Source: a phage. Taken from it: DNA of 64,000 nucleotides. This document shows positions 1 to 64,000 of this stretch, in pieces; the stretch's first letter is position 1; the number at the start of each line of letters is the position of its first letter. The notes under the pieces were generated by a model. That model was not told the DNA's origin. It saw only the letters and a list, made by a program, of their open reading frames with translations, and searched no databases. The DNA lies in NCBI GenBank assembly GCA_022979955.1, contig GCA_022979955.1_3642.1. One strand, given 5' to 3'. Both the position numbers and the translations under genes were made by a program.

Positions 1-27
1 GGGGCCGTTTGGCCCCTTTCTTTTTAT
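1..27 (+). terminator. rho-independent terminator at window edge
   Basis: GGGGCC-GTTT-GGCCCC hairpin followed by TTTCTTTTT; shares the GGCCCCTTTCTTTTT core with the terminator at 45066. Confidence 0.5.
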
Positions 28-29
28 AG

Positions 30-230
30 TTAGTAATACTCCCAACATGCCCCATCTTCAGACGGCTTGACGCGCTTACCTTTATGGTCAACATAGGTAT
101 AGCCACAACCTTCACAAATAACAGGTGCTGCATAGCCTTCCTTCCACTGATCCTCAGTGATCAGACCTTCCAAATCTTTGCAGTCAAAGCCAAACAACTC
201 TTCAGAGCAATCTTTACAAAAATCAGCCAT
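30..230 (-). CDS. small Cys-rich protein (zinc-ribbon-like)
   Basis: 66-aa ORF with two CxxC pairs (CKDC, CEGC); co-directional with neighbouring minus-strand genes. Confidence 0.45.
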   Translation of the reverse strand: MADFCKDCSEELFGFDCKDLEGLITEDQWKEGYAAPVICEGCGYTYVDHKGKRVKPSEDGACWEYY

Positions 231-233
231 TTA

Positions 234-680
234 TCAGTCCTCGCATTTAACAAATTTTTCTACAGATCCACCAAGCACAGCTTGTTGTTTGATGGCACTT
301 TCTTCATCATAGTGGATAGACTTATGTTCCGTACCTCCAAACTTACCTGTGTGGAAGGTGTGCACCCAAATCTCTTTAGGAAGGGATTTATTCTCTTCTT
401 CCACCAACTCCCACATTCCCCATAAGTGATCTGTGATATCTCTGATGAAATATCCCTCGCCGAGGTTTGTATTCACACTATAAGCTGATTCGTGATCTCC
501 ACAAATATAACGGAAGGCGGTGTACTCTTTCCCTGGCGTGAAGTGGGTATCCATTAGTATAGCTGTTAAAGAATTAGGGTCTCGAAATCCCAAAAACTTT
601 AGTTTAACAATTTCGACGTTCACATTTGCAAGATTATCCATGACGATCTCCCCTGTTTGGTTGGTGAGATAATCATACAT
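234..680 (-). CDS. hypothetical protein (weak 2H-phosphoesterase-like HxT motifs)
   Basis: 148-aa ORF packed 3 nt from upstream gene; two H-x-T motifs (THFT, HTFHTG); functional call is inference only. Confidence 0.45.
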   Translation of the reverse strand: MYDYLTNQTGEIVMDNLANVNVEIVKLKFLGFRDPNSLTAILMDTHFTPGKEYTAFRYICGDHESAYSVNTNLGEGYFIRDITDHLWGMWELVEEENKSLPKEIWVHTFHTGKFGGTEHKSIHYDEESAIKQQAVLGGSVEKFVKCED

Positions 681-805
681 AGATCTGATGTTGGGGTCAA
701 GCTTAATTTTAAACGATTTTGGGGAGGTATTTTGTTCAGGAGGGTAATCACATAAGGTAGGGCAATTTAGGAAGGCACAGGCCTCGTTTGAGGCCTTAAA
801 ACAGA

Positions 806-1186
806 TTATGACGCTTTGACGTAGCGCTCTGACAAAGCTGGGAAGCCAAAAGCAGCACCTACACTACCGTACGCTATCCACCATTGAAGTTCATCGTGAC
901 ACCATTTTCCGATCAGAAAGGTGCTTGGGTAGCGGGTCAGTATTTTGGCATAAGCTTTAGGGTCTGCATCTTCTGGGATAATGATGCTTGGAACATCTTT
1001 GTTGTGACCACAGCAGCAGTTTAGAGTTTTCAATCCTGCTGCCCATAGACTCATAATAGGCTTAACCATGCACTTATCAAGGCACACACGTTTTTTGCCG
1101 TCACGGAGCTTTTTAGGCACATCAACGATAACATTTGGATGCTTGGCACCTTTCACTTTCCAATTATAGGATTTACACTTGCACAT
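806..1186 (-). CDS. hypothetical Cys-rich protein
   Basis: 126-aa ORF in minus-strand block; several Cys clusters (CKCK, NCCCGH). Confidence 0.4.
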   Translation of the reverse strand: MCKCKSYNWKVKGAKHPNVIVDVPKKLRDGKKRVCLDKCMVKPIMSLWAAGLKTLNCCCGHNKDVPSIIIPEDADPKAYAKILTRYPSTFLIGKWCHDELQWWIAYGSVGAAFGFPALSERYVKAS

Positions 1187-1489
1187 TTAATCAGTCTCCG
1201 TCTAGAAAGCTATGTAACTAAAAATGACGCACAAAACTACCTAGCAATGCAATCTTATACCTGCGGTGAGTTAAGTGCGCTGCAGGGGCTCCTGTTGCGT
1301 TTTAAGTCATATCTTACTTAAAGTCTTTATCACCTGCCACGATTGCATGAATCCACTCATTGTGATGCTCAATAGCGGTGAGATGTAGCATGATGTAGTG
1401 ATCGTCATTGCCAAACATGGTATGATAGGCTTTGGCAGCATTTTGATATAACTTCCACATCAGGTAATGATATCTTCGCCTCATGGCTC

Positions 1490-1960
1490 TTACTCCGGTT
1501 CAGGATCTGGGTAATCTTCAATAATAAAGGGCCATCCGTTCCGCTTAGCCTCAGACTTATACTCGATCTCCTTCATTGCAAACTCTAACTGATTCTTAGC
1601 CGGAATACATGCCGGAGAATCATCAATCCAGATATCTGGGTAGATATCAAACTGCGCCAGATAGGCTGCCTTCTGAACACCACCAGTATAAAACACACCA
1701 ACATTGAGCTCCTTGCGCCAATACTCGATGTCTACATTGTCTTGAGTAATGAATCGGAAAGTCACAAGGTAGACTGTCCACCCCTCTTTCTTCAGATCCC
1801 TGATCAGGCGGGAGAAGATGAAAGGGCTCGCATTAAACGTTCCATCAAAGTCAATGGCGATGATGTGCGTGCCGTGGCGAGTCTCATATGGATTGCTCGT
1901 GGTAAGATTGCTGTAGTTAAAAGGAACTTCTTCCCCGCAGTAGCTGTAGTCCATATTCAC
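1490..1960 (-). CDS. HAD-superfamily phosphatase-like protein
   Basis: HAD motif I DxDGT (IAIDFDGT) near N-terminus and acidic WIDD motif near C-terminus. Confidence 0.6.
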   Translation of the reverse strand: MNMDYSYCGEEVPFNYSNLTTSNPYETRHGTHIIAIDFDGTFNASPFIFSRLIRDLKKEGWTVYLVTFRFITQDNVDIEYWRKELNVGVFYTGGVQKAAYLAQFDIYPDIWIDDSPACIPAKNQLEFAMKEIEYKSEAKRNGWPFIIEDYPDPEPE

Positions 1961-2232
1961 ACCTTCTCGTTGATAAATTTACGGGCGGTTTGGTGAGTTG
2001 TTTCTGCTGTCTTCAGAATGATATTAATTTTATTGTCAAGATCATTCATCTCTGCAGTTAATTCAGGAATCTCTCCGGCATGCATGGTAAAATCATACAT
2101 AGACATGCCCAGAATCTCATTGATTCGGCGGTTGCATTCTGCAGCACGCTGGTTCATTTTCCAAGCTAACACCAGAGCCTCTTGCGTAGCCTCCAGTGCA
2201 AAGTCTAATACGTCAGCTTCTTCTTTCGTCAT
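1957..2232 (-). CDS. hypothetical protein
   Basis: 91-aa ORF; stop overlaps start of downstream gene (coupling). Confidence 0.4.
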   Translation of the reverse strand: MTKEEADVLDFALEATQEALVLAWKMNQRAAECNRRINEILGMSMYDFTMHAGEIPELTAEMNDLDNKINIILKTAETTHQTARKFINEKV

Positions 2233-2287
2233 CTCAGTCTCTCTTGTTGTATTGTTGGTAGGTGCATGAACACCTTATATCTCACTT

Positions 2288-2854
2288 TTATTCAAACTGC
2301 AATAGCAAGTCCACCACCGCACTAGGCCTGTCAACAAATTCCCCAGGTCCACATGCCCATAGAGGGTATCCATCAACATACCGCCATATCCAACCTGCAG
2401 TGTGAAGCTCAAGCAGGGCAGTGCCGTCCTTACTGTCAACCACCCTTTCCCACAGTGTTGGGCAGCGAAGCTTGAGAATCGGGTCCCCGCCCTTATACCC
2501 GTCCATGTAGATACCCATTGCAAAGTTCAGCATCATCTTTTTGTGCACTGATCTCTTACTGAGGGTGCTCATCACTTCCTCTTTGTGAATGTTTGTAAGC
2601 TTCTCTTTGGCTACCCGCAGATCATTGCAACCATTGTTCAGCAGATCTTCCAGACACTTGATCCGAAGGTCGTGAATGTCTTTGTCGTGTACAGTTGGCA
2701 CGGGGTCGTAGCGGTATAGCACCGTTGATACAAGGTTGCTCGGGTGTGGGTCTGACAGCAACCCATAACCCCAATACTCTTCTGTATCTGAAAGGACAAG
2801 ACACCCAATGTCTCTGTCAAGCTTTCCTGTGTTGTAAGCCACATTGACCGCCAT
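2288..2854 (-). CDS. hypothetical protein
   Basis: 188-aa ORF in co-directional block. Confidence 0.45.
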   Translation of the reverse strand: MAVNVAYNTGKLDRDIGCLVLSDTEEYWGYGLLSDPHPSNLVSTVLYRYDPVPTVHDKDIHDLRIKCLEDLLNNGCNDLRVAKEKLTNIHKEEVMSTLSKRSVHKKMMLNFAMGIYMDGYKGGDPILKLRCPTLWERVVDSKDGTALLELHTAGWIWRYVDGYPLWACGPGEFVDRPSAVVDLLLQFE

Positions 2855-2856
2855 GA

Positions 2857-3102
2857 CTATAGCTCCACTAGCAAAGTGCTTTCAAAGTGCCGTTCATGCA
2901 AACCGTTGTAAGGGACCACTTCTACAACGCCATCACGGACATATGGGGCCATCATGGTGGTATAATCTCCAAACGGGTTGGTATTGTCACTAACCACAAC
3001 CACCTTCTGCCCTTCCTTGGCAGAGTGCCAAATAGATCTGCACTTCATCAGGTGTTCGAGAGCTCCAGGTAAAATTTTGTTACGTTCTTTACGGGTCTTC
3101 AT
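2857..3102 (-). CDS. hypothetical protein
   Basis: 81-aa ORF, 2-nt gap to downstream gene. Confidence 0.4.
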   Translation of the reverse strand: MKTRKERNKILPGALEHLMKCRSIWHSAKEGQKVVVVSDNTNPFGDYTTMMAPYVRDGVVEVVPYNGLHERHFESTLLVEL

Positions 3103-3548
3103 AACAGATATAGCTCCTTATGAAAGTGGTCTTTTAATTTCTCACTGAGAAACTTCTTGATACCTTCCTCTAAAGTGTTTTCGATGTAGTCCAGCTTAAC
3201 TGCTTCGATGGACATATCATAGATTGCCAGCTCTAAGCTGTCAAGTCCCATCATAGCATGAACCATAAGATTTTCATCTTCAGATACATTCAGGGGACTT
3301 CCTATAACATCTGTAGGTAGGATAGTTTCCCAATTATTCTGGGGGGCAGTTCTCCCACCATCCACTTTACGGCGCAGTTCGAAGGTGTTCTTAGTGTAGA
3401 ACACTTCATAAGAAACGATACGACTATCACTCTCATAATAAACGAAGTTCAGGTAGGAGCCTAGCCGCAGTCGGCAAACTTCTACCCCAAACCATTGTTT
3501 CTTATAAGAATTCAGGCTAATGCTGTCGCATTCACGCTTGCTCAACAC
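3099..3548 (-). CDS. hypothetical protein
   Basis: 149-aa ORF, 4-nt overlap with downstream gene. Confidence 0.45.
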   Translation of the reverse strand: MLSKRECDSISLNSYKKQWFGVEVCRLRLGSYLNFVYYESDSRIVSYEVFYTKNTFELRRKVDGGRTAPQNNWETILPTDVIGSPLNVSEDENLMVHAMMGLDSLELAIYDMSIEAVKLDYIENTLEEGIKKFLSEKLKDHFHKELYLL

Positions 3549-3564
3549 GGCTATCTCCTTTTTG

Positions 3565-3798
3565 TTAATCTTCGTAAATCAGGATTTCTGCTTTAGGTTT
3601 TCGTGCTTTCAAGTCCAGCTCTATCCAGTGCACCATAGCTGTTTCAAGAAAAACAGCTTGGATGCATCCGTCCTCAGCGTGCCCCACCAACATAACAAGA
3701 TCTTCACCTTCGTCATCTGCATCACGAACATACAGAATCTCTCCAGATTCAAAGTCTTTCACAACCTGATTGCTGGATAATTTACGAATTTTTGCCAT
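3565..3798 (-). CDS. hypothetical protein
   Basis: 77-aa ORF in operon-like packing. Confidence 0.4.
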   Translation of the reverse strand: MAKIRKLSSNQVVKDFESGEILYVRDADDEGEDLVMLVGHAEDGCIQAVFLETAMVHWIELDLKARKPKAEILIYED

Positions 3799-3799
3799 A

Positions 3800-4063
3800 T
3801 CAGAAACCCTCTAAAAAGCTCTTGTAGAAAATAATTTCAGTATCAACACCAGTCACGATCTTGTCGTTCCTGATTTCATCGGTAAGATAGGTGTCAAAAC
3901 GCAGAACCTGTGTGGTATTGTCGCACATCCACTCAGCTGTGACCATGGCGAAAATCTTAGCATCTTCATTATCTGGTGTAAATGTTACCACCTCACCACA
4001 TTTAAATTTTTCGATAGGTTGCGTGTTAGCTTTCGGTTCTGCAATAGTGATTTTCGTGGTCAT
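3800..4063 (-). CDS. hypothetical protein
   Basis: 87-aa ORF, 1-nt gap to next gene. Confidence 0.4.
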   Translation of the reverse strand: MTTKITIAEPKANTQPIEKFKCGEVVTFTPDNEDAKIFAMVTAEWMCDNTTQVLRFDTYLTDEIRNDKIVTGVDTEIIFYKSFLEGF

Positions 4064-4326
4064 TACTCTTCCTCCATAGTTTCACCAAATACTTCGATAC
4101 GAGCATCGAGCTCGGTTGCTTTCAGCTCCCCAACAAAATATTTTAGTTCTTTCTTGTCCAGATCGTAAGCCCACACACAAGAAGAACATGCAGTCACAAT
4201 CAGCAGCGTAGATACACGACCTGACTCTGTGATCATGCTCACAATGGTTCCCACAGGGAACGTGTTGATAGCTTTTTTAACTGGGCGTTCAGCTTTAATT
4301 ACTACCTCTGTTGCCATAAATAACAT
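4063..4326 (-). CDS. hypothetical protein
   Basis: 87-aa ORF, overlaps neighbour by 1 nt. Confidence 0.4.
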   Translation of the reverse strand: MLFMATEVVIKAERPVKKAINTFPVGTIVSMITESGRVSTLLIVTACSSCVWAYDLDKKELKYFVGELKATELDARIEVFGETMEEE

Positions 4327-4332
4327 CCTCTC

Positions 4333-5826
4333 TTACTTAGCGTACTCGATTAATTCCACAGTTTTCCCAAAGCTAGGGATATAATTTTTATTATACCCTT
4401 CGGTGAGAACCCATAAAGTATCGTACTTTTTCCACTTGTTGTCAACAGCCTTTTGTTCAAAGTTATGCTCAAAGTATAGGTCGGTCAGGACGATGACATC
4501 TTTTGCATTCGGTATGTTGGCATCCAGATACTCGAACACGCAAGCAGCTGTTGTGCCCCATGTTGAGTGTACCTCATAGTTGATCATCTCGTCTATGTTG
4601 CCGCGAGTGTATACTTTAACCTCTCCGACTTCAGTTGACCAACAGAACATTGTAACCTTAAACTCTTTATACAGATTGCACAATCCGGTGATTTCATTGA
4701 ACATTTTCTTTAAAGTTCTTTGAGAGATCGAGCCAGAAACGTCTAAAGCTACCACAATATCTATGGTGTTTTCCGGATTACGACCAGGAACAATAACGTG
4801 CTGGTTCTTGTTTATAGCCCCAACTTTTCGCATTGTGCTGGTCAAAGACCCAGATCGGCGACCAGGTTTTCTGTAGGTCAGTTCAGCCTTTCGTTTAGAC
4901 AACATGCGTTGCTTGATGATGTCTATATAATTAATTACAGGCTTACCTCTATTCTTGACAAACTCACGAACCGCCTCAGGGCAACGGCCTCCGGAAGCTT
5001 GCATTGCTGCCTCCAGCATGTCACCAGAGTCCTGCATGGCCTGATCTTTATCAGATTGACTGATTACAGGTTGTGGCTGATCATACCCCATAGCCTTTCC
5101 AAGATCATCACTAGTGCCACCGTTACCACTCATGTGATCGTCGGTTTGTCGTTTATCTCCTTGAGAGTTCTCGCCTTTACCGTTCTTACTTTTACCGCTA
5201 TTCTGATCTCTTTGCTTATCAAGAACCGCATAGACGTTCTCAGCAATCCATCCATGGAACCTCATGTCACAGTAGCAACTAGCTAAGAAGCCAAAAGGCT
5301 TACCTTTTACAAACGTAGTGCTTTTCCCCTTCGGGAAGAAAACACAAGGGGGCTTGCTAAAGTCAACCACAAGACCTGTGTTGATAACATGATCACAGGC
5401 AATATTGAACAGCTCCGGCTCAAAACTTTTGCCACGGACCAGATGATCACAGATAATATGCCCCACCTCATGCGATAGAAGAAATGCCACCTCTTTCACA
5501 GATTTTGGGGAATAGAAAACCTCAGCCATCTCAAACTGCTTGTCAGTCAAAGATGCTTTAAGAATGGTTTTGCGCTCATCCGCCAATCCCATAATGAACT
5601 CAGGGCTGTAATAAATGCGTTTATGGTCTGTTGCCATGGTGGAGCACCATGTGTGGTTTTCTACGAACTGCAACCCTGACAACAGTGTGCCATAAAACGG
5701 CAGTTTTTCAAGAAGATACATACGTGCTGCCTGCAGCATTCGCAAGGCGTCATCTTTTTGTGCGGCAATGATTTCTGAACTTCTGCTATCCATTAAAACT
5801 CCAGAAGGGGACTTGGCCCCTGTCAT
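4333..5826 (-). CDS. vWA-domain protein with zincin-like HExxH motif
   Basis: HEVGH (HExxH) in N-terminal half; MIDAS-like DxSGS (ALDVSGS) in C-terminal half; a MoxR-type AAA+ ATPase is encoded at 9456. Confidence 0.7.
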   Translation of the reverse strand: MTGAKSPSGVLMDSRSSEIIAAQKDDALRMLQAARMYLLEKLPFYGTLLSGLQFVENHTWCSTMATDHKRIYYSPEFIMGLADERKTILKASLTDKQFEMAEVFYSPKSVKEVAFLLSHEVGHIICDHLVRGKSFEPELFNIACDHVINTGLVVDFSKPPCVFFPKGKSTTFVKGKPFGFLASCYCDMRFHGWIAENVYAVLDKQRDQNSGKSKNGKGENSQGDKRQTDDHMSGNGGTSDDLGKAMGYDQPQPVISQSDKDQAMQDSGDMLEAAMQASGGRCPEAVREFVKNRGKPVINYIDIIKQRMLSKRKAELTYRKPGRRSGSLTSTMRKVGAINKNQHVIVPGRNPENTIDIVVALDVSGSISQRTLKKMFNEITGLCNLYKEFKVTMFCWSTEVGEVKVYTRGNIDEMINYEVHSTWGTTAACVFEYLDANIPNAKDVIVLTDLYFEHNFEQKAVDNKWKKYDTLWVLTEGYNKNYIPSFGKTVELIEYAK

Positions 5827-6815
5827 TATTTAACGTGCTTGAAAATACCAGCCAACTCGGTCATTGTCATGCGGGTGGTCTTCATAAGGTCTGTCATAGC
5901 CTTCTCCATAATTGGAGATACTACCATAAAGTTACCTTTGGTGAAACCTTTATTCCAATCAGTCACTAATAGTGGTTTAAGTCCGGTCCCGAGACGCTCA
6001 CCAGTTAAAGCACAACATTTTCGAATATACGTGCTCTTAAACTGACTGAATGACAGATCAACTTTCATACCTGCATCGTAGAACGTCTGGCAATAGAAAG
6101 TGTAAGCTTTGGCAATCTCAACATCGTCAGGCAGTGCAGGAACCTCTTCTGTAAGCTCTTCTTCGGCCTCTTGAGGCTCTTTTTCCTCTTCGTGATCCTG
6201 TTGCATCATTTCTTCAATCTCTTCTGTTACAGGCTCATTTACGATGTCAGAAATGTGCTTGTTGGCTCCACGATTAGCCATGAAGTTTTTAAAATCCTGC
6301 ATTGGTGACATATCTTCCTCCCATTCTTCGTCAAAGAGTGCTAGTTTATCCTCTTCCGTTCCATATTGCAAGATGAAATCTTCAAAAGTGTAATCACCTT
6401 TCAATTTCTCCATACGCTCTTCGCTCAGGTGGAGCATCATCTGCTGGACAATTTTTCGATCAGTTTTGTCTTTAATCAAGACTGCGGTCTTTTTATCTAC
6501 CAGACAGTCCTTTAGAGAGTTGCATCTCAATCCCACCACACAACAATTATCAACAGCATAAGGACCTTCATCATCTATCCGCTCTAGGGAGGGGTAGAAA
6601 GGATTTCCCAGTCCGTTTTCATCTGTGTGCATATCGAAAGGTATAAGGGTATAGTCGCACACCCCCTCTCCTAAAAGTTTTTTACCAAATAGGAGGTATT
6701 CTTCCCATGACAGGTTGAACTCTATATCTCGTTTCCGTGCATTATTTTGTTTGCGTCTGTATTTTTTGAGCAAGCGCTCTAACTCTTCTGGTGTATAATA
6801 TTTTTCAAGATTCAT
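5826..6815 (-). CDS. hypothetical protein
   Basis: ORF is open to 7004, but ATG at 6815 lies about 25 nt downstream of a minus-strand promoter with AAGAGA SD-like sequence; the longer start would overlap the promoter and start of the divergent plus gene. Confidence 0.45.
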   Translation of the reverse strand: MNLEKYYTPEELERLLKKYRRKQNNARKRDIEFNLSWEEYLLFGKKLLGEGVCDYTLIPFDMHTDENGLGNPFYPSLERIDDEGPYAVDNCCVVGLRCNSLKDCLVDKKTAVLIKDKTDRKIVQQMMLHLSEERMEKLKGDYTFEDFILQYGTEEDKLALFDEEWEEDMSPMQDFKNFMANRGANKHISDIVNEPVTEEIEEMMQQDHEEEKEPQEAEEELTEEVPALPDDVEIAKAYTFYCQTFYDAGMKVDLSFSQFKSTYIRKCCALTGERLGTGLKPLLVTDWNKGFTKGNFMVVSPIMEKAMTDLMKTTRMTMTELAGIFKHVK

Positions 6816-6846
6816 GAGTTGTCTCTTGTGCTCTGTAGGTGAAGAA

Positions 6847-6875
6847 ATCTTATCAAGTGCCTCAACAGATGTCAA
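6847..6875 (-). promoter_or_regulatory. sigma70-like promoter (leftward)
   Basis: TTGACA-17-TAAGAT read on minus strand. Confidence 0.5.
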
Positions 6876-6888
6876 CCTCAAAAACGTG

Positions 6889-6917
6889 TTGACTTTACCC
6901 CAAATCCACGATATAGT
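6889..6917 (+). promoter_or_regulatory. sigma70-like promoter (rightward)
   Basis: TTGACT-17-TATAGT, back to back with the leftward promoter. Confidence 0.6.
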
Positions 6918-6957
6918 GCACCCATTCGAAAGAAAACGAACACAGGAGTACTTAATC

Positions 6958-7857
6958 ATGGCAAATCTTAACAGCTTTAGCACTCGATGGAAACAAGATA
7001 TCACAACTAATCTCTCAGCAGGCGATATCCTTTCTGCAATTTACGAGGCTTTGGATGATAAAGCTACTTCAAAATCGGTTTGTACCAACCCGTTAATTCC
7101 TATGGTAATGAAGGTGATTGAGCGTAGGTTGGTATCCGGATCTGATAAGTGGACATATCTGGATAATGGAGGCCACACTTACTCCAACGGATATGTCGAT
7201 ATAAAAGTAGAATATGCGGTATCATATCGCCGGAGCGGCTCTGTAACTTTCAACTTCTCTGGTGGTTTCCGATCTCTGGCAACTTCACCTTTTGTTTCCT
7301 CAGAGGAGAGGTTTGAACTTCCGTTCCTTTGGATGATGGCTAACGCGACAGGCAAAACCCCTGTAAGCATTCGCGTAAAATACAACTACAACGGATCTAG
7401 TAAGATCTATGCCGAGAGTGTCTCAGCAAGTTTTTATTTTGTGATGGGGGATGGAATCCTCAAACATATAAAGATGTGCGATATGCATGATGTTATAAAT
7501 GAAGTGACTGATAAGAATGTTCTAGTGAAAGACCTCAACAATTTTTATACACCCGGAGACTATTACGTCAGCCGTCCACTGTGCATCTTTAATGCCGCAC
7601 ACCCTCTAGGTGAGTATTTGATCGCCAATAGCGATATTGCCAATAACCGCTTCGAGGTAGCAAGAGTTCAGAATGAGGTATTGACATCTTGCAAGAGCGG
7701 TGATAAGTTTACCGAAGAAGAGATGGGTGTTTTAGAAATGATGGGATATAAGTGTAGCCTTTGGGTAGATGAGGTGTTTAATGATTGCATCTATGGACAG
7801 GATATTTACCCATTAAAGAAGTATACTGATTCCAGTTTAATTTACGCGGAGATTTGA
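6958..7857 (+). CDS. hypothetical protein
   Basis: ATG at 6958 preceded by AGGAG (6944-6948); the longest-ORF start at 6814 would lie inside the divergent promoter region. Confidence 0.5.
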   Translation: MANLNSFSTRWKQDITTNLSAGDILSAIYEALDDKATSKSVCTNPLIPMVMKVIERRLVSGSDKWTYLDNGGHTYSNGYVDIKVEYAVSYRRSGSVTFNFSGGFRSLATSPFVSSEERFELPFLWMMANATGKTPVSIRVKYNYNGSSKIYAESVSASFYFVMGDGILKHIKMCDMHDVINEVTDKNVLVKDLNNFYTPGDYYVSRPLCIFNAAHPLGEYLIANSDIANNRFEVARVQNEVLTSCKSGDKFTEEEMGVLEMMGYKCSLWVDEVFNDCIYGQDIYPLKKYTDSSLIYAEI

Positions 7858-8132
7858 CTATGATGAAGTCATGTGGTAGTGTATATTATGTTGGTGAGAA
7901 TGTTCAGGCAGATAGTGTGTGGAAATCCATTAAGTCCACCACCGATGATGCCTTTCTGAGCGGGTTATGTTTTCCCAGCCCAGGGGACACCCTCCCTTAC
8001 CCTGGAGATTTTGTTGTCAACAAGATGGACGGTTATACCGTGTGCCTGATGGTTGAAAAAATCTTTTTAGACACTAGACACAATCACCGTCTTGTGTTAA
8101 AATTTCAAGAATGTAAAATGACAATTGCCTAA
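7854..8132 (+). CDS. hypothetical protein
   Basis: 92-aa ORF, 4-nt overlap with upstream gene. Confidence 0.4.
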   Translation: MTMMKSCGSVYYVGENVQADSVWKSIKSTTDDAFLSGLCFPSPGDTLPYPGDFVVNKMDGYTVCLMVEKIFLDTRHNHRLVLKFQECKMTIA

Positions 8133-8145
8133 GGAGACCTTGCCG

Positions 8146-8502
8146 ATGTCTAAAGTTACTTATCGTGCAGCTATTTACTGCAATGAACACCCAATCAATA
8201 GTGATGGTCACTGCCTTTTTAAAGAAAATCAATTGGGCTGTATTGTCCTCCCTGATGAAGGGGAAGGTTATCTGATTGCATTGACAGGGTTTGAACCTGA
8301 AGCTCTGGAAGCCAATCTGGACTACCTGGTAGAAGAGGGTGCTGCAGACCTGGTTGCCAATGGCTTCTCCGTAAGCCTTGACGAAGTGGAGCGCTTCATG
8401 GGTAATTACCGTGTAGTGCGTGAGTTTACTATCGAGGTGGAAACTCCAGAGTGGGGTAGCACTGAAACTAATGCCGAAGAAAAAGAAGAGGAGGTAGAAT
8501 AA
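8146..8502 (+). CDS. hypothetical protein
   Basis: ATG 8 nt after AAGGAGA; longer ORF start at 8125 lacks SD. Confidence 0.45.
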   Translation: MSKVTYRAAIYCNEHPINSDGHCLFKENQLGCIVLPDEGEGYLIALTGFEPEALEANLDYLVEEGAADLVANGFSVSLDEVERFMGNYRVVREFTIEVETPEWGSTETNAEEKEEEVE

Positions 8503-8759
8503 TGAAAGTACAGATCTTGACTAATGCCGAGAAGATGTTTATTGAAGATACACCTTTTGAAGCTGGTGAGCTACAGTTTGTTTATTTTGTTGACTTAGAT
8601 AAGGTGTTTCCTGCACTGAATCTGGGTCTGGATGAAGTTCCTCATAAGGTTTTGTGCCAAGTTGTTCGTGCCTTAGCGGCAGAGGGGGAGTTCCACACCC
8701 TTCAAGATGTCCAGACCTACGGGTATCTTGAACTACAACGAGAAGAAGAGGTGGACTGA
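8502..8759 (+). CDS. hypothetical protein
   Basis: 85-aa ORF, stop/start overlap with upstream gene. Confidence 0.4.
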   Translation: MKVQILTNAEKMFIEDTPFEAGELQFVYFVDLDKVFPALNLGLDEVPHKVLCQVVRALAAEGEFHTLQDVQTYGYLELQREEEVD

Positions 8760-8761
8760 TA

Positions 8762-9142
8762 ATGGCACGGTGGAAGACAACAGTTGACCTTCATGATCAG
8801 TGGTTAGGACGCATCACTGAAGACGGGAAACTAGTGGAGTGGGACAATAAGCATGTTAGCGAGTTGGCAAGCATTGTGGCTGGCAAGTTACGCTCCAAGT
8901 TCCCTGAACAACTGGATCCTGATAATTCAAAGTTCGATCCTGAGTTGGAGGATGTTGTATACTACTTCGATACCGTGGATGACTACGATGCGTGGTTTGC
9001 AGCACGGGAGCTTTACCCACAAGGCTCTGCTATGCGCCAGATGGAAGAAGATTATCCTCCGTGTGAGCAATTCAATAGTGCAATGACTTGCCTCTATGAT
9101 TGGGCAGATAAGAACCTTGTCTGGATTCGGACTGCATTTTAG
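8762..9142 (+). CDS. hypothetical protein
   Basis: 126-aa ORF in co-directional block. Confidence 0.45.
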   Translation: MARWKTTVDLHDQWLGRITEDGKLVEWDNKHVSELASIVAGKLRSKFPEQLDPDNSKFDPELEDVVYYFDTVDDYDAWFAARELYPQGSAMRQMEEDYPPCEQFNSAMTCLYDWADKNLVWIRTAF

Positions 9143-9186
9143 TGGGCAGGAATGGCGGCAAGGATGCTGCTTAAGGAGTAGTAGAG

Positions 9187-9456
9187 ATGTTATACCAGCA
9201 ATATGAACTTCGTGCAGAAAAAGAGTTAAATTTTGACAAAGATATTCACAGATATTATTATGGGAAAGTTAGAGGGCAAGCAAGAAAGTGTACTCCAACA
9301 CTCTTTTATGCCAGCAGACGACTAGCGCCAGAAGAGGCAACAGTAGAAAGGGTTGCGTACAACTGGAGAGTCACGTATGATATTGATAGATTCGATGTGA
9401 TATCTGTTTTGGAAAACTTTGAAAACACTTACACACAAGTAGAGGACTTTTACTAA
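9187..9456 (+). CDS. hypothetical protein
   Basis: 89-aa ORF, overlaps start of AAA+ ATPase gene. Confidence 0.4.
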   Translation: MLYQQYELRAEKELNFDKDIHRYYYGKVRGQARKCTPTLFYASRRLAPEEATVERVAYNWRVTYDIDRFDVISVLENFENTYTQVEDFY

Positions 9457-10640
9457 TGTCAAGAAACGTATTTGAAAGTGGTCAAATCACTGTCCGTGAG
9501 TTGCCAGCTATCATTCAGTTTGCCCAGCGTCATAACCGATCTGTCCTGATTTTAGGACCAATGGGTGTGGGAAAGAGTCAGGTGATGAAGCAGATCGCTG
9601 ATAATATGTTCGGTGAGCGAGATGACAACCTGGTTGACGTGCGGCTGTCAGATAAAGATCCTGCCGACTTATCTGGGCTACCTATCCCTGTAGAAGCGGA
9701 TGGGACTACACGTACAGTGTTTGCAATCCCAGAATTTTGGCCTGCGGATCCTGACTGGAGCGGAATTGTCTTTCTGGATGAGCTCACTCATGCAGATAAC
9801 TACCTGCAAAAGGTTGCAATGCAGATTATGCTCGACCACAAGTGCGGCACCTATGCATTCCCTAAGGGCTCTGTTTTTGTAGCTGCAGGTAACCGTTCTA
9901 CAGATGGTGCTGTTCTTTCGGCGCTCGAAGCCCCTCTGGCTAACCGCTTTATCATTGTAGAAGTTACAAGCAACGCAGAGGTGTTTATTGAGGACTACGC
10001 ATTCCTTAATGGGGTGCACTCCTCTGTAATTGGATATCTGAAAAGAGTTCCATCAGCTATTGATAATTATGAGGCCATGGCTGAGATTAATTGTCCATCT
10101 TTTGCCACACCGCGATCTTGGGTTGCTGCATCTGATATCTTGCACGATTTTGACAGCGGTATTATTTCTGACGCTATGGCCCGTGTTCTTCTGCAAGGTG
10201 CTATTGGTCACACTGCAGCGGTAGAGATCTGGACTTACCACACCAAGAAACGCAACTTACCGGAAATCGGTCGGATTATGGCAGGAGGTTGCAAAGAATA
10301 CGTAGGCCCTAAACAGCCAGACATCTTGTGGATTCTTGGATCTGAAGGTTGTATCGCTATTCGTAATATGATGGAAAATGCAAGTATCTCCGACGAAGAT
10401 CTTGTTAGCTGTGTGGCAAACTTCCTCGATTTCCTTTGGGAAAACTTCAAGGACGAGAACCGAGATTTTGTATTCTCAGTCTTTATGGCGATGATGAAAC
10501 CTAATGCCTTAGGAAATGCCTTGCTTATCGGTAAAGGTCGTGACAAGATTGTTGCTCAGCTGATCAAAGCATACCCAAACCTGATGAAGATTGTAAAAGA
10601 GTTTGGTGAAGAGTTTAGCGCCATTTTGGCTAAAGCTTAA
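9456..10640 (+). CDS. AAA+ ATPase, MoxR/CbbQ-like
   Basis: Walker A GPMGVGKS and Walker B IVFLDELTHAD; size and motif spacing fit MoxR-type ATPases that partner with vWA proteins. Confidence 0.75.
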   Translation: MSRNVFESGQITVRELPAIIQFAQRHNRSVLILGPMGVGKSQVMKQIADNMFGERDDNLVDVRLSDKDPADLSGLPIPVEADGTTRTVFAIPEFWPADPDWSGIVFLDELTHADNYLQKVAMQIMLDHKCGTYAFPKGSVFVAAGNRSTDGAVLSALEAPLANRFIIVEVTSNAEVFIEDYAFLNGVHSSVIGYLKRVPSAIDNYEAMAEINCPSFATPRSWVAASDILHDFDSGIISDAMARVLLQGAIGHTAAVEIWTYHTKKRNLPEIGRIMAGGCKEYVGPKQPDILWILGSEGCIAIRNMMENASISDEDLVSCVANFLDFLWENFKDENRDFVFSVFMAMMKPNALGNALLIGKGRDKIVAQLIKAYPNLMKIVKEFGEEFSAILAKA

Positions 10641-10649
10641 GGAGGTTGT

Positions 10650-11030
10650 ATGGCTAAAGTAGGTAAGCGGGGAAACTACCTGGTGGTATTGACCGAGGAG
10701 CCGGAGAAGGAGTACGAATGCAGCTCCACTTGCGTGATCGATATCCGAGAAAAAGATGTAGATGAAATCTGGTTTAAAATATTGGACGCTTGCGATAGCA
10801 GTGATTATTTCTTCATCTATGTCAACGATAAGGCTGGGTTCTTCCATGACGACGGAGAGTTGCCGTATGAAATCTATGAACTTGTAGAGGCTTGCCATCG
10901 TGGAGATGCGGAGTTGTTTGGCTTACGGCTGAAAAGCGGTAAATTCTTCTATCAAGATGAGTGCATGAATCTTCATAACTTTGTAGAGGGAACTTGCAAC
11001 GATGGAGAGATTTTGGCACACTACGATTAA
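10650..11030 (+). CDS. hypothetical protein
   Basis: 126-aa ORF with GGAGG SD. Confidence 0.45.
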   Translation: MAKVGKRGNYLVVLTEEPEKEYECSSTCVIDIREKDVDEIWFKILDACDSSDYFFIYVNDKAGFFHDDGELPYEIYELVEACHRGDAELFGLRLKSGKFFYQDECMNLHNFVEGTCNDGEILAHYD

Positions 11031-11043
11031 TTTCTAAGACCTC

Positions 11044-11070
11044 CCCCGCTTCGGCGGGGATTTTCTATTT
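11044..11070 (+). terminator. rho-independent terminator
   Basis: CCCCGC-UUCG-GCGGGG hairpin (UUCG tetraloop) followed by ATTTTCTATTT. Confidence 0.6.
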
Positions 11071-11079
11071 GGAGTTATT

Positions 11080-11580
11080 GTGAAAATTAAGATCTTTGCT
11101 ATTATTTTGAGCGCATTTTTATCGCTGCCTGTTGTTGCAGCACCAAAACAAAAAGTATACCATACTTGCAAGCCATCAGATACTAAGGAAAACATTTTGG
11201 CATGTAATATCTACAGGGAAGCTAGAGGGGATGGCACGATGGGTATGCTGGCATCTGGGTTTGCCACATTAAACAGGAAATCTCACCCTAAATACCCAGA
11301 CACTATAAGAAAGATTGTCTACCAACCTAACCAGTTTTCGTGGACAAACCACGGCAAAACTTTTAAGGTGACAGAAAAAGATTCATGGGATCACGCTAAA
11401 AGTCTTGCAAAGATGCTTCTAAAGGTCTATAATAACAACCATGTTGCATACATGGCTATGGACATAACAGGTGGAGCAACACACTACCATACAACCAAAG
11501 TACGACCGAAATGGGCAAAAAAGATGCAGAGGACAGCTCAATTCGGGAGCCATATCTACTACAAGGAGCGCAATAAATGA
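11080..11580 (+). CDS. secreted cell-wall hydrolase, SleB/CwlJ-like
   Basis: GTG start after GGAG; N-terminal signal peptide; NIYREARGD, QPNQFSW and THYH motifs typical of SleB-type hydrolase domain. Confidence 0.7.
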   Translation: MKIKIFAIILSAFLSLPVVAAPKQKVYHTCKPSDTKENILACNIYREARGDGTMGMLASGFATLNRKSHPKYPDTIRKIVYQPNQFSWTNHGKTFKVTEKDSWDHAKSLAKMLLKVYNNNHVAYMAMDITGGATHYHTTKVRPKWAKKMQRTAQFGSHIYYKERNK

Positions 11581-13559
11581 TTGTAAACAGTAATGAAACT
11601 AAAGCAGTGCTAACCGGAAATATGGAGGTCACCAGGGGCTCAATTTCTCTTAACAAAGAGACTTTTGGGCTAATCATTAAAGGGATTTACGAAGATAAGG
11701 TGCTGGCAAGCTGCCGTGAACCAATCTTCAATGCTGTGGACTCTCATGTTGAGTCTGGACGGGGTGATGTGCCGATCATTATTCACTCTCCTACAGACCT
11801 TGAACCATACTTCTTTGTGCAGGACGTTGGATTGGGCATGTCAGAAGAGATGGTCCGCAACACTTTCATGAACCTCGGTGAGTCAACCAAGCGCAACAGC
11901 AACGCTCTGGTTGGCAATAAAGGTGTTGGTTCAAAGGCTCCGTTCAGCATGGTGGACACTTTCGATGTTATCAGTGTGCACAATGGTATTGAAAGCACAT
12001 ATCTATTGTTCTTGGATCAGGGTATCCCAAACGTTACCAAGATCCGCGAGCGGAAGACTGAAGAGCACAACGGGGTAAAAGTTCAGTTCCATGTTAAGAA
12101 AGAGCATGTTCTGAAATATCGCACTGCTATTGCGTCATGCCTACGCTATGCAAAGTTTCCGTTTACCGTTACCGACCCTATGACCAGTAAGATGCTGGAA
12201 GGTGACAAGGTTGAGGCGCAGTATCGCTACGAGAAAGATGGTTGGAAAATGACTATCCTGAAAGGTTATACCAGCTCTGATGAGAGCCGTGTGGTGATGG
12301 GACACCAACCTTACCGCTCTAAGTTTCTGGAAACATTGACAGACTACCCTGCAATCTGTGTAGAGATCCCTATCGGGGATTGCAATATTAACCCTGGGCG
12401 CGAATGGACCATAGAGGGGCACGACGATGGTGGATTCCAGGATCGCCTGGAGGCCTTTGTCAAAGAAGGTATACGTCTTCGTGGGGCAGAAGTTGTTGCA
12501 GAACTGGAGACGGCAAAAACCTCCGCAGAAGCACGTGAAATGATGAAGAATAGTGGGGTGTTCGGACACATCTTCGGCAAAAACTTTATGTGGAACCGTT
12601 GGGAAGAAACAGGACTTGGAGACTTAGGCGATTGTGAAATTTTCGCTGGCGGCTTAAATAAAGGCCGCATAGGCTATGCTCGTTATGGAAAGTCAGAGTT
12701 CTTACGGGGAGTCTATTTAGTATTTAACGACGGAGACGGCAAATATAACCGAAATAAGTGTAACTACTTAAGCGAGATCACCGGACGCAACGTTTTCTAT
12801 TGCCGTAACACGGATCTGGTGGAAGAGTTTAAAGAAGCGGCACACCACCCGTTCTTTGCAGATACAGTCAAATTGTTATCAGAGCTCCCTCGCCGACCTG
12901 TCAAGAAAGGTGAAACAAAAACTCGTTATGAGCCAGGCTATTGGGTTAAAAAACTTGAGAAGGATGGTTACTTCCGCCGTGAGCGTATTACTAAGGCAGA
13001 GTTCCGGAAGATTAAACACTGCATCCCTTATGAGGGTGATATCCAACGTGGAAGTTGTTGGCTGGGGCAGATGAGTAACATCTACCAGCAAGATTATGAC
13101 CGTGTACGTGCGGCACTTCAGATTCCTGAAGGTGAAGATCTGTATCTGGTATCTGAATCTCGTCTGCTTTGGACTGATCCTGATTGCCAGTATGTTACAG
13201 AGAAGAATGTGGAGCACCTGTTGAAAGAGGATGCTTGGAAATTCTTACTGACCCGTGCAGCAAATGAGACTTCTTATGACAGCCTGTATAGACAATTAGG
13301 GAAAATTATTCCCATGCAAGATTTTGGAAATTATCGGCCACATTTCCACAAGTGGGAAGGTAACACCACGTGGAAGCACAGTGAGCTAAATCATCGTGCC
13401 AAAATCTTAATCGCCAACCGAGTTAAATGCGGGAAGGCCTATATTGCAAGATTGGAAAAGAAATACCCACTTTTGAAGCATGTAGGCTTGAAATATTGGG
13501 ACACTCCTGCTATGATTGAATACCGTGAACTGATCGATACAAAGAATAACATCAAATAA
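11577..13559 (+). CDS. rIIA: rIIA-like protein with GHKL-type ATPase domain
   Basis: Bergerat-fold motifs: N-box REPIFNAVDS, G1 VQDVGLGMS, G2 GNKGVGSKAPFS, resembling the T4 rIIA N-terminal domain as recalled; followed by rIIB-like gene. Confidence 0.65.
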   Translation: MIVNSNETKAVLTGNMEVTRGSISLNKETFGLIIKGIYEDKVLASCREPIFNAVDSHVESGRGDVPIIIHSPTDLEPYFFVQDVGLGMSEEMVRNTFMNLGESTKRNSNALVGNKGVGSKAPFSMVDTFDVISVHNGIESTYLLFLDQGIPNVTKIRERKTEEHNGVKVQFHVKKEHVLKYRTAIASCLRYAKFPFTVTDPMTSKMLEGDKVEAQYRYEKDGWKMTILKGYTSSDESRVVMGHQPYRSKFLETLTDYPAICVEIPIGDCNINPGREWTIEGHDDGGFQDRLEAFVKEGIRLRGAEVVAELETAKTSAEAREMMKNSGVFGHIFGKNFMWNRWEETGLGDLGDCEIFAGGLNKGRIGYARYGKSEFLRGVYLVFNDGDGKYNRNKCNYLSEITGRNVFYCRNTDLVEEFKEAAHHPFFADTVKLLSELPRRPVKKGETKTRYEPGYWVKKLEKDGYFRRERITKAEFRKIKHCIPYEGDIQRGSCWLGQMSNIYQQDYDRVRAALQIPEGEDLYLVSESRLLWTDPDCQYVTEKNVEHLLKEDAWKFLLTRAANETSYDSLYRQLGKIIPMQDFGNYRPHFHKWEGNTTWKHSELNHRAKILIANRVKCGKAYIARLEKKYPLLKHVGLKYWDTPAMIEYRELIDTKNNIK

Positions 13560-13569
13560 GGAGACCAAG

Positions 13570-14775
13570 ATGATTTTCATCTACGAACATTTCAAAACTC
13601 GTAAAGAAGCACGCGACCGCCGTGCAGAACTTGAGAAGAAAGGTTTCACATGTGCCATTGAGAAAGGTGACACAACCTGGACACTGGCAGTGGGTGCCCC
13701 AGAATTGTTCGATCCTGACCGTGACAGCGTCTGCTACACCCGTGAGGATTTTGAAACCCGTGAAGAGGCCCGTCTATTTCGATATGGGCTGGAAGATAAC
13801 GGTAAGTACGCCATGATCTTAGACTTAGGCGAAGGTTCCGTTAAACGTTGGGGCGTGATATACCCACTGTGTGTTGTTCACGGTGTGGGGTTTACTGGGG
13901 TAGCAATCAAGTCAGAAGAACCTTTAGTAGAAGTCAAAGATCCGGTGCTGGAAGTGGTGAGCAGTGTGTCTCAGCAACAGACTCGAAGCATCGAGCCTTT
14001 GGTAGTTATTTGCGGGGAACTCCTCCAGATCACCTGCAACGAAGGAATTTTTGAAATTCGCCGCAGCGAAAGTGAGGAAGTTTACCAGAAAGTCTTCGAC
14101 CATATCTCTGTTCAGGAATATGATGAGGCAATTGGTGAAATCCTTGTCTGGCTGGAACGCAAGAATGAGTTCACCACACTTGCAGACAACCTGATCATGA
14201 AAGATGGTAAGCTCTACTACTACGGTGTAGAGATGCGATCCACCATTGCAAAGAAAATTGAGAAAGATTATGCAGACGGAACGCTGGATGACCGCTATGT
14301 GAAATTCCTCGTTCGCCTGCTACGCAATCCTTCTGCAAAATCTGTAAACATGCTCTACGATTTTATGCAGGCCAATGATATTCAGATTGCAGAAGATGGT
14401 CGAATCATTTGCTACAAAGGGGTTCAGTTTAACGGCAGCAAGTGGGTGGATTGGCACAGTGGTAAAGTTCCACAATACCAGGGTGCTTTTGTATCCATGC
14501 CTCGTAACTTTGTAGAGGATGATCCGGAAGCTGCGTGCTCCTATGGCTTACACTGCGCCAGCAAAGAGTATGCAAAGAGCTACGGCACTGTAATGACTGT
14601 TATGGTTGATCCTGCAGATGTGGTTAGTGTGCCATACCAACACAATAGCGCTAAGTGCCGTGCATGCCGCTATGAGATTGTGGTAGCTCCGGAAGCACGC
14701 AAGGACGGAGACCCGATTGAATACGTGGTTGACCGAGACGGTAACACTATCGACATTCTTTACGAGGAGGCGTAA
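13570..14775 (+). CDS. rIIB: rIIB-like protein
   Basis: C-terminal region (GLHCASK, DVVSVP, AKCRACRYEIV) resembles T4 rIIB as recalled; adjacent to rIIA-like gene. Confidence 0.55.
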   Translation: MIFIYEHFKTRKEARDRRAELEKKGFTCAIEKGDTTWTLAVGAPELFDPDRDSVCYTREDFETREEARLFRYGLEDNGKYAMILDLGEGSVKRWGVIYPLCVVHGVGFTGVAIKSEEPLVEVKDPVLEVVSSVSQQQTRSIEPLVVICGELLQITCNEGIFEIRRSESEEVYQKVFDHISVQEYDEAIGEILVWLERKNEFTTLADNLIMKDGKLYYYGVEMRSTIAKKIEKDYADGTLDDRYVKFLVRLLRNPSAKSVNMLYDFMQANDIQIAEDGRIICYKGVQFNGSKWVDWHSGKVPQYQGAFVSMPRNFVEDDPEAACSYGLHCASKEYAKSYGTVMTVMVDPADVVSVPYQHNSAKCRACRYEIVVAPEARKDGDPIEYVVDRDGNTIDILYEEA

Positions 14776-16145
14776 TGGAAAAAGGGCAGTATGATGTAGG
14801 CACAGATGCTGCCCTTGTTGCAATCATGAGTGGGGAGAATGTCTTCGTTTCAGGACCCGCAGGTTGTGGGAAGACGTACCTCATCAACATGATCCAGTCA
14901 ATGTATGGAGACTCTTGCATAACGGTTGCCCCGACAGGGGTAGCCGCTTTAAACGTTAATGGAGCAACAGCACACCGAACCTTCGATCTTGCAGCAGGTG
15001 TGAGCATGGAGTCTGACTGGACTGCAATAAGGGCAAAAACAGCAAAGCCTTTGAAAAGCAAGGCATTTACCATCCTAATTATCGATGAAATCTCTATGAT
15101 CCGTGCTGATAAGTTTATAGAGATGGATAGGAAACTCCGCTTCCTTCGAAAAAATGACAAACCTTTCGGAGGCATACAGGTCATATTGTTTGGCGATTTT
15201 TACCAGGCACCTCCTGTTGTCTCTTCTATGGAGAAGGAGGCCTACTTCAACTTCTACCACACAGACCTGTGTTGCTATACCGAATCTTGGAAAGAGCTGG
15301 ACCTTCACAACATAGCCCTAATAGACCAGTTCCGACAGGAGTCTATTCGATTTGCCACAATGCTCAACTGTGTTCGTGAGGGTCGTCGCATAAAAGAGGT
15401 TGTAGCAGAACTTAATGCTCGCTGTTACAAAGGCGGTGTACCAACAGACGCTCTCACAATTTGCGCCACCAACAAACAAGCAGAGGAAGTGAACAGAAGG
15501 TTCTATGATGCCATCAACGCCCCAGAGAAGGTATACACTGGTGAAATGAAGGGTAAGTTTCCCTCCACCCTGCCAGTTGAGCAGGAGATGAAGTTGAAAA
15601 TTGGCATGAAAGTTATGATAACCGCCAACGATGTTGACCCGACGCACAAAGTACCTTATTATGTTAACGGAACACGTGCCACAATTGTTAAATTTAAGAA
15701 CAAGGCGGTGGTGGTAGAGCTTGAAGATGGAACACAGGTTGACATAGAGCAGAGGTTGTGGGAAAATAACGAGTATAAGCCATCTCAGAGATACAACATT
15801 GCAGAAAGGAAGATGGAGAAGTTTATAGAGAGGGTAGTGATTGGGTCATACAGGCAACTTCCTCTGAAATCTGGGTATGCCGTAACATCTCATAAAAGTC
15901 AAGGACTTACGCTAGATTGTTACAACCTGGACCTTGGAAAGAACGGAGCTTTCTCTCCTGGGATGACGTATGTTGCTTTGAGTCGGGTTAAGACAATACA
16001 AGGAATAAACTTGTTGCGTCCACTAAGAGAAGTTGACATTATTGTTGACCCGCGAGTCGTAGAGTTTTACAATACAACATTCCCTGACTTAGACAAAATT
16101 GTCAGGAAAGATTTTGAAACCAGAGCCGAAGAGGGGGACGTATGA
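14775..16145 (+). CDS. dda: Dda/PIF1/RecD-like 5'-3' DNA helicase
   Basis: Walker A SGPAGCGKT, Walker B IIDEISM, GDFYQAPPV motif, TSHKSQGLT motif near C-terminus. Confidence 0.8.
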   Translation: MEKGQYDVGTDAALVAIMSGENVFVSGPAGCGKTYLINMIQSMYGDSCITVAPTGVAALNVNGATAHRTFDLAAGVSMESDWTAIRAKTAKPLKSKAFTILIIDEISMIRADKFIEMDRKLRFLRKNDKPFGGIQVILFGDFYQAPPVVSSMEKEAYFNFYHTDLCCYTESWKELDLHNIALIDQFRQESIRFATMLNCVREGRRIKEVVAELNARCYKGGVPTDALTICATNKQAEEVNRRFYDAINAPEKVYTGEMKGKFPSTLPVEQEMKLKIGMKVMITANDVDPTHKVPYYVNGTRATIVKFKNKAVVVELEDGTQVDIEQRLWENNEYKPSQRYNIAERKMEKFIERVVIGSYRQLPLKSGYAVTSHKSQGLTLDCYNLDLGKNGAFSPGMTYVALSRVKTIQGINLLRPLREVDIIVDPRVVEFYNTTFPDLDKIVRKDFETRAEEGDV

Positions 16146-16483
16146 GTTTGTGGAGAAATATAGTTAACTACGTGTGTGGCAATCCAACTCCTGAAGGGAA
16201 GGATGTTGTGATTCACGATTTTACTAAAAGATCTCGTGAAAAAGATCTACTGCTAACAAAGGTGACTGATAAAGATCCTGTAGTAGGGGACTGGGCAGGT
16301 TTTGCGTTTACATCGGACAAATACACCTTTAACAAAGGTGACTACCTTGTTGTGGATTTTAACGAAGACATTGAGGGTGCTGAACCTTACTATCAAACCC
16401 TTATTGTTGCAGGGTGTGTTAATCTCTCTGCAGGCATGCACAGTTTGATTCTTTTTGAGCTTGACTCTGAAGACCTTGAGTAG
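16142..16483 (+). CDS. hypothetical protein
   Basis: 113-aa ORF overlapping helicase stop. Confidence 0.4.
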   Translation: MSLWRNIVNYVCGNPTPEGKDVVIHDFTKRSREKDLLLTKVTDKDPVVGDWAGFAFTSDKYTFNKGDYLVVDFNEDIEGAEPYYQTLIVAGCVNLSAGMHSLILFELDSEDLE

Positions 16484-16489
16484 TAAGAT
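16461..16489 (+). promoter_or_regulatory. sigma70-like promoter
   Basis: TTGACT-17-TAAGAT, followed by leader hairpin GGGGAGG-CACT-CCTCCCC and AAGGAG before the methyltransferase ATG. Confidence 0.5.
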
Positions 16490-16544
16490 GTGAGTATAAA
16501 GGGGAGGCACTCCTCCCCACAAAAACTAAGGAGAGCACCAAACG

Positions 16545-17870
16545 ATGAGTAAAACCAAATTAGAACTTACCTGGATAGGTAAAAACGAGCGCAAAAAGTT
16601 AGAGCCGCACATTTTGTTAGAAGATTCTAGCAAATCTTACCACAGCCAGAAAGTGACCGAAAACGATATTTTTGATAATAAACTGATTTTTGGAGATAAC
16701 TTATTAGCATTGAAGGCGCTAGAGCAAGAGTATGCAGGCAAAGTGAAGTGTGTTTACATAGACCCACCATTCAATACTGGAAGGGCTTTTGAGCACTACG
16801 ATGATAGCCTGGAGCATTCCATTTGGCTGGGCTTAATGAGGGATAGGTTAGAAATAATTCGTAATCTTCTAAGTGATGATGGGGTAATATTCGTTCACTT
16901 AGATGATTGCGAAATGGCGTATTTAAAAGTTTTGATGGACGAGATTTTTGGTCGTGCAAATCAGTTAAATACCATATCGATGACCACAAATTCCCCTTCG
17001 GGATTTAAGGCAACAGGAGCCACAGTTTTCTCCACAGCAAACTTTTTGCTTGTATATGCAAAAGATCGCACCCAGAAGCCGCTTAACAAAATCTATATAC
17101 CTAAAGGGTATGATACAGGATATAACAAATACCTATTAAACCCGGATGACCATTATAAAAATTGGACGTGGTGCGGTATTGCCGATGCGTTTGCAAAGGC
17201 CAATGGCTATAAAGATGCAAAAGAAGCCAAGAAAAAACTGCCTGATACATTCGATGATGAATTAGCACAATTCGCAATTGATAATGCAGAACGTGTATTT
17301 CAATCTGTTGCAATTGGCGGTGGTGCTAAAATAAAGAGAAAAGAAACTATCGAGAAGTCAAAGAAAGATAGGGATAGGGTTTATGTACATCCAAATGAAG
17401 ATGTTGAAGGATTTTATATCGCAAATGGTAGGCAGATGGTCTTTTACTCCAACAGGCTTTTGGAAATTGACGGTGAGATGCAACCTGCGGAACTAATAAC
17501 TGATGTTTGGACAGACATTAGTTGGAATGGAATAGCAAATGAAGGCGGCGTTAGTTTCAAAAATGGGAAAAAACCAGAAGCGCTTTTGAAGCGGATTTTC
17601 GAAATGTGTACGCGAGAAGGCGATTTGGTATTGGATTCATTCGGTGGTTCGGGAACTACTGCTGCTGTAGCTCACAAGATGAAAAGACGTTGGATCTCAA
17701 TCGAGCTAGGTGATCATTGTCATACTCATATTATTCCGCGCTTGGAAAAAGTGATCGATGGTGAAGATCAAGGTGGTATTTCTAAGTATGTAAACTGGCA
17801 AGGTGGTGGTGGCTTCCGTTATTACAAACTTACTCCGACCTTAATTACGAAAGATAAGTCTGATCAATAA
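16545..17870 (+). CDS. DNA methyltransferase, beta-class (Type III Mod-like; N6-adenine or N4-cytosine)
   Basis: Motif IV DPPF (YIDPPFN) precedes SAM motif I FxGxG (DSFGGSGTT); N-terminal LTWIGK as in Mod subunits; no adjacent Res-like gene. Confidence 0.75.
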   Translation: MSKTKLELTWIGKNERKKLEPHILLEDSSKSYHSQKVTENDIFDNKLIFGDNLLALKALEQEYAGKVKCVYIDPPFNTGRAFEHYDDSLEHSIWLGLMRDRLEIIRNLLSDDGVIFVHLDDCEMAYLKVLMDEIFGRANQLNTISMTTNSPSGFKATGATVFSTANFLLVYAKDRTQKPLNKIYIPKGYDTGYNKYLLNPDDHYKNWTWCGIADAFAKANGYKDAKEAKKKLPDTFDDELAQFAIDNAERVFQSVAIGGGAKIKRKETIEKSKKDRDRVYVHPNEDVEGFYIANGRQMVFYSNRLLEIDGEMQPAELITDVWTDISWNGIANEGGVSFKNGKKPEALLKRIFEMCTREGDLVLDSFGGSGTTAAVAHKMKRRWISIELGDHCHTHIIPRLEKVIDGEDQGGISKYVNWQGGGGFRYYKLTPTLITKDKSDQ

Positions 17871-17883
17871 AGAGTACAATCAA

Positions 17884-18189
17884 ATGATGAAATGTTATAA
17901 ACCATACACTTTTGAAATCGATTTCGAACTTGACGATATGTTCACTGTGGAAGCTCAGGCAGTTGTCCAGTTGCCAGACCCAGAGTGCCGTGATTCTGAT
18001 GTTGACTATTACGGATTTAGACAAATTACCGATGTGCATGTTTACCACAACGGTGAAGAGGTGGACTTCCACAAACTGCCAAACGATATGCGCCACTCAA
18101 TTTACAAACGTGCAGCCCGTGAACTAGAGTCATATCTGGATGCAGCGACGACAGCAGCTGCATTTGCTGAAGAAGTGGGAGGTTTCTGA
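17884..18189 (+). CDS. hypothetical protein
   Basis: 101-aa acidic ORF. Confidence 0.4.
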   Translation: MMKCYKPYTFEIDFELDDMFTVEAQAVVQLPDPECRDSDVDYYGFRQITDVHVYHNGEEVDFHKLPNDMRHSIYKRAARELESYLDAATTAAAFAEEVGGF

Positions 18190-18587
18190 TGATTACAGGT
18201 GTGAAGGTTATCCAATACCACTTAACCAAATTGGAAGATGCTGAAAAAGAGCTTGCAGAAGTTCTGAATAGTGGATATACTTTGCTATCATGCGCCTGCT
18301 CAGACACCTACGTTGTGTGGACACTTATCCGGAAGGAAGAGCCTGCAGGGATCTTGGTGCCAAACCCTAAGATTATTAGTGAGGTGGATGACTATCCCCA
18401 GGACGGCCTGCCAGAAGGCTGGGAAGTATGGGAAGGTGGTGAAAACCCTGCACCAGGTAAGTGGGTAAAATATAAACTACGTAGTGGTGCACAGTACGCT
18501 GACTACTCTGATGACCTAGACTGGAGTCATTCTTCACCAGGATCGTCTGCAAGTTCATATGATATCGTTGCTTTTCAGGAAGAATAA
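18189..18587 (+). CDS. hypothetical protein
   Basis: 132-aa ORF, ATGA-type overlap with upstream gene. Confidence 0.45.
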   Translation: MITGVKVIQYHLTKLEDAEKELAEVLNSGYTLLSCACSDTYVVWTLIRKEEPAGILVPNPKIISEVDDYPQDGLPEGWEVWEGGENPAPGKWVKYKLRSGAQYADYSDDLDWSHSSPGSSASSYDIVAFQEE

Positions 18588-18599
18588 GGAGATAGTGTT

Positions 18600-19082
18600 A
18601 TGTCAGATTTTATGTGGAAAGTAGGTTACGCAGCTCCTGAAATGTGTGAGGCTTGCTTTGTGAAAATAGGTCGCGAGGATATCGACAAAGTGATCCTTAA
18701 GTTTCGTGATGTGGCTGTGATCGGCAACCGAGTGCTTAAGCACTTAAAGAATCTGAAGCTCACCAAAAAGAAATTCTTCGGGCTTTTCGAAGAGAAAGTT
18801 GATGCTTGGACCCATTGCATTCAGGAAGCTAAATCTCACTACAGTGCTATCGTTACCCCAGAACGGGTAGCCAAGATGGAAGGACTCATCAACAGCACAG
18901 AGTTCGAGTGTCTGAAAGCTGCACTCGATAGTTATCCGAAATGCCTCAAGCACTTGGACAAGTATGTAGAAAAGGATGGGGAAATGTATCTCACCCTGGA
19001 CGCATATTATGAGATGCAAGAAATTTTAAATTTAGATTTGACATTGGTATCCACCGAGTATACAATAGGTATCCGGGTTTAA
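18600..19082 (+). CDS. hypothetical protein
   Basis: 160-aa ORF with GGAG SD. Confidence 0.45.
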   Translation: MSDFMWKVGYAAPEMCEACFVKIGREDIDKVILKFRDVAVIGNRVLKHLKNLKLTKKKFFGLFEEKVDAWTHCIQEAKSHYSAIVTPERVAKMEGLINSTEFECLKAALDSYPKCLKHLDKYVEKDGEMYLTLDAYYEMQEILNLDLTLVSTEYTIGIRV

Positions 19083-19089
19083 CACTAGG

Positions 19090-19116
19090 CCCTGCCCGAA
19101 AGGGTGGGGCTTTTTG
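19090..19116 (+). terminator. rho-independent terminator (repeated motif)
   Basis: CCCTGCCC-GAAA-GGGTGGGG hairpin (two G-U wobbles) followed by CTTTTTG; same hairpin recurs at 30172. Confidence 0.6.
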
Positions 19117-19133
19117 CATTAGGAGACAGCAAA

Positions 19134-19895
19134 TTGAAATTTATCTACAAAGAACACTACCACAAAGGTGTTGTGTGGAGCCTATTTGACGGATCTGGTG
19201 GTGCAGTCATTGACTGGGCAAAAGCTGGATATCTGTGCCTGTGCTTTAACGCAGAAGGTGCTGACCACGGCAGTTATGCAGAGGTGATCACCGATCATCC
19301 AAATATTCACTATGTAGATTATTGGATTGATCCATGGTTCCCTCAGGAAACTTTCTGCATGTACCCAGCTCCGGACTTTGTTCTTGCATTTCCTCCGTGC
19401 ACCCACTTAGCGGTGTCAGGTGCTGCACACTTTAAGAAGAAGCTGGCTAAGGACCCGTTGATCCAGATTAATGCTGTAAAGGATGCTCGGGTTGCAGAAG
19501 AGTTGGGAGAGATTTACGATTGCCCGTGGCATGTAGAGAATCCTGTGGGTGTTATGTCCACACTGTGGCGCAAACCTGATTACCGTTTTCACCCTTCTGA
19601 CTATGGCGGGTATTTACCGGAGGATGATGTAAACCCCTGGTTTCCTGAATTTATAGCTCCACGTGATGCCTATCCAAAAATAACTTGCGGCTGGATAGGT
19701 AATGGATTTATAATCCCGGCCACAAAACCTGTCCCGCAAATAGTTGACGCGGTTAGCGGGTATTCCATGCAACACGCCAAGCTGGGTGGAAAGAGTGCAA
19801 GAACGAAGATGATCCGAAGCCTCACACCACGTGGCTGGGCAAAAGCCGTATTCTTAGCAAACGAGCCTGCAGTAAGGAGAAGGGCAAATGGTTGA
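19134..19895 (+). CDS. C5-cytosine methyltransferase-like protein (short, PCT variant)
   Basis: TTG start 7 nt after AGGAGA; motif I FDGSGG, motif IV PPCT (in place of PCQ), motif VI-like HVENPVG. Confidence 0.55.
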   Translation: MKFIYKEHYHKGVVWSLFDGSGGAVIDWAKAGYLCLCFNAEGADHGSYAEVITDHPNIHYVDYWIDPWFPQETFCMYPAPDFVLAFPPCTHLAVSGAAHFKKKLAKDPLIQINAVKDARVAEELGEIYDCPWHVENPVGVMSTLWRKPDYRFHPSDYGGYLPEDDVNPWFPEFIAPRDAYPKITCGWIGNGFIIPATKPVPQIVDAVSGYSMQHAKLGGKSARTKMIRSLTPRGWAKAVFLANEPAVRRRANG

Positions 19896-20559
19896 CTGGA
19901 GCAAGTATTTCACCTATAGCGACGGCAAACTGTTCTGGGCGTATACCGCAAAAGCCGGAAGGGGTAGGATCATACATTACGCAGGTGAGGAGGCCACAGG
20001 CACAGATAAAGATGGCTATAGAGTAATAAATGTGTCAGGTGTTGGAAGTGTTCGTAGGCACAGAATAATTTGGGAGATGCATTACGGAGAGATACCTGAA
20101 GGTCTTGTTGTTCGGCACAAGAACGACATAGCAGGGGACGACAGGATAGAGAACCTAATCCTGGGGACACAAGGTGATAATGCACGAGACATGATCTACA
20201 GTGACAAGCTAAACATTAACAATACCTCAGGGTATCGTGGCGTGCGCTATCATAGAGGTATAAAAAGATGGACTGCATCTGCTGGAGACATATACTTAGG
20301 GTGTTTTAAGACAAAAGAGGATGCAATTGCATGCAGAAAGTTATGGGAGAAAGGAAAATTCGTCCCGCAAGAATTAGATGTTAGAAACACTAGCGGTGTA
20401 ACAGGGGTGTTCTATGTGCCGAGCTCTGGAAGGTGGAGAGTCCGAGTGCAAAGCGGCAAAAAGAGAAAGAGCTATGGCACTTACAACACTTTAGAAGAAG
20501 CAAAAGCTGTAAGGGATAAAGTGATGAAAGAGATTGAGGAGTTTAAAGATGGGGAATAA
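19888..20559 (+). CDS. HNH homing endonuclease with AP2 DNA-binding domains
   Basis: HNH region RRHRIIWEMHYG...VRHKNDIAGDDRIENL; two AP2-like repeats (SGYRGVRYH...GCFKTKEDA and SGVTGVFYV...YNTLEEA). Confidence 0.75.
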   Translation: MVDWSKYFTYSDGKLFWAYTAKAGRGRIIHYAGEEATGTDKDGYRVINVSGVGSVRRHRIIWEMHYGEIPEGLVVRHKNDIAGDDRIENLILGTQGDNARDMIYSDKLNINNTSGYRGVRYHRGIKRWTASAGDIYLGCFKTKEDAIACRKLWEKGKFVPQELDVRNTSGVTGVFYVPSSGRWRVRVQSGKKRKSYGTYNTLEEAKAVRDKVMKEIEEFKDGE

Positions 20560-22627
20560 GTTTATACCCTCTGCATATAGCCGCTATGGAGAACCTAACC
20601 CAGTTGCAACAAGATACAAAAGCGGAGGTAGTATGAAACGAGACTATCGCGATGAAAAAGAGGTTGAAACTGTAGAGACCGTTTTAGAAAATACTAAAAT
20701 TGTCCCTGTCCCACAACAAAATATCGGTCTGATGGCTGCACAATATTTTGGTGTGCGATCAGCATTGTCCCAAGAGGACGGTGTGACAGTAACTGCAACA
20801 TATTTCCCATATTACGACCGCTACGGAAATCTATCTGGCTTTAAAAAGCGTGATTGGTCTAAGCCAAAAGAGCAGAAAGGGCACTGGTCTGTAGTGGGCA
20901 TAGTAAAGGCTAACTCCCAGATGTTTGGTCAAAAGCTGTGTGCATCTTCCAACAACCGTAAGCAGATTAATGTTTGTGAGGGAGAAGGTGATGTTATTGC
21001 AGCATGGCAGGCTGCATATCAAATACAAGTAAAAGGGATTCTCACCAACGCTAAAGCCCCGGCAAAGGTGAAACAGTGGGCTAAAGAGGTCCAGGACGGG
21101 ATCGATGCAGTTATCAACGGGGGTGATTTGGCAGGAAAACCCTGCCTGCCTTTTGTTGGAATTAACTGTGGATGTGCAAACGCAGTAGATACTTTTGCAA
21201 ACAATGAGAAATTTATCCGTAGCTACGGAACAGTGGTCCTTGCAATGGACAACGATGCGGCTAACGAGGTAGAGAAGCAAAAACACGTTATAAAAGGTGT
21301 TGAAGCCACACATAATATTGCAGCATTTTTGATGGCTGACAACGTTTACCACGTGGAATATCCTGGCGAGGTAAACGACCCTGATGGTGTAAAAGATATC
21401 CGTGACATGCTGAAGGCTAAAAAGCTGGAAGATATTGTAAACATGTTCCGGCATCCTGTTAAGTATGTGCCTGATGCTGTGTCGGATTTAGAAGACTTCT
21501 CTATCGAATCTTTGCGGAAAAAGACTTCCAACGGGGTAGATATCAGCGCAGAGTTTCCAAAACTGCAAAAAATGCTAAAAGGCTTGCACAAAGGGACACT
21601 CGTAATGCTTACAGGTCCATCAGGAGGTGGTAAAACAACTGTAGCCAAAAAACTGGAACACTGTATTGCAAGATACCTAATGGACCCGACATGTCCAAAG
21701 GCCGATGACTACGAAGAGGATGATCGTCTATGCATGATTCATCTTGAGGAGGACCCAGAGGAAGCAATTAACTCCTTGTATGCAAACCAGTTAGGGTTTG
21801 ATGTTAAAGAGTTTGTTGAAGATCCTAGCCAGTTTTTAACTGATCAAGAACATGCAGAGATTCACCAATCATGGGCAAAAGCTGGAAAAATCAAAGTGTT
21901 CAAACATTTCGGGTCTATTCCAGTGGACGAGTTGATTACCAAGCTTAAGCAAATGGTCTGCCTGTACCATTGTCGCTATATTGTGCTGGATCACCTGTCT
22001 ATGGTAATTTCAGGGCTTAATGTTAAAGATGAGCGAAAAGAACTGGACATGGCTATGACTCAGCTGGCTGCGTTTTGTAAGCAGTTTAACGTGTTTATCT
22101 TGGTGATCGCTCACCTCAAACGTACAGAGATTGTGCCTCCTAAGGACAAGGATGGTAACCCATTACCTTTCTGGTATCCTGTGCGAAAAGAGAATTTGCG
22201 AGGATCGGCTGGGCTTGAACAGTTGAGTTGGGTAGTCATAGGTGTCGAGGCCGAAGAAATGGTGGATCGTTCTCGTGGACGTGTCCGTCTGGTAGGTCTT
22301 AAAAACCGTCCAGCAAAAACTCTAGGTATTGCTGACACTTTGGTTATGGACCCGCACACAGGTAAGTTCCATGATGCCAGTAATTGGTACTGGGACAAAG
22401 AAATGCAAATGTTTACAGACGGAGAAGGTGGGGAGGTTGTTTGGAGACCTCAGGCTATGTTTGAGGATCAGGAGCATGCAGTTGTAGAAACACCTATGGG
22501 CAAGGTTGTGGCTGATAAGGTTGTAACTCCTACTGTTAAGCCTGTTGACACGCAGGAAGACCTCCAGTACGATGATCCATCCTCTGACCCGGTCCCTGGT
22601 TTTGAGGATGATGAAACGCCTTTTTAA
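20549..22627 (+). CDS. DNA primase-helicase (TOPRIM + DnaB-like)
   Basis: ATG 7 nt after GAGGAG; TOPRIM motifs CEGEGD and MDNDAA in N-terminal half; helicase Walker A GPSGGGKT and Walker B-like VLDHLS in C-terminal half. Confidence 0.8.
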   Translation: MGNKFIPSAYSRYGEPNPVATRYKSGGSMKRDYRDEKEVETVETVLENTKIVPVPQQNIGLMAAQYFGVRSALSQEDGVTVTATYFPYYDRYGNLSGFKKRDWSKPKEQKGHWSVVGIVKANSQMFGQKLCASSNNRKQINVCEGEGDVIAAWQAAYQIQVKGILTNAKAPAKVKQWAKEVQDGIDAVINGGDLAGKPCLPFVGINCGCANAVDTFANNEKFIRSYGTVVLAMDNDAANEVEKQKHVIKGVEATHNIAAFLMADNVYHVEYPGEVNDPDGVKDIRDMLKAKKLEDIVNMFRHPVKYVPDAVSDLEDFSIESLRKKTSNGVDISAEFPKLQKMLKGLHKGTLVMLTGPSGGGKTTVAKKLEHCIARYLMDPTCPKADDYEEDDRLCMIHLEEDPEEAINSLYANQLGFDVKEFVEDPSQFLTDQEHAEIHQSWAKAGKIKVFKHFGSIPVDELITKLKQMVCLYHCRYIVLDHLSMVISGLNVKDERKELDMAMTQLAAFCKQFNVFILVIAHLKRTEIVPPKDKDGNPLPFWYPVRKENLRGSAGLEQLSWVVIGVEAEEMVDRSRGRVRLVGLKNRPAKTLGIADTLVMDPHTGKFHDASNWYWDKEMQMFTDGEGGEVVWRPQAMFEDQEHAVVETPMGKVVADKVVTPTVKPVDTQEDLQYDDPSSDPVPGFEDDETPF

Positions 22628-22685
22628 TGTTTAACAAAGAGTGGGAGGGGTAGTACAACCGCCTCCCCTTTAAGGAGAACTGTAT

Positions 22686-25049
22686 ATGAGTATGTGGTCT
22701 TTCGATTTTGAGTCATCCGGTTTGCTGGAAGACCCAGATCTTTATTATCACTGCGGTCTGTTTAAAGAGCTGAATAAGAACCGTTTTATGCTGTTCCTTC
22801 CTCTAAATGACCGCACACACTACTCCGAGGAGGATATAGAAAAGGCTAAGAACTTCATTCTGGCAAAGAAAACTCTTTATAAAGATTTTGAAGTTCGCAT
22901 AGCAGATTTTTCGGAGTTGGAAGGTTGGCTTACAGGCAATTCTGACTGGTCACCAACAGCTTTGAACTGCCATAACTGCTACAGTTATGACTTTATGCTG
23001 ATGGAAAGATTATCCGGTATTCATTTTGACATGTTCCGTGATCCTAAATGCATGGGGACTATCAACGACCACCAGGTTAACCTGTTTGATACGTTGGCGA
23101 TGAGTCGAATCTTGTGGCCTGATCGCCCTTTACCAAAAGGTTGTCCGGACTCTGTATTCAACCCGGTCACTAAGAAAATGCAGCCTGTTGGTCCTCACGG
23201 CCTTATGGCATGGGGCTATGCTCTTGGTAACCAGAAAGTTCAAATTGATGACTGGCGCGATCTTCCGTTATGGAAGTATGTGGATCGTGTATTTGAGGAC
23301 GTTATCATCCAGGAGCTGCTCTGGAAAGAACTGGTAGCGGAATCAAAAGGTGTATTCTACGGCAAGTCTGACATGCAGAACTTTATGTACGATCCTGCCA
23401 AAGAGAAGCCGAAAGGGTTCAAGAAGATCACCTGGAAGAACGCACTACGCCGAGGCATGCTGCAGCACTTCCTGATGGAGCTGCAGGCCCGTCAGGGTGT
23501 GTATTTTGACATAGATGGAGCTATTGCTTTACGTGACCGTTGTGATGCGTGGATGAAAGAAATAGCTGATCGTGTTGAACCACAACTACCTTTAAAAGAG
23601 CTGTCAATGTCTCAGCGGCCCAAGTTCCCTGAAAAGCCGTTTAACCAAGATGGGACAATCTCCAATAATGGTTGGAAATGGTTAAAAGATAAGCTTGGCT
23701 ATCCTGTAGACATGAGCGCTTTAGAGTTCAAAGCCCCGCCTAAGCGAGCATTTACCTCCACAGGAGATGTCAGTAAGATGGGGATAAAATGGTGTGAAGA
23801 GATGGGCTGCAAAGACCCTGATAAGATGGCTGATTTCTTGAGAGGCTATATTAAGGGCACTTCCACACCACAACCTTTACCTAAAGAGCTGATGGATCAG
23901 GCAATAAGTGATCTACAGCAGAAGCGAATGCCGGACTGCAAGATACCTATGAAAATCAGCAATCAGGACGACATTAAGCGATACCTGATCAGTGCTGGTT
24001 GGCTTCCGACAATGTGGAGAACTAAGGATGTAACTAAAGACAGCAAGAAGAAAGCTCTACCTGATGCAGATGTTGATGCACGAGTATATGCATATATGGA
24101 CGAGCTTTTAGAGTCAGAGTATTGTGACCTGATTATCAACTTCTGGAACAAAACTGATGCTAAGTTCCAGACAACCGTGCACAAGTTCCGAAGCTTTCCT
24201 AACTCCGAAAGGATTAAAAAGGAAGTATTCGGGAAAATACGTAGAAAAGCTAGGGCACTTATTACTTCTCCGCAACTGAAAGATACGTTTGGACACCTAT
24301 GCCCTAATCTTGAAAAATTGAACGGAGAGATGGCTAAAGATATCGTCTTGTGGTTATCATTGCGAAACCGCAGATCGGTCCTTGATCCAATCAAGGAGGA
24401 TAAGGTTGATACTGGTCTTCTTAATCACCCACGTTTGAAGATTGACCATAAGCTTCCTGCTAAAAGTTCTGGATTAACAAACACTTCCCGACAGAAACAC
24501 AGTATTTGTGCAAACATGCCTAAACCATCTCCTAAAGTGGTTATGGGTAAAGAGATGCGTAGTCTGTGGGGTGTTCCTCCAGGATACTTTGAGATCGGTA
24601 TTGACGGGTCCAACTTAGAGCAGCTTATCGGGGCTTGGGGTGCCTTTGAGTTCGACAACGGCCTGTATTACGATGTTGTAAGTAACGGAGACGCACACCA
24701 AAACAATGCTGAGGCATATACAAAAGTAGCAGGCAGAGAGGTGTCCCGTAACGACGGTAAACCTATCACGTATGGGGTTATGTACGGAGCACAAAAAGAT
24801 AAAGTTGCAGATATGCTGGACATCTCTCCAGAGTTGGGACAAAGGGTAATCGATGCGCTTTGGGATGCCAACCCTGGTCTTAAGGGCCGTAAAGAGGATC
24901 TGGAGAAATTCTGGGAAGCAACGGGTAAGAAGTTTATCTACTCTTTTGATGGTCATGCCATCTGGACCAGATCTAAACACTCTTTACTTAATGCATACCA
25001 ACAGAATGGTGGTGCATCGCTGTGTGACTTGGTTGGGATACTCATGCAC
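22686..25049 (+). CDS. DNA polymerase family A (T7/Pol I-like), exon 1
   Basis: N-terminal 3'-5' exo motif SFDFESSGL...HCG; motif A-like IDGSNLEQL; motif B RNDGKPITYGVMYGA; reading frame continues to a stop at 25115 inside the putative intron. Confidence 0.7.
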
Positions 25050-25385
25050 CACCAAATGGTGAAGCGTGGGTGGTACGATGAAGGTGTTCGCCGTATTATT
25101 TATTACCATAAATAACATTGTGGCTTCATAGAGTAATCTATGTCGAATAACCTCTTTAACTGCGGGAAGCCTAAACCTTATGGCAAGGTAATCCGCAACG
25201 AAGCGCTCAAAAGAGCGAACGCTCAGAGGCCATTCCGAAAGGAAGTAGACCAGCAAGTGCGGTCGAAATGGGAGGATTCCTGTGGTTGCTTATCATAGGA
25301 ATATGAGATGGTCCGATCCTACGTGAAAACGTATGGCTATGCACGTAATGGTGCGGGGTAGCTTAACGACCTACCTGAACTATTG
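25050..25385 (+). ncRNA. putative group I self-splicing intron, ORF-less
   Basis: 336-nt insert between in-frame polymerase segments; P-like AACUGCGGGAAG (25159-25170), Q-like AAUCCGCAAC (25190-25199), R-like GUAGACCA (25245-25252), S-like GAGAUGGUCC (25305-25314), GNRA-capped hairpin UUCC-GAAA-GGAA; ends in G at 25385; exact junctions uncertain. Confidence 0.5.
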
Positions 25386-25739
25386 GATGAGTACCAACTT
25401 CAAGTGCCTGACACGCCTAAGTATAAGACTGTGTACACCTTCGACACAATTGAAGAACTGGAAGCATTTAAGGCAGAACAGGAGGCCAAACTTCATGTGT
25501 TCGACGGTCATAAGTACAAAAAGGCACGCAAAGATGAGGACGGAAACGAAGTAGTTGACAGGGACGGAAACACGGTGTACGATCCTATCCTGAACGATGA
25601 CGGAAAGCTTGAGCTTATCTGGAGCCCTGTGGGTGAAATGGTGGTGCATTGCTTCTGGCAAGCTTCTAAAATGATGGGAGTCCCGTTCCAGATCACAGGT
25701 GAATACCTGTGTGGTCGTAATTGGGGTGATTGTCACTAA
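25386..25739 (+). CDS. DNA polymerase family A, exon 2 (C-terminal segment)
   Basis: Begins DEYQLQV, which joined to ...GILMH gives motif C LMHDEYQ; ends GRNWGDCH like the T7 DNA polymerase C-terminus as recalled; no SD upstream. Confidence 0.55.
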   Translation, partial: DEYQLQVPDTPKYKTVYTFDTIEELEAFKAEQEAKLHVFDGHKYKKARKDEDGNEVVDRDGNTVYDPILNDDGKLELIWSPVGEMVVHCFWQASKMMGVPFQITGEYLCGRNWGDCH

Positions 25740-25788
25740 TGTAAACTATCAACACATGGAAGTGTTGTTGAGCAAAGAGGAGACTTTT

Positions 25789-26073
25789 ATGGTAGTAGAA
25801 CCAACAAAAACATTTACATCCATGACTATCCCTGTTATTATGCAGGTGGAGTGTGTTCAGGTATCTCAAGTGTGGCCAGGCACTAAAATCCCAACAGGGC
25901 CTGATTTCTTTCAGGTTGGGAAAGTGTACAATGTCTGGAAGGCACCAGATTGTCACCCTTTCATTAAAGATGACCGTGGAATGCTGTGGTATCTTGGAAA
26001 TGATTTGACACTGCACCTTGGGAATGCTATTATTGCAGTATTCAGACTTAACAAGAAGGAGACTGATCAATGA
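25789..26073 (+). CDS. hypothetical protein
   Basis: ATG 7 nt after GAGGAG; longer ORF start would overlap polymerase exon 2. Confidence 0.45.
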   Translation: MVVEPTKTFTSMTIPVIMQVECVQVSQVWPGTKIPTGPDFFQVGKVYNVWKAPDCHPFIKDDRGMLWYLGNDLTLHLGNAIIAVFRLNKKETDQ

Positions 26074-26297
26074 CGACTTTGGTTAAAGCTACCTTTGTAG
26101 AAGAAAAGATGACAGACCTGTCATTCTTTAAAGAAGGAAAGACCTACGAGGTTTATTACGATAAAGCTCGTGCAAACAAGATGATTAAAGACGAGGAAGG
26201 GATTGCCTGGTTTATCTCCCATCTGGCAAACGGTGAGTATCATATCTACGGAACCACCCTGCTTGCCAAGTTTGTAGCTGTTGAAGAGGACCTATGA
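26070..26297 (+). CDS. hypothetical protein
   Basis: 75-aa ORF, ATGA overlap with upstream gene. Confidence 0.4.
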   Translation: MTTLVKATFVEEKMTDLSFFKEGKTYEVYYDKARANKMIKDEEGIAWFISHLANGEYHIYGTTLLAKFVAVEEDL

Positions 26298-26488
26298 AAG
26301 TAAAGTATCTTGCTGAAGGTATGAATAGGTATTTTACCCTTGGTGAAGAATATTGGCCCTTTACAAACAACGGCGATGTCTACGTGAAAGATAATTTCGG
26401 CACGCCGTGGTTTCTGCACTCTAATGGGCTGGGATACTCTATTTACTGCGGTGCAGTGAACAACACAACTCTTGCAGAGTTCGTTTAG
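26294..26488 (+). CDS. hypothetical protein
   Basis: 64-aa ORF, ATGA overlap with upstream gene. Confidence 0.4.
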   Translation: MKVKYLAEGMNRYFTLGEEYWPFTNNGDVYVKDNFGTPWFLHSNGLGYSIYCGAVNNTTLAEFV

Positions 26489-26498
26489 AGGAGGTAGG

Positions 26499-26870
26499 AT
26501 GCTAGTAAAAGGTACCCACACAGTCAAACAACGTATTGAAGTTGAGATTGATGATTGTGAGCTGAAGCATATTTTACGGTCATGCTCCAACGTTTTGCTC
26601 CTTAGTATTCTTCAGGAGCGAGCGGAGAACGAGTTCTTAAATGCATTGGCAGGCCGTCCAGGTGACTTTTGTGTGCGTAAGCGTGGTGACAACAAGTCAT
26701 GGTTGTGGGAAATCGATGCCGACTGGGATTACCACAAAAATGAGGGCATAGATGAGCCTATTCGTGAACTGACGGACAAAGAGATTCAGATGTACAATGA
26801 AGTTTGTCATTGGGCAACACGCCAACAAATTTACCTAGACCCTGTGTGGCTGATTGAAAATAGCCATTGA
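26499..26870 (+). CDS. hypothetical protein
   Basis: ATG after AGAGGAGG. Confidence 0.45.
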   Translation: MLVKGTHTVKQRIEVEIDDCELKHILRSCSNVLLLSILQERAENEFLNALAGRPGDFCVRKRGDNKSWLWEIDADWDYHKNEGIDEPIRELTDKEIQMYNEVCHWATRQQIYLDPVWLIENSH

Positions 26871-26895
26871 CAAGAAGTAAGATTAGATATAAGAT
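26867..26895 (+). promoter_or_regulatory. sigma70-like promoter
   Basis: TTGACA-17-TAAGAT, then AAGGAG and ATG at 26947. Confidence 0.5.
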
Positions 26896-26946
26896 GCTTC
26901 CCACAAACAAAGCGTTGATTTTTAAATAACTAAGGAGACTGCCAAG

Positions 26947-27177
26947 ATGAAAATTACTTTGAAGCCAGAATGCGTTGCAAATGACCGAGCTTTTAAAGAT
27001 TGCACAGTCGGTGCAATCTATGAAGCAGAGTTTTGTGAGAACCCTCTGGTAAAAGCCCTTCTGGAAGAAGGGGCCCTTTATCACAAGAAGAGATTGATGA
27101 GCTGGAAAACTCAGCACAGTGCCTTACCTTTAAAGATGACGAAGGAGACTCTGTCTGGTGCACTGTTAATGAAGTAG
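26947..27177 (+). CDS. hypothetical protein
   Basis: 76-aa ORF with AAGGAG SD. Confidence 0.45.
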   Translation: MKITLKPECVANDRAFKDCTVGAIYEAEFCENPLVKALLEEGALYHKKRLMSWKTQHSALPLKMTKETLSGALLMK

Positions 27178-27203
27178 TTTTTGTAAAACCTGAACATTAA
27201 TAC

Positions 27204-27241
27204 TTGACAACAGTGATAGGGCCTAATATAATGGCCCTATC
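27204..27241 (+). promoter_or_regulatory. consensus sigma70 promoter with overlapping operator-like palindrome
   Basis: TTGACA-17-TATAAT; 9-bp inverted repeat GATAGGGCC/GGCCCTATC (27215-27223, 27233-27241) brackets the -10 hexamer. Confidence 0.6.
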
Positions 27242-27263
27242 AAAACGAAAGGGGACCACAGCA

Positions 27264-27536
27264 ATGACCAAACAATATCAACGAATTAAAGCCAAGGTTA
27301 AGCCAGACTATCTGGAGAAAGACTCTGCTTTTCGGGACTGCACAGCTGACAAAGTTTACACAGGGGCCGTCCTGTTGAACGATGAACTTGAAGTAGATAT
27401 TCTGGGTAAAGAGGCCACTATTAAGGACGACCAAGGCGATTATGTTTGCTGCACCACACGTGAGCTAGAAATCTTAGAATACTTCGGTGAAATCTTCACC
27501 TCTCTTGATGATTACTTAGATGATGAGGAAGCGTGA
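27264..27536 (+). CDS. hypothetical protein
   Basis: ATG downstream of promoter with AAAGGGGA SD-like; longer ORF start at 27204 lies within the promoter. Confidence 0.45.
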   Translation: MTKQYQRIKAKVKPDYLEKDSAFRDCTADKVYTGAVLLNDELEVDILGKEATIKDDQGDYVCCTTRELEILEYFGEIFTSLDDYLDDEEA

Positions 27537-27925
27537 TGAAAAATATTTGGGATATTGATATCTTTGAAGCCTCTAAGCTTGATGGTGCTGATGGAGTGAT
27601 TATGGTATCTGATGGCAAGGCAACACTAGCTTCCGGAGATATCATCTATGCCTTGGACGAGCTGGCGCTTCTGAAATCTACCGGTAACACTCTAGAGGAG
27701 CGTCTTCAAGGCTTCGCCTTCAAAGAAGGTACAAATACAGCCATGATGTGCACCACACGGACAGTTCAGATGGGTAACGGTGTCTATATGATTATTGCTG
27801 TGTGTCCTAAATTCAGCAACGTCAACAAAGATGATGCTGACGCGGTAAACGATGTGGTTGTTCTCTTCGTGGGTGACGCTATGGCAGATCTGATGAATGC
27901 GGGAGAAGCAGCAAATGAAGACTGA
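27533..27925 (+). CDS. hypothetical protein
   Basis: 130-aa ORF, ATGA overlap with upstream gene. Confidence 0.45.
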   Translation: MMKNIWDIDIFEASKLDGADGVIMVSDGKATLASGDIIYALDELALLKSTGNTLEERLQGFAFKEGTNTAMMCTTRTVQMGNGVYMIIAVCPKFSNVNKDDADAVNDVVVLFVGDAMADLMNAGEAANED

Positions 27926-28217
27926 AAACATCACCCCAGCAGGGTTCTTAAAAGTATACCGTGAACTGCTGTATACTACAGAGGACAGTGTTCTAGAGTA
28001 TCCAGAATATCTCTTGCTGTATAAGTATCTGCAGGAGGCTGGTGAAAATCTGCCAGTTAGTGCAGAAGGCGGTCCGAACTGGGTATACAGCGCATGGAGA
28101 AAGGTTGACATTCTCCCAGACCCAGGCAAAGATATGGTAGTTTGGCAGCTTATCAACAACATCGGGATTCCAATCTTTGATGAAGCTGTTAAAATCTATT
28201 TTGAACTTGACGATTAA
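27915..28217 (+). CDS. hypothetical protein
   Basis: ATG after GGGAGAAG; overlaps upstream stop by 11 nt. Confidence 0.4.
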   Translation: MKTENITPAGFLKVYRELLYTTEDSVLEYPEYLLLYKYLQEAGENLPVSAEGGPNWVYSAWRKVDILPDPGKDMVVWQLINNIGIPIFDEAVKIYFELDD

Positions 28218-28234
28218 TATCAGGAGACCTTAAG

Positions 28235-28480
28235 ATGACTGAAGTAGTTGCTCGCGCAGGACAGAAAGTACGTTGTGTTGAAGTAGGTTTTGGTGGCAAA
28301 GGGTGTCAAAACTTGACTCAAGGTAAGGAATACGCTGTTATCTCTGGTGGTGGCGACGAAAGTATTGTGTTTGAGGGCCACATCCTGGATGCTGAAAACT
28401 TTGAAATCTTTGACGACGATGGGGATCCGATCACCTGCCTGCTGGACGGGAATTGGGGAACTTTCGAAGTGATTGGCTAA
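28235..28480 (+). CDS. hypothetical protein
   Basis: 81-aa ORF with AGGAGA SD. Confidence 0.45.
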   Translation: MTEVVARAGQKVRCVEVGFGGKGCQNLTQGKEYAVISGGGDESIVFEGHILDAENFEIFDDDGDPITCLLDGNWGTFEVIG

Positions 28481-28563
28481 CAAATATCTATTGTAATTTG
28501 CAGAAGGGGATGCTAAAATAGTGTCTCCTTCTATGTTGTTCAAATAAAATCGGAGATTCCATA

Positions 28564-28929
28564 ATGGAACAAATGAACGATCAAACGTCGGTTGCAATGA
28601 ACGAGCAAGAACAACCTCAAGAATTTTTCTTAGGGTTAAGTAAAGATCAAGTGTCTCTTTTGCTAGTGCTTTCTTCTTTCATGGGAAGACTTCAGGAGCT
28701 CACACAACAACCGGAGGCTGAACAATTATTTCAGGCTCTGCGCGAAGAAGAAAAATATCGTCGTTTGGACTATGCCTTAGGTTGGGTAGCTCAACAACGA
28801 GATATGCTGATGGCTCTCTCTGGGACCACAAGTTTTGCAATGGGCCTGTTGGCTCAAGTTCAGGACAAATTAATTCAGGCAGGGTTTGCACACACGGCAA
28901 ACACTAACGAAGAACAAGGAGACAAATAA
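28564..28929 (+). CDS. hypothetical protein
   Basis: 121-aa ORF with GGAG SD; possible promoter TTGTAA-17-TAAAAT upstream. Confidence 0.45.
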   Translation: MEQMNDQTSVAMNEQEQPQEFFLGLSKDQVSLLLVLSSFMGRLQELTQQPEAEQLFQALREEEKYRRLDYALGWVAQQRDMLMALSGTTSFAMGLLAQVQDKLIQAGFAHTANTNEEQGDK

Positions 28930-30155
28930 TGAGCGTTATTCAACAATTCGCTAACCCGATGAATCCGCGTGAAACTGTTTTACTGGCTCACGGCATGATT
29001 AAACGTGTCAGCATCAAGCCTATCAAAGGTGCTGATCCTACAACAGGTATTAAAACCACTGTGTGGCAAGGTAAGAAAATTGAATCCAGCCACACCATCT
29101 CTTTACTGATTTCTGAACTGGATTCCTCTGATAACCTGCTTCAAGGTGGTGAAGAAGTTTGGATCAGTATGGGTGATAAGCTGCTTAAACCTGGTCATCA
29201 AGACTCTGTCTCTGTTAAAATTGATGACAAGTGGGAAACCGTAACGCCGGGATGGATCGTAAATATCCCTTTGAAGGCAAACGAGCATAACGGTAAGACC
29301 TATTACAAAGGCTCACTAGCTAAGATGGTCAAGCTGGGTGCAGGAGAGGCTCCAGCAGCGACCCAGCAGCAAAAACAGCAACAAGGTGCACAATCACAAG
29401 GCCAGAAGCAGAAACCTCAGCAGAATGCCAATCAGGACGTTTTACGCATCTATGGTGATGTGACTCAGATTGTTGGCAACGTGGTTACTGTCAATGACCA
29501 CAAGATTGGCGAAGGTGCTATGGTTGTCACCGATGAGCAGCTTAAAGATCTGGTGGTAGGTGGTCGTGTTGCAGCCATTGTTGACAAAGACACCGGAAAC
29601 ATTATCAGTGGTTTCAAAGCCTATCCCCCTAAGGCAGAGAACGGCACTCAAGGCTCCGGTGGCAAGCGTAAATCCTCTTACGACCCTATCGGTGTGGAAA
29701 CGGGGCATAGCATCAATGCGTTGCAGATTATCCTGGATCGCGGGTTTAAGGTAGACGACCCCCTAGGCGTGGCTAAAACACTGCACGTAGTCACCATCGA
29801 GCTTAAGAAAGAGTATGCTCAAGCCACCAACCGAACTGAAGATGAAGTAGGTGCCAGTGTCGGTAATGCGGTGTTGAACGCTTGTCGCCGTATTGACAAG
29901 AAAACGAAAGTTGATGATTTTGCAGCGGCAATTACTGCAGAAGCAAAAGATGTCTTGACTAATCTGGCTGAGCCGTTGTACGATTGGATCAAGAACGGTG
30001 CTGGGTCAACTGACCATCAAGAACCTCAGGCTGCCAAACAGGAAGCAGCTCCACAGCAAAACACTGTAGACGCTCCTCCTGTAAATGATGGGGAAGATGA
30101 CCCAATGGATCAGAATCCAGCACAGTACTCCTTTGATGATGACATCCCTTTTTAA
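28929..30155 (+). CDS. putative ssDNA-binding protein with SSB-type C-terminal acidic tip
   Basis: C-terminus ...YSFDDDIPF matches the bacterial SSB tail DDDIPF; Gln-rich linker; sits in replication module. Confidence 0.5.
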   Translation: MSVIQQFANPMNPRETVLLAHGMIKRVSIKPIKGADPTTGIKTTVWQGKKIESSHTISLLISELDSSDNLLQGGEEVWISMGDKLLKPGHQDSVSVKIDDKWETVTPGWIVNIPLKANEHNGKTYYKGSLAKMVKLGAGEAPAATQQQKQQQGAQSQGQKQKPQQNANQDVLRIYGDVTQIVGNVVTVNDHKIGEGAMVVTDEQLKDLVVGGRVAAIVDKDTGNIISGFKAYPPKAENGTQGSGGKRKSSYDPIGVETGHSINALQIILDRGFKVDDPLGVAKTLHVVTIELKKEYAQATNRTEDEVGASVGNAVLNACRRIDKKTKVDDFAAAITAEAKDVLTNLAEPLYDWIKNGAGSTDHQEPQAAKQEAAPQQNTVDAPPVNDGEDDPMDQNPAQYSFDDDIPF

Positions 30156-30171
30156 CAATTAGTTAACATAG

Positions 30172-30199
30172 CCCTGCCCGAAAGGGTGGGGCATTTTTG
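30172..30199 (+). terminator. rho-independent terminator (repeated motif)
   Basis: CCCTGCCC-GAAA-GGGTGGGG hairpin followed by CATTTTTGT; same hairpin as at 19090. Confidence 0.6.
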
Positions 30200-30217
30200 T
30201 ATAAGGAGATCTGAAAA

Positions 30218-30634
30218 ATGACATTAGAAGATATCATTGTTAAACCTGAGAACTATGACCAATACAACCTGTCAACTCAATCTGTAGACCTTGGATGCGC
30301 CACGGTCAGTGCGTGGCTGGTTAACGGAAAAGAGCTAGATAAATGCTTAGAAGCTCACATGTCTGTTAACAAGTTTCTAGATGAAAATACTCACTGGCTT
30401 GAGGGTGCAGGAGTATATGCTTCATGGTTGGAGAGTATGGGATTCGACTACCAATCTGAAGAGGGGTGGTGGAGCTATTTAGCTATCTGCCCAGAGACGC
30501 TGCAATGCTTCATGAAATATTCTGAAGATTTGGAGTACCGGGCGGTGGTTGACAGTGCTATTGCCCGTTATAGCCGTAAACCTTTTTCCCACGACATTAA
30601 AACTGTGGAAGAATTTGTTGAAGTTTTCTGTTGA
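30218..30634 (+). CDS. hypothetical protein
   Basis: 138-aa ORF with AAGGAGA SD. Confidence 0.45.
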   Translation: MTLEDIIVKPENYDQYNLSTQSVDLGCATVSAWLVNGKELDKCLEAHMSVNKFLDENTHWLEGAGVYASWLESMGFDYQSEEGWWSYLAICPETLQCFMKYSEDLEYRAVVDSAIARYSRKPFSHDIKTVEEFVEVFC

Positions 30635-30730
30635 CACAGGTTGAAAGGTGTGCAATTATAACTTCATATAACGGGAGGACGCGATGAACGAAGAAAACTG
30701 GGATGTATAACTAACAGGAGGCCACTGCCC

Positions 30731-30928
30731 ATGATTTATCGAATCCGTGTAAGAGAAGATGCACCAGGCTGTTACTTTGACTGGCGTGGGTGGTGGTTTC
30801 TACACCCAATGGATGGACTCACAGATAGAATGCTGGATGCTGCCCTTTATACAGATACCGACATAGAATATAATCTCTATCTGAAGGACGGTATAGATAA
30901 CGGCCTGTTTGAAGCAATTCCTGTGTAA
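30731..30928 (+). CDS. hypothetical protein
   Basis: 65-aa ORF with AGGAGG SD. Confidence 0.4.
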   Translation: MIYRIRVREDAPGCYFDWRGWWFLHPMDGLTDRMLDAALYTDTDIEYNLYLKDGIDNGLFEAIPV

Positions 30929-30996
30929 GAGACTGTGATAGCTATGTTTTATGATCTTCCTGTAGCACCACCACCTGTTGAACCTGGAGAACTAAG

Positions 30997-31422
30997 ATGA
31001 TCTATGAAATGCCAAAACTGATTCGTGACGATGCCCAAAACGCCCACACCTTTATCATGGGCAAGCGCATGGATATTATTTGTCATAAAGATTTCTGGGA
31101 AGGGAGTTACTTCACGGAATATTTTGGTAAACTGGATAATGGTCTGCTGATCCAGTTCTACACCGATGCGGAAAACAATATCTGCTGGGAGTTCGAAACT
31201 GAAGATATCCATAAACTTTTCACCTTCCTAGGTATTAAGGTTGAGGCCAAGTTCGAAGAAGGTGAGTGCGACGATTGTGGATTCTACGAGGTAACAGATT
31301 TCTATCTCCCAAGTGGTGAGAACCTTTACTATGAAAGCCACTTCGGCAACTCAAATATGCCACAAGGTTGGGATGAGTTTTTTGAAATTGTGGAAGAGGA
31401 GCTGGCATACCGTGATTATTGA
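30997..31422 (+). CDS. hypothetical protein
   Basis: 141-aa acidic ORF. Confidence 0.45.
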   Translation: MIYEMPKLIRDDAQNAHTFIMGKRMDIICHKDFWEGSYFTEYFGKLDNGLLIQFYTDAENNICWEFETEDIHKLFTFLGIKVEAKFEEGECDDCGFYEVTDFYLPSGENLYYESHFGNSNMPQGWDEFFEIVEEELAYRDY

Positions 31423-31870
31423 TACTGTAGAGGGAGATTTAATCTCCCTTTTTAAGAGCGGCGCTGGTCACCTGATCCACGGTTGTAACTGCTTCCACAC
31501 AATGGGCAAGGGGATAGCAAAACAGATTGCCCGTGAGTTCCCTCAAGCATTGGCAGCTGACAAAGAGACCAGACATGGTTGCCTAAGTAAACTGGGTGCG
31601 TTCTCCCGATGGGAGCACTTATCTCCGAGAGGTATTGTCTACGGAATCAATCTGTATACTCAGTTCTACCCAGGACCTAATGCTGAATATTTCTCAATCC
31701 TGAAAGGCTTTGAGCTAGTCAATGAGGTATTCAGTGGATCGACTTTACCATTCTACATCCCTAAGATCGGGTGCGGCATAGGCGGTTTGAAGTGGGAGCA
31801 CGTAGAGGACGTTATTAACCTTGCCACTTTTGATATGGATATTATCGTGGTGGAGTACAAAAAGTGTTGA
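31412..31870 (+). CDS. macro-domain protein (ADP-ribose binding/hydrolase-like)
   Basis: HGCNCFHTMGKGIAKQI and IGCGIGGL resemble the two glycine-rich macro-domain motifs; GTG start after GAGGAG (alternative ATG at 31373). Confidence 0.5.
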   Translation: MIIDTVEGDLISLFKSGAGHLIHGCNCFHTMGKGIAKQIAREFPQALAADKETRHGCLSKLGAFSRWEHLSPRGIVYGINLYTQFYPGPNAEYFSILKGFELVNEVFSGSTLPFYIPKIGCGIGGLKWEHVEDVINLATFDMDIIVVEYKKC

Positions 31871-31895
31871 CAGCTGGTTTTTGAGACGGTATAGT
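31867..31895 (+). promoter_or_regulatory. sigma70-like promoter
   Basis: TTGACA-17-TATAGT. Confidence 0.55.
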
Positions 31896-31923
31896 CACCA
31901 CAACGATTGAGAGAGGGAGCACT

Positions 31924-32094
31924 ATGGAGACTAAAATCTTAATTCTGGCTGTGATAGATACAACCGAAGGGGCTGTGTTCGAATCTGCAGGAGGGTATTT
32001 CTACCTACCTTACGGAAAAAGAACTGCTGAACCAGGTAAAGATTCAATCATCAAAGTGTTCCCGTGTGCTTTCTGGCTGGAGATTTTGGTATAA
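31924..32094 (+). CDS. small hypothetical protein (56 aa)
   Basis: ATG after GAGGGAG, downstream of promoter; below the 60-aa ORF-track cut-off. Confidence 0.4.
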   Translation: METKILILAVIDTTEGAVFESAGGYFYLPYGKRTAEPGKDSIIKVFPCAFWLEILV

Positions 32095-32120
32095 GATTGC
32101 AGAGGATTTGGGAGAGAATT

Positions 32121-32315
32121 ATGAGAAACAAGAGAGAGCTTTACTCTGGCGAGTGGATCAACGATCAACAAGTCGGAGAGGTAACCTGCTTCCGGTGTTT
32201 TACTCGGTACAATCTTAAAACTGCACCAAAAAGTGTTCCAAAGACTGATGGTTATTACATAAAAGAACCTCATTGCCCAAAATGTAAATGCCGATTGTAC
32301 TGGAGCAATCTATAA
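32121..32315 (+). CDS. small zinc-ribbon protein
   Basis: ATG after GGGAGAG; CxxC...CxxC (CFRC, CPKCKC). Confidence 0.45.
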   Translation: MRNKRELYSGEWINDQQVGEVTCFRCFTRYNLKTAPKSVPKTDGYYIKEPHCPKCKCRLYWSNL

Positions 32316-32319
32316 GAGG

Positions 32320-32347
32320 TTGACATCTGAAAACTGCAGTGTATAGT
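32320..32347 (+). promoter_or_regulatory. sigma70-like promoter
   Basis: TTGACA-16-TATAGT with TG immediately upstream of -10. Confidence 0.5.
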
Positions 32348-32378
32348 ATACGCATAAACTAAAAGAGAGCGATGTATT

Positions 32379-32570
32379 ATGGTAATTTTTAACCGGGATG
32401 GTATCATAGTTAGACAGCACCCGTTCCTTGAATACTATCAAATTGAGCAATGGTGCTACGGAGATTGCAGTCACTCCTATGGGCAAAGTTGGGGATATCG
32501 CACAGTTTTTGAATCAACAGACCTTGACAAAGTAAGACAGAAAGTTTTAGAACTTATTAACAACAAGTGA
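32379..32570 (+). CDS. hypothetical protein
   Basis: 63-aa ORF downstream of promoter. Confidence 0.4.
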   Translation: MVIFNRDGIIVRQHPFLEYYQIEQWCYGDCSHSYGQSWGYRTVFESTDLDKVRQKVLELINNK

Positions 32571-32579
32571 GTATGATAT

Positions 32580-32912
32580 ATGGTAACATTAGAAAGACGT
32601 AAAGCTATCGCCGCCACACTGGCAGACATCTTTTGGGATTGCAACTTAAAAGATACCAGAAATTGTGGCGCATCTGTAGATGTATTATTCCCACGGCCCA
32701 CCATTGTTGCAATGGGAAACCTGTTAAACGTAGTGTACGGAGCATGGGACAAAGAAGGTGGATTCTATATCTGGCAACCTGACTACGGAGCCTGGAAAGA
32801 GGTAAGGGGTGCGGTTGACTTTGGGCCTACAAGTGCTAAGATGGATGGCTGGGAAATTTATGTTGGAAACGACATGAAGCTGAAAGGCGAGATTGTTTAC
32901 TGGTTGCCTTAA
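32580..32912 (+). CDS. hypothetical protein
   Basis: 110-aa ORF. Confidence 0.45.
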   Translation: MVTLERRKAIAATLADIFWDCNLKDTRNCGASVDVLFPRPTIVAMGNLLNVVYGAWDKEGGFYIWQPDYGAWKEVRGAVDFGPTSAKMDGWEIYVGNDMKLKGEIVYWLP

Positions 32913-32932
32913 GAACGTGCAGGAGATAAAAT

Positions 32933-33178
32933 ATGAGCAAAGGGTGGACATTTGTAGACGGCGTTAAAAACATGCCTCTTGGAAAGTATATCGTAGCCAT
33001 GGCTGATGAGGATGGCAATGTAGATTTCGGAGCTTGCGAGGTTGTTCTTGCAGGATCTGGTAACTATGTGGACAAAACCGGGATAATTAACGGTCAGTTC
33101 TACTTTGATCACAACCCTGTTGTAGCGTATATGGCTATGCCAGAGTTCAAGTTCCCAAAGGAGGGTGCAGATGTTTAA
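32933..33178 (+). CDS. hypothetical protein
   Basis: 81-aa ORF with AGGAGA SD. Confidence 0.45.
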   Translation: MSKGWTFVDGVKNMPLGKYIVAMADEDGNVDFGACEVVLAGSGNYVDKTGIINGQFYFDHNPVVAYMAMPEFKFPKEGADV

Positions 33179-33368
33179 GCTTAAATCTGCATGGAACATC
33201 GCTGTGGGGGACGAGATCCGTATCCCAGGTGGAAAGACCATTATGAAGATATCTCGTATTGAGTACGAAGGTGACCGTGTATTCCACATCTTCGCAGAAG
33301 ATGGTCGAGAAATTTATATACAGGCAGGTTCTCACATCTATATCCGTAAGAAAGGGGACGACAAATGA
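33165..33368 (+). CDS. hypothetical protein
   Basis: 67-aa ORF overlapping upstream stop. Confidence 0.4.
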   Translation: MQMFKLKSAWNIAVGDEIRIPGGKTIMKISRIEYEGDRVFHIFAEDGREIYIQAGSHIYIRKKGDDK

Positions 33369-33697
33369 CAGAGATCATCGTTTCAACTGCAGGGTATGTA
33401 TTCCTGACAATCATTGCGCTGGCTATTCTGGTGGCGGTGTATGGATTTGTTATCCTGCCTATTCTTGAGACATTTAGTTTGTGTCGGTGTTGGAGAAAAG
33501 CTTACGGACCACAACCGTGGAAAGACTGGTTCCATTTGGTGCGTATAGCGTTCTCTTATGCCTATGACCACTCTAGCAGTGCATGCGTAACCGGGTACCA
33601 TGCCTACAACTGGAACTGGGAAGGGCTGGGGAGATGGACTGTTACAAAAACTATACCCTTACGGTTGTACAAAGGAAAGAACACACTGGGAGCCTGA
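33365..33697 (+). CDS. small membrane protein
   Basis: ATGA overlap; N-terminal hydrophobic helix. Confidence 0.45.
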   Translation: MTEIIVSTAGYVFLTIIALAILVAVYGFVILPILETFSLCRCWRKAYGPQPWKDWFHLVRIAFSYAYDHSSSACVTGYHAYNWNWEGLGRWTVTKTIPLRLYKGKNTLGA

Positions 33698-33740
33698 TAT
33701 TTTAAGTTATCAGGTTGCCAGAGATCAGGAGGATTTCTAA

Positions 33741-34190
33741 AATGGATTTCCTCCTTTTGATATTTCACCGGGCCGGATATTTTAAAATTCTTAGAAAATC
33801 AGAAAATGGATCGAAAACTAAAATGGATTTTTCAGAGTAGGCGCGACAAGCTGAATAACTCATCCTATCGTTTGCACCATATTCCAGGCCACCATTATAG
33901 ATTTCCCACACATGCTAACCTCTCTCTACTAGAACTTCCTCCACTTACCCTTGACCTTCTATGGTAACAATCTAACCGCTATCTTGAAGTTGCGGTGCAG
34001 CTTTCCAGGTACTCGATCTACTTTTCATTTCAGGGCTTGGATTTTCTGAAAATTTTTCTCGATAAATTTCTCAGTACTCGATCTGTTTTTCGTTTTCTGA
34101 ATCGGATTTTCTGGAAATCGTTCCGGCTCTCAACCTGAAATTTTGGGGACGAAATCGATTTTTCGTTTTCAGAAATGGATTTTTAAAATT
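33741..34190. repeat. iteron-like short direct repeat cluster
   Basis: Recurring AAAATGGAT(T), GGATTTTCTG, GTACTCGATCT and TTTTCGTTTTC units in an ORF-free, AT-rich stretch. Confidence 0.5.
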
Positions 34191-34331
34191 TCTATATGGG
34201 AATATTTTAGTGGATACTATTTTATAGTAAATTGTTACGGAGGGTAATTAGCGTGCTAATTAAATTTATTAAATGCGAGGAGTTCTCATTTAGAATTTTG
34301 AATGATAATCATTCTCGTTTGCAGAATAATG

Positions 34332-34354
34332 GGCAGGCCCGGTGATTGTCTCCC
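34332..34354 (+). repeat. 23-nt repeat GGCAGGCCCGGTGATTGTCTCCC, copy 1
   Basis: Exact reverse-complement copy at 43757-43779; degenerate copy at 34471-34488. Confidence 0.6.
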
Positions 34355-34470
34355 GGCCCCTGCTGCCCCGGCTTGTTATTATAGTATCACACAGGACAAA
34401 GAAAGCAAGGATTTTTTGCATAAACTTTTAAATGATAATGATAACCGTTCTCATTTTATGCAGCGCCCAT

Positions 34471-34488
34471 CCCCGGTGGTTGTCTCCC
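34471..34488 (+). repeat. degenerate copy 2 of the 23-nt repeat
   Basis: CCCCGGTGGTTGTCTCCC preceded by the same AATGATAA...TTCTC context as copy 1. Confidence 0.5.
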
Positions 34489-34711
34489 CCGTCACCGGTG
34501 CCTGCCGTCCTTTCGATAGGTATATTGTGCCACCTGGCGGGGCCGCTGTCAACACTTTTCAAAAAATTTTTCTAACCTGATGCGCTAACCGCTGCAACCT
34601 GGCGGGGCCAGCCTGGCAGGACCTAACTGACCAGGTAGGAGAGAATGAAGGCTTGTAAACCTGGTGGGCCTATGCTATAGGAGAGGTAACAATTGAAGAG
34701 GAGGTACAAAA

Positions 34712-34888
34712 ATGGAAGGTAATATGATCCCCCTGGAAAATGTAGCTATTAATGACGCTGAGGCTATCGCCCTGGTTGAAAAGGCTATGGCGGGAGCGTT
34801 GGAATATAAAGAAGAGTACGAAAAAATGATGGTTAACCTGGCAGGGGCGGCGGCTGGAGAATTCCGCCCAAAAAATAATTTTAACTAA
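34712..34888 (+). CDS. small hypothetical protein (58 aa)
   Basis: ATG after GAGGAGG; first gene of the small-gene array. Confidence 0.4.
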   Translation: MEGNMIPLENVAINDAEAIALVEKAMAGALEYKEEYEKMMVNLAGAAAGEFRPKNNFN

Positions 34889-34891
34889 TGG

Positions 34892-34920
34892 TTGACAGCT
34901 CGGACAGTTCTTGTTATTCT
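34892..34920 (+). promoter_or_regulatory. sigma70-like promoter
   Basis: TTGACA-17-TATTCT. Confidence 0.5.
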
Positions 34921-34973
34921 TATCCTCACAAGGTGAACAACACCACACTAATTAACAGAGAGGATAAAAAATC

Positions 34974-35171
34974 ATGAACGCCTACGGAATCAAAGTACGT
35001 CGCAGCACTCGCCAGGTGGTCACCGATCAAATGGTTTGCCAGGTGGATGTAACCATCAACAACGGGCAAGGCCTTTATAAATTTCGTCGCGGTCATAGCT
35101 ATACCCTGCAACAGCTTAATCGTTGCGCCCTGACAAAAGGCCAGATCAACCACTGGTTTAATAAAAAATAA
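34974..35171 (+). CDS. hypothetical protein
   Basis: 65-aa basic ORF with AGAGGA SD. Confidence 0.45.
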   Translation: MNAYGIKVRRSTRQVVTDQMVCQVDVTINNGQGLYKFRRGHSYTLQQLNRCALTKGQINHWFNKK

Positions 35172-35174
35172 ATA

Positions 35175-35203
35175 TTGACATATAGTCTGACACAAAATAT
35201 ACT
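35175..35203 (+). promoter_or_regulatory. sigma70-like promoter
   Basis: TTGACA-17-TATACT. Confidence 0.55.
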
Positions 35204-35235
35204 GAAATCACAAAAGACACTAAGAGGATAAAATC

Positions 35236-35634
35236 ATGAAAACCACAACCTTTAATTTTGATAATGCCGACTTCTCTTTTTCTGATGTCAAGAACTGCCG
35301 CCGTGATCGTGGATTTTACAAGGCTTATAATCTGGTTGGCCTGGACGATGATAATAATTTGCACGAAGTAGCGGAGATCCGGTACTATGCCGCCGCCAGC
35401 GGTAACACTAACTATTGCGTTTTTTGGATACACGACAACAAGAACAATAAGTACGGTTATACTGGCGGCAAGGCGAGCGGTCACGGTTATGATAAAGCTA
35501 ACGCAGCACTTGAGAGCGCATTAAATGCTATGGGGATCACTGCCAACGGCTGGGTCTATGAAGAAGAGTTTTTGTCGGCACTTGCTGACCATCTAGGCTA
35601 TAAAAAGCACATTGTAACATGCGCCCACGAATAA
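35236..35634 (+). CDS. hypothetical protein
   Basis: 132-aa ORF with AAGAGGA SD. Confidence 0.45.
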   Translation: MKTTTFNFDNADFSFSDVKNCRRDRGFYKAYNLVGLDDDNNLHEVAEIRYYAAASGNTNYCVFWIHDNKNNKYGYTGGKASGHGYDKANAALESALNAMGITANGWVYEEEFLSALADHLGYKKHIVTCAHE

Positions 35635-35640
35635 AAATCA

Positions 35641-35668
35641 TTGACACGCTGCAAAATTTAAGTAAACT
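35641..35668 (+). promoter_or_regulatory. sigma70-like promoter
   Basis: TTGACA-16-TAAACT followed by leader hairpin GGGAA-TGT-TTCCC. Confidence 0.5.
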
Positions 35669-35716
35669 AGGCACAAAAGGTGGGAATGTTTCCCGCCAAC
35701 ACGAAGGAAAAAGATC

Positions 35717-36121
35717 ATGAATAAGAACATACGCCGCATCATGAACGAACTGGCAAACGATGAAAAAATTATTGACATGCATTTAGTCAACATTTGCCGC
35801 CGTTGTGTAACATATAACAACCGCGCCGCAAAAGCGCGTGAGATGAACGCAAAAGGCACCTTAAAGCCATTCCAGGTGGTGGTAAAGGCCATTAAAGATG
35901 TAACTAATACGGCAAACCAGGTACAGGGGAACACCAACGAGAGTACCAATATTGATCCGGCTTACATCATGAAACGGATCCGGACCTGCAAGAACAAAGA
36001 GCAAGTGTATAATGTCATAGACTGGTTGGATTCTATGGGCGATGTGGTTTACAATAGGTTTTCTGCAGCTATCGAGATCCAGCTTGACAGGTTGGACGGT
36101 AAAGTACTGAAAACTTACTAA
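35717..36121 (+). CDS. hypothetical protein
   Basis: 134-aa ORF with AAGGAAAAAG SD. Confidence 0.45.
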   Translation: MNKNIRRIMNELANDEKIIDMHLVNICRRCVTYNNRAAKAREMNAKGTLKPFQVVVKAIKDVTNTANQVQGNTNESTNIDPAYIMKRIRTCKNKEQVYNVIDWLDSMGDVVYNRFSAAIEIQLDRLDGKVLKTY

Positions 36122-36139
36122 GTTTATTTTTAGATGGCC

Positions 36140-36169
36140 TTGACTCCAGGGTCATCAATAAAGTAAACT
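36140..36169 (+). promoter_or_regulatory. promoter within repeated 50-nt cassette (copy A)
   Basis: TTGACT-18-TAAACT inside TTTATTTTTAGATGGCC-TTGACT-CCAGGGTCATC cassette. Confidence 0.5.
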
Positions 36170-36202
36170 AATCTCAACTAAGCGAAAAAGGGGGGCTTTA
36201 AG

Positions 36203-36322
36203 ATGAGCACTACACGCCAATACACAAAGGTAACTATTATCGTTTGCGTTGTCGGTTACATCCTGGCGCAAATGTTAATGAGTAGCGCTAACAGTTTTGC
36301 AAAATTTTTCTTAAATTTTTAA
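36203..36322 (+). CDS. small hydrophobic peptide (39 aa)
   Basis: ATG after AAAGGGGGG; predicted single TM helix; below ORF-track cut-off. Confidence 0.35.
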   Translation: MSTTRQYTKVTIIVCVVGYILAQMLMSSANSFAKFFLNF

Positions 36323-36350
36323 TTGACAAACTAACTTAGATCGATATACT
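36323..36350 (+). promoter_or_regulatory. sigma70-like promoter
   Basis: TTGACA-16-TATACT followed by leader hairpin GGGAAAACTTCCC. Confidence 0.55.
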
Positions 36351-36401
36351 TAAACACGTAAACGGGAAAACTTCCCAGAGCACACAAAAGGAGAAAACAC
36401 C

Positions 36402-36743
36402 ATGACTACTATGACCGCCGCAGAAAAAGCTATGCAGATCGCCGCGCTGAAAAAACAGATCGCAGACCTTGAGAATAAGATCGATAACTTTGAAATCGAC
36501 GAGGACAAGTACGACGAAAACTATGATGAATGGTTAGACGAGATCTACGGCGAAATCATGATCGGAAACATTTCTTTTCTTCCGTCGCGTATCCTCAAGG
36601 AGCTAGATCCTATCGCTTACCGCTGCGGATTTAGCGACTACATCGACAGCCTGGATATTGAGGACGATGAAGAATACCAGGAATTACAGACAGAGCTCGA
36701 AGAAGTGAAAGAAGAGCTTGCAGAACTGGAAGAAAACGAGTAA
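36402..36743 (+). CDS. highly acidic coiled-coil-like protein
   Basis: 113-aa ORF rich in D/E with AAGGAGA SD. Confidence 0.45.
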   Translation: MTTMTAAEKAMQIAALKKQIADLENKIDNFEIDEDKYDENYDEWLDEIYGEIMIGNISFLPSRILKELDPIAYRCGFSDYIDSLDIEDDEEYQELQTELEEVKEELAELEENE

Positions 36744-36761
36744 ATTTATTTTTAGATGGCC

Positions 36762-36791
36762 TTGACTTCAGGGCCATCAATAAAGTAAACT
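36762..36791 (+). promoter_or_regulatory. promoter within repeated 50-nt cassette (copy B)
   Basis: TTGACT-18-TAAACT; -35 hexamer sits between inverted repeat GATGGCC/GGCCATC. Confidence 0.5.
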
Positions 36792-36832
36792 TTAGACTGT
36801 TAACACTTAACCAATACAGAGGAGTTAAAACC

Positions 36833-37078
36833 ATGGCCGCACTAATTACCAAATATTATGCCCCTACCAACACCAAAAGCGCCCGTATCATGGTAAAAGG
36901 CTTCGGACGTAAAAAGGTTTACACCTGGGATTATGCCTTAGACACGGAAGACAACTACACCAACGCGATGACCGATTTTATTAATGATCTGAACACGCGG
37001 ATCTTAACAAATTATAAAATTACCGACATTGCTTATATAGGTGAAGGCGGGATCTGTTTTGTAGGCATTGTGAAATAG
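36833..37078 (+). CDS. hypothetical protein
   Basis: 81-aa ORF with GAGGAG SD. Confidence 0.45.
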   Translation: MAALITKYYAPTNTKSARIMVKGFGRKKVYTWDYALDTEDNYTNAMTDFINDLNTRILTNYKITDIAYIGEGGICFVGIVK

Positions 37079-37152
37079 TTATTTTTTCGGTGGTCCTGGC
37101 TGCAGGGCCATCTATAAAGATAATTTATTAACACAATGAAAGGAGAAAGTAC

Positions 37153-37506
37153 ATGATCAGCGGGGCAAGTTTTATTATTGGCGCTATTGCTACGGCTTTA
37201 ATTGTAAACAAGATCCAATCTAAAAACGAAAAAGAGAGCAACGCGCTCACAGAATACCCATTTTGGGTATTCAACGACAATGAAGACTACATTATCAAGT
37301 ACAAGAATGAGAAGGGCGACCAGGTAACACCGCGACCGATCCCAGCTTACAAGATGCAAGAAACACTATACCGCCTAAAGGCTGGAGGCGCAAAAATCGT
37401 AGACTTTTGGGGATATGATTGCAAGGATCAGGAGGTTATAAAACGGCGTATCCGGGCGATTCAGGCAAATATTGAAGTTAGCAAGGGGGGAATATATGAA
37501 GATTAA
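37153..37506 (+). CDS. hypothetical protein with N-terminal TM helix
   Basis: 117-aa ORF with AAAGGAGA SD. Confidence 0.45.
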   Translation: MISGASFIIGAIATALIVNKIQSKNEKESNALTEYPFWVFNDNEDYIIKYKNEKGDQVTPRPIPAYKMQETLYRLKAGGAKIVDFWGYDCKDQEVIKRRIRAIQANIEVSKGGIYED

Positions 37507-37693
37507 TTTTGAGAAGATTGTAAAGCGATCTCATGATTCCGAAGAGTTGCCGGAACGCCGCCAGCGCAACAATAAATTGAATAAGCCAAAAAGATTTGGG
37601 AAGATCTGGCGGAATCATTATGATCGTAAATTGCCGGGCCTACTTTTGGAACGTGAACGACAGGCGGAACGATACCGCCACAAAGGCAAATAA
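37496..37693 (+). CDS. small basic protein
   Basis: ATG after AAGGGGGG; overlaps upstream stop; Lys/Arg-rich. Confidence 0.4.
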   Translation: MKINFEKIVKRSHDSEELPERRQRNNKLNKPKRFGKIWRNHYDRKLPGLLLERERQAERYRHKGK

Positions 37694-37701
37694 CAACCAA
37701 C

Positions 37702-37730
37702 GCCCCGCCATTGTGCGGGGCTTTTTATTT
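37702..37730 (+). terminator. rho-independent terminator
   Basis: GCCCCGC-CATTGT-GCGGGGC hairpin followed by TTTTTATTT. Confidence 0.65.
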
Positions 37731-37851
37731 CTATCATACGAATAGCGCCCCTGGTTGGCCCTGTAAGCGCCAAAAAGGCCCCCACCTATGCAATCGCCCC
37801 CTTTAACCTGAAAACATCGCCCAGGGCCGTTTTATGGCGTTAAAAATATCA

Positions 37852-37879
37852 TTGACATCGTCAACAGGTTAGCTATACT
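37852..37879 (+). promoter_or_regulatory. sigma70-like promoter
   Basis: TTGACA-16-TATACT. Confidence 0.55.
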
Positions 37880-37911
37880 AACCACATCAAAGAGAGGAAG
37901 GAGTAAACGCC

Positions 37912-38172
37912 ATGCGTAAATTAAAAAATTTTGATAAAGTTGATGTTATCCTGAATAATTTTTACTACTGCAACAACAAGGCTATTTGGTGGCGTGATAG
38001 TTCCACCGATAAAGTCAAGGCGCGCTTTCTCCAAGGGCACTGGCAAGGCCGCCCAGTGATTAAAATCATGGGGCAATTGGTAGCGTTTAAAAATTGCCGC
38101 CGTGTTGATGACGTTGAGGAGATTTTAAACATTTTGCGCCACAATAATTTAAAAAATAGTGTTGACAAGTAA
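37912..38172 (+). CDS. hypothetical protein
   Basis: 86-aa ORF with GGAAGGAG SD. Confidence 0.45.
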   Translation: MRKLKNFDKVDVILNNFYYCNNKAIWWRDSSTDKVKARFLQGHWQGRPVIKIMGQLVAFKNCRRVDDVEEILNILRHNNLKNSVDK

Positions 38173-38189
38173 ATCTCAATAAGTATACT
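38162..38189 (+). promoter_or_regulatory. sigma70-like promoter
   Basis: TTGACA-16-TATACT followed by leader hairpin GGCGGGAA-AACT-TCCCGCC. Confidence 0.55.
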
Positions 38190-38246
38190 TAAACACACAG
38201 GCGGGAAAACTTCCCGCCACTAACAAAGAAAATAGGAGAAAATATC

Positions 38247-38870
38247 ATGACCACCGTTAACATTACCGCAGGTTACAATTTATCTTTCGACGTGCTGACC
38301 GACGAACAAAAAGAAAAAGCTATTGAAATGGTCCGCGAAAGAGAAGAACACAGTGGGGATAACTTTTTTGCAGAAAGTGTAATTGAATACTATAAAGAAT
38401 ATGTTTTTCCAGAGTACGGGCTTGAAGATACAAAAGTACATTGGTCAGGCTTTTGGTGCCAGGGTGACGGCGCGTCAATCAGTGCGGAAAACGTGGATTT
38501 AGAAAAATTCTTGCGTAAAGTCAAGTCTCTGACTAAATTCCGCTCAATTCGTCGCTTGTTCGGCACAATGCACGATGGCGAACTATCCGCAAGTGTTGAG
38601 CGTGATCCATATAGCCGCTATAGTCACGAAAACACTGTAAGCGGGTACATCGATACTACATGGCTAGACCTGACCGCCAAACAAGAAAATAAAGTGGAAG
38701 ATCTGGAAGAGCTGATCACCGAGACGGTACGGGAGCTATCCCGCAAGGTTTACGTAGACCTGGAGGAGGCCTATCTAGAACAGTTCACTACCGAAAACCT
38801 GATCGGCCTTATTGAGGCCAATGATTGGCGGTTTGATGTAGATGAATATGGAGAGATGAGTTTTTCATAA
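38247..38870 (+). CDS. hypothetical protein
   Basis: 207-aa acidic ORF with TAGGAGA SD. Confidence 0.5.
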   Translation: MTTVNITAGYNLSFDVLTDEQKEKAIEMVREREEHSGDNFFAESVIEYYKEYVFPEYGLEDTKVHWSGFWCQGDGASISAENVDLEKFLRKVKSLTKFRSIRRLFGTMHDGELSASVERDPYSRYSHENTVSGYIDTTWLDLTAKQENKVEDLEELITETVRELSRKVYVDLEEAYLEQFTTENLIGLIEANDWRFDVDEYGEMSFS

Positions 38871-38959
38871 ATAAAGTGTTGCAATAATCTAAAAACCTGC
38901 TATATTAAAACTCAAGGGGCAAGACGTTTGCCCCCACACAAAACAAAGAGGAAAACATC

Positions 38960-39340
38960 ATGAAAAACACTACTAAAGCTATTGACACCGTCATGTTTAA
39001 CCTAGTTACCTTTCGCGAGGATATGAAAGATCTTCCACGTGAAACAGTGTGCGATCACATTGAAAACTATCGCAAACTAATCAAAGAGTTGCCTTTAAAA
39101 CGTGATCAGTATGCGGCTAACGCCATGCTTAATGCCATGATCAAAAAGATGATCCAGTGTGATTTAACTCTGGCCTATGACTATGCGGGTGGTCGTTTTG
39201 CAGTATACAATCAGCCCGTGCCCGGTATGGGCACCACCGAAGAATTGCACGCGTTAAATCTGAAGCAAGATGTATGGGATAACATGCCCCGCGTGGTGGT
39301 GTGGGCAGAAAGCGGAAAGATTTACGGCGATAATTTTTAA
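38960..39340 (+). CDS. hypothetical protein
   Basis: 126-aa ORF with AAGAGGA SD; leader hairpin GGGGCAA-GACG-TTTGCCCC upstream. Confidence 0.45.
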   Translation: MKNTTKAIDTVMFNLVTFREDMKDLPRETVCDHIENYRKLIKELPLKRDQYAANAMLNAMIKKMIQCDLTLAYDYAGGRFAVYNQPVPGMGTTEELHALNLKQDVWDNMPRVVVWAESGKIYGDNF

Positions 39341-39350
39341 TCAGGTAACA

Positions 39351-39376
39351 GGCGGCATATTTGCCGCCTTATTGTT
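39351..39376 (+). terminator. rho-independent terminator
   Basis: GGCGGCA-TATT-TGCCGCC hairpin followed by TTATTGTT. Confidence 0.55.
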
Positions 39377-39404
39377 AAACAGAACTGCAAAAGAGGTACA
39401 TAGA

Positions 39405-39776
39405 ATGGAATTTATTATTTTGGCTGTAGTAGTTGCCTTGTTCAACGCCTGGATCGCTGGCAAGATAGGTAGATCCGCTTTTCTATGGTTTGTTATATCT
39501 ATTTTCCTGGGAGTGGTTGCAACTATTGTATTGGTTATCCTTGCAATTGTTGACAAGGGCGATAATAGAAAGGGTAAAGTGTTTTCCGACCTGTATGACG
39601 CACAAACGTTTGTCAACGCCTATTATAGTGATCTTCCAGTCTCCCTACGCTGCAGCCTGGCACAACAGGTTTTTGATGAGGCTAAAACCAGAGACCAAGC
39701 CCATGAGATATGTTTAACTGAGGCGGATCGCCTATTTGAGAGGAATAGAAAATATGTGGACCAGCCGTTTAAATAA
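39405..39776 (+). CDS. membrane protein (two predicted TM helices)
   Basis: ATG after AAAGAGG; longer ORF start at 39270 would overlap upstream gene and terminator. Confidence 0.45.
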   Translation: MEFIILAVVVALFNAWIAGKIGRSAFLWFVISIFLGVVATIVLVILAIVDKGDNRKGKVFSDLYDAQTFVNAYYSDLPVSLRCSLAQQVFDEAKTRDQAHEICLTEADRLFERNRKYVDQPFK

Positions 39777-39999
39777 CGCCACGTTAATTAATCCCTTTAG
39801 TGAAGATTTGAAGCCAGCCGCCTGGCGTGACGGATTCAATAACGAACGCTTTATTTTCAGGCCTGATCTTGAGGAATTTTATAACAATGGATCGAACAAC
39901 AGCGGAGATAATTTTTCTTGTGATGTGCGTGGTGATGGTACTCCTGGGGGCCATTGTAAACCACGTCACTACTACCAGGAGGAAAGGGGGAGACGATGA
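39754..39999 (+). CDS. hypothetical protein (uncertain frame choice)
   Basis: ATG after GAGAGGAA; an alternative overlapping frame encodes a 41-aa TM peptide. Confidence 0.3.
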   Translation: MWTSRLNNATLINPFSEDLKPAAWRDGFNNERFIFRPDLEEFYNNGSNNSGDNFSCDVRGDGTPGGHCKPRHYYQEERGRR

Positions 40000-40040
40000 C
40001 AACCAAGGATAAGCCCCGCACCGATAAGGTGCGCCAGGTT

Positions 40041-40115
40041 ATGGTATGGCTTGAGATCATCGCCCTTGAAATATTGTTAGGGGTAGGAATGTACTTTATT
40101 GCTATAAGTAACTGA
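40041..40115 (+). CDS. small hydrophobic peptide (24 aa)
   Basis: ATG 9 nt after AAGGTG; followed by terminator. Confidence 0.3.
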   Translation: MVWLEIIALEILLGVGMYFIAISN

Positions 40116-40120
40116 TAACG

Positions 40121-40148
40121 CCCCCGATCATGGGGGCTTAACTTTTTC
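40121..40148 (+). terminator. rho-independent terminator
   Basis: CCCCC-GATCAT-GGGGG hairpin followed by CTTAACTTTTTC. Confidence 0.55.
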
Positions 40149-40254
40149 AAAAAATTTTTCTTCCAGGGTGTTGCAATCTGGTCCGCAATATGGATAATAA
40201 CAATCAACGGGGAAACATCCCCACCAACACAAAAACCAGAAAGGAGAAACAAAA

Positions 40255-40455
40255 ATGAGCAACAATATCCGCGTTATTAACTTCAAAAAAGAAGAAAAAA
40301 TTGCCGTGCTGATTGACGGTCAAGAAATATTCAAGGGGTATTATGAAGATCATCAAACGGCGATTAGTATCACTCGCGTGATTGGTTACCATAATTTTTA
40401 CCCTCAAGGCGCTGAGGCAGCAGTAAAACGAATTAAAGAGATTGTAGGCCTGTAA
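40255..40455 (+). CDS. hypothetical protein
   Basis: 66-aa ORF with AAAGGAGA SD; leader hairpin GGGGAAACATCCCC; promoter-like TTGCAA-17-ATAATA upstream. Confidence 0.45.
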   Translation: MSNNIRVINFKKEEKIAVLIDGQEIFKGYYEDHQTAISITRVIGYHNFYPQGAEAAVKRIKEIVGL

Positions 40456-40474
40456 AATTTATTTTTAGATGGCC

Positions 40475-40504
40475 TTGACTCCAGGGCCATCAATAAAGTA
40501 AATT
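40475..40504 (+). promoter_or_regulatory. promoter within repeated 50-nt cassette (copy C)
   Basis: TTGACT-18-TAAATT; identical GATGGCC-TTGACT-CCAGGGCCATC core to copy B. Confidence 0.5.
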
Positions 40505-40546
40505 TAAACCCTGTTAAAATAATCAGTGCAAAAAGGAGTAATGATC

Positions 40547-40846
40547 ATGTTTATCCAGGCTAATAATCTTTATTTCTTTGATGGTCAGATCGTAGACGGC
40601 GTGGAGGTGGAAATCACCGGGTGCCCTGGCGGTCAGGTTATGACTTTTCGGAATAATGCCTTTGATGATTCTCATATCGTTATGAGAATGGAAGTTAGTA
40701 AGCTGGATGACAAGAAAACACTTATCGACTATTCCGTCAAAGATCATCCAGACTACCACATGATCTATGGTGATTTGTGCATTGTTGACCGTGACAAGGT
40801 GAACGGCATTGTTATAGCCATTGTGAACGATGTTTTCTCTGAATAA
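40547..40846 (+). CDS. hypothetical protein
   Basis: ATG 8 nt after AAGGAG. Confidence 0.45.
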   Translation: MFIQANNLYFFDGQIVDGVEVEITGCPGGQVMTFRNNAFDDSHIVMRMEVSKLDDKKTLIDYSVKDHPDYHMIYGDLCIVDRDKVNGIVIAIVNDVFSE

Positions 40847-41069
40847 TTCCGGCAAATGATGCAAAATAAGGCCCCTAGCAGGGCCTGCAGCGATATAATC
40901 ACATAAAGGCTATGCGGTTGCATGTCCTTTATTATTTTAGCGTTACAGCGGCCCCAAGGCGCTTAAAAAAATTTTTAAAGAAGTACTTGCATCAAGCCCT
41001 ACAATATGGATAATAGGACGTGTCAGGGGGAGGCCCCAATCATTAACCGGATAGATAGGAGTTAAAACC

Positions 41070-41354
41070 ATGGCTATTGTTACCGCTGGCGATGTAGTAG
41101 AAATGGAAGCAAAATACTTAAAAGCGGGTATGCATATCCTACGCAACGATCTTGAACTGGTCCTGACAATGGTTGACTATAACCCAGGGCAAGATTATCC
41201 AAGTGTTGACTACTTTTTTGAGTATGTTGATGAAGAGTTGAAAGAGGATGAGGCCTATTGCGGTGAGTTCTGCAACTTCTTTTGTCCTGATGAGGTTGTA
41301 AAGGTTATCTATCAACCTGGCGTAGCTTTCCCGCTGCACGCTATCAATAAATAA
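41070..41354 (+). CDS. hypothetical acidic protein
   Basis: 94-aa ORF with TAGGAG SD. Confidence 0.45.
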   Translation: MAIVTAGDVVEMEAKYLKAGMHILRNDLELVLTMVDYNPGQDYPSVDYFFEYVDEELKEDEAYCGEFCNFFCPDEVVKVIYQPGVAFPLHAINK

Positions 41355-41416
41355 ACCTGGCGGGGCCGAAAAGGCCCCCGCCTGAAATTATGAAAAATAA
41401 AAAGAGGCAAACTATC

Positions 41417-41650
41417 ATGATGGAACAAATTAAACGCGCTGAGGCTATTAATGGCAATGTGATCTATTTTGTCAGCAAAAACGAAAAAGGCGTACCCTAT
41501 GCGGCGGTAATAGTACAGCCTGACGGCGATTATTGGTGCACTGTGTACGGCGCTTATTCTTTTGGGCGTCCAGTGCATGATAAAATTTTGAAAGTAGCGA
41601 ACCCTACCGGGAAAAATATTACAGCAGAAAAATTTTTTGAAAATAGTTGA
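41417..41650 (+). CDS. hypothetical protein
   Basis: ATG after AAAGAGG; longer ORF start lacks SD. Confidence 0.4.
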   Translation: MMEQIKRAEAINGNVIYFVSKNEKGVPYAAVIVQPDGDYWCTVYGAYSFGRPVHDKILKVANPTGKNITAEKFFENS

Positions 41651-41674
41651 CATGACCATATAAAACTGTAGTAT
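41647..41674 (+). promoter_or_regulatory. sigma70-like promoter
   Basis: TTGACA-16-TAGTAT with TG upstream of -10; leader hairpin GGGGGC-AACAA-GCCCC follows. Confidence 0.5.
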
Positions 41675-41725
41675 ATAAATCAAAGGGGGCAACAAGCCCC
41701 ACCAACCACAAAGAGGATAAAAATC

Positions 41726-41905
41726 ATGGCTATTATTGCAAAGACTGAGATCGTAGGCTTAGATTCTATTCTCCTCGCATATGAGGAAGCTATAGAAATG
41801 TATGTAGTTTCCTATGGTGAGTATATCCGTGAATATAAATCTATTGATCTGGCTTTTGAATGTTATATTCGCCAGGTAAATAAAGCATATGATGATTATC
41901 GTTAA
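41726..41905 (+). CDS. small hypothetical protein (59 aa)
   Basis: ATG after AAGAGGA; below ORF-track cut-off. Confidence 0.4.
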   Translation: MAIIAKTEIVGLDSILLAYEEAIEMYVVSYGEYIREYKSIDLAFECYIRQVNKAYDDYR

Positions 41906-41911
41906 AATAGT

Positions 41912-41939
41912 TTGACAACAATTACAAATCGGGTAGAAT
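41912..41939 (+). promoter_or_regulatory. sigma70-like promoter
   Basis: TTGACA-16-TAGAAT. Confidence 0.5.
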
Positions 41940-41996
41940 GTATTTCGTAGGGGAGACAAGCGCCCCATTAAACGCAACAGGAAGAGGATAAACACC

Positions 41997-42242
41997 ATGA
42001 AAAGCAATAAAGGTTATAACGGTTACAAAAACAAAACTCATTGGAATGTAAGCCTTTGGATTAATAACGATGAGTCATTGTACCGGTTGGCCCAAGGCTT
42101 TATTAACGCTAATGCTAATCGTAATGATGCGGCGCGGGATATGATGCTTTTTCTGGAGCTAACCGGACAAGATAAGACCCCGGACGGCTTCAAGTACAGC
42201 ACTACGGCGATCCGTTCCGCGATGGTTGGAATGAAACACTAA
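41997..42242 (+). CDS. hypothetical protein
   Basis: 81-aa ORF with AAGAGGA SD. Confidence 0.45.
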   Translation: MKSNKGYNGYKNKTHWNVSLWINNDESLYRLAQGFINANANRNDAARDMMLFLELTGQDKTPDGFKYSTTAIRSAMVGMKH

Positions 42243-42319
42243 AAGCACATAGCCGCCTTACCCTGGGGCTGTAGTAGCGGCCCCATGAATAAGGTTACTA
42301 ACAGAAGAGAATAAACACC

Positions 42320-42424
42320 ATGAAACAGAAATTAATCGATGCAGTGATCTTGGTTATTGCCCTTGGTATTGGCCTGATTGCAACCATGTCTAATATGATC
42401 TTGTCTTCCAACGGTATCGGGTGA
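42320..42424 (+). CDS. small hydrophobic peptide (34 aa)
   Basis: ATG after AGAAGAGA; single predicted TM helix. Confidence 0.35.
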   Translation: MKQKLIDAVILVIALGIGLIATMSNMILSSNGIG

Positions 42425-42433
42425 GGTTGGCAA

Positions 42434-42649
42434 ATGATCACTAACAAAACAGGCAAAACAGAATTTTTACGCGGCTTGCAAATAGGTAAGCCTGAGATCT
42501 GGCATTGCACTAAAACACCACGCGACGAAATGAAAGACTTTACCGCCACGCTGAAGCGGGTAAAGATATCCATTACGCAGAAAAAAGCCTTGATAGTGGT
42601 GGAAGGTGAGATCCCTCAAGCCGTTGTTATAGTTGAGCGTACAGCATAG
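42434..42649 (+). CDS. hypothetical protein
   Basis: 71-aa ORF with GGTGAGG SD. Confidence 0.4.
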   Translation: MITNKTGKTEFLRGLQIGKPEIWHCTKTPRDEMKDFTATLKRVKISITQKKALIVVEGEIPQAVVIVERTA

Positions 42650-42740
42650 TTTAATTTATACCGATACCCGAAAATTAACCAACAAAGCATAAACAGGCGG
42701 TTGCCGCCGCCTTAAACGTAGCAGAAAGAGGATAGATACA

Positions 42741-43025
42741 ATGAAAAAGATGATCGCAGTGGTTGCCCTGGTTGTTGGACTTAATGCGCCTGTAATGGCC
42801 AAAGAGCTGGCAAAAGAGGTAGATCTAACTGATATCCATGCCGTCAATCAAATCGGTGTTACTTATCGCCTATGCCTTGCCGCTAAAACTTTCCAGGATG
42901 GCACGACAGAGTACTACGGATTCGAGGGCGTTCGGTGCGGTGAACTTGCTCACGACCTTAAAGAAGATCCAGACCTGGAGGATCTGCCGATAACCGTAAA
43001 CGGGAAAACTTACGTGAACCGTTAA
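42741..43025 (+). CDS. secreted small protein (signal peptide)
   Basis: N-terminal MKKMIAVVALVVGLNAPVMA signal-peptide-like sequence; AAGAGGA SD. Confidence 0.45.
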   Translation: MKKMIAVVALVVGLNAPVMAKELAKEVDLTDIHAVNQIGVTYRLCLAAKTFQDGTTEYYGFEGVRCGELAHDLKEDPDLEDLPITVNGKTYVNR

Positions 43026-43027
43026 CC

Positions 43028-43162
43028 ATGAGAAAGATAATTATTACCATTGGGATCGTGGCGGCAATGTTGGCGATCTTTCCCTTTATGGTTAGGTATG
43101 TGCTGATTAATGTTGTCCTGGTAGTCAGTGATCTGGTGTTATATATTAACTCATTGTTTTAG
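43028..43162 (+). CDS. small hydrophobic peptide (44 aa)
   Basis: ATG 2 nt after upstream stop; no clear SD; two hydrophobic segments. Confidence 0.3.
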   Translation: MRKIIITIGIVAAMLAIFPFMVRYVLINVVLVVSDLVLYINSLF

Positions 43163-43170
43163 GCGCGATA

Positions 43171-43362
43171 ATGACAGCGGAAGAAGTTAAAAAAGTACTG
43201 GCGGTACTGCGTTATCATAATCATTGCAAGGTGAAGAATGATCCTGATTATCTTGATTCATCCCTTGAAGAGGATACACTACAAGCCATAAGCAACATGC
43301 AAGAATTGCTTAAGCGTATGACAGAGAAAAACCGACCGGACTACATAGGGGGTAAAATATGA
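43171..43362 (+). CDS. hypothetical protein
   Basis: 63-aa ORF. Confidence 0.4.
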   Translation: MTAEEVKKVLAVLRYHNHCKVKNDPDYLDSSLEEDTLQAISNMQELLKRMTEKNRPDYIGGKI

Positions 43363-43670
43363 TCGCTATTACGCCAACCGTTTTAGATTGGTATCGGCAA
43401 CGCATAGCGCCTCCGCTGGCTATCTTCAAAGATGCGGAAGCAAAACAACGCCGGATCTCAATACATGAGATCATCAACCTTAACGCCGGAGGCACACCAT
43501 ACCGCCCAGGACCTGGCCGTGAGATGGACAATACGTTAGCGATCCTGAAGATACGCCGTAAACGGTCCTCCCTTACTCTGGACTCATTACACACAATGCA
43601 GCCTCCGTTCCAGGTGACCGGGAAACGGATCGCCAGGTCCTGGACAAAGGCCAATGATCGGACCGTATAA
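43359..43670 (+). CDS. hypothetical protein
   Basis: 103-aa ORF, ATGA overlap, GGGGG SD. Confidence 0.45.
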   Translation: MIAITPTVLDWYRQRIAPPLAIFKDAEAKQRRISIHEIINLNAGGTPYRPGPGREMDNTLAILKIRRKRSSLTLDSLHTMQPPFQVTGKRIARSWTKANDRTV

Positions 43671-43699
43671 ATAAAAGTGTTTTGGTACTGATTTTGGGG

Positions 43700-43728
43700 T
43701 TGACTTGTTCGGCCCCTTTTGCTATTCT
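43700..43728 (+). promoter_or_regulatory. sigma70-like promoter
   Basis: TTGACT-17-TATTCT, immediately upstream of repeat copy 3. Confidence 0.45.
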
Positions 43729-43756
43729 TATTAAACGGGCGGCACTTGGGAACAGG

Positions 43757-43779
43757 GGGAGACAATCACCGGGCCTGCC
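43757..43779 (-). repeat. 23-nt repeat, copy 3 (inverted)
   Basis: GGGAGACAATCACCGGGCCTGCC is the exact reverse complement of 34332-34354. Confidence 0.6.
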
Positions 43780-43804
43780 TGTCATATAAGAACTATAAAA
43801 ACCG

Positions 43805-43833
43805 TTGACATCTGCCATGGGGTGAGGTAACAT
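43805..43833 (+). promoter_or_regulatory. sigma70-like promoter
   Basis: TTGACA-17-TAACAT followed by leader hairpin GGGCA-AAAG-TGCCC. Confidence 0.5.
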
Positions 43834-43887
43834 TTATCTTGAAGGGGCAAAAGTGCCCACACAACAACCAGGAGAGAGGAAAACACT

Positions 43888-44160
43888 ATGTCAAGCTGGA
43901 TTAATCAAGAAGTCGAATCACGTTTTAATGCTATTTGGGATCTCATCGAAAAAGAGGACGGAACATCAAGCCCCTATCTCAACAATTTGGAATTCCATTT
44001 TGTGGAAGCGATGAACGCAGAACATGATCACGAAGGTGGCGCGGATGAGTTCGCTAAAGGTTATGGCTTTAACAATGCCAACGAAATGATCGAGGCGGTC
44101 GTACTCCAAGCTGAGGAAGATTATCAATTAAAAACGCTTGAATTCTGCCGCCATAAGTAA
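43888..44160 (+). CDS. hypothetical protein
   Basis: 90-aa acidic ORF with GGAGAGAGGA SD. Confidence 0.45.
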   Translation: MSSWINQEVESRFNAIWDLIEKEDGTSSPYLNNLEFHFVEAMNAEHDHEGGADEFAKGYGFNNANEMIEAVVLQAEEDYQLKTLEFCRHK

Positions 44161-44220
44161 TAAGATAATGACACGGGCCAAAAGGCCCACTAATCAGAAC
44201 CGCACAAAGAGGTAAACATC

Positions 44221-44484
44221 ATGAAACGTCTTGATCAGCTCAAATTAGTTCAATATATGGCTTATCGTGTTCTTGAAGTCCAGAAAGGTAGCAAAAAAGA
44301 GGTTTGCGAGAAAGCTTATAAGATCTTCACTCGCAAAAAAGATGACTGGATGCTACGCCAGACTAAAAAGGCTGACATCTTGGGGTACCTGGAAGAAGAG
44401 ATCCGCCTTGAAGAGCAAGAAGAGATCCGCCGTAGTGAGGCAGATTATCAGGCAGCTTGGGAAAACTGGATGAGCAACAAATAA
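44221..44484 (+). CDS. hypothetical protein
   Basis: 87-aa charged ORF with AAGAGG SD; leader hairpin GGGCC-AAAA-GGCCC. Confidence 0.45.
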   Translation: MKRLDQLKLVQYMAYRVLEVQKGSKKEVCEKAYKIFTRKKDDWMLRQTKKADILGYLEEEIRLEEQEEIRRSEADYQAAWENWMSNK

Positions 44485-44540
44485 TACAACAAGTTACATG
44501 GTCAGGGGCAATAAAGCCCCTTGATCACATAAAAATTATG

Positions 44541-44569
44541 CTATCCCTGGTTGACAGGGATCGGCAGTT
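44541..44569 (+). promoter_or_regulatory. sigma70-like promoter with palindrome around -35
   Basis: TTGACA-17-TATATT; TCCCTG/CAGGGA inverted repeat flanks the -35. Confidence 0.5.
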
Positions 44570-44627
44570 TTGCTATATTCTTTTTGAAGGGAAGTTGTAA
44601 GAAAATTAACTAAGAGGTAAAAACACC

Positions 44628-45047
44628 ATGAACATTAAATCTAATAATCCGGCATATAGCTTTGATAACGCTTTTTGTCACGGTCCGGCGGCGAAAGGAT
44701 TCGAAATCGATGGTAAACTAATTATTGTCAATGTTGACGGGGAAGAGGTTGCAGTATATCCGGTGGCAGACGTAAAAAGCCGTTTACAATGCCGCATGGA
44801 TGTTACCGCCTATCAGCTTGATCCGGTCCGCATAGTTGCCCTGGTCCTGGAAGAAGAAATTAAAGCCATGCACCATAGCAACAGATTTATTGGTGACGCG
44901 CAGGATAATATGAAAGTATGCCGCCATAAAGTTAATGAAGTGCTTAAAGAGTACGGCTATAGAGATCTTATGATCAAACGTGAGGAAAAATTCCGCTACC
45001 GTAACGACCTGGCAAATCGGATTTTTGAAATATACGAATCATTATAA
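44628..45047 (+). CDS. hypothetical protein
   Basis: 139-aa ORF with AAGAGG SD; last gene of plus-strand array. Confidence 0.45.
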   Translation: MNIKSNNPAYSFDNAFCHGPAAKGFEIDGKLIIVNVDGEEVAVYPVADVKSRLQCRMDVTAYQLDPVRIVALVLEEEIKAMHHSNRFIGDAQDNMKVCRHKVNEVLKEYGYRDLMIKREEKFRYRNDLANRIFEIYESL

Positions 45048-45065
45048 TTTTTTAACTGAATTATC

Positions 45066-45092
45066 AAGGGGCTTAGGCCCCTTTCTTTTTGT
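45066..45092 (+). terminator. rho-independent terminator
   Basis: AAGGGGC-TTAG-GCCCCTT hairpin followed by TCTTTTTGT. Confidence 0.65.
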
Positions 45093-45689
45093 CTGCTCTT
45101 CTCCTACCATAAACGGCCCTACCTGGCAAGTGGAATAATTGACTAGCCATCAATCCCACATACTGTACAAATATACATGGAAAATAACTATTGCATAATT
45201 TTTCATTGTGTGGTAGCAAGTCCATTTTTACCCGTTTTCTCTCCCAAAAGTGCACGTAATGCCGCTATTGCACAAATTTTAACCTGATGCACATCTCTAA
45301 TATCTTGTCAACAACTAAAAATCTTTATAAGTCATACACTTACACAGCATCGAAAGCGTGTTCTACGCGAAAAATCGAGTATAACTATAGCCGCCAGATC
45401 TCAGAATTCACGTACGCACGCCATTCTATAGCCTGCAAAGTATTTATTCCAACCACAGAATAACGGAATAGTCAATACCTGCATAAAATAATTATTCGTG
45501 TAAACTGCATAACATAAATCAGCTCAGGTGTCAACATTTTTCGTAAACAGTTCGAAATTGTCACGGTAAGTTATTATACACAGAGAAATCTTTAGTCGTC
45601 TAATGGTTACTATACATTACTAATCTGACTGGAATCATTAGATGACTAATAGAAAGATAAGAAATAATTAACAGTCTAATTATATTAAC

Positions 45690-45970
45690 GATAACAATAA
45701 CAGCGGTTAAAGTCATGGCGCGACGGAGTCGCGACATAATAACACCGAGTAACCCTCACCCCCGTGAGCGTTGCGAATGTTATTATGCCATGACTAAATC
45801 ATTTCAACACGTAACTATAGGCATAACAACATTCCCTCGGTGTTATTATGTCGCTAGTTATTATATAACTGTTAACAATAACGCCTCGGGAATAGTTCTG
45901 CCTGCACGATGTTTATAACAGCAAGTTATGATCAACATTTCACAGATTATAATAACAGCGGTTAAAGTCA
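45690..45970. repeat. direct-repeat pair flanking a 19-bp inverted repeat
   Basis: AATAACAGCGGTTAAAGTCA exact at 45696-45715 and 45951-45970; inside, GCGACATAATAACACCGAG (45731-45749) and its reverse complement (45836-45854). Confidence 0.6.
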
Positions 45971-46597
45971 GGCGTAGAAACAGTGGAAGTGTAAACAGTC
46001 AATCATGTAAATGATAAGTATGTGAACAGTTATCCATGTAAACTATTAGACATGTAAACAATCAGGTGTGCAAAAGTGTCAAGGGTGTCACCATTGTGTC
46101 TAAAGTGTCGTATGTCATCAGTATGTCAGACAAGTTTTTCTCCTCTTTGTCAAGTGCTGCATGAAAAATTTACAATCTTGTATGGTAGCATTTTTGCGGT
46201 CCTGTTTACATTCAGAGATGTATGTATAATCCTTGTTGTGTGGGCGTTTAGACGTCTAGACGGTCAGAAGTCTGCAGGTCAATATCTAATCTATTGGCTG
46301 CTAACTATATCCCACACAAATAGTAAGAAATATAATTGTTATATGCGTAAACAGTAACCCATGTTATCAATCCCTGTATGGATCGCCAGTGGTGCGCATA
46401 ATGGGTATTATGTTAAATTGCCCGTAATGATAATGGTTCTCACAATGATATGTATTCTCATTCCCCCACACAAAATAGATTGCAAATGTTGTGCCACTAT
46501 GTGAACGGCCTCACCTATTAATTTGCCTCACTGCCTCGATATTTGAGAATTATTATAAGAATGAGAAGTATTCCCATTTCGTCCGCCTGGCAGCGCT

Positions 46598-46657
46598 CCT
46601 GTAGGTCCTGCAAGGACTCTAGCTGAAAGCTAGACCCTTCGGGCCTCCCTGTAGGTC
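46598..46657. other. three consecutive tetraloop hairpins bracketed by CCTGTAGGTC direct repeats
   Basis: GTCCT-GCA-AGGAC, CTAGC-TGAAA-GCTAG, CCC-TTCG-GGG; CCTGTAGGTC at 46598 and 46648. Confidence 0.4.
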
Positions 46658-46705
46658 AGGTCAAAATCGTGGTAGAATTGGGCCTATTCAGATATTTCTG
46701 GCTGG

Positions 46706-46900
46706 CTCTTCAGGTCTGTGTGGGAAAAGCCAACCTCTCCGGCGGGGCAGGGGGAGGTAAATTAAAAAATTTACGGGGTATATGAAGCGCTCTTCAGGTA
46801 AGGCATGTACTATGGGATGAAACCCTCTTCAGGCAATGATATTTGTGGGTGTGATATTTGCTGGAAAGCCAGATATGACGGGACTCCCGGCGGGGCAGGG
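46706..46900. repeat. degenerate tandem unit CTCTTCAGG...CCGGCGGGGCAGGG
   Basis: CTCTTCAGG at 46706, 46790, 46825 (also 47238, 47886); CCGGCGGGGCAGGG at 46739 and 46887. Confidence 0.55.
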
Positions 46901-47596
46901 GTAGTACAGACAGGGAAAATATGAGAATGTAGTTGGGGAAATTGATCAGACAGGTAGAGTATGGAATATGTTACAAGTATGTTAAATATGGAGGTTGAAT
47001 ATCTGTAGGATTTGTGTGTAAAATCAAAGACTTAAGGGGTGTTGTGGTATTTTCTATAAATAATTCAAGTTTAATAGGCAATATTTGTCTCTATCCGCTT
47101 TGTGTGGTAAACAGATTCAGATTAGATTGGTTTACAAGTGTATACATAATATACAAATTAAAGATACAAGAAACCCCCCTCCCCCTTCGGCTACCATTCA
47201 CCTTTTCCTCTGACTGGTACTTAAACACTTATTCAGACTCTTCAGGTTATCACCCATATATCATATGGCAGTGACTGGTGTCCTCCGGCCCCTCTTTCGT
47301 CACCCGTCCGCTTCGCCATGCTAATGCCATAGCTAATGGTTCGGTTGTTCACCCTGTTCACTCAGGTGTATCTCTATACCCCTTCAAACCGAAGAGAACA
47401 GAAAACCCGAATTACTCGGTAAAAGAAAAGAGAAGAACTTAATTTTATCAGGATAGGCAAGAATGTCAAGGCATGACTGCTCACTAAACAAGCAAACAGT
47501 CATGTGTGGGAGGTAAGTGATTGTGGTGGTAGGAAATTTAGTTGAAAGATGTGTTATAGGTGCTTCCAGCACTTTAGCCTGGCAGCTAATTGTGTG

Positions 47597-47812
47597 TCAG
47601 TCCAGCGGTTCATCCTCTACTTCACTGAAATCAATGTTCATGGTCTCTTCCCAACCATCGATCTCAGCACAAGAGTGGAGTTCTTTAGGGTTTACTCCCA
47701 AAGCCTCAGCAACAGAGTCTATATTTAACACCTCTGGCAGGTATGTTTCATCGAATTCAAGGTAAATCAGGCCACGAGTGTTGTCAGCTCCACCAAATAT
47801 TTCTATCTTCAT
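47597..47812 (-). CDS. hypothetical acidic protein
   Basis: 71-aa ORF; last gene of minus-strand block. Confidence 0.4.
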   Translation of the reverse strand: MKIEIFGGADNTRGLIYLEFDETYLPEVLNIDSVAEALGVNPKELHSCAEIDGWEETMNIDFSEVEDEPLD

Positions 47813-47933
47813 GAAATCTCCTCTGGAAATGAGAGTGTGAACAGGGTTTTATACGTTCCAATGCACTGGAATTATACACGTTTGCCTCTTCAGGCCATGC
47901 TTTAGCATGAGGAGCCTGTGTGGGCTCGGTGCT

Positions 47934-48347
47934 TCATAGTCTACCACCTCTGAACTCTTCGTGCTCAGGCATAATAGAGAACCAGATATCTACGATGTCT
48001 TCCCACGTTAGGTCATCAGCCTCAGGATCTGTCTGGGACGAAGATGGAGAATCTTCAGAATCGAAGTTTTCCTCTTGCACTGGCTCAGTCAAGGGACATA
48101 TAGTCACTCCTTTGGATGTCTCTTCAGATGCATGTGTGTTTATCATGTTCCACCCGTGAGTATTCCGGCAACAGCCACTATGGACGTAATGATCATCAGG
48201 ATCACCACCAAAACCTCTGACAATGTTTTCATTGTGTATCCCATATTCTCCAAACGATGTGTGGATACTATCACTGGAGCGGCAATGTGTCAACAGAAAC
48301 GCCGCGAGGGTTTGGTTAAAATCCGAGCGTATGGTGATTTGGGTCAA
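47934..48347 (-). CDS. hypothetical protein
   Basis: 137-aa ORF. Confidence 0.45.
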   Translation of the reverse strand: MTQITIRSDFNQTLAAFLLTHCRSSDSIHTSFGEYGIHNENIVRGFGGDPDDHYVHSGCCRNTHGWNMINTHASEETSKGVTICPLTEPVQEENFDSEDSPSSSQTDPEADDLTWEDIVDIWFSIMPEHEEFRGGRL

Positions 48348-48506
48348 AACGGACGTGCGTTCTCGCTACGCTCGAAAGAGAGACTTGTTTGTAGAAAGCT
48401 CTTAAACGCTCTGTAACGAGATTATCTGTCCAAGGTATGCAATCGTGCACCAGATAAAGAAAAGGACGCCACAGAGCGTCCTAGGTGTCTTAAATTTGAT
48501 ATTTTG

Positions 48507-48818
48507 CTATACCCATGAGGGCTTATCAAGGTTGGAGTAGCTGAAAGGTGTCAAAAGGTGACTGTCAAAATCCCTCAAACTATCCAAATCTTTTTCCTCG
48601 TCCTGACACCATCTGTGCCTACATTTATTGTTGTAGTGCATAGAATGCATAGCGTTCTGCAACTTAACAGGTACAAGTGATTCAGGAGTAGATAGTATTG
48701 TTGGGTATGCCAGAATCACCTCAAACAGTGGAAACACATCGAAACTAAAGTCTACCTCTGCAGAGGTTGATGGCATATAGGAGTATTTAGCCGCCTTTGT
48801 AGACATAATCCACCTCAC
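48507..48818 (-). CDS. hypothetical protein
   Basis: 103-aa ORF. Confidence 0.4.
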   Translation of the reverse strand: MRWIMSTKAAKYSYMPSTSAEVDFSFDVFPLFEVILAYPTILSTPESLVPVKLQNAMHSMHYNNKCRHRWCQDEEKDLDSLRDFDSHLLTPFSYSNLDKPSWV

Positions 48819-49141
48819 ACAGGTTTGATAATACCTTTACCGAATAATTCTTCGTATCTAATCTTATCCGGATCCCACTCTTGGATAATTTCGAAGACAA
48901 TATCCAACCCAGGGATAATCACTTCTCCAGTGTCAAGTTTGGCAAGAACAAAACCAGAAGGCTGAATGGTTTCCCAGTTGCGCCGATTGGAATAGAAGAC
49001 CTCGAAAATATCGCCGACCTTTATCTGTTGATCAAGATGTTCAAGATTCTCTTTCATATAGACGCAGCGGATTTTTCGTGCAGGCCATAGACCACCTGCA
49101 TCACGTTCATTTAGCTCTTTTACAGTAATCGGTATACCCAT
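48815..49141 (-). CDS. hypothetical protein
   Basis: 108-aa ORF overlapping downstream gene start. Confidence 0.45.
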   Translation of the reverse strand: MGIPITVKELNERDAGGLWPARKIRCVYMKENLEHLDQQIKVGDIFEVFYSNRRNWETIQPSGFVLAKLDTGEVIIPGLDIVFEIIQEWDPDKIRYEELFGKGIIKPV

Positions 49142-49168
49142 CTCAAATCTCCTTCATAGATAGTAAAA

Positions 49169-49193
49169 AGAGGGGCCCAAGCCCCCCTCTTTG
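49169..49193 (-). terminator. rho-independent terminator (possibly bidirectional)
   Basis: AGAGGGG/CCCCTCT stem with 8-nt loop; U-rich run on minus strand (TTTTACTATCT). Confidence 0.5.
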
Positions 49194-49196
49194 TCA

Positions 49197-49502
49197 TTAT
49201 TCTACAGAGCGTTTGAACAGAATGTCTGCCTCAGACATGTGCTCAACCTCTTCTTCGATTTTAGCGCGACGTTTTTCAGCCTCATAGCGAATATCGAACT
49301 CGGTAGCCACCAGAGATTTGATGAATTTAGGAGAATACAGGTGATCCTGCTTCTCAACGAGAATGATATCCTTAATGGCATCTTTCAGATCTTTAATCTG
49401 AAGTTGGAGTTCTACCAGTTCTTCGATTGTTTTGCGAAGGCGATCACGCTCTGCAGTGTCAGAAGGAAGAGAGGTGAACAGTTCAACTTTAGATTTAGCC
49501 AT
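49197..49502 (-). CDS. hypothetical charged protein
   Basis: 101-aa ORF. Confidence 0.45.
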   Translation of the reverse strand: MAKSKVELFTSLPSDTAERDRLRKTIEELVELQLQIKDLKDAIKDIILVEKQDHLYSPKFIKSLVATEFDIRYEAEKRRAKIEEEVEHMSEADILFKRSVE

Positions 49503-49530
49503 AGTAAGAGTCTCCTTATGTTGTTTTAAA

Positions 49531-49782
49531 TTAACGTTCTACAAAAATACCGTTCAGTTCAATAACCAGGAATTTCTGGTCTTCACTATCGTCTCGTGCC
49601 AGCACCTCACAGACGTATCGGTCATCCCCATCATCATCGCAGTCAAATACAAGACTGAGGACTTTATCATGGTAAACCTTCGCCACTACCGCCTCGTAAG
49701 TATTGCCGATTGTGAATCCAAGATAATCTCCGATGCATTTGACAACAACATGGTCTCCAGCATTTAAGTCAATCTTCGTCAT
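49531..49782 (-). CDS. hypothetical protein
   Basis: ATG at 49782 lies 7 nt after AAGGAG; longer ORF start at 49848 lacks SD. Confidence 0.45.
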   Translation of the reverse strand: MTKIDLNAGDHVVVKCIGDYLGFTIGNTYEAVVAKVYHDKVLSLVFDCDDDGDDRYVCEVLARDDSEDQKFLVIELNGIFVER

Positions 49783-49937
49783 TACTGCGCTCCTTGGGTA
49801 ATAATACTGTATGTAAAACTTTAACCAGAGATGTGAATAACGCCCCAAAACACACCGATAGCGCTAAAACAGACAAGGCCATCATTAAAGCTTCAGTAAA
49901 ATCAGTCATTCCTCACCTCTTGTTAGTCACTATACTA

Positions 49938-50201
49938 TCATTTATCCTTGTCGTCAAGAACTTTTTTAAATCTTTCAGGGATATCTCCCGTTCTTAGATA
50001 GTTCATGACCTCGCAAGGTTCCCACTTGAATTTCTTACAGAGCAGGGCGGCTGAGATTGTTTCATTGCGAAAAGAAAGGATATTAATATCCCACTCTGAG
50101 AACCCCAACTTCCGAAGGGTAGCTACAGAAATCCTCACCGCAACCCAGCAGCAAAAACATGCAACAAACGCCACTGCTACAACCCACATCAGGATGTTCA
50201 T
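49938..50201 (-). CDS. small protein with N-terminal TM helix
   Basis: 87-aa ORF with hydrophobic N-terminus. Confidence 0.4.
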   Translation of the reverse strand: MNILMWVVAVAFVACFCCWVAVRISVATLRKLGFSEWDINILSFRNETISAALLCKKFKWEPCEVMNYLRTGDIPERFKKVLDDKDK

Positions 50202-50290
50202 ATAAGCACCTTACTGAAATACAAGACACAGTGTTAAGGTTACTGACCAGCAAATAATTAACAGTGCCGTTGCAACCTTGGCAAGATTTA

Positions 50291-50578
50291 TCATAGTGCC
50301 TCTAAGATTTCATATCCTTCGGGTCGGAATACAAGCCACTCTGTGGCTCCGTTTGGTCGATACGCTTTATACAGAACAACCTGGTCTCGGCACATGCACA
50401 TGGCTACATAGTTTTCATCCACACCTGCAGCCTGCATTGTATCTTCTTCTCCGGCAACTGCTTTGCTTACAACCTCCTTGGTAGGCAGGTGTGCGATCAG
50501 CTCGTCACCATCATTAATTCCAAAATGGCTGAGTTCTCCATTGGTATCTTTAATCTTAATCTTAACCAGATCTTTCAT
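50291..50578 (-). CDS. hypothetical protein
   Basis: 95-aa ORF. Confidence 0.4.
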   Translation of the reverse strand: MKDLVKIKIKDTNGELSHFGINDGDELIAHLPTKEVVSKAVAGEEDTMQAAGVDENYVAMCMCRDQVVLYKAYRPNGATEWLVFRPEGYEILEAL

Positions 50579-50907
50579 TAGTCTTCCTCCAGGTTCAAAG
50601 GTCCTAAGATTTCATATGCCAGATTAGAAGTTACCAGAGGGTCTTCTGCATCTTTAGTATTATACCACCCGTGAATAACCAGAGTCCCACTCTGTTTCAT
50701 ATCTAACTGGAACTGTTCTGCAGTTTCCTCATCCATCTCTAAGATCTCCATAAGGTACTTGATGTTAGGAAGGTATGCAGCTGTTACAGTTCCCTCTACC
50801 AGACCTTCGGGCCAACCTACATCCGGATGACAAGTAGGAACCAGGTTGGTCAGCTTAATGGTGTACGCTTTTTCTGCACGAGCCTTCAGTAACGGGTCAA
50901 TTTTCAT
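50578..50907 (-). CDS. hypothetical protein
   Basis: 109-aa ORF, 1-nt overlaps with both neighbours. Confidence 0.4.
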   Translation of the reverse strand: MKIDPLLKARAEKAYTIKLTNLVPTCHPDVGWPEGLVEGTVTAAYLPNIKYLMEILEMDEETAEQFQLDMKQSGTLVIHGWYNTKDAEDPLVTSNLAYEILGPLNLEED

Positions 50908-51257
50908 TATTCGTCCTCCTCTTCGGTGCCTGCTTCCAGTAATAAGTTAAGAATATCTTCTGCACAAGGCTCATAGAACTCTTGGCCTTCATTATCGATG
51001 ATTTTGTAGTCATCTCCACGAATAATCAGGGGATCACTCTCAAAATTATCGAGACCTTTAACAACGACAACACGATCGATTGCCATCATTGTAAGAACTT
51101 TATCGACATTTTCCTCTGCTACACCATACTGCAGCAGAATGTCTTTGGTAGGAGGAACAGCATCCACAACAACACCGTTACCAAAACCTTCCGGAAGTTT
51201 AACTAAAATATCTTCCGGAACAACATTCACATCAAAACCAGTAATTTCTACTTTCAT
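50907..51257 (-). CDS. hypothetical acidic protein
   Basis: 116-aa ORF starting MKVEI, acidic C-terminus. Confidence 0.4.
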   Translation of the reverse strand: MKVEITGFDVNVVPEDILVKLPEGFGNGVVVDAVPPTKDILLQYGVAEENVDKVLTMMAIDRVVVVKGLDNFESDPLIIRGDDYKIIDNEGQEFYEPCAEDILNLLLEAGTEEEDE

Positions 51258-51518
51258 TTACAGCACCTCTTCGTCAACTACTTCATAAAAATGGCTTGGG
51301 ATTGCAATAGCGTTCTCACCTTCACCCAAGAACACTGTCCCACTAACGATTAACATTAGAAGAACGTCTGCGATACCTTCCTCGGGGACGTTGCCAAAAC
51401 CTTTAATCAGCTCGTAGGTTGGAATATTTACCTCTAAGATGTCACCATCTTTAGAACGGAAATCAACACCGTCCTGAATCTCTGCCGTTTCAAGGTTTTT
51501 CAATTTAATCTTCATCAA
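51258..51518 (-). CDS. small acidic protein, paralog family A
   Basis: MMKIKL... ending ...YEVVDEEVL; shares N- and C-terminal pattern with 52685, 54211, 54455, 57972. Confidence 0.45.
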   Translation of the reverse strand: MMKIKLKNLETAEIQDGVDFRSKDGDILEVNIPTYELIKGFGNVPEEGIADVLLMLIVSGTVFLGEGENAIAIPSHFYEVVDEEVL

Positions 51519-51594
51519 TCGGTCTCCTATCTTGTTAAGATGAAGGTATTATTTCACACAGGGTTGGCGTTGTCAACACCTGTGTGCAAGAAAA

Positions 51595-51990
51595 TTACTG
51601 AAACAGTGCGGATAAATTACCTTCTGGTGGGAACTTATCTGCCAAAAACGGTGTTAGCACAGTAGCCTTCTGAAGATCTGGGGTCCACTCGTTGTTCAGA
51701 ACATCCCAGTAGTACGCAATGTTACTGTGTGGGTGCCGCATTACGAACTTTTTCCCCTCGTAGTCATCTGAAACCTCTACAGAAGAAATAACAACAGAAT
51801 CTTCAAGGGTTTCTTCATAGAAAGATCCGCCTTCAAATTTCCAACGAGATGCAAGAGCCCCTGCCTTGAACGCTGCAGATAACGGACTGTCGGCAAGAAC
51901 ATACATTTCTTGCACTCTGTCGCTGCGATCTTTGCTTCTTACGTTGTATACAGTATCTGAGCTATACTCAACACGGTATAGGCTTACCAT
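51595..51990 (-). CDS. hypothetical protein, paralog family B
   Basis: Shares KFVMRHPHS...YW...EWTP with 53800..54198. Confidence 0.45.
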   Translation of the reverse strand: MVSLYRVEYSSDTVYNVRSKDRSDRVQEMYVLADSPLSAAFKAGALASRWKFEGGSFYEETLEDSVVISSVEVSDDYEGKKFVMRHPHSNIAYYWDVLNNEWTPDLQKATVLTPFLADKFPPEGNLSALFQ

Positions 51991-52322
51991 TACCGCACCT
52001 CCTCAATAACTTCCACATCTGAACCCACCACAAATGCAAAAGGACAGGTTTCATGAAAGACATCCGGATCGCCGCCAAGCTTGCTAACAATTTCTCCACC
52101 ACTAATAAACACAAGCTCACCGATATTCATCAGATTGCTGAAATAGTATCCATAATGATTAAAGAATGCAGCAGGGTCAGGTAGACTAGTAGCCTCAAGT
52201 TCTACATCGGTTGAGATTACTTTCTTATCATAACCTCTCGCCTTCTGAGATGCAAGATCTGCAGAATCTTCAGGCGACCGGAGATGCACAGGAATTGTTT
52301 CACCAATAAATCGTACTTTCAT
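51990..52322 (-). CDS. small acidic protein, paralog family A
   Basis: ATG at 52322 (MKVRFIG...); ends ...DVEVIEEVR; the track start at 52349 is a TTG without SD. Confidence 0.4.
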   Translation of the reverse strand: MKVRFIGETIPVHLRSPEDSADLASQKARGYDKKVISTDVELEATSLPDPAAFFNHYGYYFSNLMNIGELVFISGGEIVSKLGGDPDVFHETCPFAFVVGSDVEVIEEVR

Positions 52323-52326
52323 ATTC

Positions 52327-52590
52327 TTACCCAACAACCATAGCTTCAAAAGGAGTCATGAACGAATAAACGGCATCATCATCTGCTTCAGGAAATGCTC
52401 CCAAAGACTTCATATCTGAGCCCTTGACAAATACAAGGTTTTGATCAAAAGCTTCTTGAGGGTCAATCCGATACATATCTCGTAGGATATCGCTTACCTC
52501 CTCATCAAGAGGTGAGTATGCTGTGCACGTTTTTCCGATCAAGCTTTGAGAATCAGGGTATCCACCTGAAGTTTTAAAATAAACAATCAT
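52327..52590 (-). CDS. hypothetical protein
   Basis: 87-aa ORF. Confidence 0.4.
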   Translation of the reverse strand: MIVYFKTSGGYPDSQSLIGKTCTAYSPLDEEVSDILRDMYRIDPQEAFDQNLVFVKGSDMKSLGAFPEADDDAVYSFMTPFEAMVVG

Positions 52591-52684
52591 ATAGTATCAC
52601 CTCTGGCAAGAGATGGGGATTCCTTTCCCACAAATAATTACAAACTTTTCTTTTTATTGAGGGAGTATGCTAATCAAAGCAGGA

Positions 52685-52954
52685 TTACTCTTCTACAATC
52701 TCATACACATCAGGAGTTACAATCAACTCTTCTCCGTTACCTGGTGCAACAAACACCACCAAGCCTTCAGGTGTGTGCTTTTTAGCCATCTCGATGACAT
52801 CTTCTCGCAGAGCTGGCTCCATCAGATCAAAGCCTTCACCCAGTGCATCACGAACTACCTTCATGTAGTCCACTGGTTGTGCTTCAACGATCATGCCTTC
52901 AACCAGTCCGCAGTTTTTGTCTGCCAGCTCAGTTTTGAATAATTTAATTTTCAT
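52685..52954 (-). CDS. small acidic protein, paralog family A
   Basis: MKIKLF... ending ...YEIVEE. Confidence 0.45.
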   Translation of the reverse strand: MKIKLFKTELADKNCGLVEGMIVEAQPVDYMKVVRDALGEGFDLMEPALREDVIEMAKKHTPEGLVVFVAPGNGEELIVTPDVYEIVEE

Positions 52955-52980
52955 TTAGAGGTCTCCTCGATTATTTGATA

Positions 52981-53082
52981 TTAATAGCCGTAACCTAACA
53001 CATTAACTACAACTGCGATTGCAAACATAATTTCAAAGCATGCAATCTCTACATTTGGGACTAATTTCTTAATCATACCCAT
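52981..53082 (-). CDS. small hydrophobic peptide (33 aa)
   Basis: ATG after GAGGTG on minus strand; hydrophobic core. Confidence 0.3.
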   Translation of the reverse strand: MGMIKKLVPNVEIACFEIMFAIAVVVNVLGYGY

Positions 53083-53091
53083 TGTAGCACC

Positions 53092-53409
53092 TCAATCCCA
53101 AAAGTCAATCTTTACTTTACCTTTTCCCTTACCTTTCTTTCCACCGCATTTAGCCAACTGGCGTGCTGCAACATCCACCATACGGTCAGTTGCCTCGTAA
53201 GCATCGCTACCTTTAGCTTTGGCGATAACTTCTTTCCCAGAATTGTCAAAAATAAAAGCCATAACTTCCTGGTGATCATTTTCAACTTTTACACTCACAC
53301 GTGCATAGTTGGCAGAGGGGTGCAAGCGCTCCAGCTTGGACATTTTGTGGGAAATGAAAGACACCATACCTTCAGTGATCTCTACGTTGCCAGTGATTTC
53401 AATCTGCAT
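53092..53409 (-). CDS. hpf: ribosome hibernation promoting factor (HPF/RaiA family)
   Basis: MQIEITGNVEITEGM...KLER...VKVE...AKGSDAYEATDRMVDVAARQLAK closely follows bacterial HPF/YfiA sequence pattern as recalled; Lys/Gly-rich tail. Confidence 0.8.
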   Translation of the reverse strand: MQIEITGNVEITEGMVSFISHKMSKLERLHPSANYARVSVKVENDHQEVMAFIFDNSGKEVIAKAKGSDAYEATDRMVDVAARQLAKCGGKKGKGKGKVKIDFWD

Positions 53410-53456
53410 AACGTGCTCCTTTTAAAGAAGAGGGAACCAAACCCTCTTTGAAAATA

Positions 53457-53485
53457 ATGATACTAAAGATCAAATGTTGTGTCAA
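53457..53485 (-). promoter_or_regulatory. sigma70-like promoter for hpf
   Basis: TTGACA-17-TATCAT on minus strand, then leader hairpin AAGAGGG-TTTGGTT-CCCTCTT and AAGGAG. Confidence 0.55.
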
Positions 53486-53491
53486 CAGTTT

Positions 53492-53782
53492 TTACAGCTT
53501 GTCGTCGATAGTTTTTAAAATATCTACTGCAAGATCTGCCATTTTACGAACATACTCTGCAAACTCAACAGGATCCTTGATCAATGAGTTCACAGGGTCA
53601 TACCCTAAAGCGTTTAAAATGGCTACAGCATCCACAACCTTCTCATCATTTGCGAAGATCTCACCGTCAAACTTGTAGGTCCATTTTGAGTCAATCTTGG
53701 CATGGCAGGATTGGTCCATGCTTATTACACCATCTTTTTTAAACGATTCGGTGTTATCAGTGTCCAAAACTAAATCCATCAT
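53492..53782 (-). CDS. hypothetical protein
   Basis: 96-aa ORF. Confidence 0.4.
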   Translation of the reverse strand: MMDLVLDTDNTESFKKDGVISMDQSCHAKIDSKWTYKFDGEIFANDEKVVDAVAILNALGYDPVNSLIKDPVEFAEYVRKMADLAVDILKTIDDKL

Positions 53783-53799
53783 GTAAGTACCCCACTATT

Positions 53800-54198
53800 T
53801 CAGCTTATTTTTTCTTCAACAACCCCGTAGCTCGGGGCAGAGTCAAGAGCTTTCTGGTTTAAAAGTGGTGTAGCAGAATCTGCAAACGGTGTCCAAGTTT
53901 TTGTTCTGGCATTCCAGTAATGCTTCACTCTGGAATCCGGATGCACTATAACAAAAACTTTTTCACTTGTCAACACATTAATTTCTTCTACACCCTTGCT
54001 GATAATTTCTCCGTCATAGCCCCCAGTCTGGTATCCTTCGTACCAGGTTCTTGCATAGGCATAGCCAGCCTGCCAGCATGCAGCCTCCTCCGAGGTGGAG
54101 ACTACGTAGAAGTCTTTCTCAAATTCCGGAATACGCCCTTGCTTTACGCTCCAAGCTCCGCGAATTTTCATTGTAACTTTGAACAGTTTATTTTTCAC
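53800..54198 (-). CDS. hypothetical protein, paralog family B
   Basis: Shares KVFVIVHPDS...YW...TWTP with 51595..51990. Confidence 0.45.
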   Translation of the reverse strand: MKNKLFKVTMKIRGAWSVKQGRIPEFEKDFYVVSTSEEAACWQAGYAYARTWYEGYQTGGYDGEIISKGVEEINVLTSEKVFVIVHPDSRVKHYWNARTKTWTPFADSATPLLNQKALDSAPSYGVVEEKIS

Positions 54199-54210
54199 AA
54201 CGGTTACCCA

Positions 54211-54465
54211 TCACAGCTCTACAATATCTGCATCTGACCCTGCCCCAAAGGCATAATAGGACTCTTCCCCGAAATAATATTCAGGTGCACCAGCGGTGAT
54301 CAGGTCTGCTCCTAAGATAAACACCACGTTGTGGCCTACATAACTGTGATGTTGCCGCACAGGATCATCCCACGGCAACCCTTCGAAGTATACCGCAGGA
54401 ACGACCTTTCCATTCAGGAAGGATTGTCCCAAGTAGACGTTAGAATCAAGAATTTTAACCTTCAT
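54211..54465 (-). CDS. small acidic protein, paralog family A
   Basis: MKVKILDSNVYLGQ...GADLITAGA...; tandem with 54455. Confidence 0.45.
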   Translation of the reverse strand: MKVKILDSNVYLGQSFLNGKVVPAVYFEGLPWDDPVRQHHSYVGHNVVFILGADLITAGAPEYYFGEESYYAFGAGSDADIVEL

Positions 54466-54682
54466 GATCGTCCTCCACTACCTCTACATCCTCACCTAGG
54501 GCAAAGTTGTAGGTCCACTGACTGTCAAAGCATTCCTGAGATGCACCAGCGGCAATAAGATCTGCTCCTTTTATTTTTAAAAGGTCATGGTAATCTTCGT
54601 TAGGGACAGCAGTAAACACTTTTCCTACTAAAGGATCCTGACCAATATAGAAGCTTGAATCTAAAACTTTAACTTTCATCAA
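54455..54682 (-). CDS. small acidic protein, paralog family A
   Basis: MMKVKVLDSSFYIGQ...GADLIAAGA...EVVEDD. Confidence 0.45.
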   Translation of the reverse strand: MMKVKVLDSSFYIGQDPLVGKVFTAVPNEDYHDLLKIKGADLIAAGASQECFDSQWTYNFALGEDVEVVEDDHEG

Positions 54683-54963
54683 CGGTCTCCATCAGGTGGT
54701 TGTGGGACGTAAACACTGTTACGAATATCGTCCGCAGTATAGTAATAAGTGTCTCCAACCCTATCTCTGGCTGCAATGTACTCTGCTATACCAATAAGTG
54801 CCATTGATTTGGTGGCGTATCTTCCCCATTCGTTAGCTCCCCAGCAAAATCTCTGCCAAAACGGTATGAAACCGAATAGGTACACCTTCTGTTTCACTAT
54901 CCAATAAGTTCCTTTACAGATCACTTTAAACTCTGCAGCACTGTTACTGACACCATTGTTCAT
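54679..54963 (-). CDS. hypothetical protein
   Basis: 94-aa ORF. Confidence 0.4.
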   Translation of the reverse strand: MNNGVSNSAAEFKVICKGTYWIVKQKVYLFGFIPFWQRFCWGANEWGRYATKSMALIGIAEYIAARDRVGDTYYYTADDIRNSVYVPQPPDGDR

Positions 54964-54975
54964 TATCTTCTCCTT

Positions 54976-55260
54976 TTATTTTTCTGGGTTTGGCAGATAT
55001 TGCACATTGGCAGGAGGAACACCGGATAGCTCCCAAACAACCATAGTGCTGTACCCTGGCACACTTCTAACATTTAAAAGAGTAGGAGCACCAACACATT
55101 TAAACTTCCTTTTCCCAAATCCGTTCTCCATCATAACCCAGTATCCGGTATCCTGATCACCTGGAATTTGTGTTCCATCATCGTCCACCCAGCGGACGGT
55201 CCATTTTGATACAGCAACGGCTCGGTATTTAAACTTTTTAAACCACTCAAACAGTTTCAT
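54976..55260 (-). CDS. hypothetical protein
   Basis: ATG at 55260 lies 8 nt after GAGG; longer ORF start overlaps upstream gene. Confidence 0.4.
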   Translation of the reverse strand: MKLFEWFKKFKYRAVAVSKWTVRWVDDDGTQIPGDQDTGYWVMMENGFGKRKFKCVGAPTLLNVRSVPGYSTMVVWELSGVPPANVQYLPNPEK

Positions 55261-55444
55261 CTTCAGCCTCGCTTGGCAGCTCTTCCATTTTGACATACCG
55301 GAAAGTGTTGCCGTAATAGTTGATCCATGACATCAGCTCGCTTTCTTGCTCTTCCTCTGGGATTGACTCTCGGATGCTGACAAGTTTTAAGAAAATCCAA
55401 TCACAATCTACACCCATCCTACCAGACAGGCAATAGTGCTTCAT
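55247..55444 (-). CDS. hypothetical acidic protein
   Basis: 65-aa ORF. Confidence 0.35.
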   Translation of the reverse strand: MKHYCLSGRMGVDCDWIFLKLVSIRESIPEEEQESELMSWINYYGNTFRYVKMEELPSEAEDETV

Positions 55445-55462
55445 AGAACCCTCCCGACTGGT

Positions 55463-55657
55463 TTAGAATATTGCTTCTTCCATTGCACCTGAGAGCAACA
55501 AAGAGGTAATATGGCTAACATTCATCTCAGACTCTACTTCCTCCCCTTTGAAAGGTTCGCGGCAGAATAGGACTGTTTCAGGACTTTTACTTCGAACAAT
55601 ATAATACAAATCATTCAAAGTGTTGTAGTAATAAGTGTTAAAACGTAAGTTTTTCAT
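55463..55657 (-). CDS. hypothetical protein
   Basis: 64-aa ORF. Confidence 0.4.
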   Translation of the reverse strand: MKNLRFNTYYYNTLNDLYYIVRSKSPETVLFCREPFKGEEVESEMNVSHITSLLLSGAMEEAIF

Positions 55658-55941
55658 TTTCTAGTCCCCTTCTTAGATTTTTGTGCAGAAACGCTTTCTG
55701 CAATACGAGACAGGCGTTCTTCTGAAGCTTTACCTACCCCAGGTTTCTTGAGCGGGTTATCTTTATGACCGCAATCCAATTGGATGCTAGATACCTCCCC
55801 AACCTTGTAAGTCAATTCTAACAAAAGGTTGTCGTCCTTGTCAAATGTTTTTACGATAAATTTTTTATCGTCCTCCTGAACCTCATATCGGGTACCTGCA
55901 GTATACAGCATGGTGCCATCAGTATAGGATATCCAGATCAT
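55654..55941 (-). CDS. hypothetical protein
   Basis: 95-aa ORF, overlaps neighbours by 4 nt. Confidence 0.4.
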   Translation of the reverse strand: MIWISYTDGTMLYTAGTRYEVQEDDKKFIVKTFDKDDNLLLELTYKVGEVSSIQLDCGHKDNPLKKPGVGKASEERLSRIAESVSAQKSKKGTRK

Positions 55942-56285
55942 TGAGCCTCCTTCTGCTGCAACAGCATTAACTCTTTGTTAGAGATCTTTACTGCTGTTTT
56001 TATTGTTCCATCTTCACGGAACCACGACCAGAACTCTACAGTGTCACCACTATCAAGCAAAGCATGCCCATGGTAAAAATCCTTGTCCTTAGACAGTTTC
56101 TCATCTATATCTGCATCAACACATTCGTGATCCATAGCATTTTGCCTGAATGCATCGGTTATGCCAATGCATGCCTTGCTCTCAAGACTGGTATATCCGA
56201 TATCTTTTAATTCAGTTTCCCAAGTCCAGTATCCTACAAAAGCTACAACAGCTGCCCACATTAATACCGACTTAATCTTTGGCAT
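55938..56285 (-). CDS. protein with N-terminal signal/TM segment
   Basis: N-terminus MPKIKSVLMWAAVVAFVGYWTW. Confidence 0.4.
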   Translation of the reverse strand: MPKIKSVLMWAAVVAFVGYWTWETELKDIGYTSLESKACIGITDAFRQNAMDHECVDADIDEKLSKDKDFYHGHALLDSGDTVEFWSWFREDGTIKTAVKISNKELMLLQQKEAQ

Positions 56286-56345
56286 TCTCTCTACCTCTTT
56301 CTTAGTTTATTTAATCATGGCACATCCTTTGTGCCTTGTTGCACA

Positions 56346-56807
56346 CTACTTGAACAACAGTTCAAGATAGTGCAAAATTAACAGAAGTTGAATTACGCCT
56401 AGCACAACGGCGAGTATGTTAATCTTAGAATCAAAAAACTTCTTAACTTTTACCCTAAAAGGCTCTTTAATGTCCTTTACGATCCTATTTATAGATGATT
56501 TCATATCCCTGATTACCATCCTAAACATTAGAGACGGATCCTCCTTCTCTGTAACAGAATCGAAAACATACTCTCTTCGGTCATAAGGCCCTCCAGATCT
56601 GCGTATTAACCTCTCCACAGAGACCTCGTACGACACACCTGTAACGTAATCATCTATGACAAGTAGTGACGGGTCTTTATCATCCAAGGGTATCAAAGTT
56701 ATCTTTCCAGATCTTGTTAAAATTTCTCCTTTTTCAAGCAAGGTGTACCAATGCTCTCTACCAAGGTTGTTGAGGCACGTTTTTACATATTTAACAAACA
56801 TCGTCAC
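56346..56807 (-). CDS. protein with C-terminal TM anchor
   Basis: C-terminus ...ILAVVLGVIQLLLILHYLELLFK. Confidence 0.45.
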   Translation of the reverse strand: MTMFVKYVKTCLNNLGREHWYTLLEKGEILTRSGKITLIPLDDKDPSLLVIDDYVTGVSYEVSVERLIRRSGGPYDRREYVFDSVTEKEDPSLMFRMVIRDMKSSINRIVKDIKEPFRVKVKKFFDSKINILAVVLGVIQLLLILHYLELLFK

Positions 56808-57007
56808 CCCTCATCACACGTCTGATATAACCATTCTATGAAATCTTGATACCACTCTCCCTCTGAGCGCTCCGTAGGCCAATAATCTTCCCCCTCTCTT
56901 GCATTAAAATCTGAGTATTCGACTTTCCACTCCTTTACCAGCTCGTGGAGAAGGTTTTCAGCCTGTTCTAAGGATTTATTTTTTGTCATTACTGTCCCCT
57001 TTTTCAA
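56804..57007 (-). CDS. hypothetical protein
   Basis: 67-aa ORF. Confidence 0.4.
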   Translation of the reverse strand: MKKGTVMTKNKSLEQAENLLHELVKEWKVEYSDFNAREGEDYWPTERSEGEWYQDFIEWLYQTCDEG

Positions 57008-57209
57008 GATAATTATACATTAGTGCCGCACCACCCAAAATGGCTACCAGCAGTAATACTCCGGAGAGCATTTCAATAAACATGGCTTGAAACATTAGAA
57101 GGTCCCCTCTAATTTCACGCACCATTTTAAATACACACTCTTTTCCCATGAAGATACTGAACTAAGGTCTGTATAGAATGCAATCTCCCTAAGAACAGTA
57201 TAAACAGTT

Positions 57210-57446
57210 TCAGTCACTGTTACCATTCTTATCTTCCTCCTTCATTTTTCTGACGGTTTTACAGTGATCTACCAAGCACATAACAACAATGAAGAGAACG
57301 ACAGGCCAAAAAGGTGCGGCAGTGATTATAGTTATAAAGTCGTCAAACTTAATTTTTCTACAAGATATGATGCAAAGAGTTGCTAAAACAACCATTGTCA
57401 GAAAGGTCAATGCGCAATACCAAACCAACACAGTATCTATGGCCAT
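57210..57446 (-). CDS. small membrane protein (two TM helices)
   Basis: 78-aa hydrophobic ORF. Confidence 0.4.
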   Translation of the reverse strand: MAIDTVLVWYCALTFLTMVVLATLCIISCRKIKFDDFITIITAAPFWPVVLFIVVMCLVDHCKTVRKMKEEDKNGNSD

Positions 57447-57447
57447 A

Positions 57448-57975
57448 TTACATCTCCTGGTTCAAACTGTTAAGAAAGGATACTCTGTCTTCGCTATTTT
57501 TCTCTGTGATATACCCTCCAAACATGGAAAGAATCACATGCTTCAAGTAATCTTTTTCTGGGTCGCTTAGATGATTGCGTGGCTTTATTTCCACATCATG
57601 GTAGTCATACAATCCACAATCATGATACCCCCAGTATCGACACACCTCAATACTGATCGGGAGTTTTTTGTCACACGAAACTTTCCAACGGGTTACGTTG
57701 TTACCAGGGGATAAATCCTCGCCCACCTTCACGAATGACAAATCGTAATTCATAAACTTTTCGTGCAGTTTAAGTACAAAACCCTCTACCTGTGGAGAAA
57801 CACCAGCCACTAGCTGGGCGTATCTATATTTACTTTCAATAATTTTTCGGCGCTTTGCTGTAAGGTTTATTGCAGCAATTTGACTCTCTGAGTATCTCCA
57901 AGGCTTATATATAAATGCTTTCGGGTCTTTATCGCCATAAAAATCTTTCCAATCAACCAGTAGCATACCTGTCAC
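57448..57975 (-). CDS. hypothetical protein
   Basis: 175-aa ORF. Confidence 0.45.
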   Translation of the reverse strand: MTGMLLVDWKDFYGDKDPKAFIYKPWRYSESQIAAINLTAKRRKIIESKYRYAQLVAGVSPQVEGFVLKLHEKFMNYDLSFVKVGEDLSPGNNVTRWKVSCDKKLPISIEVCRYWGYHDCGLYDYHDVEIKPRNHLSDPEKDYLKHVILSMFGGYITEKNSEDRVSFLNSLNQEM

Positions 57976-58205
57976 TCCTCCACAACTTCAAGGCCTTTGC
58001 CGCCTCGTTCTGGTAGATTACTTAAAGACAGGTAATACGTATAGTCAGGAGAGATCCTGCCAGACTCTGCACCTGCAGATAGTAAATCTTTTCCCTTAAC
58101 CATGACAACATTATCGTTTGCAGATAGTCGTTTTGCTTCCACAATTTTACCAACGCAGTCAACCAAGGAAGGGTACCCTAAATCTGTAAGAAATTTAACT
58201 TTCAT
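57972..58205 (-). CDS. small acidic protein, paralog family A
   Basis: MKVKFLTDLGY...GKDLLSAGAE...LEVVEE. Confidence 0.45.
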   Translation of the reverse strand: MKVKFLTDLGYPSLVDCVGKIVEAKRLSANDNVVMVKGKDLLSAGAESGRISPDYTYYLSLSNLPERGGKGLEVVEE

Positions 58206-58244
58206 GCTACCTCCTACTTCTACCGTCCCTGGTAAGATAAATTA

Positions 58245-58643
58245 TTACTGAACAGAGCGCGGAGCTGGGAAGGATAACTCTTCTAAAGAGAAGATTTCAT
58301 TCCCCACAATCCATGTTGCAGGATCATCTGGGTTGACTGGATAGATAATCATCACCTCGTCAGTGTTACATACCCGCTTTTTACCTGTGGAGTCATCAGC
58401 GACCAGCATGCGCGGTTCTTCAGAAATGCACAGGTAGCCTCCTCGGCCCACTGTTCCTTCCACAGGATCTTGTCCTTTGATCACGATGATTATCTTCTCT
58501 CCTGAGGTGATATTACCTTGCACACTCACCGTTTGACCAACTTTAGATGTGCCGAACTTGGTGGTTTCAAACATTAAATCTCGAATTACTGTTGCATAGT
58601 CTCCAGACACTTTCTTACCTTCTTTAGTGATCTCAATCTTCAT
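58245..58643 (-). CDS. hypothetical protein
   Basis: 132-aa ORF starting MKIEIT. Confidence 0.45.
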   Translation of the reverse strand: MKIEITKEGKKVSGDYATVIRDLMFETTKFGTSKVGQTVSVQGNITSGEKIIIVIKGQDPVEGTVGRGGYLCISEEPRMLVADDSTGKKRVCNTDEVMIIYPVNPDDPATWIVGNEIFSLEELSFPAPRSVQ

Positions 58644-58906
58644 ACACTGGGCTCCTTAAATGAATCTATGTAATCAATTAAATCCCAAGCATCCCTATGA
58701 CCTGTCAGAGGGTATACTTCTCCAAGAGGGATCATAGCAATAAGTCTATCAAAAACCCAATCTGGGCGCAACATTTTATGGTGATACTCCCACTCACCTT
58801 CTACAGATTTTTTCTGAGTAATCAGGATCTCTGTGTAGTGTTTCGCCTGTCTTGAGTAAATTGAAAATGACTTGTACATAAATGACCCCCTTGTTGAGAA
58901 CAACAA
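58640..58906 (-). CDS. hypothetical protein
   Basis: 88-aa ORF. Confidence 0.4.
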   Translation of the reverse strand: MLFSTRGSFMYKSFSIYSRQAKHYTEILITQKKSVEGEWEYHHKMLRPDWVFDRLIAMIPLGEVYPLTGHRDAWDLIDYIDSFKEPSV

Positions 58907-58913
58907 TACATAA

Positions 58914-59198
58914 CTACCAGGTTACTGTCAAGTAGGCAACCGTGTTATTTTTCTCTGGAGAGATGCCAACAACATCTACCTGCAGACCTCCTGCCCTCAA
59001 ATCCCCAACAATATGCGGGAAGTAATCTGAGAGATGTGAGGGTAGATTTATCGAAAATCCGCATCCCAGAAAGCCTGCTAACGCTTTATTTTGTATCTCC
59101 CCTACAATCGCATCATAAATGGAGTTAAGCTCGTCAGGGAGCGTTACAGGACGTTTTAGCGCTAACTGGTGCAACTTGTCCTTAGCACTCATTTTCAT
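58914..59198 (-). CDS. hypothetical protein
   Basis: ATG at 59198 forms ATGA overlap with the Dam-like gene stop; the longer ORF to 59267 would overlap that gene by 73 nt. Confidence 0.4.
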   Translation of the reverse strand: MKMSAKDKLHQLALKRPVTLPDELNSIYDAIVGEIQNKALAGFLGCGFSINLPSHLSDYFPHIVGDLRAGGLQVDVVGISPEKNNTVAYLTVTW

Positions 59199-59728
59199 TT
59201 CAAATCTGCCTCTGGTGGTGCCAACCACATAAATGGCGGCAAGTTTAGACGGTTTTTCTTGTCCCATACAAAATATGCATATGCCTGCCCATCCGTTCTA
59301 CCATTGGATTGGAATGACGGGCGCTTAGATATTGTGATCACAGTGGTAGGTGCATTATCAAGCCACCATTCAAATCTGGCCTTGCTTTCCAGAAAATTAA
59401 GACGCAAAAGCATAATAACTACGTCAGCATCTTTCAACGCCTTGTCTACAAACTCACGAGCCAGGCTGTATGGTGGGTTGGTGATAATACAGTCAACATG
59501 GTTGTATTCTGTATTCAGATAGTCAACACCTTCTTGGATTTCTCCCCATGCAGATCCTAACGGCATACGGGAGTAGAACACACCTGAGGCACTATTCCTG
59601 CAAGGCTCTAAGTAGGTCCAGTCTTCTGGGAACGGAATAAGGTCATACAGCCCTTCTGCACACCACTCCGGTGTCACATACTCATCGTAGGCGTTACGTT
59701 GTTCATCAGGTTTTCTAGCACAAGTCAT
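59195..59728 (-). CDS. phage Dam-like N6-adenine DNA methyltransferase
   Basis: Catalytic NPPY motif (DCIITNPPYS); N-terminal YVTPEW motif. Confidence 0.65.
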   Translation of the reverse strand: MTCARKPDEQRNAYDEYVTPEWCAEGLYDLIPFPEDWTYLEPCRNSASGVFYSRMPLGSAWGEIQEGVDYLNTEYNHVDCIITNPPYSLAREFVDKALKDADVVIMLLRLNFLESKARFEWWLDNAPTTVITISKRPSFQSNGRTDGQAYAYFVWDKKNRLNLPPFMWLAPPEADLK

Positions 59729-59779
59729 GCAAATCTCCAGATCATAAAAGCCCTCCGAAGAGGGCTTTAGAATTAATGT

Positions 59780-60826
59780 TTAAGCTTCTTCGACAATTCC
59801 TGCACCCAGGATTTTTTCATTGAGCTCTTTTGCTGTTTTAATAATATTGTCCACCAGACGCTTGCGAGTCTTATCTTTCACCTTAACCTCTTCACCGCCG
59901 TTCAGAGTAGTCTTCAATTGAGACAGAATATCCTGAAGTTCAACGACAGAGAATCTCTGCAGATCTTCTGAAGTAATCTCACCTAGGGCAATTCTGACGG
60001 TCTCGCCACTTTCCATCTGCAGATTCAGGAACACAGTGTGAACATCACCTTTCGAACCAACCGCTTTCGCAGATTCAACAGCATGAACTAACTCATCTAA
60101 AGAGGTGCACTGGTGAATCTCAGGAAGACCTGCTTCACCTAACACTCCTTCATCACCTTTTGCCAGAAGCTTTTTAGGTTTTTGTCCGTTCTGGATGCGT
60201 TGTATGTTACCTTCATCCAGAATAATAGCTCCAGTGCGTGCTGCCAGCTCTTCTCCGTCCAACCACACTTCGCCACCAGCTGTGATGGATGCGATCTCAT
60301 CTTCTGTCAGCACCCCACCGTAGTATTTTTCGATCAGGCGTTCGAAACGTTTTTTCCAGTAGCTGACCTGAGTATTCATGTTCACACCGTTACCATAAGT
60401 GCCGCCTTGATAGTAGTGGAACATAAACTCTGTGTCCGGAGCCACGGTGCGTTCTTTGCAACCCAGCCATAGGATTGTTCCAGCAGAGCAGCACATCCCT
60501 TCAGCATGTGCAACAACGCTTGCCTGAGATTCGCGGAATGCCTGCAGATAAGCCATTGCAATGTGCACGCAACCCCCAGGGCTATTGATGATTACCCGAA
60601 TGCTTTCTTCCGGCTGAGCCATACGGATCGTCTGCAGACGAGACATATGATCCTGCAGGTCTTCCAAATCGTCGATATAAAGAACGTGGTCAACAACAGG
60701 TGTTGGGTAGCTGTATGTTTCCATGATACCGCCCGGCATACCAAACATTTTATTACTCATAGGTTCGAAACCGTTCTGTTTTTCTTTCATGCCGTGTACC
60801 ATGGTGCTGCGAGGTGTTAAATTCAT
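59780..60826 (-). CDS. ClpP-like serine protease (S14 family) with C-terminal extension
   Basis: INSPGG, catalytic Ser context GMCCSAGT and His context FMFHYY in N-terminal ~180 aa; ~170-aa charged extension; ATG 7 nt after AAGGA. Confidence 0.65.
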   Translation of the reverse strand: MNLTPRSTMVHGMKEKQNGFEPMSNKMFGMPGGIMETYSYPTPVVDHVLYIDDLEDLQDHMSRLQTIRMAQPEESIRVIINSPGGCVHIAMAYLQAFRESQASVVAHAEGMCCSAGTILWLGCKERTVAPDTEFMFHYYQGGTYGNGVNMNTQVSYWKKRFERLIEKYYGGVLTEDEIASITAGGEVWLDGEELAARTGAIILDEGNIQRIQNGQKPKKLLAKGDEGVLGEAGLPEIHQCTSLDELVHAVESAKAVGSKGDVHTVFLNLQMESGETVRIALGEITSEDLQRFSVVELQDILSQLKTTLNGGEEVKVKDKTRKRLVDNIIKTAKELNEKILGAGIVEEA

Positions 60827-60886
60827 GAGAAATCCTTAATATTGGAAGTTGAAAGCTATTTATTTAAACCTGATTCACATTTACCT

Positions 60887-61198
60887 TTATTTAGCAATCA
60901 CTATGGAATACTTACGATTGTCAGAAGCATCACAACTCAATGATTGCCAGTCTACCACATACCACGTATCATTGTCAACAATTACTTTATCGCCTGTTCT
61001 GTAGCAGGTGCTGCTTTCAATAATCCGAGACTCGATAAAGAATCTGTGTCGGCGCTCACGTAGCAACGCTAAGTTGATTATATTACCACCACTGTCCTTG
61101 ATCCACACATTCTTGGATCCTTTATTTGCCAAAATTGTCTCGCCGTTATAGACAAACAGGCAGTATATTTTATTCAGTTTCTCTTGTATTGTAGCCAT
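60887..61198 (-). CDS. hypothetical protein
   Basis: ATG at 61198 after GGAGGAGG; longer ORF start at 61321 overlaps phoH and lacks SD. Confidence 0.4.
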   Translation of the reverse strand: MATIQEKLNKIYCLFVYNGETILANKGSKNVWIKDSGGNIINLALLRERRHRFFIESRIIESSTCYRTGDKVIVDNDTWYVVDWQSLSCDASDNRKYSIVIAK

Positions 61199-61299
61199 AC
61201 TGTCCTCCTCCTTGTTTTGTCCGATAATAATATCTAAAGCTTGCCTATTTGTCAACAACTGTTTTAGATATTTAAGGGTGGAATAACCACCCTTCTGTA

Positions 61300-62088
61300 T
61301 TACTCGGAAACAGGGGTCCAAATATGATTTGCACGATCCTCAATAAGATTGAGTGCAATCTGACGACCCAACCCGGAACGAACGACATCATCTGGACTAT
61401 CAAAGCTGATCATTCCAACCTCAGGATCTGGATGACGAGTAAAGAAATCCGTCACCCATGCAAGGCCAGATTTACCAGGGATGTCACGTTGGCTATTATC
61501 GCCCATAATTACAAGGGTTGCCTGATCAGAGATCCTTGTGATAATTGACAACATTTCTTCAGGGTTAGTTTGCTGTGCCTCGTCAATCAGGACAAAGCAT
61601 CGCTCATCGAAACTACGACCACGAATGCTTTCAACTTCACAAATCTCGATACGGCTGTTCTGACCGTCTCCCAGCATTGCGGCAAAAGCACCTTTACCAA
61701 CACGACGACAAATCGTGTCCATCATGCTTCGAAGATAGGGCCACAGTTTCTGCATTGCATTTCCGGGTTTAAATCCTGAAGTCTTTCCTGTCTGGACGTA
61801 AGGACGTGCAACAATGATCTTATCAATCTCGTTCTTACGCAGAAGATCACCTGCATATGCAGATGCCATGAATGTCTTACCGGATCCAAACACACCGTTT
61901 ACAATAATAATCTTACGTGACCCTAGATAATCAAGATACTTTTGCTGCTTCTTATTCATTGGTCGGAGAGCTGGAGCGGTGTGCTCTCGTTCGTCAGCAA
62001 ATTTCTCAGCAGCCTTACGCAGGCGATCAGATTTGCGAGCCTCTCTAGCTTCATCACGCATGCGTTTTGTTTCTTTAGCTCGACCCAT
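61300..62088 (-). CDS. phoH: PhoH-like ATPase
   Basis: Walker A GVFGSGKT, Walker B FVLIDEAQ, GDNSQRD motif, matching PhoH family pattern. Confidence 0.85.
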   Translation of the reverse strand: MGRAKETKRMRDEAREARKSDRLRKAAEKFADEREHTAPALRPMNKKQQKYLDYLGSRKIIIVNGVFGSGKTFMASAYAGDLLRKNEIDKIIVARPYVQTGKTSGFKPGNAMQKLWPYLRSMMDTICRRVGKGAFAAMLGDGQNSRIEICEVESIRGRSFDERCFVLIDEAQQTNPEEMLSIITRISDQATLVIMGDNSQRDIPGKSGLAWVTDFFTRHPDPEVGMISFDSPDDVVRSGLGRQIALNLIEDRANHIWTPVSE

Positions 62089-62126
62089 GTTGGGACTCCT
62101 TTCAGATTGAGATGTGCCAAGTACTT

Positions 62127-62477
62127 TTACTGCAACAGTTTTTCAATAGCCGCTTCCATGCTGCTTGCAACAGCCTGAACTCGGATATTCATCTCTTCTT
62201 GGTGGATCAGCTCCTTAAGCTCTTTAATGGTAAATTCTTTAGAGAAACCTTCCACCATAATCTTGTGTAAGGCTTCTTGCGTATCTACTTGCAAGAACTT
62301 TTCCAGTTTGTTGGCAGAGGCTTCTAAATCAGCCCGAATACGAGGGTCATCTGTGCGATTCAGCATTAGGCGTAAGCCATCAAGATTAGTAGAAATAGCA
62401 TCTGCATGTTGAGTAACTAACCGTGGCAAAATGAGATCTACAAACTTATTAGCCAAATCGATACGTTCTTGTGTCAC
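62127..62477 (-). CDS. hypothetical protein
   Basis: GTG start after GAGGGGGTG. Confidence 0.45.
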   Translation of the reverse strand: MTQERIDLANKFVDLILPRLVTQHADAISTNLDGLRLMLNRTDDPRIRADLEASANKLEKFLQVDTQEALHKIMVEGFSKEFTIKELKELIHQEEMNIRVQAVASSMEAAIEKLLQ

Positions 62478-62587
62478 TGTTGCACCCCCTCTTCATCTTC
62501 ATGATGTTTCTTTTCACGCTTGTGTTTTTTCTTAAGCTCAAGCGCAATCTCTTTCTTGTACGCCTTCTTCAAGGCTTTTTTAGCCAT
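62474..62587 (-). CDS. small basic peptide (37 aa)
   Basis: ATG after GAGGAGGTG; Lys-rich; stop overlaps downstream GTG start. Confidence 0.35.
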   Translation of the reverse strand: MAKKALKKAYKKEIALELKKKHKREKKHHEDEEGVQQ

Positions 62588-62649
62588 TTGGCACCTCCTC
62601 TGCTTTCATTACGGCAATTATAACCAACTCAACAAAGCTTTGTCAACAA

Positions 62650-63123
62650 CTAGTCCACCTGAACCCAACCGCCTGATACTTTTTTAAACATTCTTTGGTT
62701 ATCACTGCCTCGGAACGGTTTCTTGGTTGGTAAATCTTTTACATACTTACCGTCAATGATGATATCAGCCAGTTTAAGAACATCACTAGAGATATGGTCA
62801 AATGTGAACCCAGTATATACAAGAATAGTTTTCTTGTCACCAAATTTTTCCTTAATTTTCTCCATCAGGCTAATAATATCTGGCTCATTATAGTATGCTA
62901 AGGGTTCTCCACCCAGTAGAGAGATACCGCACACAGACGGGTTATCTAAATCTGACAAGATTTTTTGCAAATCTTCTTCAGTGAACTCTCTCCCCTTATC
63001 CTTTGACCAAAATGCCTGATTAAAGCAACCAGGGCAAGCGTGTGGGCACCCAGATACCCACAAGGCAGTTCTAATACCTGGCCCTTCGATGTAAGATATT
63101 TCTGTATATCCGGCAATGTTCAT
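62650..63123 (-). CDS. nrdG: anaerobic ribonucleotide reductase activating protein (radical SAM)
   Basis: VSGCPHACPGCFN cysteine motif and overall similarity to NrdG pattern; adjacent to nrdD. Confidence 0.85.
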   Translation of the reverse strand: MNIAGYTEISYIEGPGIRTALWVSGCPHACPGCFNQAFWSKDKGREFTEEDLQKILSDLDNPSVCGISLLGGEPLAYYNEPDIISLMEKIKEKFGDKKTILVYTGFTFDHISSDVLKLADIIIDGKYVKDLPTKKPFRGSDNQRMFKKVSGGWVQVD

Positions 63124-63236
63124 AGATACTCCGCATCACATTTGGGGCAATGCCAAATAAAATCGTCCAGTGCCTTGCACCAACGAAGATTGCAATGACA
63201 ACCACACTTGCAAATTTTATAAATACCTGATGACAT
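63120..63236 (-). CDS. small Cys-rich zinc-ribbon-like peptide (38 aa)
   Basis: ATG after AGGAGGTG; seven Cys (CKCGCHC...CPKC); TGA stop overlaps nrdG ATG. Confidence 0.5.
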   Translation of the reverse strand: MSSGIYKICKCGCHCNLRWCKALDDFIWHCPKCDAEYL

Positions 63237-63299
63237 ACTGCACCTCCTAGCTCGCTGTGTGTCAATAATATGCCACATCCTTGTGGCTTTTGTCAAGAA

Positions 63300-64000
63300 T
63301 CAGCAACCACAACTTCCGTAGTGCTTAACTCGCTCGATAACTTCCGCTTGCTTACCTTTATTGTAAGGACGGGAGTTAGGACTGGAAAGATATCCAGACA
63401 CTCTTCGGATCACTGAGATATATTGTTCATCGTGGCATCCACACGCAGGGCAGCAGAACCCTTTAGCTGTTGCACTGAACTCACCAGAGAAACCGCACTT
63501 AAGACATTTATCCACAGGCTGGTTAATACCAAAATACATAATGTGTTTATATCCGAAATCAACAAGAGCTTCCAAAGCATCTAAGTTGTTTTTCAGATTT
63601 GGTGTCTCTATGTACCCAATGTTGCCACCAGAGGAGATCATAGCAAAACCTTCCTCATACTTCCACTTATCAAAAGGCGAGCTATTTATCCATACTGGCT
63701 GATGGAAACTGTTGGTGAGATATTCATGCTCATGCTTCAACACTTCAGGATATTCACGATCCAGACAGGTTGCAGCTTTATAGCATAGACTCTCAGAAGG
63801 GGTGCCGTACAAGCTAAACGCTAGTCTACTTTCCTTCTTGTATCGCTCACAAGCATCTCTCATGTGCTGAAGGATTCCAAGAGCTAAAGCCTTGTCACCC
63901 TCTCTGCCCAAAATCTGACAGGTTTCATACACACCAATATACCCAATACTGATGGAAGCGTACCCGTCATAGAAGAGTTTATCAATACTCTCTTCAGGAT
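63300..64000 (-). CDS. nrdD: anaerobic ribonucleoside-triphosphate reductase, C-terminal part (5' end beyond window)
   Basis: Zinc-ribbon CLKCG...CPACG and glycyl-radical-type motif RRVSGYL near C-terminus; reading frame open to the window edge. Confidence 0.8.
   Translation of the reverse strand, partial: PEESIDKLFYDGYASISIGYIGVYETCQILGREGDKALALGILQHMRDACERYKKESRLAFSLYGTPSESLCYKAATCLDREYPEVLKHEHEYLTNSFHQPVWINSSPFDKWKYEEGFAMISSGGNIGYIETPNLKNNLDALEALVDFGYKHIMYFGINQPVDKCLKCGFSGEFSATAKGFCCPACGCHDEQYISVIRRVSGYLSSPNSRPYNKGKQAEVIERVKHYGSCGC

Follow-up and report, generated by a model that had tools for sequence, protein, structure and literature searches.

Are the small acidic genes lying between 50.3 and 58.2 kb of this phage DNA members of one tandem family, and does their divergence reflect an arms race with the host? 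Both ideas come from a sequence-only reading, which grouped at least six ORFs (51258, 51990, 52685, 54211, 54455 and 57972) as paralogs and noted that such diversification often accompanies conflict with host targets or defences. The window analysed, a 64,000-nucleotide stretch from contig GCA_022979955.1_3642.1, belongs to an rV5-like Vequintavirus, a phage of E. coli. The minus strand carries every gene at 50-59 kb, and all the ORFs named in that reading were found on it, where they had been placed. Tandem diversified paralogs proved a correct description that under-counted the genes: the region holds ten genes for small acidic proteins, predicted to be β-barrels, in two paralog families of five (A and B), and a third real family (C) is formed by a pair of other genes. 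The ten genes are two genuine, old paralog families, of a fairly ordinary kind among large lytic phages.

The termini that had suggested a single family are indeed shared, and not at random. Among the 469 window ORFs of at least 40 residues, the start MK[VI][KR][ILVF] occurs in seven and [ED][VI][VI][ED] within the last 12 residues also in seven, while both motifs together are carried by six, exactly 51258, 51990, 52685, 54211, 54455 and 57972. The central segment described for several members is likewise present, as GADLI(T/A)AGA or GKDLLSAGA, in 54211, 54455 and 57972.

The six are not, however, one statistically supported family; what stands is that 54211, 54455 and 57972 are clear paralogs and that 51990 joins them. 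By sequence statistics family A comprises, all on the minus strand, 57972 (57972-58205, 77 residues, pI 5.4, with a loop insertion NLPERGGKG ahead of the last strand), 54455 (54455-54679, 74 residues, pI 4.2, true start the ATG at 54679), 54211 (54211-54465, 84 residues, overlapping 54455 by 11 nt), the previously overlooked 52327 (52327-52590, 87 residues) and 51990 (51990-52322, 110 residues, opening MKVRF, true start the ATG at 52322). BLASTP aligned 54211 with 54455 at E 1e-14 (41% identity over 83 residues) and 57972 with 54455 at E 2e-7, and 54211, 54455 and 57972 match PHROG 5009 at E 1.6e-31, 2e-37 and 8.5e-36, respectively. The match of 52327 to PHROG 5009 is weak (E 1.2e-4), and 51990 is absent among the matches at E ≤ 0.01. 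An HMM of the three-member core recovered both 52327 (E 2.4e-6) and 51990 (E 7e-5), as did a 36-sequence family A profile (E 1e-18 and 3e-15, respectively). Against that profile 51258 (E 14) and 52685 (E 2.3) gave no significant match, and neither entered the iterative search; both thus lie outside family A, contrary to the single-family claim.

These two ORFs fall instead into family B, which by sequence statistics groups, again on the minus strand, 52685 (52685-52954, 89 residues, pI 4.4), 51258 (51258-51515, 85 residues), 50907 (50907-51257, 116 residues, net charge -20, lengthened by a further acidic stretch at the C-terminus) and two genes missed by the sequence-only reading, 50578 (50578-50907, 109 residues, with an N-terminal extension) and 50291 (50291-50578, 95 residues). 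Each member was sought among the 469 ORFs with an HMM of the remaining four, giving E 1.4e-5 for 50291, 1.8e-4 for 50578, 1.7e-3 for 50907, 0.012 for 51258 and 9e-4 for 52685; the next-best ORF was always at E 0.6 or worse, and 51258 was the top non-seed match in its own search. With its E of 1.7e-3, 50907 is a genuine family member, and not merely an ORF sharing an MK(V/I)EIT start as had been thought, while 58245, credited with the same start, is unrelated (PHROG 5748). In some GenBank records orthologs of 52685 are labelled Ribosomal_S30AE or ‘sigma 54 modulation factor’, an assignment we rejected: 52685 has no PF02482 or other Pfam match, and its model has the order β-β-three helices-β-β-β and not the β-α-β-β-β-α fold of HPF/RaiA. 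The true PF02482 member is the adjacent gene 53092-53409, an HPF homolog (E 1.8e-12), and the label looks like annotation spill-over.

Family C is the pair 53800 (53800-54198, 132 residues) and 51595 (51595-51990, 131 residues), both on the minus strand. The proposed kinship of these two through HP(D/H)S..YW..WTP is borne out by BLASTP (E 7e-10, 28% identity over 119 residues), by phmmer (E 1e-9), by common membership of PHROG 7379 (E 2e-66 for 51595, 1e-73 for 53800) and by the motif itself. Each lies directly downstream of one of two adjacent family A pairs, 53800 behind 54455/54211 and 51595 behind 52327/51990, and four of the family B genes form a contiguous array, 51258-50907-50578-50291. 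The A and B proteins are 74-116 residues long and mostly acidic (pI 4.0-5.4, with nine of the ten at 4.05-4.7), though small size and acidity are also common in neighbouring unrelated ORFs.

In PHROGs the window paralogs stand in separate groups, their paralogy unrecorded and no function attached. PHROG 5009, which 35 of the 36 wider-family sequences also match, and the further groups 13367, 8603 and 7345 are all of ‘unknown function’; 52327 falls in PHROG 13920, 51990 in PHROG 13661 (in an alignment that begins at residue 10 of the longer ORF) and family B is spread over five further groups. Sequence searches of Pfam, NCBIfam and the PDB found no relative of the A or B proteins, an outcome that bears only indirectly on kinship with known DNA-mimic or anti-restriction proteins (Ocr, ArdA, Arn), and the Pfam KOW/SH3 models gave no match above the gathering threshold in the window members or the 36-sequence set.

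Structure prediction shows both families folding as five-stranded SH3/KOW-like β-barrels. The AlphaFold model of family A (pLDDT 92) is a five-stranded, partly open barrel of SH3 topology, resembling the SH3-like small β-barrels of Spt5/NusG KOW domains, PsaE and eukaryotic SH3 domains. In the family B model the strands follow the same order, with three helices inserted between strands 2 and 3; in the AF2 model of 52685 (pLDDT 92.1) the strands span residues 2-5, 22-27, 66-69, 76-79 and 84-88, and the helices residues 30-60. Its top structural match in BFVD is the phage ECP32 ortholog of 50291 (E 7.7e-3). Alignments and models agree on a conserved barrel core and terminal strands, with the MK(V/I)K(L) start and (Y)E(I/V)VEE end, and on the strand 2-3 loop as the main difference between paralogs, other loops differing less. 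The strand 2-3 loop is short in 54455, which has the barrel in its shortest form, carries inserts of ~16-25 residues in 54211 (~16), 52327 (~22) and 51990, and holds the three helices in B; 51990 is further extended by insertions behind strand 1 and in the strand 2-3 loop.

That A and B share an ancestor is plausible, though unproven. We lean slightly towards a single ten-member superfamily descended from one ancestral barrel gene, with B a branch in which the helical insert appeared and the G-x-D-L-I-x-A-G-A helix disappeared, in which case the ‘one family’ of the sequence-only reading would be right at a deeper level. The two terminal motifs are found together only in A members and in 51258 and 52685 of family B, the AF2/DSSP strand order is the same, and the B insert occupies the same loop as those of 52327, 54211 and 51990. 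Comparison of thin A and B profiles by hhalign gave P 3e-4 with a collinear alignment (reversed control, P 0.2), but richer profiles including orthologs from the distant relative L020 dropped to P 0.01 and a probability of 4%. The B model matches the A-type protein A0A514CYF5 with a TM-score of 0.63 (target-normalised) and a probability of 0.82, yet the Foldseek E of this match is 0.47. Eight of the top 50 BFVD neighbours of the B model are also on the A model's list, and a search of all 469 window ORFs with the A profile places four of the five B proteins within the best 30, although no B member is significant against any A HMM (best E 2.3). Convergence could also account for small barrels that begin at residue 2 and have an acidic last strand, and the acidic C-terminus, which also encodes the ribosome-binding site for the gene that follows, may be partly constrained at the DNA level.

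Taken further, this constraint would make the shared termini mainly a by-product of genome organisation and not of protein function: closely packed genes with coupled translation would select GAG/GAA-rich 3' ends as ribosome-binding sites for the next gene and AAA/AAG-rich 5' ends for efficient initiation, leaving ‘MKVK...’ and ‘...VEE’ partly as nucleotide-level convergence. The ribosome-binding site of 54211 does lie within the codons of the 54455 tail EVVEDD, that of 51595 within the 51990 tail EVIEEVR, and those of 50907, 50578 and 50291 in the acidic tails of 51258, 50907 and 50578, respectively. Coupling is, however, inapplicable to 52685, which ends in IVEE before a 94-nt gap, and 54211 ends in IVEL, its tail containing no clear ribosome-binding site for 53800. 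The E-x-E-(V/I)-(V/I)-E-E end is also kept across the wider family A, in unrelated phages and beside different neighbours, it forms the last β-strand in both models, and the two motifs are combined only in these window genes though many others are packed just as tightly. We regard gene packing as an improbable main cause.

Just as improbable is the arms race itself, in which A and B would be actively evolving anti-defence or host-range determinants with fast change in copy number and sequence. The genes are small, acidic, duplicated and set in a region of accessory type; recombination between copies occurs, as seen in the natural chimera P0015, which joins the N-terminal half of 54455 to the C-terminal half of 54211 at GADLIxAGA; the ortholog of 50291 is split into two ORFs in rV5; and the non-family neighbours 57448, 57210 and 54976 are highly variable among rV5-like phages. 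Against this, all ten copies are present one-to-one, syntenic and in the same order even in L020, a relative whose ortholog identities span 29-89%, the paralogs being 29-74% identical to their counterparts there (74% for 57972). Copy number looks uniform over some 118 GenBank records: tblastn located the core A genes at two places per record in 118 rV5-like records and 50907 at one place per record in 119, and the complete rV5 genome has exactly five A copies, all inside 6.4 kb. Across five close relatives every family member has a dN/dS of ~0.04-0.16, which does not exceed the values of neighbouring genes, and because of these low ratios we read the duplications as old and stable and see nothing to suggest that an arms race is under way. 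That interpretation is disfavoured, and we consider it unlikely. Identity between paralog copies is 24-49%; the families arose through old tandem duplications, each copy being kept distinct under purifying selection, and the pattern points to duplication long ago and to stable, non-redundant retention since, not to ongoing diversifying selection or copy-number change.

The A and B genes lie within a long non-structural unit with σ70-like promoters. One (51548-51576, minus strand; TTGACA, a 17-nt spacer, AATAAT and an upstream TG; 11 of 12 positions) stands just upstream of 51258, the opening gene of the family B array, and a promoter is also annotated in the corresponding intergenic gap of the rV5 record, where P150 is the positional counterpart of 51258. 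A second (53457-53485, minus strand; TTGACA, a 17-nt spacer and TATCAT; 11 of 12 positions) precedes the HPF homolog in a unit that also holds 52685, 52327, 51990 and 51595; P144 is annotated at the equivalent position in rV5. The rV5 paper assigns genes 82-163 to one transcription unit that includes nucleotide-metabolism genes, and gp133 is the sole virion protein from the A/B region named in the text from mass spectrometry, with no A or B protein among those named (PMC3606486). Because σ70-type promoters are found genome-wide in rV5 (PMC3606486), such promoters alone are not proof of ‘early’ expression, and the timing of the A and B genes is inferred from promoter consensus and gene position.

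No functional data for any A or B member turned up in the literature searched. The proteins contain no catalytic motifs and would seem to be non-enzymatic binding modules, presumably expressed by host-type promoters within the non-structural portion of the genome. With its own loops and acidic surface, each paralog might then bind a different host or phage partner and so serve host takeover, block a host protein or defence, or mimic nucleic acid. Old paralog barrels acting as host- or phage-binding modules are the best overall explanation, to which we give about an even chance; an anti-host or anti-defence role is possible, as inference only, and the five copies of family A, rather than engaging five different partners, may assemble among themselves into hetero-oligomers. 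A bolder version, which we doubt, would have A and B as an ancient ten-member superfamily of acidic SH3-like ‘decoys’, each neutralising a different host factor or defence via a hypervariable strand 2-3 loop, some by mimicking nucleic acid, with the single copies in lambdoid prophages and T4-like phages as exported members of the toolkit. If this were true, rV5-like phages would hold a fixed panel of inhibitors on one scaffold.

Beyond the window, family A extends to 41 representatives at 50% clustering, other phages carrying one or two of them among their accessory genes: between antiterminator Q and holin in lambdoid prophages, inside a small-ORF array in a Proteus podophage, adjoining replication genes in a 42-kb phage, and between frd.3 and frd.2 in a T4-like Moonvirus. 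On present evidence A and B are an uncharacterised accessory family and not a new type of system. The analysis also merges eight separately listed PHROGs, and in phages that are widely used in biocontrol of E. coli O157, are represented in the BASEL reference collection and have most of their non-structural genes unannotated, ten genes now collapse into two families, possibly one, which offers pull-downs, deletion panels and anti-defence screens a compact, testable set of targets.

Large lytic phages are known to carry modules of small early proteins for host takeover, such as SPO1 gp37-60 and the hyperplastic regions of T4, including frd-32. In these modules, as among the A and B genes, small and often acidic ORFs that look non-essential are arrayed behind host-type promoters, and the Moonvirus member of the wider family A lies in the frd.3-frd.2 region; the SPO1 and T4 modules, though, consist mostly of unrelated ORFs, whereas here ten genes make up two paralog families of one predicted fold. 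Among single proteins a parallel is CarS, the Myxococcus xanthus antirepressor, an acidic protein of SH3 topology that mimics operator DNA: it too is a small acidic SH3-like barrel, and it acts purely by binding. Tandem amplification serves as counter-defence in the poxvirus K3L ‘accordion’ and in T4 dmd-tifA, which resemble A and B as viral accessory genes duplicated in tandem; those copies, however, are recent, near-identical and unstable, while the A and B copies are widely diverged, ancient and fixed one-to-one.

The sequence-only reading had proposed a tandem family of six small paralogs, 51258, 51990, 52685, 54211, 54455 and 57972 (minus-strand genes named by their lower window coordinate), on the strength of shared termini. 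Every ORF it named is present in the window, and the shared termini are no compositional illusion: among all 469 window ORFs of 40 aa or more, seven open with MK[VI][KR][ILVF], seven carry [ED][VI][VI][ED] within the last 12 residues, and the six that have both motifs are precisely these genes, five of which likewise make up the both-motif set in the whole rV5 genome. Three minus-strand starts are corrected to the ATG at 54679 (54455), at 51515 (51258) and at 52322 (51990, beginning MKVRF), the last in a longer ORF to which PHROG 13661 aligns from residue 10 onward. The genes are indeed tandem paralogs, but they had been wrongly partitioned and incompletely listed, as there are two families of five, with three members missed.

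The first family (A) is anchored by 54211, 54455 and 57972, which all belong to PHROG 5009; BLASTP within the region matches 54211 to 54455 at E 1e-14 (41% identity across 83 aa) and 54455 to 57972 at E 2e-7. An HMM of these three picks up 52327-52590, a member absent from the original list, at E 2e-6 and 51990 at E 7e-5, values that a 36-sequence profile lifts to E 1e-18 and E 3e-15, respectively. Against the latter profile 51258 and 52685 score E 14 and 2.3, so the two do not group with the A genes as had been supposed. The family consensus reads MKVK(L), Y near position 11, GK(V)V.A, a variable loop, (V)xIxG.DLI.AGA, Y.F and E(V/I)VE(E), and the complete rV5 genome has exactly five matches, all inside 6.4 kb. 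A further candidate at 10509-10898 (-), E 0.013, was dropped because it lies antisense to the orthologs of rV5 gp003/gp004.

The second family (B) comprises an adjoining four-gene array, 51258, 50907, 50578 and 50291, and the separate 52685. These five are reciprocal best matches at marginal E-values (0.03-0.2), and when a profile is built from any four, the fifth is always the top non-seed match (E 1.4e-5 for 50291, 1.8e-4 for 50578, 1.7e-3 for 50907, 0.012 for 51258 and 9e-4 for 52685), the next ORF scoring 0.6 or worse in every case. It follows that 50907, previously credited with merely an N-terminal resemblance, is a true paralog, and that 50578 and 50291 had been overlooked. The other gene noted for its MK(V/I)EIT start, 58245, was not accepted as related to 50907: its PHROG is a different one and, as the sequence-only reading had it, the likeness ends after the first six residues. 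Orthologs of 52685 in HMD-6, S127 BCL3 and ECP26 (among the related GenBank loci, L017 3182-3451 and L019 3184-3453) are called ‘sigma 54 modulation factor’; 52685 does not match PF02482 and is also predicted to fold differently, and the label looks like annotation spill-over from the adjoining HPF gene. One 98 aa database protein on a 657-base ENA contig (P0125) joins an unrelated N-terminal part, with a precomputed PF24132 match, to the last 55 residues of a 50578-type protein; it represents a recombinant or else an assembly chimera.

Whether A and B are in turn one ancestral family was addressed with AlphaFold2 models of 54455 (pLDDT 92.2) and 52685 (pLDDT 92.1). The predicted strand order is identical, with strands at residues 2-5, 21-23, 33-37, 56-61 and 65-69 of 54455 and 2-5, 22-27, 66-69, 76-79 and 84-88 of 52685. 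A short loop joins strands 2 and 3 in 54455 and three helices (residues 30-60) do so in 52685; after strand 3, 54455 has a short helix (38-43, the DLIxAG segment) and 52685 none of at least four residues. The B helices thereby fill the loop that holds insertions in the A members 54211, 52327 and 51990, and this modelled correspondence of inserts, together with the terminal motifs common to both families, would be expected of shared descent. The B model also aligns to an A-type protein, A0A514CYF5, with a TM of 0.63, although the Foldseek E for its cross-match is 0.47, and the BFVD neighbour lists of the two models overlap. At the sequence level, hhalign of thin profiles is collinear at P 3e-4 (reversed control P 0.2), but this falls to P 0.01 once the profiles include distant orthologs, and none of the HMM cross-matches is significant. 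On balance we lean slightly towards a common ancestor for the two families.

The pair 51595/53800, described earlier by its shared motif, holds up as a third family (C): both genes carry the motif, both are in PHROG 7379, and they match at E 7e-10 with 28% identity. The gene order is consistent with a hypothetical segmental duplication of an A-A-C block, giving 54455-54211-53800 and 52327-51990-51595; against this, the A genes inside one block are closer to one another than to their positional counterparts, and a distant relative of the phage, a 128-kb metagenomic contig (L020), has a single C gene.

Identity of the 50-59 kb region to Escherichia phages HMD-6, FV3, JES2013 and ~120 other rV5-like Vequintavirus records is 93-95%, and the region corresponds, in inverted orientation, to rV5 coordinates of about 93-101 kb. 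The window spans the ends of the rV5 record (position 1 falls at 13559 and position 137947 at 13560), so its genome is permuted with respect to rV5. Eighteen rV5-like coliphage genomes stand in GenBank (MG0656xx records) under the title ‘Campylobacter phage’ with C. jejuni as host, and one of them, MG065647.1, encodes a protein 100% identical to 50907; the host label looks doubtful. Four non-family genes on the minus strand, 57448-57975, 57210-57446, 54976-55296 and 55463-55657, share only 49-70% identity with the corresponding genes of some rV5-like genomes, their flanking genes being 95-100% identical, and seem to mark local hot spots of allelic replacement; the ortholog of 57448 in BASEL phages is labelled ‘putative glycosidase’.

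Every plausible gene of the region is on the minus strand, most of them with recognisable ribosome-binding sites, and the rV5 authors assign the region's counterpart to a single long transcription unit (genes 82-163; PMC3606486), which also has ribonucleotide reductases, thymidylate synthase, PhoH and ClpP. Two strong sigma-70-like sites (each an 11/12 match, minus strand) occupy the intergenic gap upstream of the HPF homolog (53485-53457) and that upstream of the B array (51576-51548), matching in position the promoters P144 and P150 annotated in the rV5 record, and a terminator-like hairpin (49187-49171) lies downstream of the paralog block. The HPF/RaiA homolog, a ribosome hibernation factor at 53092-53409 (-) amid the paralogs (PF02482, E 1.8e-12), has its own sigma-70-like promoter, and is already so annotated in rV5 and its relatives. 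At five junctions the acidic-tail codons of a family member supply the next gene's ribosome-binding site: the GAG/GAA-rich tail codons of 54455, 51990, 51258, 50907 and 50578 (near 54465-54490, 51990-52015, 51257-51275, 50907-50925 and 50578-50595, all minus strand) are the Shine-Dalgarno of the following gene, making these dual-purpose stretches of DNA in translationally coupled pairs. Among the virion proteins identified by mass spectrometry and named in the text of the rV5 paper there is no A or B protein, gp133 being the only one from this region (PMC3606486).

Family A has just 36 clusters at 90% identity in a word-indexed search of 5.8 billion proteins and 41 representatives at 50% clustering in a full HMMER scan. 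Its wider members are proteins of 63-87 aa with an unchanged consensus, besides a few fused tandem repeats of three domains (P0048) or two (P0069 and P0052). One or two copies per genome are seen elsewhere, in accessory regions. In phage MagusPhagus and lambdoid E. coli prophages the site is between antiterminator Q and holin; in a T4-like Moonvirus it is between frd.3 and frd.2. A Proteus podophage has two copies within an array of small ORFs, and a 42-kb phage has two adjoining replication genes. Matches to families B and C were confined to rV5-like contigs in the searches run. The metagenomic relative, whose orthologs of the region are 29-89% identical, retains the five A and five B genes in full, one-to-one and in unchanged order; between its C gene and B array is an inserted gene (11092-11388) with a Phage_P22_Y8K6 (PF27050) match, where the window has a promoter-bearing intergenic gap alone. 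Across five rV5-like genomes, A and B members have a dN/dS of about 0.04-0.16, equal to or below that of neighbours, and GenBank phage match counts indicate even copy number. The duplications are therefore ancient, with each copy maintained individually, a pattern that, on these sequence comparisons, favours non-redundant functions over a continuing arms race of the accordion type and does not support the arms-race interpretation first placed on the paralogs. Two exceptional alleles were seen. A 70 aa protein on contigs of about 133 kb (P0015) is a natural chimera of the 54455 N-half and the 54211 C-half joined at GADLIxAGA, implying deletion by recombination between these adjacent paralogs (window 54211-54679) in some phages, and in the rV5 record (L004 13026-13296, gp148/gp149) the 50291 ortholog is broken into two short overlapping ORFs by a frameshift, whether genuine or due to sequencing error.

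Scanning all members and the 36-sequence family against Pfam, NCBIfam, PDB sequences and PHROGs yielded only ‘unknown function’ PHROGs; weak matches to LRAT, SycN, RluB, FBPase and DUF7210 fell far under cut-offs and were rejected. We searched the literature for rV5/Vequintavirus paralogs or early-gene function and found no work on these genes, and the rV5 genome paper makes no mention of paralogs (PMC3606486). The ten A and B proteins are small and acidic (pI 4.05-4.7 in nine), single-domain and without a catalytic signature, and combine a conserved core and varying loops with stable retention. Such proteins may act by binding, each paralog with its own partner, probably in the non-structural phase of infection; candidate roles are taking over the host, inhibiting a host protein or a defence, and mimicking nucleic acid. 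The A and B paralogs are already in PHROGs, fragmented and without function, and small paralogous accessory families are commonly carried by large phages.

Follow-up and report, generated by a model that had tools for sequence, protein, structure and literature searches.

An rV5-like Vequintavirus carries a gene whose 105-aa product is, with near certainty, a functional homolog of the hibernation promoting factor (HPF) family. Sequence comparisons place this protein in an old, isolated phage lineage, to which cellular HPFs are at most 45% identical, and indicate strong purifying selection on the gene. The surface that contacts the ribosome in host HPFs has probably been remodeled and weakened in the phage protein, with the scaffold and part of the rRNA interface kept. 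The gene and its promoter were already annotated in the rV5 record, and the phage HPF was published in 2019 and 2020. What our analysis adds is the strong selection, the old and isolated lineage, the altered contact residues, the enrichment of the promoter class, and the unremarkable nature of the leader hairpin.

The window, by which we mean the whole stretch of 64,000 nucleotides of phage DNA that was analyzed, contains the following features at this locus.

53457..53485, minus strand: sigma70-type promoter TTGACA-17-TATCAT (rV5 P144), found by consensus scan with 11/12 matches
53428..53448, minus strand: 7-bp stem-loop AAGAGGG-TTTGGTT-CCCTCTT at the very 5' end of the predicted leader, -11.3 kcal/mol
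53416..53421, minus strand: Shine-Dalgarno sequence AAGGAG, 6 nt upstream of the hpf ATG, read from the sequence
53092..53409, minus strand: hpf-like gene (rV5 ORF144 ortholog), an ORF with an ATG start encoding 105 aa
53092..53142, minus strand: segment encoding the tail, C88-D105 (CGGKKGKGKGKVKIDFWD and the stop codon), where the protein varies most
52981..53082, minus strand: ORF145, encoding a 33-aa hydrophobic peptide, immediately downstream of hpf and annotated in rV5

The stretch from 52000 to 55000 matched 121 phage records at 90-99% identity, which identifies the window as a Vequintavirus, an rV5-like E. coli myovirus. This confirms the phage origin of hpf that had been proposed in an earlier, sequence-only reading of the window, and the protein segments quoted there (MQIEITGNVEITEGM..., KLER, VKVE, and AKGSDAYEATDRMVDVAARQLAK, with the tail CGGKKGKGKGKVKIDFWD) match the translation exactly. 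Its sequence is shared in full (100% identity) with the phage FV3 protein, whereas the rV5 protein is 98% identical and departs from it in just the last two residues, both in the tail (WD here, GE in rV5). An S30AE/HPF-YfiA domain occupies residues 1-89 and is followed by a disordered Lys/Gly tail at residues 90-105. By tblastn, 119 phage records contain the gene at a coverage of at least 84%. The orthologs in rV5 (gp144) and FV3 (ABI79209, AEZ65272) are the same gene, lying between homologs of ORF143 and ORF145 and behind the same annotated P144. The neighborhood consists of a run of small same-strand ORFs, with Pfam matches in none of the neighbors. Naming varies across Vequintavirus records: ORF144 is called "sigma 54 modulation factor" in the rV5 record (DQ832317), and other records use RaiA, hpf, or ribosome hibernation factor. 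In many phage records the gene is labeled merely as a hypothetical protein.

The sequence-only reading had assigned the protein to the HPF/RaiA family and named a profile search as the way to check this, and that assignment is borne out, with scores above the curated cut-offs of both general family models. PF02482 (Ribosomal_S30AE) matched residues 3-88 over profile positions 1-83 of 88, scoring 48.3 bits (gathering score, 23.7; E = 1.8e-12), and TIGR00741 (yfiA, HPF/YfiA family; NCBIfam) gave 45.9 bits against a cut-off of 40.9. The narrower equivalog models scored below their thresholds, at 55.8 bits against 125 for enterobacterial short HPF (NF007780/PRK10470) and 17.6 bits against 158 for RaiA/YfiA (NF007654/PRK10324). 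Long HPFs are defined by an N-terminal S30AE domain, a linker, and a C-terminal dimerization domain of ~60 residues; the phage protein, at 105 aa, has a single Pfam domain and predicted disorder at residues 90-105, and so lacks this architecture.

Structure prediction points in the same direction. The AF2 model (pLDDT 83, pTM 0.74) has a predicted β-α-β-β-β-α fold (E2-7, H13-29, E33-42, E47-55, E60-67, H70-89) with a pLDDT of ~90 over these elements. In Foldseek comparisons, this predicted structure aligned at 1.2 Å with E. coli HPF (6h4n_x) and V. cholerae HPF (4hei_A), with target-normalized TM-scores of 0.86-0.92, and the best 35 matches against the PDB were all HPF, YfiA, or pY. A Foldseek match to T7 Gp1.2 (E = 8.6e-4, TM 0.45) was judged to be a coincidence of small alpha/beta folds. 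The top sequence match among solved structures in the PDB is also E. coli HPF (E = 5.5e-12, residues 1-89). Because the profile scores, the predicted fold, and the structural neighbors agree, we consider homology to HPF/YfiA secure.

Two E. coli proteins offer the closest points of reference. Short HPF (YhbH; PDB 2rql, 4v8h, 6h4n) shares the predicted fold and ~40% identity over residues 1-89, but it ends in a helical basic C terminus (KHKDKLKQH), whereas the phage protein has a disordered Lys/Gly tail of 16 residues. YfiA/RaiA (protein Y; PDB 4v8i, 1n3g) shares the fold and the predicted binding site at 21% identity. Like the phage protein, it has a C-terminal extension past the length of HPF, which in YfiA is flexible and directed toward the RMF site. 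The two tails are comparable in length and unrelated in sequence: that of YfiA ends in acidic residues (VEEVEEE), whereas that of the phage is rich in Lys and Gly.

We compared the phage protein with 80 species-level gammaproteobacterial short HPFs at the ribosome-contact residues reported for Gram-negative HPF/YfiA (bioRxiv 10.1101/2025.10.07.680626), using E. coli HPF numbering. At six positions, the residue that predominates in these host-class proteins is replaced in both phage lineages, namely, Vequintavirus and the related sister lineage described below.

R17: R in 78/80 host-class HPFs; V in the window phage; V in the sister lineage
T53: T in 69/80 host-class HPFs; F in the window phage; R in the sister lineage
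H55: H in 77/80 host-class HPFs; F in the window phage; F in the sister lineage
K80: K in 80/80 host-class HPFs; V in the window phage; T in the sister lineage
H88: H in 78/80 host-class HPFs; C in the window phage; Y in the sister lineage
K89: K in 80/80 host-class HPFs; G in the window phage; S in the sister lineage

Other contacts persist. K23, K26, D69, Y71, D75, D79, R83 (the m4C1402 contact), and K87 are kept in both phage lineages, and Vequintavirus additionally keeps E60 and K91, with a hydrophobic residue at position 62. Relative to E. coli HPF, the phage protein thus shares K23, K26, E60, D69, Y71, D75, D79, R83, and K87 and carries R17V, T53F, H55F, K80V, H88C, and K89G. The contact set that we used to define a short HPF comprises the basic track of helix alpha2 (K80/R83/K87/K89/K91), the m2G966 platform (T53/62), and the uS9 contact (H55/E60). 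Within this set, R83, K87, K91, E60, and hydrophobic 62 are kept and K80, K89, T53, and H55 are replaced; in the window phage, Phe takes the place of both T53, on the m2G966 platform, and H55, which contacts uS9. K80 is one of four basic contacts common to HPF and YfiA (bioRxiv 10.1101/2025.10.07.680626), although it is not universal among more distant family members. A general loss of positive charge was rejected as an explanation for non-binding: the core, at a net charge of -2, is less negative than the host mean (-3.6), and a further +4 comes from the tail.

The tail is the part of the protein that changes most. Residues 90-105 have a pLDDT of <50 and are predicted to be disordered in the AF2 model, and the net charge of +4 is spread over 17 residues, compared with +2 over 7 in host HPFs. 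Its end occurs as KIDFWD, KIDFGE, GKIDFE, and, in the frameshifted tail of the APCEc02 allele, CGRKKGKGERQSKD; in the sister lineage it reads KYSKSKGIDKRTAKWDY.

Upstream of this variable end, the gene is tightly constrained. Among Vequintavirus alleles, dN/dS over codons 1-88 is 0-0.05 at a dS of 0.3-0.75. We excluded the ev146 allele from this calculation, since its one-codon insertion (GNNVEIT) makes an ungapped alignment invalid. A phmmer search of 1.84 billion representative proteins identified one sister phage lineage at 65% identity, and beyond this lineage it returned no credible match above 45% identity or 47 bits. A match of 53 bits to a repetitive 1160-aa protein (P0006) was judged spurious. 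With the closest credible cellular HPF in this search at ≤45% identity and ≤47 bits, the recent capture from a host suggested by Mizuno et al. is unsupported. In the sister lineage, hpf is 64% identical and its syntenic neighbors are 40% and 58% identical, and both the synteny and the promoter are conserved. A scan of a viral collection with an alignment of the phage lineage recovered two further Vequintavirus-type contigs and nothing else. The other HPF homologs reported in phages (Cronobacter phage GAP32, Xanthomonas jumbo phage XaC1, and metagenomic viral contigs) are likewise S30AE-domain proteins of large phages, and interference with the dimerization of host ribosomes has been proposed for them. 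These appear to be independent acquisitions, as they gave no tblastn match to the window protein at an E value of 1e-3 or better, and the GAP32 protein has been grouped with Firmicutes sequences (Mizuno et al. 2019, PMC6375957).

The promoter P144 occupies part of the 82-bp gap that separates the upstream stop codon (53492) from the hpf ATG, and its transcription start is predicted near 53450. It is annotated in the rV5 record (DQ832317) as "Sigma70-type promoter; P144" directly upstream of ORF144, and the rV5 genome paper predicted 33 promoters of the sigma70 type (PMC3606486). In the window, 20 sites match the sigma70 consensus at 11/12 positions or better, against 1.8 expected (maximum of 5 in 100 simulations). 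All 20 sites of this promoter class have a perfect TTGACA and lie on the strand of the local transcription unit, and the extended promoter motif AAACTGTTGACA occurs 30 times, against 8.6 expected. Six Vequintaviruses and the sister lineage share an invariant -35 hexamer and flank, even though the HPF of the latter is only 64% identical; there, the -10 element is AATTAT with a TGn extension. In phage Gotham, the same promoter was predicted by PhagePromoter. P144 thus has the features of a sigma70-dependent phage promoter, namely, near-consensus hexamers, a 17-bp spacer (16-18 being allowed), placement on the coding strand, and conservation. The predicted promoter is credible because its -35 region is invariant across lineages and its class is enriched, and the dedicated TTGACA-17-TATCAT promoter noted in the sequence-only reading therefore holds up as an 11/12 match that is conserved, belongs to an enriched class, and has been predicted independently of that reading. 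E. coli hpf is located in the rpoN operon, whereas the phage gene has its own predicted sigma70 promoter. From the promoter type and the gene neighborhood, we infer early expression of hpf.

The leader hairpin fares differently. It exists as a sequence, as had been claimed, but as a functional element it lacks statistical or comparative support. Its stability is no better than that of shuffled sequence (z = -0.56), and among random 45-mers drawn from the window it ranks in roughly the top 8-17%. In the ev146 allele, a G-to-A change in the stem is left uncompensated, and the leader of the sister lineage lacks the hairpin entirely. An Rfam search of the hpf leader region matched no family, the raiA-motif RNA included, and inspection of the other 19 promoters of the class indicated that a hairpin is not a general feature. 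We therefore rejected the stem-loop as a regulatory element.

The Shine-Dalgarno sequence that follows the hairpin is AAGGAA in most other Vequintaviruses. Downstream, ORF145 matches phrog_15151 (E = 5e-26) and is absent from the sister lineage. Its own GAGG Shine-Dalgarno sequence overlaps the hpf stop codon, and it is therefore probable that hpf and ORF145 are cotranscribed and translationally coupled.

The function of the protein has been addressed experimentally once. In the 2019 study of Mizuno et al., the proteins of rV5 and FV3 were classed, with related ones, as viral HPFs, and the rV5 protein was produced from pBAD24 in E. coli NM522; cells were harvested at an OD600 of 1, and ribosomes were pelleted through a sucrose cushion containing 500 mM NH4Cl (PMC6375957). 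The protein was present in the crude extract and undetected by mass spectrometry in the washed 70S and 100S fractions, and its expression in these cells caused no discernible change in 100S formation, a difference from E. coli HPF; the authors speculated that viral HPFs compete with host HPF, preventing dimers (PMC6375957). Mathieu et al. (2020) subsequently reported hpf as an auxiliary gene in five rV5-like gut phages, "as already described" (PMC6969025). Our literature search found no follow-up on phage HPF and no Vequintavirus expression data beyond these two studies, and the Paride paper does not mention Vequintavirinae.

These data bear directly on the proposal of the sequence-only reading that the phage silences ribosomes and so manipulates host translation, which is not borne out: the rV5 ortholog was undetected in high-salt-washed 70S and 100S ribosomes, and 100S formation was unchanged (PMC6375957). 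The proposal is further weakened by replacements at contacts that vary little or not at all among host HPFs. Ribosome silencing is thus unproven, because the contacts have diverged and the published rV5 test was negative. Of the two observations by which that reading could be judged, the match to the S30Ae/HPF family was found, and the change in ribosome state was not, in an experiment whose 500 mM NH4Cl wash and late-exponential harvest limit the weight of a negative result.

How, then, might the phage protein act? We slightly favor a model in which it still works on the decoding channel of the ribosome. Host RNA polymerase would transcribe hpf from the conserved near-consensus sigma70 promoter, probably together with ORF145, and the protein would then bind vacant host 30S or 70S particles reversibly, docking in their tRNA/mRNA channel through the retained core of the interface (K23, K26, E60, I62, D75, the m4C1402 contact R83, and K87). 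Because the host-HPF contacts R17, T53, H55, K80, and K89 are replaced (R17V, T53F, H55F, K80V, and K89G), binding would be expected to be weaker and more salt labile than that of the host factor. Such binding would plausibly fit a protein that is found in crude extract yet is absent after a 500 mM NH4Cl wash. Host hibernation factors are likewise stripped by high-salt washes. Standing against this model are the sole published test, which was negative both for association with 70S and 100S particles and for a change in 100S (PMC6375957), the loss of both K80 and K89, each present in 80/80 host-class HPFs, and the exchange of T53 and H55 for Phe.

The outcome of such docking could resemble that of YfiA/RaiA. 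The basic tail may exit from the end of helix alpha2, as the tail of YfiA does, toward the rRNA-lined RMF/anti-Shine-Dalgarno pocket. Idle ribosomes would then be parked and protected as 70S monomers, the 100S dimers driven by RMF and HPF would be disfavored, and the ribosomes would be reclaimable for phage mRNAs. This reversible occupancy of idle ribosomes without dimers is favored by analogy, because the extended C-terminal tail of YfiA runs toward the RMF site, with RMF invisible in YfiA-bound maps (bioRxiv 10.1101/2025.10.07.680626). The phage tail, however, is unrelated in sequence to that of YfiA and variable at its end, which includes a frameshifted allele, and the RaiA model scores just 17.6 bits, so we offer this specific outcome only tentatively.

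Other readings of the gene deserve consideration. A classical hibernation or host shut-off factor would bind tightly in the manner of HPF, silence translation, and form 100S particles with host RMF. The core of the phage protein is indeed nearer to short HPF than to RaiA (55.8 bits for PRK10470 vs 17.6 for PRK10324), with E. coli HPF as its top PDB match, and the gene lies behind a strong host-type promoter among small genes that resemble early genes. Yet the PRK10470 cut-off of 125 is missed widely, the protein has lost the invariant K80 and K89 as well as H55, T53, and R17, which are nearly invariant, and the rV5 ortholog was missing from 70S and 100S fractions, with 100S formation unaffected (PMC6375957). 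The comparison with YfiA also argues against partnership with RMF, since the extended tail of YfiA is reported to run toward the RMF site and RMF is unseen in YfiA-bound maps (bioRxiv 10.1101/2025.10.07.680626). Moreover, a lytic phage would need active ribosomes, and a channel blocker could not obviously distinguish host from phage messages. Among the functional models, tight HPF-like binding with 100S formation agrees least with what has been published, and we regard it as very unlikely. At the other extreme, hpf could be a decaying passenger, a captured host gene without a current role in the phage. The negative functional test, the variable tail with its frameshift in APCEc02, and the many records that annotate only a hypothetical protein would all suit such a gene. 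However, a dN/dS of 0-0.05 over codons 1-88 at substantial synonymous divergence, the presence of hpf in 119 phage records at ≥84% coverage, the conservation of synteny and promoter in the sister lineage, and an origin that is not a recent capture would not; because of these selection and conservation data, the passenger reading is effectively refuted.

A further possibility is that the fold has been put to a new use, with the scaffold and basic tail binding another RNA or protein, such as a host defense or stress factor or a phage or host mRNA. Host-HPF contacts have been lost while purifying selection remains strong, the published test for ribosome association was negative, and the lineage has been isolated for long, with no cellular HPF closer than ≤45% identity and ≤47 bits among the 1.84 billion representatives. 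In addition, a surface made up of V16, HP30-31, DHQEV45-49, F54, KAKG64-67, and DAYEATD69-75 is conserved between phage lineages that are 64% identical. Against a new partner, R83, K87, K23, K26, E60, D75, and hydrophobic 62 are all retained, the predicted fold matches ribosome-bound HPF at 1.2 Å, and the gene context suggests no other partner, the neighbors being without Pfam matches. Two of the apparent arguments for it also lose force, as K80 varies in distant family members anyway and the negative experiment used a 500 mM NH4Cl wash. We consider a new function of this kind unlikely but a serious rival, more probable than either the classical factor or the passenger gene.

Returning to action on the decoding channel, the weakened HPF scaffold (K80V, K89G, H55F, and T53F) might serve as an anti-hibernation or ribosome-reservation device, with the Lys/Gly tail in the RMF/anti-Shine-Dalgarno pocket, or might instead have been retargeted to a nonribosomal partner; we put this forward as a speculative proposal, and a rather doubtful one.

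Because the gene has long been annotated in the rV5 record and was put to the test a single time, in 2019, our findings open no new question. They do, however, provide a concrete route to testing function, since this strongly constrained gene encodes a contact surface that is conserved yet altered. Phage genes whose products engage the ribosome are uncommon, and little is understood about them. If a virus could tune ribosome hibernation, this would be important for infecting slow-growing or dormant bacteria; gut bacteria are normally in such a state, which is also a recognized hurdle for phage therapy. If the phage protein does act as a reservation device, host HPF, YfiA, and RMF would be displaced or excluded, and the ribosomes of slow-growing gut E. 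coli would stay as reclaimable 70S monomers. Such a device could help explain why rV5-like phages are reported to do well in the gut and to infect a broad range of hosts.

Near-consensus sigma70 promoters, which we defined as at least 11 of 12 matches to the -35 and -10 consensus, are enriched in the window, with 20 found across its whole length vs 1.8 expected, and all 20 carry a perfect TTGACA. Those between 9 and 44.6 kb lie on the plus strand and those between 47 and 62.6 kb on the minus strand, with one more at 3.2 kb. This strand distribution marks a switch in the direction of transcription near 45-47 kb. Individual promoters and promoter-like sites, together with the gene directly downstream of hpf, are listed here.

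36323-36395 and 38162-38234, plus strand: two promoters of the 20-member class, each followed by a hairpin
53973..53945, minus strand: 11/12 promoter match, TTGACA-17-TATAGT with TG, within the ORF142 coding region (53800..54198)
53108..53081, minus strand: promoter-like site with an extended -10 (TGn), TTGACT-16-TACAAT, overlapping the ORF145 ATG and, at the end of hpf, codons I101-D102-F103
52981..53082, minus strand: ORF145, a 33-aa hydrophobic peptide (MGMIKKLVPNVEIACFEIMFAIAVVVNVLGYGY; phrog_15151)

The hairpins that follow the two plus-strand promoters (-5.5 and -14.6 kcal/mol, respectively) have the core GGGAAAACTTCCC in common and may represent a repeated 5' leader element. The match in ORF142 is also followed by a hairpin (-12.6 kcal/mol); this site may be a promoter internal to the gene, or the match may have arisen by chance.

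The promoter-like site at the end of hpf has a PhagePromoter prediction in phage Gotham as well. The site may place an added constraint, at the DNA level, on the "IDF" that is conserved where the HPF tail ends. Immediately downstream, the GAGG Shine-Dalgarno sequence of ORF145 overlaps the hpf stop codon, and ORF145 is for this reason probably translationally coupled to hpf.

Among alleles of the phage HPF, the type found in ev146, MaxBurger, and slur12 (rV5_ev146 allele L006, 601-921) carries one additional Asn (GNNVEIT) that brings the loop back to the length seen in the E. coli protein. The APCEc02 allele (L008, 601-906) is frameshifted, encoding 101 aa with the tail CGRKKGKGERQSKD.

Several database records mislabel the hpf ortholog as "ATP-dependent protease La Type I," and the APCEc02 record assigns "sigma 54 modulation factor" to a neighboring gene, the ORF146 homolog (records with such slips: OR062525/28/30, MT884008/09/11, and NC_041869). 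The best 3-kb match of window positions 52000-55000 is Campylobacter phage D1/D# (98.9%). Eighteen unannotated "Campylobacter phage" records (MG0656xx) are near-identical to E. coli Vequintaviruses; their host label appears questionable, and contamination or mislabeling may explain it.

An hpf homolog was also present in a sister phage lineage, represented by contigs from Logan and ENA that span 15.7-126 kb (L002-L005). Its 103-aa HPF (P0004, encoded on contigs reaching about 137 kb) is 64% identical to that of the window and has the same synteny; ORF145 is absent from this lineage (L002). The phage collection holds no representative of it, with only about one-third of 8 kb aligning to Vequintaviruses, at about 75% identity. 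The sister lineage is probably a relative from Vequintavirinae that has yet to be sequenced.
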